A DNA stretch of 64,000 nucleotides from Eledone cirrhosa. Its lineage: Eukaryota. The stretch covers positions 344,534,001-344,598,000 of the forward strand of contig OZ024740.1 in assembly GCA_964016885.1 (NCBI GenBank). Reading direction: 5' to 3'. A program made the position numbers and the translations under genes. This document shows positions 1 through 64,000 of this stretch, one piece after another. Position 1 is the stretch's first letter. Each line of letters begins with the position of its first letter. The notes under the pieces were generated by a model that did no database searches, was not told where the DNA came from, and saw only the letters and a program-made list of their open reading frames with translations.

Positions 1-27
1 ATTTAGAAATCATTATTATTTCAAATC

Positions 28-210
28 GGTGGATTGGCAGTATCGGTAGAGGGTCGGACGCCATGCTTTGACGTATAGAGTTACGGCGCTTGCCATTCTG
101 AATTCAAATCCCACCGAGGTTAACTTTGCCTTTCATCCTTACGGGGTCGATAAAATAAAGTACCAGTAATGCACTGGGTAATTGCTAGCCTTGTGCCAAA
201 CGTAGAAACA
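28..210 (+). mobile_element. tRNA-derived SINE (family A), full-length copy
   Basis: A-box-like TGGCAGTATCGG and B-box-like (G/A)TTCAAATCC; body CCTTTCATCCTTACGGGGTCGATAAAATAAAGTACCAG recurs many times in the window; 16-bp TSD ATT(A/G)TTATTTCAAATC at 12-27 and 211-226. Confidence 0.85.
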
Positions 211-359
211 ATTGTTATTTCAAATCACATCTCTATTTTAGAACGAAAAAGACACGTTAGACTGTCGTTGTCATAAATATGTTCAAAAGATGGGATAGTC
301 ACACCAGGAAAGCATTAAATCATATGGCTGTTCGGTCAGAGTTGACATGGAACTAAAGA

Positions 360-701
360 ACCAGAACAACGACAGCACCAACATCATTAATACCAACACT
401 ACTACCACTAACTGAAGCATCACTACTACCATCCCTACAGTACCATCAGATATCATACGAGAAGGCCTCAATGTGAACACTTGATCTGCTAGACTATCAT
501 ACAAATCTTGCTCTAATCACACCCTACCATCTTAAAAATAACACGGTGGGTAACATGGAAAGCCTTAGAACAGAGGTCTGTTCAATCAGGATTTACTTGG
601 GCAAAATAATAACACCATTACCAACATTATCAACACCTCTAGCATTAACACCATCACAAACACAATAGCCACAATGAAAACATTACTATCACCACCACTA
701 T

Positions 702-751
<50 letters not shown>

Positions 752-1826
752 CTATAACTACCAACATCATACCCATTATGAAAATCATCACTATCACAAA
801 CAACATCAGTAACATTAGCATTTCTTACACGCCAACAGCGCCATGACCTACACCACAAACACTATTATAAACACTACTGTCACTACTAGTGTCAACATCC
901 CCACTATTATCAATAACGCTCACCACCATTTCCAACAGTACCAAAACCACCGTCCCCACCACCACGATTAATATTACCACCAATAACAAATTAACACTAG
1001 CACCATTATCATCACTGTCCTTAACCACCATTGCCTTTAACGTCATGATTATAATTATAATCATGATAATGATCATTACGTTCATTATAGTTATAATCAT
1101 CATTACTAGAGTCAGGAAGAACAGCAGGGAAATAAATAAGCATGAAAAATAAAATTAAAATAAACATTAAATCACGCCAACAACATTTACAATAACAATA
1201 ATAACATCAACAACACCAACAATAATAGGAGAGAAGAATGAGTGAAAGGTGCATGCAGGACGCGGGAGGTTTAGAGTTAGAGCTGGCTAGATAGATGCAG
1301 GATGTAAGATATAGGATGTTGTAGCTCCTTGACACCAGATGGCATAGGCAATGAATGATCTTTCATTGAACTTGTCTACAGAAAGAACTCCAGGCTTCCC
1401 CGTCCGTCATCATCTCGAGTTGACATATTCCTTTTCCTTCTCGTATTTTTACCAACACCACTAACAACAACAACAACAATAATAGCGACACAACTAGCAA
1501 CGCCACCACAACCAACTACTCCTCAACTTCCACCACCTCCATAAACACCACCACCACTACCACCACCACTACCACCACCACCAATAACAACAACAGCAAC
1601 AACAATAATAGCTGCACAACTAGCAACGCCACCACCACCACCAGCACCACCTTCACAACAACAACCAACATCATCATCATTGTCACCATCCCCATCAACT
1701 TCACCACCAGCTGCTGTATGGAAAATATCACAAAATACAACACTATCCTGAAAGGTAAAGCTTGGAAAACAAAACATGAAGATACGACTTATAACAACTG
1801 CAACTCTACTACTACTTCTGCTGCAG

Positions 1827-1873
<47 letters not shown>

Positions 1874-1913
1874 GCTACTGCTTCTCCTCCTGCTTCTCCT
1901 CCTGCTGCTGCTG

Positions 1914-1981
<68 letters not shown>

Positions 1982-2078
1982 GCTGCTGCTGCTCCTGCTG
2001 CTGCTGCTACTACTACTACTACTACTACTACTATTACTACTACTGCTGCTGCTCCTCCTGCTGCTGCTGCTGCTGCTG

Positions 2079-2118
<40 letters not shown>

Positions 2119-2185
2119 CACCACCACCACCACCACCACCACCACCACCACCACCACTACTACTACTACTACCGATAATAATAAT
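360..2185. repeat. Degenerate and pure trinucleotide microsatellite field (CAA/CAC/CAT/ACT/GCT)n
   Basis: Directly visible runs, e.g. (ACT)n/(GCT)n/(ACC)n at 1805-2172; source of the poly-T/L/V ORFs. Confidence 0.9.
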
Positions 2186-2389
2186 GGTTTATCATTTAGA
2201 CAAAAGGCCAACTATTTGGGGAGGGGAAAGTCGATTAAATCTACCTCAGTGCATTATTAGTACTTTATTTTATCGACCCCGTCAGGATTAAGACATAGCT
2301 AAACTCGGCAGGATTTGAATACAGAATGTAAATAGCCATAATACTATGCTACAATTCATATTGTCCGAAGTTCTACTGATACGGCCAAT
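2185..2389 (-). mobile_element. SINE family A, diverged copy
   Basis: Reverse-complement core TACTTTATTTTATCGACCCCGTCAGGAT and GGATTTGAA B-box. Confidence 0.75.
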
Positions 2390-2619
2390 ACAATAATGTT
2401 TTTATTTTATTAACCACAAGGTTATTACATAAACGGAACAATAATAACGGTACAGGATGGTACAGTGTGACTTTTGTGTAAAAGAAATGTGTATGACAGA
2501 GACTAAAAACATAAATATTCAGAAAATCAAACATAACAGATTACTCAAAATGGAGATACTTCCGAAGGTCACTCGTCGAGAAAACCTACAAATACCCACG
2601 GTAACCTTGACCGTTAGAG

Positions 2620-3210
2620 CAATTGCCCTTACTTATTTATAGGGACATACTCATATCAAGCCCATTCACTCAGTTAATGCATGCCTCTCTCACCTACCAT
2701 TCAATAAACTGGTTGCAAGGCAGCATTTCCTTCTCCACCCTGATTTTTCTCTTCGGGTGGAACGTAAAAAATATTATCAGGGCTTCGTCGAAGTGCTTGT
2801 CTTCAACCCTTTCTAACGCGTCCACCACATTGTTCCTTTCACCTTGGCCACTAGGCAGATATAAACTGCCTGTATTTTGCATCTAAATGAAGACGGCTAA
2901 TTGATCTTCACGATGAACTCAGTTAGTAGTCCGATCCGTCCGACACATGACTGTAGGTGTTCGACATAAACCCACAAGTCAGCAATACACCGACACTCAA
3001 TGAGTGCGTGCAGAACGGTTTCGTCATCTGTGCACATCTAATACAGGCCCCACTGACAGCACTTCAAGGCCATAACATGCCCAATTCTCCACGTAGTAGG
3101 TGTTGACACAAAATAGACCGCTTGAGGAGTGTAACTAGTCAGTTCCACAAAAAAAAGCAAACGTGTAAACGCTCCAGTTCAATCAGACGTGGGCGGGGGC
3201 ATGGCACGAT
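2620..3210 (-). mobile_element. L1/Tx1-like LINE, 3' ORF2 fragment (decayed)
   Basis: Translation FFTFHPKRKIRVEKE..FIEW; DNA similarity to the 3' part of the LINE at 39590-40915 (shared TCTGCCTAGTGGC and TGTGGTGGA segments). Confidence 0.6.
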
Positions 3211-3254
3211 GGTCAGGTGCTTGTAGCTGACGCAGGCGATGTACGCGTTCGTCT

Positions 3255-3275
3255 CCTACTACTACTAACTACTAC

Positions 3276-3322
<47 letters not shown>

Positions 3323-3417
3323 TTGCTGTTGATACTGAAGAAGAAGAAGAAGAAGAAGAAGAAGAAGAAGAAGAAGAAGAAGAAGAAGAAGAAGAAGAAG
3401 AAGAAGAAGAAGAAGAC
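3255..3417. repeat. (CTA)n and (GAA)n microsatellites
   Basis: Directly visible. Confidence 0.95.
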
Positions 3418-4212
3418 TCAAAGGAGGTGGCGGAGAAGGAATAGGAAAATAAGGATAAAAAGAAGCAGCAAAGGGAGAAGAAATAAAATGAAAAGAAGAA
3501 AACGAAAAGGAAGAATTGTAAGACAAGATATATGAAGATGTGGGGTGAAAGTGGAAGGGCTTGTGGAAACAATAATATAAAACAATAATAAAGGCAACAA
3601 TGTATAATGGTGAGCGCTGTTTTCTTTTCGTTAACTACAATAACAATGATTGCATGAGTCACATGCGAACACATATATAGACACACACATAGACATTCAT
3701 ATGCCCAGACATACACATACATGTCTATTTACAGACAAACATATAGATACGCACATATACGTTTTGTTTGTGTGAAAAATCATACGCATATACATATATG
3801 TACATATATGTGCATGTTTTCACATACAAATGCGTGTGTGTGTAAGCCTTTCTGATATTTTTTTTTATGTTAGTGGCGTTAATATATGCATAAACATACA
3901 CACACAAACATGAAGTTATATGCATAAAAACAAGAAAAACAATTTTATTATTACTTTTGCTTCGTGTCTCGACACAACGTCAAAAATTACAGTATATTAG
4001 TTCTTTCTCACAGTTATTTAACCTATCGGGCACACAAGAAACGAACATGTTATGCCTGCAGCGTATCACAGACATGTAAATTTATCTGATGAAATCGCAT
4101 CCATTCCAGCAACAAATGCAACTACTGCACCTTGAATACATACGTGTCGCCATAGAAATAATTATAATGAATAAACACTTAAATTCCCTTCTTATATATA
4201 TATATAAGGAAA

Positions 4213-4266
4213 AGTATGACCCCGACGGCAGAGCTGAAGCTGTTTCGACGGCTATTTCTGGACGCA
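4213..4266 (-). ncRNA. Hammerhead-like motif, non-canonical core family 1
   Basis: Minus strand GTC-CAGAAATA-GCCGTC-GAA-ACAGC-ttcagctct-GCCGT-C-GGGGTC; homologous to 5378-5430 and 25300-25352; flanked by (TA)n. Confidence 0.45.
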
Positions 4267-4284
4267 CATCTATATGTATATATA

Positions 4285-4350
<66 letters not shown>

Positions 4351-4376
4351 TATGTATATATATATATATATATATA

Positions 4377-4958
4377 TATAAGTATGTATAGGTACATACA
4401 TATATGTATACAGACGTACAGTAGTATGTATATATATATACATACATGCACACACATATATATATATGTACGTATGGATTTACCGAACATTTATTATAAT
4501 GCTCGGGATGTTTGTTTACAAACATCCCGAATGAAGCCAGACAGTGTTTAGCAACCATCGTTGTCCTTTTGTTGAACACTGGCAAAGAAACGCTGTACTA
4601 GTTTCAAGCTTGTTAGCTATCGTCAGCACCGTATACCTTCCTGCCAGATGATTGAACGTCTGAAAGTATATAATTTCCTTATGCATATTAACGGCTGAGC
4701 AGCCTACTTTGCATCTCGAGTGAGTTAATCGGCCGGGCGCACCGAAAACGATAAATGGAAAAAATGAAACGAAATTTCATTTTTCACTCTTAGTACGGCT
4801 GTTACTTAAATATAAGTATTTATACGTACATACATATATGTATACAGACGTACAGTAGTATGTATATATATACATACATGCACATATATATATATATATA
4901 TATGTACGTATGGATTTACCGAACGTTTATTATAATGCTCGGTTTGTTTGTAAACAAA
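4377..4958 (+). repeat. About 150-bp direct repeat pair (4377-4525 and 4811-4958)
   Basis: TACATACATATATGTATACAGACGTACAGTAGTATG...GGATTTACCGAAC.TTTATTATAATGCTCGG occurs twice. Confidence 0.85.
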
Positions 4959-5078
4959 CTACTGGCATCTTGCTCTGTAGTCTATTGGGGATGAAGCGGG
5001 TGCAATCTGATGGTATTTATATGAAGCCAGTCAGCTATATTCCACCATGTAATACCACATCGTGTATTCGTAATTGAA

Positions 5079-5116
<38 letters not shown>

Positions 5117-5141
5117 CTATATATATGTATATTCCTTTCAT

Positions 5142-5261
5142 TCTCACAAGCTCCGATGAATTGATGGTTATAACTTTTTATTGGTGATCGAATAACGTGA
5201 AAACAAGCGGGTAGCGATCTCTAGACCTACTAGTTCAGAGAAACAATTGTCAGCAATGAGA
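5142..5261 (+). ncRNA. Type I hammerhead ribozyme with long loop 2, U4C core change
   Basis: TCTCA-caa-GCT | CCGATGA | about 80 nt | GAA-ACAATTGT-C | AGC-aa-TGAGA: helix I with internal loop, palindromic helix III, GUC triplet; sits between (TA)n tracts. Confidence 0.6.
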
Positions 5262-5307
5262 TTAAAAACCTTTTTTGTATAGCAAACCGTGTCACTCTTC
5301 TTTCCTG

Positions 5308-5353
<46 letters not shown>

Positions 5354-5377
5354 ATTCATATATATTCATATACATAT

Positions 5378-5430
5378 GCGTCCAGAAATAGCCGGCGAAA
5401 CGCCTTGAGCTCTGCCGTCGGGGTCATACT
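5378..5430 (+). ncRNA. Hammerhead-like motif, non-canonical core family 1
   Basis: GTC-CAGAAATA-GCCGGC-GAA-ACGCC-ttGAGCTCt-GCCGT-C-GGGGTC. Confidence 0.45.
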
Positions 5431-5538
5431 ATTTCCTATTACCCACTCTACTACCCTAAGTATTGAGTACTGTGGTGCGTTATGGTCCATCTGGTTCCTT
5501 ACCAAAACTCCTTCGTTATGTATATATATATATATATA

Positions 5539-5675
5539 GTAATAATAATAAATTTGAAGACTAAAATCCAAAGATGGCTCAATAAGGATAAATATATATC
5601 AAATATATAAAAACCGTAGAGCAAATATTTATTAAAATAACAGATTAAACTTTAATCTGTTATTTTAATAAATAT
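5539..5675 (+). repeat. TA-embedded dispersed repeat (GTAATAATAATAAATTTGAAGACTAAAATCC...) ending in a 25-bp foldback
   Basis: Other copies at 15620-15693, 20718-20875, 29231-29338 and 51231-51260; perfect hairpin 5625-5649/5651-5675. Confidence 0.85.
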
Positions 5676-6652
5676 ATATATATATATATATATATGAGAA
5701 CAGGGAGAAAGAGACGATTATTATGAAGAAAAATAGATTTTTTTTCCTTTTTTGTTTCTCTCTCTCTTTTTTCTGGGTTAGAAAATGATTAAAACGAAAT
5801 GTTTTACTTTGTGTGAAGTGTTAAGGCATTAGTTGATTTATTTATTATTTAACAATGGCATTTATTTATCTATTTATATATTTAATAATTGTCTGTTACT
5901 GGTTTCAGCATTTTTATGCATTATCAAACGATAGTGAAATGTATTAGTGTGGTGTCACACATGTTAAAGAGGAGGTGCAGAAAGAATAACGTTATTTACA
6001 AACAAGGTTTATGAAGTGAAAAGAAAAAAGAAAAAGGAAAAAAACGGTCATAATCTAGAGCATAAAAAATCAATGTGGAAGAAAAAATGATGTTATTTAC
6101 AGGCATATCAAAATGTGTTAATATAGCAAGAGTGCTTAGTTGATCCTTGATTCTATGATGGAGGCAATATATATTAGAATGGATTACTTTTGTTACTAAG
6201 TGACCATGTAAACATATATATGCCATAGAAAATTGCTATTTCATTTATTTTATATGTAATTGGAATATATATGACATCTATCTCACAGCCTGGATGGACC
6301 TGGACACTATACATTCCATCAAGCATGGTATTAAATAAATACAATAAAATAAATAATTTAAGACATGCGTTTCGTCTTTCAATTACTGAAGTTAGAACTG
6401 CCCATTTCCGCTACTGGCATCTTGCTCAACTTATTTGGGATATGTGGTTATAAAGCGGGTGCAATTTGATGGTATTTATTTTAAGCCAGTCGGCAATACG
6501 CATCGTGTATTCATAATTGAAGAAGTATTATATGTATCAGTGTGTGTATTTGATTCAGGTGTTATGTTAAACTAATTTTTTCTGCTCAATGTTACTGAGC
6601 TTCAACGTCGAATCCGCAAATGGTCTATAAGTAGAAAATGTATTATTATCAT

Positions 6653-6711
<59 letters not shown>

Positions 6712-7356
6712 TAAACGACCAGCTATTAAAAGTATTATTTACCAAGTGCTGCTTTAAATTAGTATCTTTATATATATAAAAGCGAGGATGTGTGTGTCTG
6801 TGTACAACTTTGCATACTTAAGGCTTTTACAATTACCAACTTGCACAGGTCGGTAAGATTGTCACATCACAACATTTTTCAAATCGACCCACGTTGAGCA
6901 ATAACAAATCGATATCAAAATTATCGGTAGAAAAATTGATGTAAGGGAGATAACAAACTTTATTGACAATCCTTATAAACATCAGAAATATAAACATCAC
7001 ATTCATTTGTAGATAAATCACTAATATTATCGTTTGTTTCTTGTTTATTCTTTGTTGCACTTTCAAAGTTAAAAAAACACTTGTTGTTTTAACTTGTTTC
7101 ACTATATTAAGTGTTAATTTTCGCGTTAAGAGCCTAATCTCGCAGCAGTCTCGAATTGACGAAATTTTGATGATGGTTTGTTTATTTTAGAACAATCGTT
7201 ATGGGACTTTCCATTCAAACCATTGGGACCTACAACTTTTACATTTTTAAAACTTTCATAAGCCATGTTGATACAAAAAAACAAATTTTTTGCACTTTCA
7301 AAGTTAACTGTAACTCTTCAATTCATACATTTTGACTTTACAACTTTTCACCAAAT

Positions 7357-8235
7357 ATGCCCCGTAAAAGAAAGTATGCACATATTGGCTATCGTTCGAA
7401 GAAAACAATGCGTGTAAATGACGCTCCGCCCATAACCGAAAATAGACAATCACTAAATGCGGTGAGTACAGTTATTACAACATCTTTGTACGCCGCTGAG
7501 CGTCGGTTAGTGCGGCGAACCAATAATGCTAAAGCAATTGCTGCAGCACGAGCTGCAGAGACTACAGAGCAACGTGAAACACGCCTTGCTATGGATGCTA
7601 CAGATACTGTTGCAGCAAGATCTGCAGAGACAGTACAAAAATATGAAAGACGCCGTACGCGTAATGCTTCAGCTAATGTTGCAGCAAGAGCAATTGAGAC
7701 TGAGCAAGAACGTCAAAGTCGGCATTTGAGAAATGCTTCAGCTACTGCTACGGCACGAGCTGTAGAGACTGTAACAAGTCGAGCTATTCGGCTGGAGGGT
7801 AACGCTCAACGTAGAGCTTTATCGCGGGGTATTTCAAAGGCATCACGCTCACGATGGTACCTTAAGGCAGTTAATTATGACCCTAATGTAAACTATCAAA
7901 TCCATCCTGATATTCAAATATATGCCATGTCAAATACTTGCCAACATTTTAAGGCTAAACAGTGTGGGGGGGGGGAGAATCAGCTGTAATGTGCTGCTCC
8001 AACGGTAAGGTTAATTTGCCCACCCCTAGGGCCCCACCGCAACCTCTCCAGATGCTTCTAACAGGTAAGCATTCACAATCACGTGATTTTCTGAAGCATA
8101 TCCGACAGTACAACATTGCGTTTCAAATGACCTCTTTCGGTGCAAAACGTCTGCTCACGAGTTGGCAGTCGAGATAATCTTTTTGCGTTTGTTCCGAAAA
8201 GAAAAACAAAGAATATCGTCTATCCGTCTAGTGTT
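7357..8235 (+). pseudogene. Helitron RepHel remnant: N-terminus fused to extreme C-terminus of the Pif1-like helicase
   Basis: MPRKRK start, repeated AAETTEQRETRL-type units, YDP..Y, C.H..A...MCCSNGKV.LP, FLKHIRQYNIAFQMTSFGA; frameshift in the G run near 7970; then CSRVG...TKNIVY (helicase end) from about 8150. Confidence 0.8.
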
Positions 8236-8544
8236 AACAAAAAAAATTATTACAGCTCTGCCTTGACTTCACCTTACTCATTACAAAACATACCAATGAA
8301 TATGTCATGCAGGATATTTTGGATTATAAGTTAAAAATGTTACCATACACAGCAAAGGATGGTCTCAAAGAATAGATTTTCTCTTAGTCTACTCTCATTT
8401 TTTTTTTGTTTGTATACAACTCTGCTTTCATAACAACTTTTTGTACTTTAGCAAAACTGCCTGTTTTTTTTACATATTTGCAGCGTGTATTGTCTTTAAT
8501 CATTTGTATAACTACATTCTGTTCAGTATTTTCCTTCATTATTA

Positions 8545-8613
8545 CGGGGTCGATAAAATAAAGTACCAGTAATACACTGGGTAATTGCTGGCCTTGTGCC
8601 TAAAGTAGAAACA
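8545..8613 (+). mobile_element. 5'-truncated SINE A inserted in the Helitron
   Basis: SINE 3' half; ATTATTA duplicated at 8538-8544 and 8614-8620. Confidence 0.75.
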
Positions 8614-10619
8614 ATTATTAGCATAGTGTTATGTGTACAAAGATTGCACTAAATATTCGTTTGCATTAATTATTGAAGACTTCTGCTTATTTTGACAGGT
8701 TGGGACAAATAATGTTCTTCTTTTACTTCCTAGCTGTATATTCTTAGCATAATTTCAAACCCCGAACAACACCGGGTTAAATCTGCTAGTATAAACTAAT
8801 GACAACGATTATAAAACAAACAAATAATACACACGCAGAAATATCAGGCAATTCAAATCTGTGTAAAGAAATAACTTCGTGCCACAGGACAGAACATTAC
8901 TTACACACTCATAACCATTTCTTTCAGATATACGTACATCTTCGATTCTACTAATCCAAATCATATGAAATTTTGCGTAAAAAAAATGATTACTTCATGT
9001 TTCAATTCATGGAACAAATAAGATAGAAAAGAGCCCGAAGCAATAAACTGTTTGGAAACATTGCTCTGTGTAATGAAATGAAAAGTACATTTAAACTTAC
9101 CTACATTTTGTCAACTACAGAATTGTTCTAAAACAATCAGCTGTCAATCACATTTTCATATACTGTTTATCCCATCTTTCTGTTCACGTTAAGCCAATGA
9201 CATGAGTAAATAAAGTTCAAATATTTTCAGATACACTAGTTATAATTACGAATGATTCCTGCATCCTTATCTTGGCGCAAAGGATTCATTAACAATACGT
9301 ATTTTAAACATTTATATTTATCTTGATATCTTATTTATTAAATACATGGCCGATAATAATAAACCTAAGTAATTTTCATAATTATCTCAAGTACCTTGAT
9401 AATGTATTCCGGACTAGGACAGAAGACATTTCAAGGACATACTGATACAAAATACGGATAATTAGATGACGAGTTTGCTTAACATTTTTACAGGAAGGAA
9501 AAGTGAATTTGCGTTTTACATGTTTTTTCTAATATCTTTGTCTTTGGTCACTGACGAAAGAGGAATTAATTTCATGCAGATAACACCATTATAGTTTTAC
9601 GTCGGCATATCCAGGCTGTCAATATTCTATGGCAAAACAACATTCCTGACAATTATAAATGTAGTTATATAGAATATGTTTGATAAGATGCTATAACGTA
9701 TTAATGCATTTACTGTGAGATTCATTAAAGTAAATACAAATATATACTTTCGAAAAACCAAACTACATCTCCCAGGTTTTAATGTTATGAATACCTGTAA
9801 TTATTAAATCATTATTATATCAATTGACCATTCTGTTTCTTGACAATTATTTTTGTTTATCTATCTATGCTAATGCCACATGAAATGAAGATTTGGTTTT
9901 TTTTATGTGGTATTTCGTTTTAACTTATTTGCTTCCTGTTCCTTCTTGTCTTAATCTGTTTCTCCATCTTGTCTTCTTGTGGTATGTTTTTCGTTTTTCG
10001 TGTCTGCGAAAGCGTTTGCGCCTTCGACTGGATGCAGAAGTTATTGTGTCTGCCATGTCTATGTGTATTTTATGTGTTGAGGGTTGAATTTTAAATTGTT
10101 TGTGTATTTTGTTTGTCTTTTTTAAACACATATATAAATGTATATATATATATATATAAGGAAAAGAAATCGAAAATGCAACTGGAGTCTTTTTTAAAAT
10201 ATTTATTTTTTCCTTTACCGGTTTCACAGTTCTTATGCTTTTCAAAAGTACAATTGAGATGGCGGGTTTGTGGTTTTTCTCGCATCTGGTTGGTGTTCGA
10301 ATGTTACTTCTGTTTTATGTGTAAAAAAAGTCGCTTGAATTGCTAGGTTTTTAAAAAATGTGGTTGTTTGATGACTGTCACGTGAATAAGTATAATAAAT
10401 TTCGCACCAGTCATGTTTCAAAGTTCTTATTGTATAAGTGTAATTTGGTTGGTTGATGACTGCCACGTGAATTATTACATAAGCTTTCGCACCCGTTCGC
10501 GTATGAGGTTTCTTTATTGGCATTTTCACTTAAAATTGTGGCTCAAATTGTTTGTTTTTTCATAAATGTAAATAATCTTCGCATTAATGGATATATAATA
10601 TGTAGGAACGTATCTATTC

Positions 10620-10890
10620 GTTCAAATCAAGCAGAGGTTAGCTTTTCCTTTCATCCTTACTAAGTCGACAAAATACAGTAACACTCACTCACTGGTGTCG
10701 ATTTCATTGACTTTCCCTCTCCCCCCCAAAAAACAATTGCTGGCCTTGTGCCTAAAGATACCATTCTTATTATTATTAGTAGTAGTCTGGTTAACTCTGC
10801 TTTCATCCTTACGGGGTCGATAAAATAAAGTACCAGTAATACACTGGGATACTTGCTGGCCTTGTGCCAAAAGTAGAAACAATTATTAGT
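10620..10890 (+). mobile_element. Two partial SINE A-related copies
   Basis: CCTTTCATCCTTAC..GTCGA.AAAATA core twice; GCTGGCCTTGTGCC tail twice. Confidence 0.75.
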
Positions 10891-11728
10891 CAGGTTAATT
10901 GTTCGTATATAAATGAAGATCTGAAGTAGAAAACATAATATTCTTTTGGCAATATAAGGCATTCAAATTCCGATTTCTCGCGGCAAATTCAAACCAGGAA
11001 CCGGCTTCTTTGAACTTTGTAGTGTTTGTCTTCATAATATAGCCGGTTTGAATTCAGCCCTGCGTTACAGGATATCAATTTATACAAGATTACGGTATAA
11101 TTAGTGGTGTTCCTAATAGGGACGTAAAGTATTTAAATGAAGGGTTGTTCAAGAAACAATTTTACATCCACATGTCTTCCTCTTTCAATTTTTTTGAATT
11201 TAAATATTTAACACAATCATAACACTATTGGTTAAAAAGAAAAAAAATAGACACCGCTTAAAAACCCAATCAGAGGTACGAACATTACTTAAATTGCCAA
11301 TATGCTCAATTCGGTGCTCTATCGTTTCAACTAACCAACTTATCAAAGAACGATAAATATATTGACTGGATGCTGCCGTTGATGGTAATGAAGAACAAAC
11401 ATCAATTGTCAAATTTAGTGGTAGTAAATAATATATATTTGTGTCGTAAGGAATCCGAGTAAAATTTGCTCCTCAATAACAGTCCGAAAGTGCCTACTCT
11501 AGCCACTAGAAAGTCTGTGATAGGAGACATAATTTAATCTCAGATCACAAATAAGAGGAACAGTTATTACAAGGCATCAGCTAATTCAATGACTGAAACA
11601 TGGGAAAAAAAACGAATTTAAACACACCGGGAACTCAACTTAAAGATAAGAGTAGTAGAAAAGGCTGTTTACCATCTCTTTCAATTAACTATGTATAACA
11701 ATACTAATTATTATTACAAAACATAAGG

Positions 11729-11950
11729 GTGGTGGATTTGCATTATCGGTAGAACATCGGGGACACTGCTTCGCGACATAGAGTTATGGCCCTTAACGTT
11801 CTGAGTTCAAATGCCGCCGTTGTTAGCTTTGCTTTTCATCCTTACGGGGTCGGTAAATAAAGTGTCAGTCACCGACTGGATTCGATTTATTCGACTTTCC
11901 CCTCCTCCAAAATTGCTGGCATTGTGTCCGAATAAGAAACCGTTATTATA
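11729..11950 (+). mobile_element. SINE A-related copy
   Basis: GGTGGATTTGCATTATCGGTAG head, GAGTTCAAAT B-box, core TTTCATCCTTACGGGGTCGG. Confidence 0.8.
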
Positions 11951-12211
11951 AAGTTTAACATCGTTACAAATATTGCTCTCCATGTCGTATTAATTGATGA
12001 TAGTTCTCTAATTATGACAAGAGTGCGTGTATATGTACCTTTCTAGCTTTAGCTTTCCTTACAAAATTAGAAGATAATTCGTTCACTATATTATGTAAGT
12101 GTAATATGGCAGATGAAAACTTTTGCAGTAGACCATCAGATGGACAGTTTCTTTTATTGTATAGTACATTTAATTCGCAGTCCAGTTTAACCCCAACAGA
12201 TCGGCCTCTCC

Positions 12212-12785
12212 TCAAATTTAGCTCTATATTTTGCTTGTGGAAAGATAATCAGAATGTTGCTTCAAGTCTAAAGGGAAATGTAGAGAAATCGTTATGTCTC
12301 AGACATTTGGTCCAGATTTCCTGTTAAGACTAAATTCCCCTCTTTCTTCCCAGCATTGTAGGAGTCTTTGAAAGTATGATGGTCTCTGACGTTCCTCTCC
12401 TGACTAAGCAAATAAAAACAAATTCTATTACTATTGCAGCTGCTACAACATACACAACGTTTGTTTCGCTGCTACAATTAGTCATACTCCTATAGCGTTT
12501 AATAATTTTGTTGCGTCTAATGTTCGCACTCATCCATTTGTTATACTGCAGTCATTGTTGCGTTCATCTTCTTTACACCACTTCCTCCTCTTACTACTAC
12601 TACTACTACTAATGATAATAATAATGATAATAAATATAAAGGTTGCGACTACTACGGTGACACATTCCTATCGCATTCATCACGAAATGCCTCGAGCTGT
12701 TCGGTTTACAGCTTCAAATTTAGCTCTATATTTTGCTTGTGGAAAGATAATCAGAATGTTGCTTCAAGTCTAAACGGAAATGTAG
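12212..12785 (+). repeat. 72-bp direct repeat pair (12212-12283 and 12714-12785)
   Basis: TCAAATTTAGCTCTATATTTTGCTTGTGGAAAGATAATCAGAATGTTGCTTCAAGTCTAAA(G/C)GGAAATGTAG twice, one mismatch. Confidence 0.9.
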
Positions 12786-13476
12786 GTTTATGTAACTGGG
12801 ATCCATCTTTATTGGAATATATATTCCTTACATAGTTACAAAATCTTTAAATTAATTAATAGAGTTGTGGAAAATGGGATTATATAATTTCCATAGTTTT
12901 TAATTGTGATTTTTTCGTAAGCAAACTCTAATCTGTTGAAAGGGGAAGGGAATGTGAAAGCTATCAACAATATTTTGATATTAATTATCTGCAGCGGTTA
13001 CAACTATTTCCATTGGAATTTAAGAAAAGAAAATTGCATCTACATACAATTTCATATAATTTTCATTTTAGTGAAAGTGAATGAATCATTATAAATATGT
13101 GTCATTCAAAAAGAATTGCAATTATGCAGTGCAAAATACTAATATCGTTAGAATTATATTGTGGTATTATTTTCCGTTTAATTAGGATCCTTGTCCTAAT
13201 AACAATGATGAATATAATATTTCATCTTTCTAGGGGGTCAATAAAATATAATACCTGATGTAGCAGGAACAATACAATCTTTTTCCGAAGCTTGAAGATC
13301 ATATATAAAGAAATAATAACCATTCTGAAAATATATGCATTGAAAACTGATGGTTGAACATACCAGCAGAACGTGCAAATTCTGATAATGGTGAATAGGT
13401 GTATTTACTATGAAGGTCGATTGAATTTGTTTAAGTGTACGACGAATACCAATATATATATGTATATATACTTTCA

Positions 13477-15600
<2,124 letters not shown>

Positions 15601-15689
15601 ATATATATATATATATATATATATTTATTAAAATAACAGATTAAAGTATCGAGCCCTCTTTGGATTTTAGTTTTCAAATTTATTATTAT

Positions 15690-15739
<50 letters not shown>

Positions 15740-16639
15740 GTGTATATATTAAACAACATAAGATAGTTATTTCATTTACCAGTGGTTTCTTGAAAGCAAG
15801 CACAATTTGCTTTCAGTCACCATTATTTAAATATGATTAGATGTTTAGTTAATCAGTTAAATCAGTTAAATATTGAGATCAATATATAAAAAATTGGGAT
15901 CTATATATTAAGAAATCTATATATTATTATATTGTTAAAGATCCATATATTATATAACGCGTATACATGCGCAAAAATATATACATATAAATATATATAC
16001 ACACTTATAAAAATATATATACATATCTAACTACGTATATAATATATACATACAAAATATAAAGGATTCTTTAATTTAAGATATAGGAATCTTATAAAAT
16101 AAAAGAAGGAAAATGATGTTATATAGTTATATCAATGTTACAATTGTTAAGATATTAATGGAAATTTTATGTTATACACACTTTATGTTATTAAACAAAA
16201 TTTTTTTTATATACGTTTTATGAGATTACCTGTAATGTATTTATGGCTGTTATTATATGTCTATTTGTCACGAATCTTGGGATAATCACTATACATAAGT
16301 GCAATCGAATTGTATGGATATACACGCACATGTACATACACAATTCCCACATATACATACATATATGTAACAACACAAATAGGTAGATACGCATCACGTA
16401 TATATATACATACAGATAGACAAACACGCATAAAAGATATGTACATTTATGTCAATACACACATATACATATATAAACACATATATAGAGAGAAGTATAA
16501 AGTACATAGTATAATTGAAGTACATAAAATACAAAAGATTTATATTACGATTTGGAAATATAATTATAAGCAATATAACTTTAAAAACAATATAACTTTA
16601 AAATATTATAGAATATTTCAAGTTATAATTTCAAAATAA

Positions 16640-17411
16640 TAGTATGTTTAATAAATTTAGTATAGAGATTTTCTATGTATATTTAACTTAATTTTATATC
16701 CATAAGAGAAATAAACAGAAACTTTGAATGGATAAACTTTCGAAAATAGGAGAAACTATCAAACAATAAAAAATAAAAATATAAGAAATATGTTCTCCTT
16801 TTTAGAGCCCTAAGTATATTTCTCTAGAATAGTTTATTATATTTATTTATATTTAAGAAAAGTTATTTTTACTTGAGTGTATAATCAGTCAAAAAGATGA
16901 AGGAATCTAATGATTTATTGACAGGTTCAATATATTAATAGAATTAATTAATTAATTATATATTACATTTTAAATTTATATTTAAACGTTGAGTTTAATC
17001 TATGTCTACAGCAGCTGAATAAATTATTCCTTAAGTTCAGGGAATTTTTGGTCTTTAATATAAAGAATATTTGCTCTATACAAAGATCACATTTTTCTGA
17101 AGAGGAGTAAAAAGGAGTAGCTTTTGAAATAATATTCCAAATCAACGAATATTCAACGTTCTTTAGTTTGAGGTCCCATAATAGGCTAGATAGAGAAGTT
17201 GAAGATTTTTTGTTTGGATCTGTAAAATAATTTTTATGATTATTGAAGCTGGATTTAAACTCTGTCGAAGTGGATCCCGCATAATTAAATGAATTTAAAT
17301 TAGTTTTTACATTACAATTATATACTATATTTTTAGCTAAGCAATTGTTATTTAACGGACAGTTAGATTTATTTCTACAGTTACATTTATCAAATTGGAT
17401 ATTGCTTGAGT

Positions 17412-17415
<4 letters not shown>
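16640..17415 (-). mobile_element. Penelope-like element GIY-YIG fragment
   Basis: CNCRNKSNCPLNNNCLAKNIVY..YAGSTSTEFK..NNH..LWDLK..CDLCIEQ..LN..SCCRH; 5' side abuts (TA)n; left boundary approximate. Confidence 0.85.
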
Positions 17416-17447
<32 letters not shown>

Positions 17448-17527
17448 CAAAATACAAAAATATTATATATATATAAAAATAAAAAAAAAATGTGGAAGGG
17501 GTAAACAAATAGTTGGGAATACGACAA

Positions 17528-17566
<39 letters not shown>

Positions 17567-17760
17567 AGGTATAAATGTTTATAGCTGATTTAGAGCACTC
17601 AACAAGTTCCTGGACCAAATAATCAATGAAAATAAACATTAAATCACTCTGTATGTAATTATGCATATACATACACTTATATACATACACACACAATCAT
17701 ACAAATATATATATATACACATATATACATACACACACAATCATACAAATATATACACAC

Positions 17761-17804
<44 letters not shown>

Positions 17805-17965
17805 TAGAATTGGAGCTCTGAAATAGCAATATATATATAAATGTATATATAATGTATTTTGCAATACACTTTATGCTTAATTAAAAGCATTTTGAAGACC
17901 GTATGCTATTGTTTTAGAGTAGTGACAAACTCACTTACTTTAATCTCAGCAAACAAGGGGAGATA

Positions 17966-18010
17966 AGCCGACAAGGCCTTGTTTCGCATTTATTGATTCT
18001 TATCAAGGCT
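17966..18010 (-). ncRNA. Type I hammerhead, U3-A8 variant (helix II mismatch)
   Basis: Same as 18910-18954 but GAAT replaces GCAT in helix II. Confidence 0.65.
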
Positions 18011-18284
18011 AACTACTCCCTCCTGTCTACTGATATCACTGATGTTATATTCTTATAGAATTCTAGTAAATAATCAGGAACTGATTATACAGAGCGGTTG
18101 CCGGTCAGGCAGAAATTAAAAATTAGAATTGGAGCTCTGAAATAGCAATATATATATGAATGTATATATAATGTATTTTGCAATACACTTTATGCTTAAT
18201 TAAAAGCATTTTGAAGACCGTATGCTATTGTTTTAGAGTAGTGACAAACTCACTTACTTTAATCTCAGCAAACAAGGGGAGATA

Positions 18285-18328
18285 AGCCGACAAGGCCTTG
18301 TTTCACATTTATTGATGCTATCAAGGCT
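18285..18328 (-). ncRNA. Type I hammerhead, U3-A8 variant (1-nt core deletion)
   Basis: Core reads TTGATA, helix II 3' strand ATGT; probably inactive. Confidence 0.55.
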
Positions 18329-18584
18329 AACTACTCCCTCCTGTCTACTGAGATCACTGATGTTATATTCTTATAGAATTCTAGTAAATAATCAGGAACT
18401 GATTATACAGTGCGATTGCCGGTCAGGCAGAAATTAAAAATTAGAATTGGAGCTCTGAAATAGCAATATATATATGAATGTATATATAATGTATTGTGCA
18501 ATACACTTTATGCTTAATTAAAAGAATATAACATCATTATAATAATATAACATCAGTGATCTCAGTAGACAGGAGGGAGTAGTT

Positions 18585-18629
18585 AGCCTTGATAAGCATC
18601 AATAAATGCGAAACAAGGACTTGTCGGCT
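18585..18629 (+). ncRNA. Type I hammerhead, U3-A8 variant
   Basis: AGCC-TTGATAA-GCAT-caataa-ATGC-GAA-ACAAG-ga-CTTGT-C-GGCT; helix I extends across 18559-18652. Confidence 0.8.
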
Positions 18630-18909
18630 TATCTCCCCTTGTTTGCTGAGATTAAAGTAGGTGAGTTTGTCACTACTCTAAAACAATAGCGTACGGTCTT
18701 CAAAATGCTTTTAATTAAGCATAAAGTGTATTGCAAAATACATTATATATACATTCATATATATATATATATTGCTATTTCAGAGCTCCAATTCTAATTT
18801 TTAATTTCTGCCTGACCGGCAACCGCTCTGTATAATCAGTTCCTGATTATTTAATAGAATTCTATAAGAATATAACATCAGTGATCTCAGTAGACAGGAG
18901 GGAGTAGTT

Positions 18910-18954
18910 AGCCTTGATAAGCATCAATAAATGCGAAACAAGGCCTTGTCGGCT
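18910..18954 (+). ncRNA. Type I hammerhead, U3-A8 variant
   Basis: AGCC-TTGATAA-GCAT-caataa-ATGC-GAA-ACAAGGCCTTGT-C-GGCT; palindromic helix III, GUC triplet. Confidence 0.8.
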
Positions 18955-19142
18955 TATCTCCCCTTGTTTGCTCAGATTAAAGAAAGTGAGTTTGTCACTA
19001 CTCTACAACAATAGCACACGGTCTTCAAAATGATTTTAATTAAGCATGAAGTGTATTGCAAAATACATTATATATACATTCATATATATATTGCTATTTC
19101 AGAGCTCCAATTCTAATTTTTAATTTCTGCCTGACCGGCAAC

Positions 19143-20035
19143 ATTTTTCAGTGGTACACAAAGAACAATTCTTTGTGCCACTTTAGTAATCCCTCGAATG
19201 GACTAAAATAGACCAATCGATAGAGTACGGGATGTTTTTATCTTTGAATTCCCACACCTTATTTGCGAGAGCCGTTGCTGTTCTTTTATCAGAGTGTTTA
19301 AAAGAAGCGACATGTGCATAAAACCTGGTTTTGACCTGTCCTGAGTCATTCCAACATATCGTTCACTCCTGGCTGACTGGTTGTTAATCAAAGGTGTCAC
19401 TTTGGCCTCATATACAACGGATGTGGTATTACATTTGCCCTGTAATGGGCATTCATCCGGCTTCCTGCAACTGCATCCTGGATTTATTCTCGTACGATTA
19501 GAATTGATGATTTTAGACTTCATTGATGGGCAGCAAGAGTAACTGATTTTAACTATATTTCTATTAAATGTCTTATAATATCTATGATTAGGGGGGAAAA
19601 TGTTTGTCTAAGAGGTCAAGGAATTTCCTTCCTACATTAGTTTTGAGAGTTAGAGAGAATATGGGTGTTAAACAAATAATTTCCCTTTTCCTATTATTGA
19701 TATCAGTTTTAGGGGGGGGGGGGGAGTAGGTAAGTATTTAATATGTCCTGTAAAGCCGCTGTTATTAAGGGCTTTATTATAATAACGGGGCGGCTTTGTT
19801 AAACATGTCTAGAGACGAAGATAAGGTAGAAATCCTACGGCTAATATTGGGAATAAGATTTTTTTAAACTATAGGGGGATGGCAAGACTCTTTGTGTATA
19901 TATCTTAGATTTTCGTTAGGTTTATGATAAGGTTTAAAATAGGCAGTAAGTAGATCAAGATTAATGTCAAGAAAGTTAGCATTGGTAAGGTTCGTATCTA
20001 TAGTAATTTTAAGGTTTAGGTTAGCAAAAGTATTG
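19143..20035 (-). mobile_element. Penelope-like element RT-thumb plus GIY-YIG fragment (frameshifted)
   Basis: LKITIDTNLTNANFLDINLDL..PYHKPN..YIHKESCHP; CSCRKPDECPLQGKC..VVYEAKV..YVGMT; truncated after CSLCTTEK by the repeat array. Confidence 0.85.
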
Positions 20036-20059
20036 TATGTATATGTATATATGTGTGTA

Positions 20060-20116
<57 letters not shown>

Positions 20117-20401
20117 ATGTATATGTGTGTGTGCGTGTGTTGTTTATTACATAACTAATAAGCTCTGGAACCTACATAGAGCACTCTTTTTTCCTGGACC
20201 TTTCCAACGGAATTACTTCATTTACATACACACCCACACCCGCACACACATACACACATATATATATACATATATATGTAGGAGGTGAGTTTTATTGTAG
20301 TACAATAAAGCAATGCAGATATCGGATAAGAAGCACTCTACAGTTTGTAGGACTGGAGTATACATAATATAAGATCAAAAGATGGTCAAAGGAGTTCCAT
20401 G

Positions 20402-20472
20402 TATTTTATTATGCGCATTTCAAAAACAAACATCATCATGCAATAATATTTGTGTTTTCATCAGATAAAACA
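20402..20472 (-). ncRNA. Type I hammerhead (left arm of palindrome)
   Basis: Reverse complement of 20588-20658. Confidence 0.7.
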
Positions 20473-20587
20473 GGAGAACATGATATGAAGGCTAAAAAAC
20501 ACTTGTGGATAGTGCAGTTATTTTTAATATGTTGATTTAAAACTGCACTATCCACAAGTGTTTTTTAGCCTTCATATCATGTTCTCC

Positions 20588-20658
20588 TGTTTTATCTGAT
20601 GAAAACACAAATATTATTGCATGATGATGTTTGTTTTTGAAATGCGCATAATAAAATA
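20588..20658 (+). ncRNA. Type I hammerhead (right arm of palindrome)
   Basis: TGTTTTAT-CTGATGA-[AAAC ACAAATATTATT gcat GATGATGTTTGT TTTT]-GAA-ATGCGCAT-A-ATAAAATA; palindromic helix III, AUA triplet. Confidence 0.7.
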
Positions 20659-20869
20659 CATGGAACTCCTTTGACCATCTTTTGATCTTATATTATATAC
20701 ATATATATATATATATAGTAATAATAATAAATTTGAAGACTAAAATCCTAAGAGGGCTCGATAAGGATAAATATATATCAAATATATAAGAACCGCAGAG
20801 CAAATATTTATTAAAGTAACAGATTAAAGTTTAAGCAAATAATCGGTGCTATCACCCTTAACGGCATCT

Positions 20870-20928
<59 letters not shown>

Positions 20929-21888
20929 CTCTAATAAGGTATTACAAAGGCTCATTCTTTAACAATACGATATCACCACTCACGAATCAAATCACCAAGA
21001 TGCAGTTGTCTGTTCGTCTTACTTCACTCTTTTTCTGAGTGTTTTTTTGCTTACGTTTACATACATGCAAGTCGCCTTGCATGTTCTCGCTAACTAAGCC
21101 TTTTTACATGGTCACTCCGTCACTCCTCTTTCAGTTACTTTAGTTTTTTTTCCCCCGCTCTCATTTCTCTCTCTGCGTTTACAATTCTCCAACTTGTTTC
21201 TCTCATTATCATTTTCTTGCCTTTTACCTTCCTCTTTTGACAATCCTTCTATTTTTCATCCCTCAGATATGGTTGCTAGAAGAACCTCTCTTGTTAAGTA
21301 CGTGTTGAAACTAATAGAACATTTCCTCCACTTGGTATGTTGGTATGTTGCACATTTTACGTGTACACCAAAGCCCTCTATTCCAAATGTTATTTAAAAA
21401 GCAAAGATTGTATGAATCATATGAAGGGTCATAGGGCAGATCCTATATCGACATTGAGCCCTGCTGAACAGGTTGAAGTACCAAACAGGGGCAGTCATAG
21501 ACAAATCAGATTGACACCTGACGATCCAGAGTTGCCAAAGAACTAATTAAATACACCCACAGCACGCGTGGCGATACATCCTTAACGGTTCCAATAAGAT
21601 TCAAAGTTTCTGTGGGGAGCTATGTAGATCATTACCTTAGAATCTATAAACGTTATAGCTTCTCAGGTGATGATATACATATCAAAGGACAACTAGTGAG
21701 AGCATATTCTCTTAACTCTTCCCATTAATTGCGGGCTTACTATTTAACTGTGCAGCAGGGAAATACCCATAATTCCATGTAATATAATCTTTACTGCGTA
21801 GATAGTTTCTTTCATACATCTGACAATGTTTATTCTTCATTAAATGATAATATAATAAATATCACGCACGCACGCACGCCGGCACGCA

Positions 21889-21971
<83 letters not shown>

Positions 21972-21974
21972 TGA

Positions 21975-22135
21975 TTTTCTAGCAAGATTTCTTACCTGAA
22001 AACGTCTGTTAAATCAGATATTGTTATATTTGGGAGTCATGCTGCCAATATTGTATAGGGCAGAACAAAAGAAGGACACAAAATAAAAACCATGTCTCTG
22101 AGGAGGTCACAGACTGTGTTATCGAAGCAACAAAC
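21975..22135 (+). mobile_element. Decayed PLE terminal-repeat fragment (family 2 motif plus eroded copy of the 24071 hammerhead)
   Basis: 21975-22050 matches 23878-23952; 22055-22130 (CTGAGGAGGTCACA..TGTG) matches the minus strand of 24071-24165. Confidence 0.6.
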
Positions 22136-22902
22136 GAACCAAGCAGAAATTTACAATAAATTGAAATGAAAACCAACAGGTGCATGTGTTTTTATTGGCA
22201 GCATGACTCTCCCAAAGTATAACAATATATATATATAAGGGGGATGGTTAATGGTAGAACTTCTTTCAATACTCTCTCTATCTTCCTCGCATTCACTTCT
22301 TTCCTTAAGGACGTGAACACACATATATGTGTGTTAGTGTAACTCTCATTGCAACTCGTCCACTTCTTAAACTTTTGTTTTCTTTCTTTTTGTACATATA
22401 TATATATATACACACATAATTGTGTGCGTGCATTTCTGTTCGTGGGTTTGTGTGAGTGCGTAAGTATGTGGCGTAAGGCGGCTGTGTAAGGGTGGGGGGG
22501 GGGGGTGAGTGACAGTGCGAGAGAGAGAGAATGAGAGAGAATGATTGCATGTGTGTCATTGTGGATGAACTTCTCTGTTATTCTTTAGCCTTCCAGCTTC
22601 ACCTATTCGCCAATCAACGTCTGCGAGATCATTTGGAGCAGCCGTTTCTGAATGGACTCGAAAAAAGGGCCGCCAGAGACAATCCGCACTTCATCTTGTA
22701 TTTCTCAATAGTCGGATTGACTGCGGATGACAAGATTTTTACGTGAAAGTTCAATGATTGACGTAACATTAACGTTGTCAGCGGAGCATTTCTACTTTAG
22801 TGGTTATTTTATAAATAAATAAATAATATTAGGATTAATAACAAACGAACAAAAATATAGATCTACTTACACACAGCCACAGATTCACAAACACACAGAC
22901 AA

Positions 22903-22948
<46 letters not shown>

Positions 22949-22953
22949 TTATA

Positions 22954-23003
<50 letters not shown>

Positions 23004-23075
23004 ATATATATATATAAATATATATAAATATATATATAACTAAATATACACATATATATATATAGAGAGAGAGAG

Positions 23076-23111
<36 letters not shown>

Positions 23112-23521
23112 CTGAGAAGAGAGAGACGTATGTATATATTCACATACATATATATGATAATTTAATAAAAATTTAAAGCCAAAGGAAAATATTACTAAAA
23201 TAATATAAAAAAAGAAACATCGAAGAAAATAAAGAAATTAAAAGAACAAAAAACTTTTCATCCCTCTCACTTTCCCAGTTTTTCTCCCTCACTCTATATC
23301 TTATTTGAATATGTGTCTGTATAAGTGTGTTTGCGTGCGCGTGTGTATGCGTCTGTGTATGTACGTGCGTGTGTATGTGTAGTGTAAGTGGCACCTGCAT
23401 TACTGTTCTTTGAATGTTCCATGATTATATTTTCTATTACTACGGCAGCCCATATAGTATTTTTCTGAGTGGATGGAAAATCTAGCTACGCAACAGCTGG
23501 AGATGATGGTTCTATATGTTG

Positions 23522-23560
23522 GCACTACTGATGAGATGTTTCCTTGAAATTGTCTAATGC
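23522..23560 (+). ncRNA. Minimal/degenerate type I hammerhead
   Basis: GCACTA-CTGATGA-GAtgtttccTT-GAAA-TTG-TC-TAATGC; helix I 5/6 paired, helices II and III weak. Confidence 0.45.
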
Positions 23561-23692
23561 GTATTCTCTTCTATTTTCTCTCCCTTTTTTTCCTTTTTGT
23601 TTTTGTCAGTTTCCTATCTCATGAAACTATAATATATGAACTTGCTTTGAAATAAAAAGAAAATACGATATAATATATATGTGCGTTTGTGT

Positions 23693-23812
<120 letters not shown>

Positions 23813-23822
23813 ATATATATAT

Positions 23823-23853
<31 letters not shown>

Positions 23854-23892
23854 GAATATATTTCGTTTCTGAATTTGTTTAGCAAGATTCTT

Positions 23893-23928
23893 TATCTGAA
23901 AACGTGTGTTGAAACCGATATTGTTATA
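23893..23928 (+). ncRNA. Hammerhead-like motif, non-canonical core family 2
   Basis: TAT-CTGAAAAC-GTGTGTT-GAA-ACCGATATTGT-T-ATA; homologues at 21993-22028 and 54560-54596. Confidence 0.35.
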
Positions 23929-23989
23929 CTTTGGGAGCGTCATGTTGCCAATAAGAAACACACGCACTAGTAGCTTTCACTTCAATGTA

Positions 23990-24868
23990 TTATAATAAAT
24001 TTAAAATTTAGGAATTTATAAATTTCCCGTTGGTTGGTTGGTTCCACAACCAGATGATTGTTTATATATTGTCAAAGTTCTTTCGTCACACATTATGTGA
24101 CCTCTTCAGTGACTGGGGATTATTTTCTTTGTTTTTGTGCCTCTCCTTTGTTCTGTCCTACGGCATCTTGTTTGTGTGTGTGTCGTGTGCTTAGTTTGCG
24201 CATGTGTTACATCCAGGTGTCTGTGTGTGTTTATATTTGTTTATTTATTTGTTTATTTACATGTTACTGGTTGGTTGTTTGTTCTATGTGCGTGTGTGTT
24301 TTCATTTTGTCCTTAATTGTAAGTTGTGATGTTGCTGTTCCATTCATGTTTTTTATTTAATTTTGGTTGGAGTTCATTTATGTTTATTGCCTCTGTGATT
24401 TGTCTAAACATTGCGTCTTTTCTGTGTGTAGATTCTATTTTTATTTCTATGTTCTCTAATTTACTCTTATGTTCTAGTTTAGCATGTTGGTAGAGTACAG
24501 ATGATTCTTTACTATCTTCAAGGTCTCGCCAGTGTTCAGTTATCCGTTCCCCTATACTACGAGCTGTCTCACCTATGTACACTATATTCTTATCTCTACA
24601 TTGTCCTTCAGTACATCTTATGCTATATACTACATTTCTAGTTTTACAGTTAATTTGGGGGCTTAATTTACAGATTATTCATTTCTTATCTATACAGGGA
24701 GGTCTTTGGAAAGGGTATGTATTGCTAATAAGTGTTTTTATGGAGGTACCTGGTCTTTCTACTATCTTATTATTGAGTTTATGTTTATCTAGGGTCCTTC
24801 TAAATTTGTAAGCTAATTCACCTCTAGGGGTTGTATCAATGAACATTACACTCTGGTATTTATTGCTA
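23990..24868 (-). mobile_element. Penelope-like element 3' end (GIY-YIG plus 3' region with HHR)
   Basis: [63 protein letters not shown]. Confidence 0.88.
24071..24113 (-). ncRNA. Minimal type I hammerhead, sense to the PLE ORF
   Basis: GTCA-CTGAAGA-G-GTCACA-taatg-TGTGAC-GAA-AG-aa-CT-T-TGAC. Confidence 0.78.
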
Positions 24869-24869
24869 T

Positions 24870-27339
<2,470 letters not shown>

Positions 27340-27340
<1 letters not shown>

Positions 27341-27811
27341 ATAACAATACTTGAGTGCATTAGAGTTAAACACACTCGTCGTATTAGAGAAAAGACAGTA
27401 TAAGATATAGCTCAATGTTATCTAACAGAGCCGAAAAATTATATAAAAAATAAACAAAGAAGCCTTTAATTCATCAAAAATCTTTATTTGCTGACAGTGT
27501 TTCGTCCCATTAATAAGAACTCATCAGAGCAAGGAAAAAGACAAGTAGTATTAACGGCCAGAACAAGCCAAAACTGAGAAGAACAGCTAATGGTTATTTA
27601 TGAAAATTTTGGAAAATTATCATGGAAAGACATGCTAAATCTAATAGGGTGCATTTGTAAATAAAGACTATAGGGCAAGAGAGCAGGCAAGACATTAAAC
27701 AAACCCACGTTAGAAGTACAATATAAGCCCAATACTAGAAATACAACATGGTAATACAATGTGAGAATTATAATATACAATACAATACAATAGATAATAC
27801 AGAAATAAAAC

Positions 27812-27847
<36 letters not shown>

Positions 27848-29230
27848 CACACTCACTCTGACACATATATATATACACATTTACACATACACATAACACA
27901 AATATAAATATAAGCATTATAATCGAATAATCACCCTGACGGTGTGATTAAACAATACCAAAATCAATGAAAGTAATATATTGACATTAAAAAAATATAT
28001 AAAAATTCATCCTACGTATCATGTAAAGTCAACTAAATGTGTATAAAAATATAATGTATTTCACAGGGTAAAAAATAATAATAATACCATATAATAATAT
28101 AAAGTCCGGTGGAAAAATATATATAAATATATATAATAGACAATAAATATACGGAGATATAGGCAGATCAAATCCATATGATAATACATATTAATATTTC
28201 AATACCGGACACATACTTATAATTCAAATACATATAATATAATATTATATTAATATTTCAATAGCAGACACACAATAGCAAGGGAAAAAGCTTAAGACAT
28301 ATTTACACGATAAATTCAAGGACACCAGTGACGGCTGATAGGAAAGACAGACAGCAAGTGGTAGCAAAGCAAAACGAAAACAAAAACAAAAAACAAAAAC
28401 AAACACAAAATCACGTAGGCGCAACAAACGGTTAGGTGAAAATAGAAGATACTACTATTCTAAACCAAAAAATTGAATTGAAACCCTTATTAATTTAATT
28501 AATCTTAAAATAGTTGAATAAACATTATGGGTCACTTCATATAGAATAACATTTAAGTCATCAATGCCGACAGAGATCAAGATATTTCAACAAATGAGCC
28601 AATATATTTATCGAAGATATGTTAAAATCCGTCGTGACGACTAACGTTATCCAAAGTAAAAACTCCAATTAAAACTATGGTAGACAAAGGGGAACAGAAA
28701 GAAGTAAAACTAGGGAGGGCAAGAAGGAACATAAAAGTATCATATATATATTCAATAAGGCGAAGATAAAGTGTAAAAAGGTTGAGGTTCATTAGCCTAA
28801 GATGTAGGAGACTAAAATTAAACTATTCAATAAGATACACTCCAACCAGGGATGAAAATAAAGATAGGAATATATAAGTCGACAAGGAAGAGTAAAAATG
28901 TAATAATGGTCAAGGTGATAAATGGGCTAAAACAGCTAAGAAAACTAGAAAAACTAAAAACAATAAACCGTAGAAAACTAATAATAATAATAATGAATAA
29001 AACACCTAACTGATAAGGAATCAAAGCAGATAATATATACGGTTTAAACTACCTGAGCTTTTAGGTTTATAATAGAAGAAGGAATTAGAGATAGCATGCG
29101 GACAGGAGGAAAATATTTCAGATTTTCTATTAAGCAATACGTTCCTAGAGAAAATTATAGAATGGGTCTCTAGAATACAAAGATTACAGAATCTAGCGTG
29201 GTTAGAAAGGTGATTAGAGTGGGCTACATA
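27340..29230 (-). mobile_element. Penelope-like element: last codons of GIY-YIG plus probable long 3' region with HHR
   Basis: 29230-29060 translates ..FCNLCILETHSII..LLNRKSEIFSSCPH; same-strand HHR at 27488; continuity across the TA tract at 27815-27845 is inferred. Confidence 0.6.
27488..27532 (-). ncRNA. Canonical minimal type I hammerhead
   Basis: TTGCT-CTGATGA-GTTCT-tattaat-GGGAC-GAA-AC-act-GT-C-AGCAA. Confidence 0.82.
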
Positions 29231-31127
29231 GTAATAATAATAAATTTGAAGACTAAAATCCAAAGAGGGCTCGATAAGGATAAATATATATCAAATATAT
29301 AAGAACCTTAGAGCAAATATTTATTAAAATAACAGATCATATATATATATATATATATATACATTTATAGCGTGTGTGAGTACTAACATGCATATATGAG
29401 TGTTTGTGTCAACGAGGGAATAGGTGCGGATGTGTCTATGAATTTAGAATTTCCCTCTTTATTTTGTAACGAAATTCTACTTTTACAGCTTTATTGATTT
29501 CTCTAAAATAAGGACAGTGTTCAAATTAAAGAATTTTCAAAATTTACACCGTTTGAATGGGAAAATCTAACAAGTATTAAAGACAGAGGCTAAGTTCGAT
29601 GAGACGTGAGAGGCCTAGCGCCATTAAATATATCGCCGCAATTTCATCCCTAAAAGATCCATACCGTGTCTCGTACATCCTTTGATACATATACACACAC
29701 ATACATACATACATATATACATACATTCATCTATACATACATGAGGACATATATGTATATGTAAATATGAACAATATAATTAGGTCGATTCAATCGGTTG
29801 GACGACTTTTTTTTTATATGTATATTTGCGCTGAATTTAAAATGAAACTTATGCATATAGTACAAGTTTCAAAAATAGGAGAAATCTAGACTAAATACCA
29901 TATGTTTAATTGCATGCATACATACATTCATACACACAATGGGAATCCCCAGCAAATGTTCTTTATATATATACATACAAACATATCTGTAGTTTCATTC
30001 GCAAACCGCACATCAATATTGAAGAATACATTAAATAATCCCTCTTTCGTTATATAAAAATTAGGCTATCCCAGCTGCTATCAAAGCTATGTTACAAAAT
30101 ACTTGCAGTGCCTTTCCTGATTAGCAACTTAAATTCTCCATTGAACGACATATATGAACAAAGCTGCACTGGTTGGTTGATTAAATACTGCTAATCTGCA
30201 TTTGTGACATACATTTTTATAAAATATTAACAATTAGAAAAGATACTTATATATTTCGACTTTTGCAGATAAAGATAGTTTGTCCTCCAGTTTCTTATAA
30301 AGGATTCTACATCCAAAATATTGACTAATAATTTTAAAATGAAGTCGTTTTGGCTCTGATTTGGATTCACGTCTGTTTACATTCATTTTATTCCAAACTT
30401 GCATTGAAGAACCTATTGTAAACGCTGTAGAGATTTAAGTGAACATTGCCTGATTTCTCTAGTGGGTTAAGCGATGAAGACTTCCAGGTGCGTTTCAGCT
30501 GTTTTATTGCTTTTAAAATAAGAACCAGTTATACATTAGTATAAATGCAGTTGAACTCTTTCTCCTTCTCCCACTATATTCTATGTCTCACACTAGCTCG
30601 CTCTTTTCTTATTGTCTTTACATTATAAAGAAAAAAAAATCAATAATTTAAACTTGAATTTAATCCTAGTAGGAATATTATCAGTAAAAAGGTTATTTCA
30701 GACCTAAGATATATTTTTGTATTTTTGCTATAATACAAAGCAGCTACCGATATATGATGGTAATGTTGGAATCGGTCGTTAGACAGAATCATTTGAAGGA
30801 TGAAATCTCATGGATTATGTCATCTATCGCTTAATGTACTCGGTTGAGTTCAGGCTAAGTGAAGAAATGAAGTGTAAAAATTATGTTAACTGCCATAGCA
30901 TATTAGTGTTTTGATGGAAATAGTGGGATTTCTCATTCTTTATCTGTTCAGAAACTGAGCATCTACTGGAGCAGAAAGAAATAGCGTGGCTTGCAGATAT
31001 GCCATTTCACAAGACTATTACTGGCAGCAATTGATAATCAATGATCAATGAACTTAGATCAGTCTCCCTCTTCTGTCTTCCCCTCTTCTTTCCTCCCTAT
31101 CTCTTTATTATAGCTCTCTTTGTCTTG

Positions 31128-31163
<36 letters not shown>

Positions 31164-31182
31164 TATGACTGTGTCTGTGCAC

Positions 31183-31250
<68 letters not shown>

Positions 31251-31633
31251 GTGTGTGTCTGTGTGTATCCACATGTGTCTGTGAGTGTGTGTGTGTTTGT
31301 ATATATATTCATACTCTTAGCTCATCCAGCCATAGAAAGTAAGACGTCTTTTCTCTCTCTTCCTCGACATACATATATGCATACATGTACATATAAGTGT
31401 ATTTATGCATGTGCAACTGTGTCTGTGTTCATGCGCGTGTATGAATGTATATATGTGAGTAAGTATGCTGGTGCATACTTTTACGTATTCTAATAGTGAG
31501 TGTATCCAAATGTTTATAGATATGTACATACACCCACCCATACGTACACACGCACGTTTCTCCATTTGAAACTCTTCCCATATTCTTCCCAACCTTAAGA
31601 AAATCAACTACCATTCGCTCTCTCTCTCATTCT

Positions 31634-31693
<60 letters not shown>

Positions 31694-33699
31694 TCTCCGT
31701 CATTCTTTTCGCCTCTCCTCTCCTTCTGCCCTCTGATCGATCTATCTACCTTTCAGTAACTTATTTCATATAGTTCTTCCACCTTTCAATCGTATTTCGT
31801 ATATTTTCGTTTTACACATCCTGCTTACCCTTCAAATTCTGGGATTGACGTAATTGACTGTTTCGTCTAACCAAATGTGTGAGAATGTGCCTATGTTAAC
31901 AATAAGTAAAAGTGAACAAATCTTCAGGAATTGTTATATAACAACGAAAAGAAAAGGCTTGATCTACATATTAAGCTGACGAAAATCCCTCGTGAGAGTA
32001 AACACTTATAAATATGAATCCGTACATTACATATTGACTAGTGTGGTCGTATCTTGACAGAAAATATAATTACCACACTCCATATATACATATATGTATA
32101 CAGGTATACATGTAAATATATATATATATATATATATACATAAGCTATTTAAACGTATGTTATTACTCTAAGGACCTACCCTTATTGAGTGCTTTGCTAG
32201 CTCATTCCTATTGAAGGTCGACTTTGCTTGGCCACAGCCAAAGCTTCAATTTTACTAAGCTTCCACTTGTATATATATATATATTACAGGTGTGGCTACA
32301 GGCGACCGAAAGTGGCAATCACCATATAATGTGGATGTAAGGCGTATTTATATTGAGAGATTGACATGTATATTTCTGCAATACTAGCAGATTCGTGACG
32401 TAAAACGTTCAAAATCTTTAGAATAAAGATAGACAATGTAGGTTAGGGGGATGTATAATCCTTCCATTGTTCTGTTCAAATCCCGTCGTGCTGTTGAGAA
32501 ATCATCAGCAAGAAGCTTTGGCATCGTGGTGGTTGCAATAACTATGAAGCATTTAGCGCCTCCATATATGTATTCTTAGACGCCTTAGTGGCATCATTGA
32601 ATCAGTCATGTCTTCTAATCTATTATCTTGTGTAACTGCCTGACTAAATGCTCAATATCCAACTTGTGTTATATCTGAAGATGGTGTTAGAGTGATGTAT
32701 GCATTTTTATGTTCTACAATCAGGTTCGATGATGGCGCTTGTACGTATAGGGTAGATATAAGGTGGTTTTAGTTTTGTATGCAGAGATAGTGTTTATTAT
32801 TCTGGGGCGAAGAGGGCGTCTTCCATGCATTGTAGTGTATCCCTAGTTCCACTTCTCACAAGTATCTCATTGTAATGGTTTCTAGTCTAGTTCAAAATGT
32901 CAGACGATAGACCAGAGATTCTGCTAACCCCGTACACTAGGCTTGTAAAAATAGCTGTGGTAAGTTGTAATATATATTACTATTTAAACTCTTTTGCCTG
33001 TTCCAGCCACCCGGCTGTATATAGTAACTTATTTATATGATCGCTATAAGATTGGAGTTAATTCTCTTTCTTTGACAAGAAATATGTAAATACACAACTT
33101 ATTAAACACTGTATTTGTATTATTGGCATTATGTTATTTTGCTGAATTCCAATCGAAATATAATATTACTTGAAAGGATGATGAGTCCTTCTCTTAGTCC
33201 CACCTGCACAATAGATAAGGTGGTTTTAGTTTACAATAGATTGTATGAAGAGAAAGTATTAAAAGCAGCAATACGTCCAGATTTTTAATCGCATTACATA
33301 TGGCAAAATCACTGATCAATTGAATAATAATACTCTATTTCAATTAAATTTTGATTAACATTTGGGAGTTCGCCCCCCCCCTCCCCTGACATGCTAGCAA
33401 TGAATCATCTTCCATAGCAGTGGTGTACTTCTAATTAATTAATATTTCGTGACTCACTAATGTAGGTATATTAACATTGACGATAAGTTTTAGTATATCA
33501 AGTAGCTCCGAATTCTAATGAGCTTAAATCACACTAGCTTGGTATGCCACGTGTTTAGAATATGCTTACCCGTACTTCATTGGTGTTACCTCAAATTCCG
33601 TAGACCTTTTGACATTAAACGTTAGTGCAATAAATTCAATATCCTAAAGGTGAAATTAATAATTAAAAAAATATAATTTTCTTCATATCATTTCTGTAA

Positions 33700-34062
33700 C
33701 CATTGGCCGTCTTGACAGAGGGACACCAAGGAAACGATACAAGGACTGTTTAAAACATTCCCTTTGTGTCTGTCACATCGACCATCACCTGTGATCCACC
33801 CTAGCTAAGAACCATGATGCCTGGTGTCTGTGTCATCAACAAACGCTGTCTCCACCGTCAAAAATACCCGTAGGGGCATCTTAACCAGGACAAAATGCAC
33901 AGGAGGAGCAACAGTACAAAGTCATCAAACCCTGAATAGATCTTCAGTTGCAGCCACTGCACCCTGCCTACTTGTCCCACATTGGACTAAACAGCCACGA
34001 ACGTGCCTGAAACCAATGAGGACAATCGCTTCATAATCTTTGTTCGCGAAGTTAATCCATGA
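33700..34062 (+). mobile_element. RTE-clade LINE 3' end fragment
   Basis: GRLDRGTPRKRYKDCLKHSL..C.ID...W(*)..LA; C-terminal CSHC..SHIGL.SHERA zinc finger. Confidence 0.75.
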
Positions 34063-36049
34063 TAAACACTATATAAAATGTATGCATATTATGTTACCAG
34101 AGAGTTGGTTAAGGTTCATTATCTTCCTTTTTTTTCCAATGACGCGCGGAAGCAGATTGACTGAAGTTTGTTGATTTGGTTTTGGCCTAAATCGGCCTCA
34201 GTCATGCAGATGGATAAAGAAAGGATGTCCACCCAGGAACCTCTTTTCCAAAACGGGGTATATGTTGATGAAACCAAACACTAATGTTTCATTGGTGTTT
34301 TATTTATTGTCTCTGAAATTTTAAAAAGCAAAAACAATGTAAGTAAATTGATGTCACTAAACACTATATTATTTAGTCCCACATGTTATGGCTTCTAACA
34401 GTTCATCATTTTGAATAGTTTTAAGAATATCATTATTCAAAAATGTATATTTTAGTTGCAATAAAAAGTGCTGATTTAGGGATGAGAATGTTGAGGCATC
34501 TACGTTGGCAAGATATCTTCTAGAAATAGGAGTCAAATATATTTCAAATTACACACTAGTGGTAACCCAAAAAAACAAAAACAAAGATAGAATAATTTAC
34601 AATACATAAGATAATGTAGTATTATTTAGAGGATGCCTGAAATAAAAAGAGATTGCATGGTCGTGACTGAACTACATGTGAACATGTCTTCTCAACTTGG
34701 AGCGTTGCAACAAAAATATCCCTGCATTTGTTTCCTGAAAATGTGCCTATAAATGAAGTGACATGTTGAGAAACTTAAGATTTCGCTTATAGTTTAACGC
34801 CGTCTCATAAGGAAGAGAGATGATTAATTGTTATAGGATCATTAGTGGAAGCGATAAATGATATGAATTTACTAAACCTCATGTTAGATAAAGGTTTCCT
34901 ATGTGTCTGGCCTATCAGCAAGCAGGCATTATACGTGAAATATTTGTTGTGGGTAGGAGATGTTTTGTTTAACGGCGTCTTCAGTTATGAAATTCTTTTC
35001 CTTTCAATGAAGATAAGAAGGGAGTTAATCGACGTATTACTTTATGATTTATGAGTAGTTGTTTACACATCATACAACATTCATACATCACATAACACGT
35101 GTTTTCGCATACATTTTCTTTTAAATTTATTTCCTCAATAAATCTATCTTATTTTTTCATAAAAGCGTTAAAAATGAAACGACTTTAAACGCAGCGACTT
35201 TAACTAAGGATTGACGATATTTAAAAACAGTATACCTTTTTTTAAAAATATTTTCTCGACAGTAAACGATTTGGTAAAATCAAAGTGGGATATTAAACAA
35301 ACAAAAAAAGTAAAAAGTAAAAACAAACAAAACGGAAATAATAAAAAAACAAAAACATATGGCATATTTCAGCTTTCAAATTCAATAAAGATATAAAGAA
35401 AAAAGAAAGAAAACAATTTTATATTAGAGCGCTTCAGTTTTCTGTTATCCCAATAAAAAAAGCATAGTTTATTTGATATGAGAATAAAATATAAAACAGC
35501 CTCAAACTTAGACAAACAGACGTTACTCAAACATTAATTATTTTGAAAAGAATTTAAAAAAGCATTTGTTTTATTAATGTCAAAAGAAAGTTAATAGTAA
35601 TTAGAAACAAAACAAAATCTAACGTTTAACGCATTTCACAGACTTTGATCGTATTAGCAACAACAAAAAGTTCAGTAAAAGGTACGTAAAAAAAAAACAC
35701 GCACACTGAAAACTAATATCGAAGAAAACACCTTATTTCTATATAACGACAATTCTATAGATGGTAGTGCAAAATATTAGATTTCTAATTGTTAACATAG
35801 AACACAAGGATCATATTTTCTGAGGGGGACATGTACACACGTGTAAATCGATTGAAGTACTTCACTGGGCGCTTGTTTCATTGACGCAGTAAGATTTCAA
35901 TATAAATTTGACCTAACAAAAGTAAATACATCAATAATTACCAAAAATTTTACCTTGTCTCTTATCCTCTTACTGAATTGGAAAGAGTGAAACAAACACT
36001 GCTGTTGTAGCAATCGACTCAATATTTGGAAGCATTTGCTTATGTACTC

Positions 36050-36720
36050 CAATTTTAAGTCCCTGAATTCTTCTCCAGTTCCAGTTATCTTGCTCTAAAT
36101 ATAGAGAGTTTGATCGATAAAGTTCCCTTATCAGTTGTAGTGCAACAAGGTCGAAATCCTTGTATATCGATCTAAATTCATATATATATACGTATATCTC
36201 ATAGAGGGATGGGCTGAGTTATTCTCTCAGGAAAACTTGTATGTGGCCATCGATGAGTTGAATAACTCTCCCACCCTGCATCATACAAACTTAATCTAAA
36301 ATTTTTCAGTCCTCTATCAACAGCGAGACTACCCCCATAATAAAAAAAAAAAATTGCGAATGCTATCTATGAAGTGTTTGCAATTGCAGAACATGTAAGG
36401 CCGAGACGTTTCCTGTTGACATGTCGGAATATATTTCACAGGATAGGTTATTTTCTTCACATGGTTCTGACTTATAATCTTTCTGTATTTACAACTCGTT
36501 CGCACCCTTTCAGACAACATTGCCTCTTCATTGAGATTAGTGATGAACCTAAAAGTCATGCTGTAACATAACGCTCTTGTTTCACTTAGTACTGCTTCCA
36601 CAAAGTGTATATCTGCACTCTTATTCAAAATAACGCCTTTTAAGCCGAACATTTCGAATGATCTTCGTATCGGTTAGCTTGAGCGGATTACAATCGTTTT
36701 GATTAATCGTTTCAATAAAA
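36050..36720 (-). mobile_element. Possible old Helitron RepHel N-terminal relic
   Basis: Minus-strand peptides QCCLKG and CKHFIDSIRN resemble the CC.NGK and FL..IR.YN motifs at 7990-8115; a Helitron-like end GCCGGG..CTGCTAG lies at 36884-36901 but on the opposite strand. Confidence 0.3.
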
Positions 36721-38461
36721 TAGTAATGTATTCATACACTTCACGAATATTGTTTACTACTTGTCTTTTGTAGTGTACCTAGTAAATCCTTAATGTAATA
36801 GTTTATATATCTACTCTTACTGGTTTATTATATATAATACTAATACTTTTATATCTCTTAACTTATTAAGTAATACAACCAATGCCGGGTTGTTCTGCTA
36901 GAACCGATATTGTTATCCCTCAAGAACGTATAAAGTCTCCCTATATTGAATTAGTATACGCCAAAGATTTTTCTGTGTATCTAAATCTGCAAAACTGTGA
37001 GCTATTATTGGACCGTGAGATTTACCTAATAGACACATCATTAATTCAGTCATTTTTTTTATTGATAAATAATTGATTTTATAAAATTACTTATTTTGAA
37101 AGTATATTAAATCCTTGTCATTGAACATTTATTATTGATAAAAAGGTATAGGACGAAATCAGGGTACAGATCTGATATGTTGAAATTATGTCTTATAAGA
37201 CCTTATAAAACTGTAGACCAAGGTGTAACATAGTTGGTAAAGAGTTGTCTAAAATTTATAAAGTGCCGAGTGTTATCCCACTACATGGTGTAGTGGATAT
37301 TTGTTTTACTACCAATTACTGTCAACCCAAAACTTGGGAGTAATTGCGTTAACATATACTCTATGCAAAAAGCCTAGCAGATCGGTTGCATCTGTAATTT
37401 AAACATGAAGTCTTGACATATATGGAATCAAACAGATTTGGATGAGGGATTACATCAAACGTAAATCTGTCTACAACTCTTACAATTTAATTTAACAAGT
37501 TCATAGAAAAACTGAATTGTCTTCGTATAAAGAAACCGACGATATACTAGTGCTATAATATACCTTTGTACTGGGTGAGTTTGAACTATGTTCTTTCTGT
37601 CTAATTCAATTAATCATGCAATAATTATGTAATATTTTGTAGTTTCTCATTTCCAGCAGCTTTACATTTACTTGTATGCTTTAATAAGTAATTTTCCTTT
37701 TGTTTTCCTATTCCATCTCATAAATCTTCTTAACATTTTCACTCGGAATTATCTATCTGCTTTTCCTACAGGTCACCAGAAATATTTCTATTTCTATTGC
37801 TGATGGTACTACATAATTTGGTTTTAGCTCATTTTTCGTAAAATCGTTTCCCATTGTTGAAGAACTGTTTGTTTTGTTGAAAGTGGTGTGGATATTCATA
37901 ATAACGGATTCATTGCAATTTATTGGAGATCTCCTGACCAAAGTGTTGTGATTTTTGACACTAATTCCCTTCTTTTTTTGTTATTATATATTATCATGAT
38001 ATTTGTCTCTCTCGTTTTCATTTTTGTAATTTCTATACCGACTATATCAAAAATTGAGATTTTTTCTTTGCTTTTTCTATATATCGGTATTTGTATGTTG
38101 GTTTACAATGTTATTTGCTTTGGGTAAAATCTTTCTATATGAAAAGGCTTCAGAAAGTACCTTCGTTTCCTTGTGTCTACTATGACGACAACGGCTGTAT
38201 AGTTGAGTTGATTTTTCCTTGCGATCATGATGTTTACATTTGTTTCCAATATCGGTTGCGTGTGTGTGATTTTTTTTTTACTGTTGCTATTTTATCATTA
38301 AAGCATAACACTGAGAAAGTCTTTTGTTCGTCTTGAGGAAAATCTATTGATTTTCCCCCTTTAGCTATTTTCCTTTTGGATTATGCTCATTTTCAAAATG
38401 TCCATCTATCTATCTATCTATTTCTCTCTCTCTCTCTGTATATATATATAGAGAGAGAGAG

Positions 38462-38520
<59 letters not shown>

Positions 38521-39049
38521 CTAATGTCTTTCTCATATTCGAATGTTTTCATACTTTTACTGGTGCGTTTCTAGTTCGGAATATGTTGGTCGATACTCTG
38601 TAGGAATAAAAGAGATTTAGATGTTTTGATATTTATCATGTTTGACATTCTTGCACTTTGAAAATATTCAAGTATATTTAACAAGTATCTACAGAGTTGA
38701 TTTTTTGTTTATCTTTATTCGTATTAAAATCATGCAATCTTTCCTTTAAACTTTCTATTCGTATATTTTATATATACTTGGCTTTAAACATGTAATGTTT
38801 TCGATGACAGAGTCACCAAATTCGTGTTTTCGTTATTTAAATATTTTGATTTAATCCCAGTGTGTTTTATAAAATGTTATATTATTTTATATTTCTTCTA
38901 TGTTCAATAATCCTTAACAAATCGTTCATAAGTTAATTGTGCAATGTTCTTACATATATCATCATTTTACTATAACTCAGTAAAATACAAATCTACGTAT
39001 TTGATCTTGTAAGTTGAAAAACTTGTGGCAAATAAATAAATTATTAGGG

Positions 39050-39300
39050 CTCGATAAAATAAAGTACCAGTAAACATTGGGCTAAACTTAATCGACTTTC
39101 TACTCCCCTCAAAGTTGTTGGCTTTGTGCTTAGATCAGAAAACATGTTTATATCAGCCGATGTTAACTTTGCACTTCCTCCTTACGGTGTAGATAAAATA
39201 AATTACCTGTAATGCACTGGGAGCCATCTAATCGACTTTCGTCTTCCCCAAAATTAGAAACGATTATTTCGCCTCCCCTAAAGAAGAAACAATTATTATT
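39050..39300 (+). mobile_element. Partial SINE A-related copies
   Basis: TCGATAAAATAAAGTACCAG and TCCTTACGGTGTAGATAAAATAAA cores. Confidence 0.65.
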
Positions 39301-39589
39301 ATTATTATTATCTCTGTCGGTTGATATATACGGATATGTTATTTTGTAGCTCTTGTAAGCGTTATTTTGCTATAATTTTTGTTTTGTTTTAAAGAGGACA
39401 TGAAGCTTTGGTCTTTATCCCTAAGAAAGATGACCCCCAGAATATTTTGTCCTTGGGCCAAAATATTCGGATTTTATTTGCTTCAGAGACTGGATCCCTG
39501 CAATGCACAGCAGCATCTGCTCTCTCGACAAAGTAAATAGAACCATTTCAGATCACTCCTTCAGTCCGTCAGAAGTGCTCTCTCCCCTC

Positions 39590-40915
39590 TCTTTTGCACG
39601 TATTGACTCTCAAGTTTTTACTACGTGGATGTGCTGCCATGGTGGAGAACACCTCGGAAATCGAGGTAGACGGAACCGTTTTCGAAGAAAATAAAAGAAT
39701 GACAGTAGGAAAACTGAATCCGGAAAAGTCAGTGGGTTTGCAACTCTGCATTAGTAGAAACAAATCCAGACCGTTCAACAGCGCCATCGGATGCTGGACA
39801 GACGGACAAGTGAAGTTGCCCGGGGTATGGTTTGGTCCGGACCTACAGGTAGGTAAGAAATTAGACAAGATAGCGAGTAGGGTTTCCACTCTCACCCACA
39901 AATGGGCCGGAAGTAAGCTATCTCTAATGGGTTGGGTGGAAATGGTGAACACGTACATCGCGTCCTTCATATACTTTTGTGCTTTGCCACCATTCATACC
40001 TCACTAAATTGGAACGTCTACTCTTTGTCGAAGGGGTAGGTTCCATTGGTGAGGTGGTCCATCTGCTGGCAGCACACTCTCCGCCGAGGGCTGTGTATGC
40101 CGTGGTTGATGATGTGCAAATATGCGCTGAGGCTACACCGTCTTCCGATATTCTTTAAAAATGAACAGCTGTGGTGGTCGTATTCTGTGAGACATGCCTT
40201 TCCGCAGCTCGTCTCTTTAACTGAGCTGCAGTCCTAGATCAAGGAGAGATCGCAGCTGACCGGCTGGTATCTGAAATGTTGCCAGGCACCCACTGCCCTC
40301 TACCAGGTGTTTAATGCGTTCAGTGGATATTTCACTCTTGTGATCTATAGAGGGTTTGTATTGGACAAGAGCTACGACGTCCTCGAAAAGACCTAGGTGT
40401 CAACCAAATTGAACTAACCAATAATTTCAGCAGGACTTTTGAGCCAGGACTAATGATAACTTCCATAAATCCCTCGCTTGGCAGTACTATCGGTGGGAGG
40501 GGCGCTGGTGGTTCAATATAAACTATGCAGGCACGGAAGTGCGGTTAGGCGGACATGTCAGTGATGCGTGCAGATCAACGAAACCGTTCATGACTCAAGT
40601 ATAGAGTTATGTCCAAAAGCTGTTACCACGCGTAGAATGGGGCTGGCTATCGACTAAGACCATTATGAAGATCGCCGAGAAGGACAGGCAATTTGCCTCT
40701 GCCTAGTGGCTGTAGCAAAAACCTCGTGTGGTGGATGTGGTTGAGACAAACGCTTTTCTCTTCTACCAATCCCTCATCATCTTTTTCATGTATTACTTGA
40801 AGGAAGGTGAGGGTGGAGAGGGAAGTGTTACCCACAGTACATTTGCGAAAACGTAGGTGAATGTAGTGAGAATGTACCGTGTGAATGGGCCTACACTGAT
40901 CACACGCCTGTAGTC
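39590..40915 (+). mobile_element. L1/Tx1-like LINE ORF2 3' half (decayed)
   Basis: KLNPEKS..VKLPGVWFG..KWAGSKLSLMGWVEMVNTYIAS (post-RT region), GLCMP, then zinc-finger region and LKEGEGGE/RKVRVERE-like end. Confidence 0.75.
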
Positions 40916-40948
40916 TGGCTTACTTGGAGAGGTGCACCTCCCTTCTCC

Positions 40949-40979
<31 letters not shown>

Positions 40980-41921
40980 ATGATGAGGGGGAGCAGGATG
41001 AGTATAAGGATTGTAGTTGTGATGGTGATGATAATGATAAAGAAGAGGGTGAAGAAAACAATGATGAAAATTTAGATTATGATGTTGGTGATATGCTGCT
41101 GATTTTGATAATCTTAATGGTCATGATGTTCCTTATGGTGATTAACATTCTCCTCAACAGGAGGATGAGGATATTGTATAGTTATATGAGGAAAACAGTA
41201 TAAAAAAAAATATTATAACGTCTACAAAGAAGATTCGTTGATTACAAAACAGTACATTATCTTATTATAATTAGATTTATATATAATTAATAATGAACCT
41301 TAATAATTCACTGTCTACTGTATCTAATTTACAACGAGCCATTAGTAATATAGGTACCATTTTTAAGGCTCCACGAGATAATTACCTCGATAGCTAGATT
41401 AATTAAAAAGGGAGAATTTTGTTAGGTTTGATTACACAGATAGTTGTAACCGAGCCTCTTGAATTTAACGAATAGCAATATTTATACAGGACCACACAAA
41501 TTGTTAAGAGAACCTAAGTTCCCTAATAAGTGAAGCTTTAAAACAAAAATACCGAGTTTTCGCTCACTCGCCTAAAGTGAATATGTAAAGTAATCTACAA
41601 AAAATAATCAAATCTGAAAGATCAACTATTCTCTAAATCTACAGGATCGTATATCTATGGGGGAAAAGTACACATAAGATTAATCTTTTCTTTTACCACA
41701 AAGGCAACCAGAACTAACTAATATATTACCAGAGTCAACCAAAATAAACATAACTTCTAGTGTAAATCTTGCTACAAGTTGCTTATTTATGTGTTTGTGC
41801 AAGAATACACACACTCATAAAAGTAAATACACAATCTTTCACAAGATTCAGAAGAAATGCATACACACGCATAGAAACCGACACGCATACATACATTCAT
41901 ACTCACACACACACATATACA

Positions 41922-41971
<50 letters not shown>

Positions 41972-42951
41972 CTTATGAGAAATGAATAAGACATACAGTG
42001 ACATACATGTAAATATTTAAACGTATACAAAATATCAACGCACATAAATGTATATACACATTCTATCACACAAAGAGCCCCCCCCCACATATATATATGT
42101 ACATAAGGGTGTCTATTGTAGAGCTTGCGGCTTATATCCATAATACACATGTATATACATACATACATACATACATACATGAATACACAAAAGCATAGAT
42201 ACCAAAATATATTTCAACAGTTGCTATTGGTTTCTTTTTCTTAAATTCTATTTTGTCTTCTGTCCTGAAGTTTGAAGCAGCCCTGCCTTTCGTTTATTAT
42301 TGGTACTCATTTAACAGAAACCTAATCCACCGAGTTTGATAGTTTTTATAGACAATTCAATAAATATAATTAAAATTCATTTATACATATATCTATGATG
42401 TTTATTTTACGTTTCGTTGGGTTTTTTTACACGGAAAAAACATTTTATCTTGTCGTTACAAAGATTTTTTTAAATAGGAAAAGACGAAAATCATATTTAA
42501 AATATTGCAGATATATATTTTGTAATATTGTTGATGCTGTTACACGCTACTGAAGTTATATTTTTACGTATTACCTATTCGAATTGAAATGTGTAATATC
42601 ACAACATCGTTTTTGAGTTATAATAATTTCAAACCACGTTTTATCATTTCATTCACATAATTTATAGATGATGAATTTGTGCTTAATTTAGGATAATTTG
42701 ATAATTATATGCATTTAATATATTTTGTCTAGATTTGCTGTATTTCTTTCAATTTGCAACATATACTTTTGCAAAATTCAGTTTGGTTTCATCCCAACCT
42801 GCACATATATTTGTTTATGCAGATTAACTTTAGCTTTTAGCGAAACAAGAGTTCATTAGTCCTAAATGACTGTTGTTTATCGATGCATTAGCAGATGTTT
42901 ATATTGCATAAATAATATTACTGCATTTCAATAACTTTGAATAAAACATGA

Positions 42952-43006
<55 letters not shown>

Positions 43007-43184
43007 TATATATATATATATATATATATAAACATACACACACATTAAACAAAGGAAAAAATAAAATATATAACATTTAGTGATTAGTTTATGCAGAAAT
43101 GCTTCAGGATGAGATATTTGGAACTGTACTAATATTGCACTTGATTTATCTGATAGATAAACAATCAAATTCAGGCTTAATAAT

Positions 43185-43395
43185 GGTTTCTGATTTAGTC
43201 ACAAGGCCAGCAAATTTGAGCGAGGGGAACGTTGATCAAATAAACCCCAGTGCATTACTGGCTTATCCAGTGATAGACCCCGTAAAATAAAAAGGCACAG
43301 CTAACCTCGGCGGGATTAGTACTCAGAAGGGTCATAGTTCTATGCTGCAAAGAATGGTGTGTGACGCTCTATCGATACTGCCAATCCTCCACCTT
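43185..43395 (-). mobile_element. SINE A-related copy (second older copy near 43615-43760)
   Basis: CACAAGGCCAGCAA, CCAGTGCATTACTGG, ACCTCGGCGGGATT. Confidence 0.7.
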
Positions 43396-44332
43396 AGGCT
43401 TAATAATGAAAAAACATATATAGATAATGTAATTGTAATATTCTTTTTTTCCCTTGTAACACCCGAGGGAATCGTAATGGCACCGCATCGATATACGGCG
43501 TATCTAGAACATTTTAAAAACCTGGCGGAGTCCATCTACAGGTTTGAATACTGTAGATTTATCCCAGAGAAGGATAGAGAGTGAGAGAATGGATGTGAGA
43601 AAGAGATATATAAGAAGTATCGATCCCAGTACTAGACTGGTACATTTTCATCGATCTCGAATAGATAACATGCAAAGGTTACCTAGTGGGATTTGAACAG
43701 AGAAAGCAGAGAGCCGGAACGAATAATTTGTAATTTATTTTGTCTAGAAATAACCTACTGCATGGTCACGTCTGGTTAAATTCTATGTATATTTCAGATT
43801 GACCAAATCTGATCTTGTGGTAAACATCAACATCTACTGTTGAAGACAAACTATAACACCATTGGCTAATTCTTGAATACATACGTGCGTACGCACTCAC
43901 TCACACACAGAGAAAAGAATTGCCATTGGAGAAGAAAGTCGAACTCATTATTCTCTCAGTTCGACCAATTCTGTCGCTTTCGTATATATATATATATATA
44001 TATATATAATCAAGTTTCGAGCACGCGTGCTGGAACAAAGAGGAAGGGCTGAATAAACACAAATACACTATCGCTTGTATCTTTATCTGGTACATTCAAT
44101 GTGAAATGGTGGACAGGGGAATTGTCTGAATTCACGTGGAGTAGACTGTACCTGTATTTAAAAGTACCAAATATGACACCCCCTCTGTCACACTAAATCT
44201 GTTCGAATTTACTACAGGGTGTATATGTTTTAGGCATTGTTGTTTTTGGGGGTGGGGTAGGATAACTTACAGGTTTTCAGTAAATAGCTTCATTCTTTAT
44301 AATATATTTAAATTCTCTCTTTGACTCTCCCT

Positions 44333-44480
<148 letters not shown>

Positions 44481-45333
44481 TTATGGTAGGTATATATTTA
44501 TATTGCTTGTATATGACTTTTTTAGTATATCCTTAACTTAAGACAAATTTAGATTATTTATCGGACCCTGATAAGGAGCCAAATGTTACAGAATGAATAT
44601 TGTATTGGAAAACTAGACGAAATGTCTGCTGCTTTTGTTATGTCATAATCATGGCATTGTTTTCATTGGCAAGGAACATAGCTTTCAACAGCCAAGTATG
44701 ATATATTTCTCCAATCTAGACAGCTAGATCAATCGAAAATTAATGAATGCTTCGATAACAATATAAAGGGGTTCTATCCAAATAGTAAGAGAATCATCCA
44801 CATCTTTATTATTGGGACGATTCTTTTCCTAATATAATACATGTGTAATAAAATAATTTATTACATTGAAACAGAAGAGAAGAGCGTCAGTAGATTAGAT
44901 ACACAAAGCCTGAACTGGTAAAATAATATCTACTCCATTTTATGTCTATTGCGATAAGATAATATACGCACTTTGAGCATAATCATTCATAAATACAGTC
45001 AAACATTAACTGCATCAGATGTCAATACATATAACTAAAGTATAGAAATTATTTTAAGATAGAGAAGGTTAGCACTGATGTTTCGCCTATGTCCGATATC
45101 ATCAGATGCAGCATTTAAAAAAACAACCCAACAGGTAGAATTATTGTCAAGAATTATTACACACATACACCCTCACACAAACACACACACATACACACAC
45201 AGGCATACACACACACATACACTGAGACACACACACACGCATCGATATATATATATATATATATACATATAAAGAAATTCGTTTTCAAATATAAAAACTG
45301 AAACGGTGTAGGTGAACAAGTTATAACAGCTTA

Positions 45334-45367
<34 letters not shown>

Positions 45368-45529
45368 GAGCAAACAATGAAGACACCAAAGAAGCAGTCA
45401 ACCGCTTGCAAACATTTGTTCATTTGAAGGTGAATCAACTCGTATCGTTGGGATTCTGCATGATTACGATACCCACTCGGAAACTAATCATGTATCAATT
45501 ACTGCCCGTATTTGAGCTCGCCCTGATGT

Positions 45530-45870
45530 GCGCAGTCATCAGGCCAAATTTTCCGATTACTCATGATATTGTGAGTTCGATTCCCGGACCGAGCGATGCT
45601 TCGTGTCCTTAAGCAAGAAACTTCCATTCATTTTTCTTCAGTTAACTCATCAGCTTTTGCTATAAGTTGCGACGCCATTGGTACCAAGCTGAATCGGTCT
45701 TTACTTTTCTCTTTGCTGATATCAGTGGCGTGGATAGGGGAACCCGGTATACATGGGTGGCCAATGACCTTCCGTAAAAAAAAACAACAGTTTGTTCGGG
45801 CTTGTACCTCCAAGGGTAATATTCTGGGTGCAAAACACATGGTCATTTCGTGTCTTAAGGGGGTGGAGGA
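45530..45870 (+). mobile_element. Second tRNA-derived SINE family
   Basis: B-box GAGTTCGATTCCC followed by CORE-like GTGTCCTTAAGCAAGAAACTT; boundaries approximate. Confidence 0.55.
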
Positions 45871-46250
45871 TTTAATCTTTTCATATATATATATATATGG
45901 TAAAACCCCTTTCATATCTATGAGTTGTTGAAGACGCGAACATCTTTCAATTTCTTTATTAGAAGCTTCTCATGTTTTCTAATTTGGAACAACACATTTC
46001 CGAGTTCTATAAATTTGTAAAAACTTCCAGGCTCTCTCAGTTTCATCACAAGAAAAGCTGGTTAATATTTAGTACCATTTTTACAATAGGCATATGAATA
46101 CATTAAAAGAGTATATACTGTGATAGTGGATTTGATTTTCTCTGCATACAAGAAACGAATTGTACTTGATAGAAATAAGGCATTTATAAAACAAAGGAAG
46201 GTAAATATATGAATATATTAATAGACAAAGTGGTGAAGAGAGGCATAGAC

Positions 46251-46348
<98 letters not shown>

Positions 46349-47082
46349 AAAAAAACCCAGATAGATGGAGATGCGTTAGGAAGACATATATATATATAGA
46401 GAGAGAGAAAAATGGAAGAAGAAAGAGTGAAGTAGAAAGAAAGGATTAAGAGTACAAAAAACAGTGAAGTAGATAGTACAATGAGAGGTGAATTGAACAA
46501 CGTAACGTATACTAACAAATGCAGATTTATCGTTTGAGGCGAAAGCTGCAATACCCACATATGTTTATATGTGATCTTTGTATTTATTGTGTATTTGGTG
46601 ACTAATAAATATAATAATTGGTGACGTTCTATCAGAACAAATATTAATGTCCCAGTGAACAGCCGTTAATAGTGTTCAAGATTTATTTAATTATTTGAAA
46701 AGATAATTGATTTTTACGGTGTGATAAATTTACATTGTTTTCGATATTGGTTTTAAGTGTATTTAACACATATATTTGTTTAGTTCGCTTAAACAAAGAA
46801 CAAAACGAAAAAAAAAATAAAAATACAAAATAAATAAAAGTATTAATTGTGAAAAGTTATGTTTGATATGAACTTTAGGAATACTTCCTCAATCATCTAT
46901 TTCATTATTGTAATTCTCTACACAAACACTAAATTCTCTCTTGACATTGATATTACATTTTTGTATTCTACAATTTGATTATTTCAACATCAATAATTTC
47001 CAGAAATATTTCGTAAACATTTGTATTTATAGTATTACTATTATTATTACTATTAGTATTATTATTATTATTATTATTATTA

Positions 47083-47113
<31 letters not shown>

Positions 47114-47867
47114 CATTCCATCAAAGCTGATATTTTGTTTTTATTCTGCACTTAAAAGAATGCCTTCTCTGATTATCAACATCATAGACATTTGTAAGTG
47201 CTAGTAAAGGTTGAATGTTTTAAGTAATTCAGTTTCGACCTCGCGTGGACTGAGTTCAAAATCACGTTTAGAATGAGGTGAGGAATTAATACAGCAGTAT
47301 ATTATATGAAACAATGATTTATTAATTAAATATAAAAAGCAATCAATACCGACCTCTTGGAATACAGACACGAGGCTAAATATTTTTAGTATATACAGGG
47401 TGAGCATTAATCTTTGAAACCACACAGCACACTGAGCCTTTTGTTTCATAAATGCCATTTTGTTATTGAAATTACAAATAATTCATATAGAAGAGAAAAT
47501 GTTCAGAAAATGTTCAGAAAACTTTAAACTTTGAATTTATATATTAAAATAAGGAAAAAATCAAATAGTAACCGAGATATCGTATTTTATAATCAGGGGA
47601 AGATTTTATGCTCACCCTCTATGATATCTAATTAGGAGATCTAGTCACGAAGTAGTAGAACATTCATTTTCTCATTTAAAAGAACCATTCACATTATCTC
47701 AATAGAAAGTATACATTTACATGCTGTTTAAGATTGCTAACATTATTGCTTGGAAACGTTACTGTTTGAATTAATGGGATTATTGAAAATTGATAAGGGA
47801 TTTTGTCTAGGTTCTGCTGTTGTTGAGTATATATTTAAGAAATACGCGCTTAATAAATGTATATATG

Positions 47868-47957
<90 letters not shown>

Positions 47958-47984
47958 CATGTAGTCCCTTCAGGTAGAGCCGCT

Positions 47985-48265
47985 ACCTCTCCGAATTGAG
48001 ATAACATAGTTACGGTACTACGGACATTTGGTCAGAATGTCTAAGAAAAGGATTGCTGGACAGAATTTACAGGCAAAACCAAATGACAGGAGACCCAAAT
48101 GTTGACATCGGGCAAGATAGTTGGATAACATTCACGAGCTCGGGTGGCCTCGCTTGGGGATCCAGTTCGATTAATTAGAGACTGTTGCTTCTGACACGAC
48201 CCACTGGTAGGTGTGTTTGATGACTTTACCCCCCACGAACGTCGCAGGAATGAATGGACAAAGAG
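47985..48265 (+). mobile_element. RTE-like LINE 3' fragment
   Basis: LRYYGHLVRM..RIA....RRP....R(W*)LDNI. Confidence 0.6.
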
Positions 48266-50099
48266 AAGAAGAAGAAACAGAAACAGAAAAAGAAAAAGGA
48301 AAAAGAAGAATTTACATTCCCATTGGAATGAGTAATGAGCTATATGTAGTAAATAACATCGCCGAATAAGAATTTAAAAAAAACATTTCCTCGAAAAGTA
48401 TATAAATCACTGATAATGTATACACGTTTGTTATAAACAATTATTACTGATATGTTTAGAAGGCAAAAGAAAAACACACCTGCTGCTAATAATTAAATAA
48501 TAATCCACTTTTTTCATAGCGAGGAAAAAAAAGTGATGTAATTAATCATGTGTGTGAGAAATATTTTCAAACTTTTTGTTGAATTGATATATTATGTTTC
48601 TACCTTGTTGTAAACTTGAATAGAGAATTTTATACTCTTAATTTCTATTGTAAATTGTTACATAGCTGTTGATAAATTTGATTTCGTTTGACTCCCAAGT
48701 AAACAGCGTTATTTCATCGACTTAAGACACGTGAAAATTAAACGGAAACCCGATAAGATTTGAACTATAAAATATAGGATGAAAGAAAATTGTAGGAAAG
48801 TATTAGTTCCCGATTATATAAAGCATTATATAAAACCTGTTGCTCTACATCACTTTATGATTATAAAGCTCCGGTTTTTAAGAGAAATTGATGCAGGAAG
48901 CCGAATAGTACAATGTCATACTTTCATGAACATTTTAATGATTAAGGGAATGTAACTTTCTTACCGTTTCAAAAGGTCAGGGAAAGTACGGGTGGGAAAA
49001 TGTTTATTTAAATATTTTCTAAATTGTAAAACGTTTTAGGAAAACTTATTTTAGATTATCATTCAAACGCGTTAAATTGAGTGTGAGGAAACAAGTTATA
49101 CACGATATTACAATTTACAAACTAATAAAACACTGGATTAAACATTTGTATTCTATCTATCAATCTATATTTCTATTCCACAGATACGTGTACCCTTAAC
49201 GTAATTCTCAGGGAGATTCAGCGTGGCATAGTGTGACAAGGCTGGCTCTTTGAATTATAAAAGTATCTTCCTCGAGAACACATCTATCTATGAATACAGT
49301 GTTGGCTGAAAAAATCTATAGATTTATTCTATAGTACAGAATAACATTTTACTAAGGACCTAAGTAAATATTTTTTTTGTTTGTATGTTTTTTATGCCCC
49401 CCGAAGCTATTGTATGTAAAGACAAGCTGTTGAGATCAAGTGTTGCTAAACAAATCTATAGTTACATACCTACAGCATTGAAACAAATCATTTAATTGTC
49501 TCTAGGTGTGTTCGACACATGCGGGACAAATGTTATTTCCTTTTTACTTTACATTCTCGTTTTTTTACGAACCATATCGTCTCCTTTAACTTAGATTATA
49601 AACAAGATGACATCCTAGAGTTGACATGGTTCGTGATGCTCTTTTGGCAGGTTGTCTTCCACCTAATACAGTCAACAAAAGACTCCTCATATTCCGTTGT
49701 TTGTATTCTAATAACATTCAGCTTATTCTTGTATCTAATAATGCTCCGTAAGTTTCGTACTCCTGTCTAACGTTTGCCATTATGAAAATAATTTTCGGCA
49801 GTCTTTCATCCCTCGTTCCAGCAAGAATATATACTGGAAGAGATAGAGATTTTACAAACATTAATTGTTTTGTTCTAAATAGACAGTCAGGATGATCATC
49901 TTCTCTTGTATCCATTTGTTACTGATCCATGTGCACTGGAGCCTGTTGTATCGATCTCAAAGTACTGAAACTACGGTCGACTGTTGAGAGGGGACTGTCA
50001 TACATACACGCACACATATACGCACGCACACACACACACATATATATATATAAATGTGTGTGTGTATGTATGTGTGCGTGCGTATGTGTGCGTGTAGGT

Positions 50100-50900
50100 T
50101 ACAGAGTTCATCGAGGACATTTGCATAAATTTCCTAAAAGACATATAAGTAATGAAAGAAGATATTTATTACAAAGTAAATAGCCGGAGTCAGGTTGAAT
50201 CTTAGCGGAACGCGCGTATTCAATGATTCCACCGCTATTAACGAGGGCTGCTTCAAACGTTGACATGCCCGAATCAGCTGAGCCTTATTAATGCTAGACA
50301 CAACCCTCGCAAAAAACCTCCTTATAGTCAGCAGCACTACCACTTAATCACTGAAGAAATACGGTAAGAGACTTACCATCTCCTTCATTGTTCACGGCAC
50401 CCAGAACCATCACAGTTGCCGGGAACTGTGTGTGCATGATGGGTAGAACCTCTATAGGGTCTGTGCATAACCATCTGTCATTATTTCGGAATCCCGCCGA
50501 GGTTGACTTTGCCTTTCATCCTTACGGGGTCGATAAAATAAAGTACCAGTAATGCACTGGGTTATTGTTGGCTTTGTGCCAAAAGTAGAAACAATTATTT
50601 CGGTTGACATTCAGATCCTGAGCAAAGGTTTTCTCATCAGAAAAAGAAAGAAAGCATTCCAGGCTCCTGTGTTTTGTGCGGTTATCTTTTGTCTTTAAAC
50701 ACATGAATTCAACACTCGACATCACATATGACTTCTATCGAAGTTCCCTTGCACAATTCCTCTGATGGCGTGCCTTAAAATCTTTAGCTTCTTAACAATG
50801 ACACTATTTGAATGTAGGTTTTCTGATGATGTTATAGGAACATTTAGCATGGGATTATCGTTTGGCTGCTGCTGTAGTATCTCCATTACTGGCTTCCAGC
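50100..50900 (-). mobile_element. Tc1/mariner-superfamily transposon relic, interrupted by a SINE
   Basis: FSDEKTFAQDLNVNRNN joins across the SINE to RNNDRWLC..HTQFPATVMVLGAVNNEG; ends approximate. Confidence 0.7.
50490..50593 (+). mobile_element. 5'-truncated SINE A
   Basis: 10-bp TSD ATTATTTCGG at 50480-50489 and 50594-50603. Confidence 0.88.
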
Positions 50901-50943
50901 TTTTTGCAAACTTTCACGAAAATGACCGAAACAGAAACACACA

Positions 50944-50990
<47 letters not shown>

Positions 50991-50991
50991 G

Positions 50992-51177
50992 ATGTAATCT
51001 GAGTTTTTCGAATATTAATAGTAACATTCGATTCATTTGCAATCTGTGTACATGCCAACACAAGAGCAAGAATGAAGGGTTCATTCTACTGACATGGCTT
51101 TAAAAATGAGAGGATCGTTTGCATAATTGCAAACGAATTGAATGTTATTATTAATATTCGAAAAACTCAGATTACAT
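50992..51177. repeat. 52-bp inverted repeat (50992-51043 and 51126-51177)
   Basis: ATGTAATCTGAGTTTTTCGAATATTAAT... versus ...ATTAATATTCGAAAAACTCAGATTACAT; few mismatches; cassette lies between TA tracts. Confidence 0.85.
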
Positions 51178-51286
51178 TTATTGTATTCAGCCATGGAGAG
51201 CGAAAATAAAATCTGTTATATATATATATAGTAATAATAAATGTGAAGACTAAAACCCGATATATATATATATATACATATATATA

Positions 51287-51341
<55 letters not shown>

Positions 51342-51360
51342 ATATATATATGGAAATAGG

Positions 51361-51469
51361 AAAAGAGTCAGGACCACGATGGCTGAGCTCCGGCCGTTTC
51401 GACAGCTAGATAGTTCGGATCTAGCTGCCGAGACGGCCGGAGCTTAGGTGTCGAAGTCCTGACGCTTTT
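51361..51469. repeat. GC-rich foldback built from a family 1 hammerhead-like motif
   Basis: AAAAGAGTCAGGAC..TGAGCTCCGGCCGTTTCGACAGCTAGAT agttcgg ATCTAGCTGCCGAGACGGCCGGAGCTTA..GTCCTGACGCTTTT. Confidence 0.8.
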
Positions 51470-51539
51470 CACACTCTAGAATACTCTGGTGCATTAGGGT
51501 GCACCTGGTTTCTTACTAGACTTTCTTTGTTATATATAT

Positions 51540-51870
51540 ATGGAATTCATATATTGTTTCATATGTAGGAATAACAACATTACATACCTAGGTGAAACAG
51601 CCCCTAGTATAGTAGAAATGATAAGTGAACACTCTCGAGAACTCCAGGATGGGAAAAACTCATTAGTACTCCACCAACATGCCAAAATAGAACAGGAGCA
51701 CATTAGAGAACATAGAGATAAAAAGTATATCCACGGACAGAAAAGATGCAATGCTCAGACAAATCAAAGACGCGACAAACATAAAGGATCTCCAACAAAA
51801 AATGAACAGAAAACGAATGGAATAGCAACATCACAACTAGTAATTAAGGACAAACTGCCTAGCTTTTCAT
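51540..51870 (+). mobile_element. Penelope-like GIY-YIG fragment (same family as 23990-24868)
   Basis: C..C..ITYLGETAPSIVEMISEH..LVLHQHAKIE. Confidence 0.8.
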
Positions 51871-52127
51871 GATTTGTTTCCTAGTGCCATATTTATACTT
51901 ATATATATATATATTTTCTTCACAAAATGGCGGAATGGATACAATTGCTTTTTCTTAAAATATTTATTCTGTTCCTTCCTATTGCCCCTCAGTATCTTTA
52001 TATATCATACTATCTTCTGTTAAAGGACTAGTGTTCGAAACCTAAAGAATCATTTCTAACGAACGTTAACCTGATATATTTCTTTATTATGATGTGCTGT
52101 TTGCATTTTGTTTCCTTTTACGCCTTG

Positions 52128-52190
<63 letters not shown>

Positions 52191-53039
52191 ATGTGCGTGT
52201 GCGTGTGTATAAACAGAGAAATATCGAGAGAAAGAGAAAGGCTGAGAAGGAGATAGACATACATACATGTTTTACACGATTTATAAATCTATGCATTCAG
52301 ACGTATATCGGCTATTCTCTTCAGCAGGTTGAGAAGTATTAACGAATAACAGCTGAAAGATTTAAATGCCACTTGTCGGTCTCAGCTGGTCATATGGCCT
52401 ATGATATCAAATGGCTTCCCTCATGCATCATCTGCGTCTGCTTTAAATTTCACAAACATGAATTCGCCCATGTACCAAGATGCCGAAATTCTATACGCAT
52501 TTGTGTTAACACTTTTGGGTGGATTGACAGATGTTGGTTCGTTCCTCTAACCGAGTTTGTAAAGACGTTATATATTTTTGTTAGCTTGTGTTTGACAACG
52601 GGTTTCCATATGACCTTTGTATTTTCTACGTTTTTAATTAAAAAAGGTATTGATAAATTATTTATATCCACCGGAAGGACGAATTTCAAATGTTATATCA
52701 GCGGTATTTTTGATGAGAGTGTAAACAATGAAGGAAATATTATTCTAGCGAACCTAATAATGCACCACCTTATAAAATATTTAATCTCCCTTATAACATT
52801 CAAACAAAATGTACTTGGTTTTCTGCTGTAGATAATTTTCACACTATTAAAAAACACAATACTAATTTGTTGCAATTTAATGAAGGCTAAAATATAGCAA
52901 CAGGCAAAAGAAACTTCATAGAGTTCTGAATCGTGGCAGGTAAAAGATTTAAAAGAGTGCTTGCTATCTGGATAATACTCTCTCCAGACCCAGCAGTCTC
53001 GATGAAGCGGTAAGCTACCGGTTGTCAAAGGCTTTGGAT

Positions 53040-53700
53040 GCTTTTGTTTAGTTGGAAAAGCGCCTGTGATCCCAGTCAGATGTCAGTGTGCGGCCGAAGG
53101 TTGAACTGTATTAAGTGTGTATTTACAACATGCTGTATTTTTGTGATACATGGACAACCTCCTATGGGAATATCCAGCGCCTCGAACATTTCCACCAACA
53201 ATACTTGCACTCCATCCTCAAGTTCTCATGGGTTTCATTCACCCGGCACTGATGTGCTGCAGCGGGTTTGTCTACCAAGAATCGTCAACATGATCATGAA
53301 ATGGCGTCTCTGGTGGTTAGGTCACATAGTATGCCTATAGGACAGCAGAAAAGCGAAACAAGTATTGTATGGAGCACTGTTGCACGGCAAATGCCTGCAG
53401 TGCGAATCATAAAAGCGGTTTAAAGACTGCCTGAAAGTTACGCCGAAGAAAGTCAACATCAACTCAAAAATATGTGAAAATATTGTGACAGACAGAACCC
53501 ATATAAATAGTCCCTATGCATTTTGATTTTGCATGTGGAATCCGTGCCAAAGTGCCATTCTGCAGTATGACAAAACATACCCCGCCAATCAAACTCAAGC
53601 AATAGGAAAAAATACCTTCACTCTGTGTGGTATGACATGTAAGACATTTGATGGTTCGGTAAGCCATCTATGGCAGCATAAACGACAGCTACATCAATAA
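53040..53700 (+). mobile_element. RTE-clade LINE 3' fragment
   Basis: RLWWLGHIVCL*DSRKAKQVLYGAL..G....KRFKDCLK. Confidence 0.7.
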
Positions 53701-53756
53701 TGCGATTCTGCCAATGGCTGTTTTTTTATTTGAAGAAGTGGCTGCCATTGGCAGAA

Positions 53757-53879
53757 TGTTTAGATTGCGGGTTTGGCTTGCAGACAATGCATTTCCTATC
53801 AGCACAGGGGGATCTTTGAAATGGGTATGTTTTACTAATTAGGGGTTTTATTGGAATACCTGGAAACGAGTTAACTTTC
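53757..53879 (-). mobile_element. Short Penelope-like linker fragment
   Basis: PGIPIKPLISKTYPFQRSPCADRKCIVCKPNPQ, homologous to [24 protein letters not shown] at 24650-24760. Confidence 0.75.
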
Positions 53880-53894
53880 ATTATATATATTGAC

Positions 53895-54450
53895 GCCATG
53901 CTTTCCAGCATAGTTACGTCCTTTTACGATCTGAGTTCAAATCCCGCCGAGGTTGACTTTGCCTTTCATCCTTACGGGGTCGATAAAATAAAGTACCAGT
54001 AATGCACTGGGTATTTGCTGGCCTTGTGCCTAAAGTAGAAACAATTATATATATTGACGGTGGATTGGCAGTATCGGTCGAGGTCGGACGCCATGCTTTC
54101 TAGCATAGTTACGTCCCTTTATGATCTGAGTTCAAATCCCACCGAGGTTAACTTTGCCATTCATCCTTACGGGATCGATAAAATAAAGTACCAGTAATGC
54201 ACTGGATTAATTGCTGGCCTTGTGACAAAAGTAGGAACAATTATATATATTGACAGTATTGGTAGAACGTCGGACAGCATACTCTATGCAATAGGGTTCC
54301 GGTCTTTAAGTTCTGAGTTAAATCCCGCTGAGGTTAGCTTTATCCCACATCCCTACAGGGTCGATAAATTAGGTACCAGTAATGCACTAGGGTGGATTTC
54401 ATCGACTTTCCCTCTCCACCAAAATTGTTGGCTTTGTACCTAAATCAGAA
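53895..54450 (+). mobile_element. Stack of three SINE A copies (53895-54043, 54059-54239, older 54255-54450)
   Basis: ATTATATATATTGAC repeated at 53880-53894, 54044-54058 and 54240-54254. Confidence 0.88.
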
Positions 54451-54470
54451 AAAAATTATATATATATATA

Positions 54471-54519
<49 letters not shown>

Positions 54520-54523
<4 letters not shown>

Positions 54524-54718
54524 CGGCGATGAATTTGTATTGCGCATTGCGAGGTTTTCGATATGAAATCGTGTGTCGAAACAAACATTGTTATACTTGG
54601 GGAGGGTCATATTTTTGTAATAATATTGCCAGAAATAATAACAGAACACACTCACTGTTTGGTTGGTTTTCGCTTCTGTATCTTGCAATATTATTACAAC
54701 AATATGACCCTCCCCAAG

Positions 54719-54722
<4 letters not shown>
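54520..54722 (+). repeat. TA-embedded cassette with family 2 motif and a terminal inverted repeat of about 45 bp
   Basis: TATACTTGGGGAGGGTCATATTTTTGTAATAATATTGC (from 54592) versus GCAATATTATTACAACAATATGACCCTCCCCAAGTATA (to 54722). Confidence 0.8.
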
Positions 54723-54773
<51 letters not shown>

Positions 54774-55057
54774 GCAAGCACACACAAAAACACACGCATA
54801 CACTCATGATGTGGGGGGGGGCAAGTATGTGTAAGTACATGAAACTAAAACAAATATATTGCACATAAATGAGTTTCAGTATTAAACAGCAATGTTGTTC
54901 ATACTGTGATATTGCACGAGGTCCTTCAAAATGGGGGCATGCGAGGAATCACCCGCAGACAGTACCGTAACATGTTTTCTATGATATTTACATTGTAAAT
55001 GAACGAAAAATCTAAGTTTAAGAGAAAAATCATAACAGTTACACACACGCATACACA

Positions 55058-55127
<70 letters not shown>

Positions 55128-57039
55128 CACACATATATATATATATATACAAACATAAATACACACATATAGGTAGGAATATAGAATGTCGGATATATAG
55201 ATTGAGAGAAATTGTATGAATTTTTGTGTATGAGTTTGTGTGCGTATGTATGGGTTTGTGTGAATGTATGTAATAAATTGTTAAAGAAAGCAAACTTTAA
55301 ATAAAACCTTGAAATGTGCCTCCAGGGTAGATGTACGTGCAGAAATCTTATGTCAGGTGGAATATTCTAGTTATTTTCTGGTTAGCTTTCTTTGAAAAAT
55401 GTTTGTACTTCACTTTAAGTTTGTGTTTTTATTTTTCTGCTCTTCTACGTTTCTGTTTTTCGTTTTCAGTAAATGTGCATATGTGTGCTTGCGTGTATCT
55501 CTCTATCTGTGTGCATGTGTTTTATGTCTATGTATTTTAATTTTTTTCCCATTCTCAGTACGGTCGGTTTAAAATTCCCAAAGGCCTACGTTTTGAAATA
55601 ACTATCACCCCATGGATTTATTTATTTTTCCTCAATGCGTCTTCCCTGATGGGATTTAATCAGGAAGCAAAACACATGTGCAGTTAGTTTGTTGTTGGAC
55701 AATATGTATATGTGTGTGCGAATTCTTTATTTCCAGTTTACCAATGAAAATGTGCGTTTGTATACATTTATACACAGGCACATACAAACACACGTACAAT
55801 AATATGCACACAGAAATACAACACCTACGCACTAGGAATCACATTGACTTATATATTTAAAATATTTTATAAAACTGGATACTTTGTATACTTAATCTTA
55901 TCGTTTAATTGGTTTATTTACGTTTATCGTATTTTTCTTTGTTTTCTTAAATATTTAATTCTATATTTACTTATTTTCTTTTTTTTATTTATATTTTCAT
56001 TCTGTATATTTTCTGTCTGAATGCAATTCCGAATCACAGCACTTGCGGCACTATATGTAGCCTAAAAAAACACGTTTTAATCGATAATGGAATCTTAGTG
56101 TTGACCGGTCACATATACAGAATATGAATGCATAGCCAACAAGAAAGTTTTTACGTGACAGCTGTACCTATTAAACATAACAGCCAGTTCTCACTGAAAT
56201 TACGCCCTACAGATTTGAATAGGAAGGAACAAATTGAATAATGCCGATTATGATCTTTAATCTCCGGAAATACAATAAATGGATGTATATTGTTGAAACA
56301 CATTTGACATAATGACAATGACATGGCATAGGTAAAACAGCTGATTTGCCCGGACGGAATTCCCATTTTCCTCTCTCAACAGCAAAGATATTGGAGGCAG
56401 GAAGACTGCTAGATGAAGTGCACTGATCTTGTACTCACTTATCTTTGGATAATATACTGGTTATATGACAAGTGCTGGCTGCAGCGTAATCATCGCCCAA
56501 GTAGATACATGCTACGTTTGAACTAATGTGTCTATAGTACGTCTGCTCAATCAGAGTAAACTATTGCTAAAAAATATACCGTTATAACTGAACACAAATC
56601 CAAACTACCCCTTAGAATATGTCCCGTAATAATTTAAGGTTCAATCCTATTAAAAACGGAGACCGACAATGTAATGAGATCGTTAAACCAGATTATACAC
56701 TCCCTTTAGTATAATTGTTTATTTAATTTATATATATATATAGATAGATAGATAGATATCGATATGATCTGATGTTTACACTCTACTAATGTATTAAGTA
56801 CCTTACTTACTGTGGTTACCCCGCATTGTACCCGGGACTCACACACAAGCACACACGCACACCCACAGAACACCTCATTCATCCAGTAGGAGCCTGCTAT
56901 AATGTAATTGATTATCATATATAGTGGCCCTGTCGCTATCGACTACCTGAGATATGTTCTATAGCAGGCGCCGCACCTTCGACGAAATATTTTCACAGCG
57001 ACAGGTATGGCAAAAACCGTCGTTTTTTGCCAAGGGTGT

Positions 57040-57815
57040 ATACTCGATTTGTTAACCTCGAAAAAGCATAACCACAGATGTTCTTATGGAAGATTCTGCA
57101 GGCGTATGGGATCGATGGACCGCTTCATGTTGACCTGATGTTTCTATATGAGTGCTGTAGTGTGTGTGTTTGGATAAATGGTGGAGATTTAGTCGAAACC
57201 ATCCAATGTGAGATTCGGCCTTCGCCAAGGCTGCGTGCTGTCACCTCTCCTGTTCGTAATCTATATGGATAGTAGTGACAGGTGCAGCCTGATTTGAAGG
57301 GGTATCTAGACTGGCGGGTGTAGAGTCAATTGGCAGTAATTTACGGATGACCTGCGACTACTTAACCCGCCAGAAGACGATTTATGATAGGTTCGGTGCC
57401 AAGTGAACATCGGTGCTGTGAAGAGTGAGACATTGATACTCACAAACAAGCCTGGGCAGTGCACCCTGCATGTGAATGGAGTTCCAGTGAAACAAATGGG
57501 TAATTTCAAGGAGCTTGTGGTTGTGCTCACGAGTGGTAGAACGCAGGATGGCGAATTATTTGCAAACATTTCATAGGTCATTGCGGTAAAGCACCAACGT
57601 CAGCATTCGTCTTCAGAAGAAGGGAGAACGTGTAAAATTCAAAATTGCTATCTTCAATTCGGTATTCGTGCTAACTCTTACTTATGGTCAAGAATCTTGG
57701 GTAATGATCGAAAAAATACGACTATAAATACAGGCGGCCATAATTAGGCTCCTTTGAAGGGTCTGTGGTATACGTCACTCGATAGAAAGCGTAGCTCGGT
57801 GATCAGTGTCACTCC
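57040..57815 (+). mobile_element. RTE-like LINE reverse transcriptase fragment (decayed)
   Basis: LEKA..LWKILQAYGIDG; GLRQGCVLSPLLFVIYMD; FTDDL; LTYGQESWVM. Confidence 0.8.
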
Positions 57816-58769
57816 AAGTAGAATTTACAATTTTCTACGTGCAAAATATTTTATGTCAGAAAACTAAAATTCATATTACAGATTTCATTAATTATACTTT
57901 ATATATGGTCTTCTGAGTATCCGCTAATTTTATTTTATTTTTGAATGAGAAGCATGATGGTCAAAACATCGAGTTGTGCGCCAAAAACATGTATGTGCGT
58001 ATTAAGTTTTGTGAATGTTAATAAGTGCAGAAAATACATATAATACTTATAAGGAAATTAATTTTTTGCAACTACACTTTTGTAATAATTAAATCATTTT
58101 TTTTCTGTTCACCCAGATCATAAGTTGTGATAAAATATGTCAATTTGTGAATGTGACATGTGACACATGGCGTTAACGATTTAAATTTTATAATCAGCAG
58201 AGGTAGAAACGGCAAAATGCTTGAGTAGATAGATCTCATTATCACACTCTCTATGTTCCATGTCCCTATTTCCACTTTTGTTCTATTGAAATGAATTCAT
58301 TTCCTATCGAGGTCAACGTATCGTTTCATATCACAGGTCTGATCTAAAAACTATGTACTCATTTCAGACAGAATTTAACTACTTCGTTTAAATAAACATC
58401 TCTTCCATGCAAAGTTCTGTATTGGATTTAGGTCTTTCCAATCTATGTCACGGGATAACGGTACAGATACGAATGCCTTGCTCATCGATATTTACACTGT
58501 CATTAGAAATATATATCTTTTATATGAATGTTATAAAACTGAAACAAATATTTTATTCGAATATAGGCGCTACGCTACAATGTTTGCGCGAGTAAACAAG
58601 TGATTATGACGACACCACTTCTCAGGTAATTAAGGATGACAGGTAAATACGACTTTAGCTGGATTTAGAGTAACATTGCAACTATCTAAATTATCCAATT
58701 AAACATCATATATTTTCACGTCGTTATAGGGATTCTGCTGATTAACGAACCAATTTGAAACAAATATTA

Positions 58770-60045
58770 TTTGTTTCTACTTTAGGCACAAGGCCAGCAA
58801 TTACCCAGTGCATTACTGGTACTTTATTTTATCGACCCCGTAAGGATGAAAGGCAAAGTCAACCTCGGCGGGATTTGAACTCAGATAATGAATGACGATA
58901 TTATTGCAAATTAATTCTTTTTAATTTAGGTTTGAGGTCTGTAACCTCGCAGAAAATGGCAAGTCTATTATATTCAACATTAGTACTTGATTCATGCTCT
59001 AATTTACGGAATCTGGAAAGAATGAAAATCGTATTTATCCACGGTGAAATTGTATTACAATTGTATAGAGCTGTAACAAATACAGCCAATAATTACGTTC
59101 GACGCTGTAATAATTCTGCCTATAAAATAATTATTCGTATATTTGCACAAAGCTATTACATTTGTGTCGATGGCACAATCAATTATAACAAATTAGCATA
59201 TTATTTAAACGAACCCAGAAAATTGAAAGGAAGAGTTAACCTGAGCATTATTTGAACTCAGAACATAATGGCCCGTAGCTAAATGCTGCACATCTTTTTA
59301 TCTGATACTCTTACAATTCCATCTTTAAAATAATTGATTCTACTTTAGGCACAAGGCCAGCAATTACCCAGTGCATTACTGGTACTTTATTTTATCGACC
59401 CCGTAAGGATGAAAGGCAAAGTAAACCTAGGCGGGATTTGAATTCAGATCATAAAGGGACGTAACTATGCTGGAAAGCATGGCGTCCGACCCTCTACCGA
59501 TACTGCCAATCCACCACCTTTAAAATAATTGTTTCTACTATTGGCACAAGGCCAGAAATTACCCAGTACATTACTGGTACTTTATTTTATCGACCCAGTA
59601 AGGATGAAAGGCAAAGTTAACCTCGGCGGGTTTTGAACTCAGAATGGCAAGGGCCGTAAATCTATGCGTCAAAGCCTGGCGTCCGACCCTCTACCGATAC
59701 TGCCAATCCACCACCTTTAAAATAATGCAATCTAATATAATCTTGAAAATTGAATGGTTTGACGAGAACAACAAATAAAGATAAGAAAATTAAATCGACA
59801 GAATATTTCAATGTCATTATCCAGAATACTAAAATGCGCAAAGAAATCCACGCGTAGTATCAGATGCAAATTTTCTAAATAATTGTTTCTACTTTTTGGC
59901 ACAATGCCAGCAATTTCCCAGTATAATTACTGGTACTTTATTTTATCGACCCCATAAGGATGAAAGGCAAAGTTAACCTCGGCGGGATTTGAACTTAGAT
60001 CGTAAAGGGACGTAACTACGCTGGAAAGCATGTCCGATACTGCCA
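58770..60045 (-). mobile_element. Cluster of SINE A copies (58770-58886, older 59210-59322, 59335-59517, 59530-59714, 59884-60044)
   Basis: Near-identical cores; TSDs CTTTAAAATAAT three times and AATTTTCTAAATAAT twice. Confidence 0.88.
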
Positions 60046-60182
60046 ATTTTCTAAATAATATGTGCTAAAAGTATAAAACAATAGGAAGGATTTACTGGAT
60101 AATGTTGTGCGAGATAAAACTATGTCTGAAGTAGTAGTAGTAGTATTGTTGTATGGACTGGGAATCGAACTCACAACCTCAT

Positions 60183-60427
60183 TGTTGTATGGACTGTTAA
60201 ATTCGTTTTATTCAATTTACACATGCTCACACATTTGCATACGAATCACCTGACCTGGGCAGTCAGTCAGCGTTGGTATTAAAAACTGGGTCACAGACTG
60301 CTGCTGTCACTTAGTTTATGTTATTTTGCTACTGTGAGGAGGGGCGTTTTGGTTGTTTCGTACAATACACAAATTATTTGATGTAACTCGTTGTGTTTTC
60401 TCTGCGAGAACCGAGAGGAATACAACA
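60183..60427 (+). repeat. Probable 5' LTR (245 bp)
   Basis: TGTTGTAT...ATACAACA terminal inverted ends upstream of PBS and gag; 3' LTR is outside the window. Confidence 0.7.
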
Positions 60428-60435
60428 GAGTTTAT

Positions 60436-60455
60436 TGGCGTCGCCGATAGGATTT
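60436..60455 (+). promoter_or_regulatory. Primer-binding site
   Basis: TGGCGTCGCCGATAGGATTT is complementary to a tRNA-like 3' end AAAUCCUAUCGGCGACG-CCA (G discriminator, Ser-like; inference). Confidence 0.65.
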
Positions 60456-60533
60456 ACCCACATTGCCGATAGGATTTACCTACATTGCCGATAGGATTTA
60501 CCTACATTGCCGGGAAATTGTTTATCATAAAAC

Positions 60534-61871
60534 ATGGCGGAACAACAAACAGCGGAGCTAATAAAGTTGTTTAGAGAACAGATGGAACAACAAATGCAAC
60601 AACACAAGAAAGATATGGACACTCTGATAAAACTGTTTGGTGCTCGAGATTCTGAACAACAGAGTTTATTAGCGTCGCCAGTTGCTTCGACACCAACAGC
60701 ATTCATCCCACCATTTGCTGCTTTTGATTCAACAACAGAACTATGGCCTGATTACTGGTCAAGATTTTGCACGTTTGTGGCTACTAACGCTGTACCCGAG
60801 CAACGCATGGCACAAGTGTTCCTGAATAATCAGACGGCTGCTATCTACAAACAACTTGCAAATCTGGCTGCTCAACAAAATCCGCCTAAGGATATCAACA
60901 AGTTGACAATGGACGAAATTGTTGACTTCATGAAAGAACAGTTCGACCCAAAACTTTTCATTGTGAGAGAACGTTTCAAGTTCTGGAGTGACATGCAACG
61001 GAAGCCAGGCGAAACTCTCCAGGAGCTGGCAGCACGTATACGTCGGGATGCAGCTACCTGTGATTTTCCTTCGATCACAAATCCACAAGATGAAGCTCTA
61101 AGACAGAGATTTATATGTTCTGTCAATAATGAAGCTGCGTTGAAGGCTATTTTCAAGATCAAGGATACAGAACTAGATTTCGCCCGTGCTGTCCAAGTTT
61201 CCATCGGGACCGAAGACGCAGCAAAGGTTGCCAAGGAAACTGTTTACGGTTCCAAAACCAAGCAAGTCTACAAGGTCCAGCAGAACAAGAACAAGGGTCC
61301 TCGAAAGAACCATCAGCAGTCTTATTCCACAGACCAGGAGATGTGCTACCGATGTGGAAAGGCCCACAAAGCGACAGACTGCCCCTTCAAAGAAGCCAAA
61401 TGTCATTTTTGTGACAAAAAGGGACATTTGCAAGCGGTGTGTAGAAAGAAACAACATCAGCAACGTAATCATCGCTCACAGAATTACGTGAAAAGAATCA
61501 CGAAAGCTGAGCTAGTCAAGGCGATCCTTGGTGAAGTTCCCCACGATACTCATAGTTTGAATGTGCCAATAACAATCCAGAACAGACTTTTCACAATGGA
61601 ATTGGACACTGCTACTACAGTCAATTTTGTTTCCTTGTCAGTTTGGAAACAATTAGGAAAACCGAAGCTGCAAGATGTCAAACATCGGTTTGAATCTGCC
61701 AGCAAGCACGACCTGCCCGTTCTGGGAACTTTCATGGGCCAAACCAAGGATCCAACGACCGGTAAACGGAATTCAATACCCTACATCGTCACCAAGATCC
61801 CTAATCTTAATTTGCTGGGACGAAACGCTATCCAAACTCTGGGAATTTCCGTGGACAATGCTCTAGGATAG
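60534..61871 (+). CDS. gag: Gag plus aspartic protease
   Basis: 445-aa ORF; knuckles CYRCGKAHKATDC and CHFCDKKGHLQAVC; protease MELDTAT...LLGRN. Confidence 0.85.
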   Translation: MAEQQTAELIKLFREQMEQQMQQHKKDMDTLIKLFGARDSEQQSLLASPVASTPTAFIPPFAAFDSTTELWPDYWSRFCTFVATNAVPEQRMAQVFLNNQTAAIYKQLANLAAQQNPPKDINKLTMDEIVDFMKEQFDPKLFIVRERFKFWSDMQRKPGETLQELAARIRRDAATCDFPSITNPQDEALRQRFICSVNNEAALKAIFKIKDTELDFARAVQVSIGTEDAAKVAKETVYGSKTKQVYKVQQNKNKGPRKNHQQSYSTDQEMCYRCGKAHKATDCPFKEAKCHFCDKKGHLQAVCRKKQHQQRNHRSQNYVKRITKAELVKAILGEVPHDTHSLNVPITIQNRLFTMELDTATTVNFVSLSVWKQLGKPKLQDVKHRFESASKHDLPVLGTFMGQTKDPTTGKRNSIPYIVTKIPNLNLLGRNAIQTLGISVDNALG

Positions 61872-64000
61872 AAAAGCATAGAGAGCCAGACCAAGAGTGA
61901 GAGTGCAGAAGTGATGCATCCAAAGACCTCAAATGAGCCCTATATTTCCATGCAACGAGATTGTCACAACATGTGTGATGAATTCCCAGATCTCTTCAAG
62001 CAAGAATTGGGATGTCTTAATGACTTCGAACTGGAAGTGAAGTTCAAGTCGGAGGCGACACCGGTCTTTCACAAGGCACGCCCGGTCTCGTTTGCTCTTC
62101 GTGATGACCTGGCCAAAGGTTACGAGGAAGGCATCGCCAAAGGAATCTGGAAGCCAGTACAGTACAACGAATACGGAACGCCAGTCGTACCGATTCGTAA
62201 AGCACATACTTCAGGCAACCTGAAGCCCAAACTACGGATTTGTGGTGACTACTCTGTGGGAATTAATGACGAACTTGCAGATCATCGTCATCCAATGCCA
62301 CTCCCAAAGGAACTGATGCAGAAGCTCGGAGGTGGATTCGGATACACAAAGATTGATCTTGCTGATGCCTATAATCAGATCAAGCTGGCTTCAGAAAGTC
62401 AACGCAGGCTTGCACTCAGCACTCACCGTGGGGTGCTCCTGCAGGAACGACTCCCTTTCGGAATCAAGTTAGCACCTGGTTACTTTCAGGAGATCATGGA
62501 AAACCTGACTCAAGATCTACCTGGTGTGGCCGTCTTCCAGGACGACATGCTCGTCAGTGGGAAAGATGCAAACGATCACCTGAACAACCTAAAGTGTCTG
62601 CTCACACGTCTGTGCGACAAAGGACTCAGATGTCGCCGTGACAAGTGCCAGTTTTCACTACCCAGTGTGGAATACCTTGGACACACCTTGTCGGCTGAAG
62701 GGATCGCGAAGGGATCCAAGGTCGAAGCAGTTTTAAAGATGCCACCTCCAACGAACGTCTCAAGCTTGAAGTCTTTCCTGGGTTCAGTTCAGTTCTATGG
62801 TTCAGCCACTCTATTACCTTACGAAAAAAACAACTACTTGGAAGTGGGGAGATGAAGAACAGTCAGCTTTCGATCAGTCGAAAAATGTGCTTTCATCGGA
62901 TCGAGTTCTGATACACTTCGATCCAAACAAAATTTGGGACTGGCTTGCGACGCGTCAAACGTTGGTATTGGAGCAGTCCTGTTTCATCGCTATCCTGATG
63001 GAAGCGAGCGCCCAATATCCAATGTGTCTAAGACTCTTACTTCTGCACAGCGTAACTACGGCCAAATTCAAAAGGAAGCCCTGGCCATCATATTTGGCTT
63101 GCAGAAGTTCTATCAGTATCTGTACGGACATCAGTTTATACTCGTAACTGACCACAAGCCACTGACATCACTGTTCAGTCCGAGGAAAGGGACGCCACTT
63201 CTCGCTGCTAAACCGACAAGCACGGTGGGCCCTGTGGCTGAACCAGTTTGACTACACCATCGAATATCGGAAAACAGCGGATCATGGCAATGCAGATGCC
63301 CTCAGTCGCTTGCCATTTGGTAATGACATCGACTTTGACAGGAAGGAAAATGGTGAAGACATGGACATGGTGTGCGCCATCAAAGCTCTCGGTCTTCAAG
63401 TCCAACCTATCGATGCTTACGTCCTCCGTCAAGAGTCATGGACAGATCCAGTGATATCTACAGTAATACGCTACGTCCGTGAAGGCAGGCCACCAAAGAA
63501 TACTGAGATCAATGACGAAGTCAATAAGTTCCGGAAGTTATCGGATTCACTCAGTATCTGCCACGGATGCCTTATCCATGGATCGAGAGTTGTGATTCCA
63601 CATAGCTTACAGCCAAAGATTCTCAATCTTCTGCATCTCGGACACTTTGGCATGGAGCGCATGAAACAATTGGCAAGAACTGCTGTTTATTGGCCTGGTA
63701 TCGATGCTGCTATAGAGAAAACCAGTCGACAATGTGATTCGTGTGGTGAACATCAAAACCAGCCATCCAAGTCTCCAGTTCACCCATAGATGTTACCTGA
63801 AAAGCCGTGGAGCCGCTTACACCTGGACCACGCAATAAATTTCATGGGCAGTAATTGGTTGGTGATCACGGATGCTTATTCCAAGTATCCATGCATTCAT
63901 CCTACGTCATCCATATCCTCCAGAGCCACTTTAGATCTGCTTGAAGAAGACTTTGCGCACTTCGGATTTCCTCGCACGCTAGTCACCGATAACGCACCAA
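61872..64000 (+). pseudogene. pol: Pol (RT, RNase H, integrase) with frameshifts and a stop
   Basis: RICGDY, KIDLADAY, LPFG, FQDDML; LACDAS, EALAI, TDHKPL; HLGH..CDSC and HLDHA; frameshifts near 62800, 62935 and 63215; stop at 63787. Confidence 0.9.

Follow-up and report, generated by a model that had tools for sequence, protein, structure and literature searches.

A decayed two-armed insertion in Eledone cirrhosa belongs to a non-coding repeat family with a predicted U3-A8 hammerhead ribozyme and is most likely a retrozyme copied by PLE enzymes

What kind of element placed several hammerhead motifs with a U3-A8 core at positions 17801-19142 of this 64,000-nucleotide stretch of Eledone cirrhosa DNA (the window), and by what route did it arrive? 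The earlier note had described a single tandem array of four hammerheads in near-identical units of about 319 bp. The units (318-325 bp) and the four hammerhead copies stand, although three of the four hammerheads are damaged; the single array does not, as self-BLAST returns 17801-18524 as the reverse complement of 18538-19142. There are instead two back-to-back arms, joined 5′ to 5′ and each pointing outwards (Table 1), with Tandem Repeats Finder giving a period of 318 and 2.3 copies for 17801-18524. Unit numbering here starts at window position 18824, which makes U3 position 91 and C17 position 127. The outer 3′ end of the left arm, at unit position 299, is the long end with a 31-bp tail and adjoins a (TA)n tract. 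The right arm stops at unit position 319 where 268 is expected, so its outer end was probably lost through deletion. The locus is one aged, decayed copy of an abundant, protein-free mobile repeat.

Table 1. Features of the locus and its surroundings, in window coordinates
Feature	Position	Strand	Description
Third-family PLE endonuclease fragment	17002-17385	-	Interrupted at (TA)n by PLE-A
PLE-A distal 3′ UTR and 3′ end	17415..17800	-	Left of the array; includes the (TA)n tract entered by the retrozyme
Left arm	17798..18524	-	2.3 units: unit positions 211-319, 1-319, 1-299
Hammerhead copy 1	17943..18036	-	Core intact (U3 18006, C17 17970); helix II mismatch GAAU/AUGC
Hammerhead copy 2	18262..18354	-	Broken: 1-nt deletion at A8/A9, C11.1>U
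5′-5′ inversion junction	18525..18548	.	AATATAACATC doubled around 8-nt filler
Right arm	18538..19142	+	1.9 units: unit positions 40-319, 1-319
Hammerhead copy 3	18559..18652	+	Core intact (U3 18589); predicted cleavage 18625/18626; helix III palindrome mutated to ACAAGGACUUGU
Predicted 325-nt monomer	18626..18950	+	319 nt plus 6-nt TA expansion; lies between the two plus-strand predicted cleavage sites
Hammerhead copy 4	18884..18977	+	Intact UUGAUAA (U3 18914, A8 18919), GCAU/AUGC, ACAAGGCCUUGU; predicted cleavage 18950/18951
PLE-A fragment	19143-20035	-	5′-truncated, frameshifted; RT thumb, Cys linker, GIY-YIG-type endonuclease

The hammerhead itself is much as first described. The core UUGAUAA is present at 18589 (+), 18914 (+) and 18006 (-), the sequence bears out helix II (GCAU/AUGC), the palindrome ACAAGGCCUUGU and the GUC triplet, and motif folds reproduce a helix I made of a 4-bp proximal part, an internal loop and a distal helix of ~20 bp. 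The hammerhead core is complete, with a 3:8 Watson-Crick pair, U4, G5, A6 and A9, G12, A13 and A14, the A15.1-U16.1 pair, and H17. When damage is scored against the subfamily majority, copy 4 is the only one of the four to combine an undamaged core with undamaged short helices, its single mismatch lying in distal helix I; copy 3 has lost the perfect palindrome. That the motif is not a chance occurrence follows from the 733 genomic matches to a tight U3-A8 pattern (TTGATAAGCAT N4-8 ATGCGAAAC), compared with 0 in the reversed control, and from the fold of the 100-nt motif (z -4.3). As the earlier note had anticipated, standard searches miss the variant core: an Rfam scan of the whole 64-kb window returned no hammerhead at E<=1, and a local scan of 231 nt gave Hammerhead_HH9 at 19.5 bits (E 0.015), short of the gathering score of 52. 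A score below gathering is expected of a variant core and weighs little against hammerhead identity.

A genome-wide copy-number check, also proposed in the earlier note, shows the unit to be a dispersed, multicopy family without LTRs or an RT of its own. A first look at the 3.0-Gb genome gave 2,281 candidates; among the 40 scored there was no near-identical copy of the window's unit, the next best being 97% identical, so the family may be inactive at present. A loose U3-A8 pattern has 3,613 matches (311 in the control), and since 88 of the first 100 matches listed belong to the family by reading, we estimate ~3,200 U3-A8 cores genome-wide. The unit is non-coding, the longest stop-free frame across a real 4-unit array being 52 codons; simple patterns detected no Pol III A or B boxes in it, and a phage collection contained no match. 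For closer study we assembled 312 unit pieces in 105 insertion groups, a sample that is not random and comprises the 30 best DNA matches, the first 30 pattern matches on C1, 41 chosen C1 stretches and 7 C3-A8 matches. Sampled insertions hold 1-5 pieces each, with one array of 18 units, which runs head to tail at G000:C1:82390450-82395960 (L099) with ~80% identity and many damaged hammerheads. Subfamilies are 80-97% identical to the window unit, and mean within-subfamily divergence is 3.9% for the window's subfamily and 6.2-6.4% for three others.

The subfamilies differ in ways that keep the ribozyme structure. Helix II occurs as GCAU/AUGC, GCAC/GUGC, GUAC/GUAC and GCUU/AAGC, helix III as ACAAGGCCUUGU, ACAGGGCCCUGU and ACAGAGCUCUGU, and pair 2.1:1.1 as C-G or U-A. 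Across 37 distinct copies, helices I-III covary between subfamilies, with 97.5% of cells paired and both-sided changes in 7 of 25 helix pairs (including 3 of 4 in helix II), counts that reflect few independent events on a ladder-like tree; 13 of 500 shuffles scored as high, and slid controls were 28-42% paired. None of the 16 core positions differs among the four subfamily majorities, compared with 41 of 319 unit columns, and every core position is 93-99% conserved among 208 copies.

We also report a sister subfamily with the canonical C3-G8 pair. A pattern search for a canonical sister with the same helix II found none; it took a looser pattern, asking for a canonical core and a 12-nt helix III, to bring the sister out. 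This pattern has 472 matches (7 in the control), 91 of the first 100 listed being one motif (CUGAGGA AUAC/GUAU ACAGAGAUCUGU). This amounts to about 430 canonical copies. Of the 15 C3-G8 loci examined, 13 can be aligned with most of the unit, at ~77-80% identity, and the insertions at the aligned loci have the same ends and two-arm form, with no joined ORF. In an unrooted tree of 55 copies, for which positions 3 and 8 were masked and subfamily A was thinned by dropping 22 of its 30 near-identical rows, the five C3-G8 copies group together as a single clade (100/100) beside a U3-A8 GUAC copy; this clade sits at one end of the ladder and the window's subfamily at the other. The existence of the sister subfamily means that positions 3 and 8 switch together within the family, and on this unrooted tree, judged from sequence, U3-A8 and C3-G8 appear as a single double change within one family. 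The C3-A8 mismatch is confined to 7 scattered copies, against 733 with U3-A8. The proposal that U3-A8 is compensatory is thus supported within the family.

How the unit was copied can be read from its insertions. The outer 3′ ends in the 105 groups favour two unit positions, with 65 ends at 268 and 51 at 299, while 5′ ends are spread; 62 groups are two-armed, and 41 of the 45 two-arm insertions in which both ends are canonical have one end of each kind (p 5e-9 vs 50%), that is, fixed ends 31 bp apart on opposite arms. Canonical ends run into at least (TA)4 in 121 of 147 cases. An inverted 5′-truncated arm, a tail at one end and a microsatellite target are therefore all present, and the published description of EN+ PLE insertions names the corresponding features: a truncated copy in inverse orientation, a tail of 30-40 bp on one of the ends, and a bias for microsatellites (PMC8557442). 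The unit shares no sequence, terminal sequence included, with either of the two PLE families compared (PLE-A and PLE-B, below), so it is insertion geometry by itself that assigns the element to PLE machinery.

The geometry also bears on the template. Sampled insertions show no 5′-end pile-up at the cleavage site (128), as cleaved linear templates would give. Between the cleavage site (position 127) and the DNA ends there are 141-172 nt, and 125 of 142 arms span such a site, a count inflated by the choice of loci for holding a hammerhead; a cleaved linear monomer primed at 268 or 299 would allow at most 141 or 172 nt to be copied, so longer arms need a circle or an uncut multimer. Shared non-majority bases number 3.6/kb between tandem neighbours, 2.9/kb between opposite arms and 0.45/kb between insertions, i.e. 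copies within an insertion share them 6-8 times more than copies across insertions. Sharing that extends across arms fits a single template, but it also fits a linear multimer from a homogeneous source array, or later gene conversion.

At this locus, a PLE coding fragment (PLE-A), absent from the earlier note, directly adjoins the array and is interrupted by it after CSLCTTEK. Read through its frameshifts and stops, it contains an RT thumb, a CSCRKPDECPLQGKC linker and a GIY-YIG-type endonuclease, motifs that we take to be those of a C-terminal-EN PLE of Neptune/Nematis type; Atlas neighbours of the PLE-A pieces include a GIY-YIG cluster (score 0.96, 23% of members), and Pfam, NCBIfam and PDB gave no significant match for them. 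PLE-A has 1,710 first-look candidates in the genome, and all 29 of the other copies compared run past CTTEK into an unrelated 3′ UTR, 0 of 29 carrying the retrozyme unit. Because the distal 3′ UTR of PLE-A lies across the array from the ORF, the array is nested in the (TA)n tract of a PLE-A copy, from which ~320 bp or more is missing between the two pieces, deleted along with the outer end of the right arm. The adjoining PLE fragment is thus the element that the retrozyme landed in, not its source. As PLE-A in turn interrupts an endonuclease fragment of a third PLE family, the nesting has three levels. PLE-B, another family (2,614 first-look candidates, ~90% identity), occupies 27285-25290 (-) of the window as a long, broken copy with RT, linker and endonuclease that ends in (TA)n; its 47-bp 3′ end is also found within the 3′ UTR of several PLE-A copies. 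The window thus holds at least three (TA)n-associated PLE families.

Several other elements were noted along the way. A second two-armed hammerhead element at window 20270-20720, seen at several other loci, has a canonical CUGAUGA core, a long helix II and the palindrome AUGCGCAU, with hammerhead copies at 20464 (-) and 20596 (+). Separate repeats carry hammerheads at 24109 (-; CUGAAGA, helix II GUCAC/GUGAC) and at 27527 (-; canonical core, helix III ACACUGU); the latter, superficially similar to the unit, lies in a separate TA-bounded element. A second, unrelated U3-A8 family (UUGAAAA GCAG/CUGC, helix III ACCGGU, triplet GUA) is likewise two-armed in (TA)n and occurs at L003, L070, L086, L106, L116, L119, L123, L132 and L140. 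At 60531-63786 (+) there are ORF pieces with stops, presumably from the gag-pol of a Ty3/gypsy-type LTR retrotransposon. The flanks of the sampled loci include at least ten distinct hammerhead-bearing repeat families, making this genome very rich in PLE-related ribozyme elements.

Our conclusion, held with good confidence, is that a non-coding 319-bp family bearing a U3-A8 type I hammerhead motif inserted here in two-armed form and has since decayed. Most probably the family is a non-LTR retrozyme that the RT and endonuclease of a PLE copied into (TA)n microsatellites; the non-autonomous retrozyme proposed in the earlier note is supported by a dispersed, non-coding and ORF-free unit. That note had also offered an amplified pLTR, and the directly adjoining PLE coding fragment, the PLE-type integration marks and the U3-A8 hammerheads known from Cercyon PLE pLTRs (PMC4209133) would all suit a unit that is an ordinary pLTR, or the 3′ end of an autonomous PLE, with the array as a heavily truncated PLE copy. 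We nevertheless consider this unlikely. The adjoining ORF and the right arm run in opposite orientations, the distal 3′ end of PLE-A itself sits on the far side of the array, and the other PLE-A copies enter an unrelated 3′ UTR. The earlier note had named a unit attached exclusively to PLE ORFs as the outcome that would count against an independent retrozyme, and the sampled insertions do not show it. In none of the 105 groups (92 of them flanked by 1 kb or more on each side) does the unit flank or end an RT-EN ORF in sense; a PLE fragment is nearby in 18, in mixed orientation, and is contiguous only in this window, the single group with a joined ORF, where the unit lies antisense inside a different PLE. 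A unit is preceded by a further unit, in runs of as many as 18; 66 junctions yielded no recurring non-unit flank, and of 25 PLE-B loci one held a separate, diverged unit. Two leads from spaced copies came to nothing as autonomous parents: same-strand hammerheads 3.25 kb apart on C1 belong to one array that a Tc1-like element and a further insertion have broken up, and three copies 4.6 kb apart on C18 are a segmental duplication without an ORF. The Tc1/mariner-like element (L091:2760-4356) is inserted inside the array at a TA run, at unit position ~268. Given a sample of 105 groups, there may be a rare autonomous parent (<~3% of copies) or a distant Naiad-type ORF.

A retrozyme could also have been moved by an enzyme other than that of a PLE, such as a LINE or a microsatellite-targeting non-LTR element; the unit has no sequence link to PLE-A or PLE-B, and the 2020 paper on animal retrozymes left both LINEs and PLEs open in its available text (PMC7229834). 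The insertions have no poly(A) tail, however, their two fixed ends 31 bp apart on opposite arms match the pattern described for PLEs, and the window itself holds at least three (TA)n-associated PLE families, so that we judge this reading very unlikely. Least probable of all is DNA-level spread of the unit as a satellite or MITE-like repeat whose hammerhead would be a dead relic. The 18-unit array and one segmental triplication would suit this reading, and most genomic hammerhead copies do carry damaging changes, but both-sided helix changes around an invariant core, across subfamilies 77-95% alike, point to selection on RNA structure during spread, and the insertions' random 5′ truncation, their inversion and their fixed 3′ ends bear the stamp of reverse transcription.

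Returning to the retrozyme reading, folding suggests how the ribozyme might be controlled. In the fold of a single motif, GCCUUG (2.3 to G5) is predicted to pair with CAAGGC (15.2 onwards), burying the core. Representatives of six sequence classes give this lock P(G5:C15.2) values of 0.95-0.99; the value drops to 0.37 for the ACACAGCUCUGU class (a U3 subfamily) and is about 0.5 for the C3-G8 sister. The lock hairpin recurs in the predicted circular monomer of each of the four units folded in this form (z -4.5 to -6.7), and the window's predicted monomer folds at z -5.95. We also folded 31 real adjacent pairs of units without constraint and scored the 12-bp inter-unit palindrome duplex: P>=0.99 in 15 of 18 pairs with two perfect palindromes (0.59, 0.00 and 0.00 in the remaining three), and formation in 2 of 13 pairs with an imperfect palindrome (0.96, 1.00). 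Both dimers whose predicted structures were drawn out are double hammerheads, complete and with their cores unpaired. For the adjacent plus-strand units of the window itself the score is 0.40. Covariation extends to the inner pair 15.5:16.5 (A-U 18, G-C 13), although in a monomer this pair would close a 2-nt loop, which is impossible in the monomer hairpin. Lock and dimer are both nearest-neighbour energy-model predictions that ignore tertiary contacts, and they suggest that a monomer or circle would be locked and a tandem dimer active as a double hammerhead. A subfamily with an extra A between C11.1 and G12 (AUGCAGAAAC; L100, L109, L122, L124, L133 and L138), an insertion that adjoins the core, has a weaker predicted lock in some copies.

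Lock pairs 3:15.4 and 2.1:15.5 are kept in 72 and 73 of 77 insertions, respectively, corresponding to one to two tree events each. An in silico C3-G8 swap weakens the lock in A15.4 subfamilies (0.97 to 0.32, 0.99 to 0.49) and not in G15.4 ones, and we therefore reject the general claim that U3 is required for it. Dimer activation is already known for animal hammerheads (PMC4209133), and Li et al. obtained cleavage in only 1 of 9 predicted Xenopus retrozyme dimers (bioRxiv 10.64898/2026.07.22.740005). The cleavage assay that the earlier note had suggested, on 18559-18652 as a monomer, would likely give a false negative, since this copy is mutated and monomers are predicted to be locked.

These elements can be assembled into a putative cycle. 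In the transcript, the 12-nt palindromes of neighbouring units would pair, and the resulting double hammerhead would cut after GUC; in the released monomer or circle, GCCUUG of the core's 5′ strand would pair with CAAGGC of the palindrome's 5′ half, locking the ribozyme. The monomer would be ligated into a circle. A PLE endonuclease may then nick (TA)n, and the nicked DNA could prime at the unit's internal AU run, at position 268 or, for the other DNA end, 299. Reverse transcription would pass the cleavage junction, round a circle or along an uncut multimer, yielding permuted, 5′-truncated and partly tandem arms that would then be joined 5′ to 5′. More tentatively, and as a possibility that we would rate below even, the family may be a self-gating retrozyme: helix III, a 12-nt palindrome, and a sequence in the core's 5′ side that mimics the 3′ strand of this helix would together make a two-state switch, such that only multimers cut and the circle stays locked; C3-G8 and U3-A8 would have switched with the lock kept (3:15.4 being C-G, U-G, then U-A), leaving a rare core held by two pairings, and the PLE RT would read the locked circle round, starting at each of the two ends of a single (TA)n break.

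By structure and genomic behaviour, as judged from its DNA, the family is a metazoan non-LTR retrozyme with a predicted ribozyme. It agrees with the retrozymes described in the available text of PMC7229834 and bioRxiv 10.64898/2026.07.22.740005 in its non-coding, AT-rich tandem unit within the 150-450-bp range, one type I hammerhead per unit, palindromic helix III, thousands of copies, self-paired predicted circle and co-occurrence with PLEs, and its predicted dimer dependence resembles that of axolotl Rtz331/353. It departs from them in having a U3-A8 core with a C3-G8 sister subfamily and a helix III that is a 12-nt palindrome, compared with 1-2 bp and a tetraloop, and its mostly short two-armed inverted (TA)n insertions with a 31-bp tail are not described for retrozymes in the text available from these two sources. 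The circle is here predicted to block its own core, whereas most animal circles leave the hammerhead free; self-blocking circles are uncommon among animal retrozymes, with some mussel ones as exceptions (PMC7229834). The predicted lock thus offers a concrete, mutable explanation for a question raised in that paper, how an animal retrozyme circle avoids cutting itself. Mobilisation of retrozymes by PLEs has so far been proposed from co-occurrence and pLTR similarity, without a mechanism in the text available (PMC7229834; bioRxiv 10.64898/2026.07.22.740005), and the insertion geometry here is genomic evidence for it. The insertions share with those of EN+ PLEs (Craig et al. 2021, PMC8557442) 5′ truncation, partial tandems, the inverted 5′-truncated copy, a 30-40-bp tail and the preference for (TA)n, but the present element has no RT or endonuclease of its own.

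The hammerheads of Schistosoma Cercyon PLEs, with about 1,300 PLE-type motifs bearing U3-A8, share the U3-A8 covariation, type I form, palindromic positions around helix III and PLE association (PMC4209133). According to the same source they are minimal, with a 7-8-bp helix II, a short helix I and little or no helix III, and most of them stand singly or in the pLTRs of an element that carries an ORF; the present motif combines a 4-bp helix II with a long helix I containing an internal loop, and the search for a joined ORF came up empty. Covariation from C3-G8 to U3-A8 occurs in nature (Perreault et al. 2011, PMC3088659), and that paper, as far as its available text goes, gives several U3-A8 examples and refers to earlier demonstrations of their activity in vitro; here ~3,200 copies and ~430 canonical sisters stand in one lineage. 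As one ribozyme scaffold has been amplified in a single genome in two natural forms, U3-A8 and C3-G8, their rates can be compared directly. Retrozymes as a class and the U3-A8 core have both been published already, and this is not a new kind of element; what the family adds is the U3-A8/C3-G8 sister pair and the predicted lock and dimer switch.
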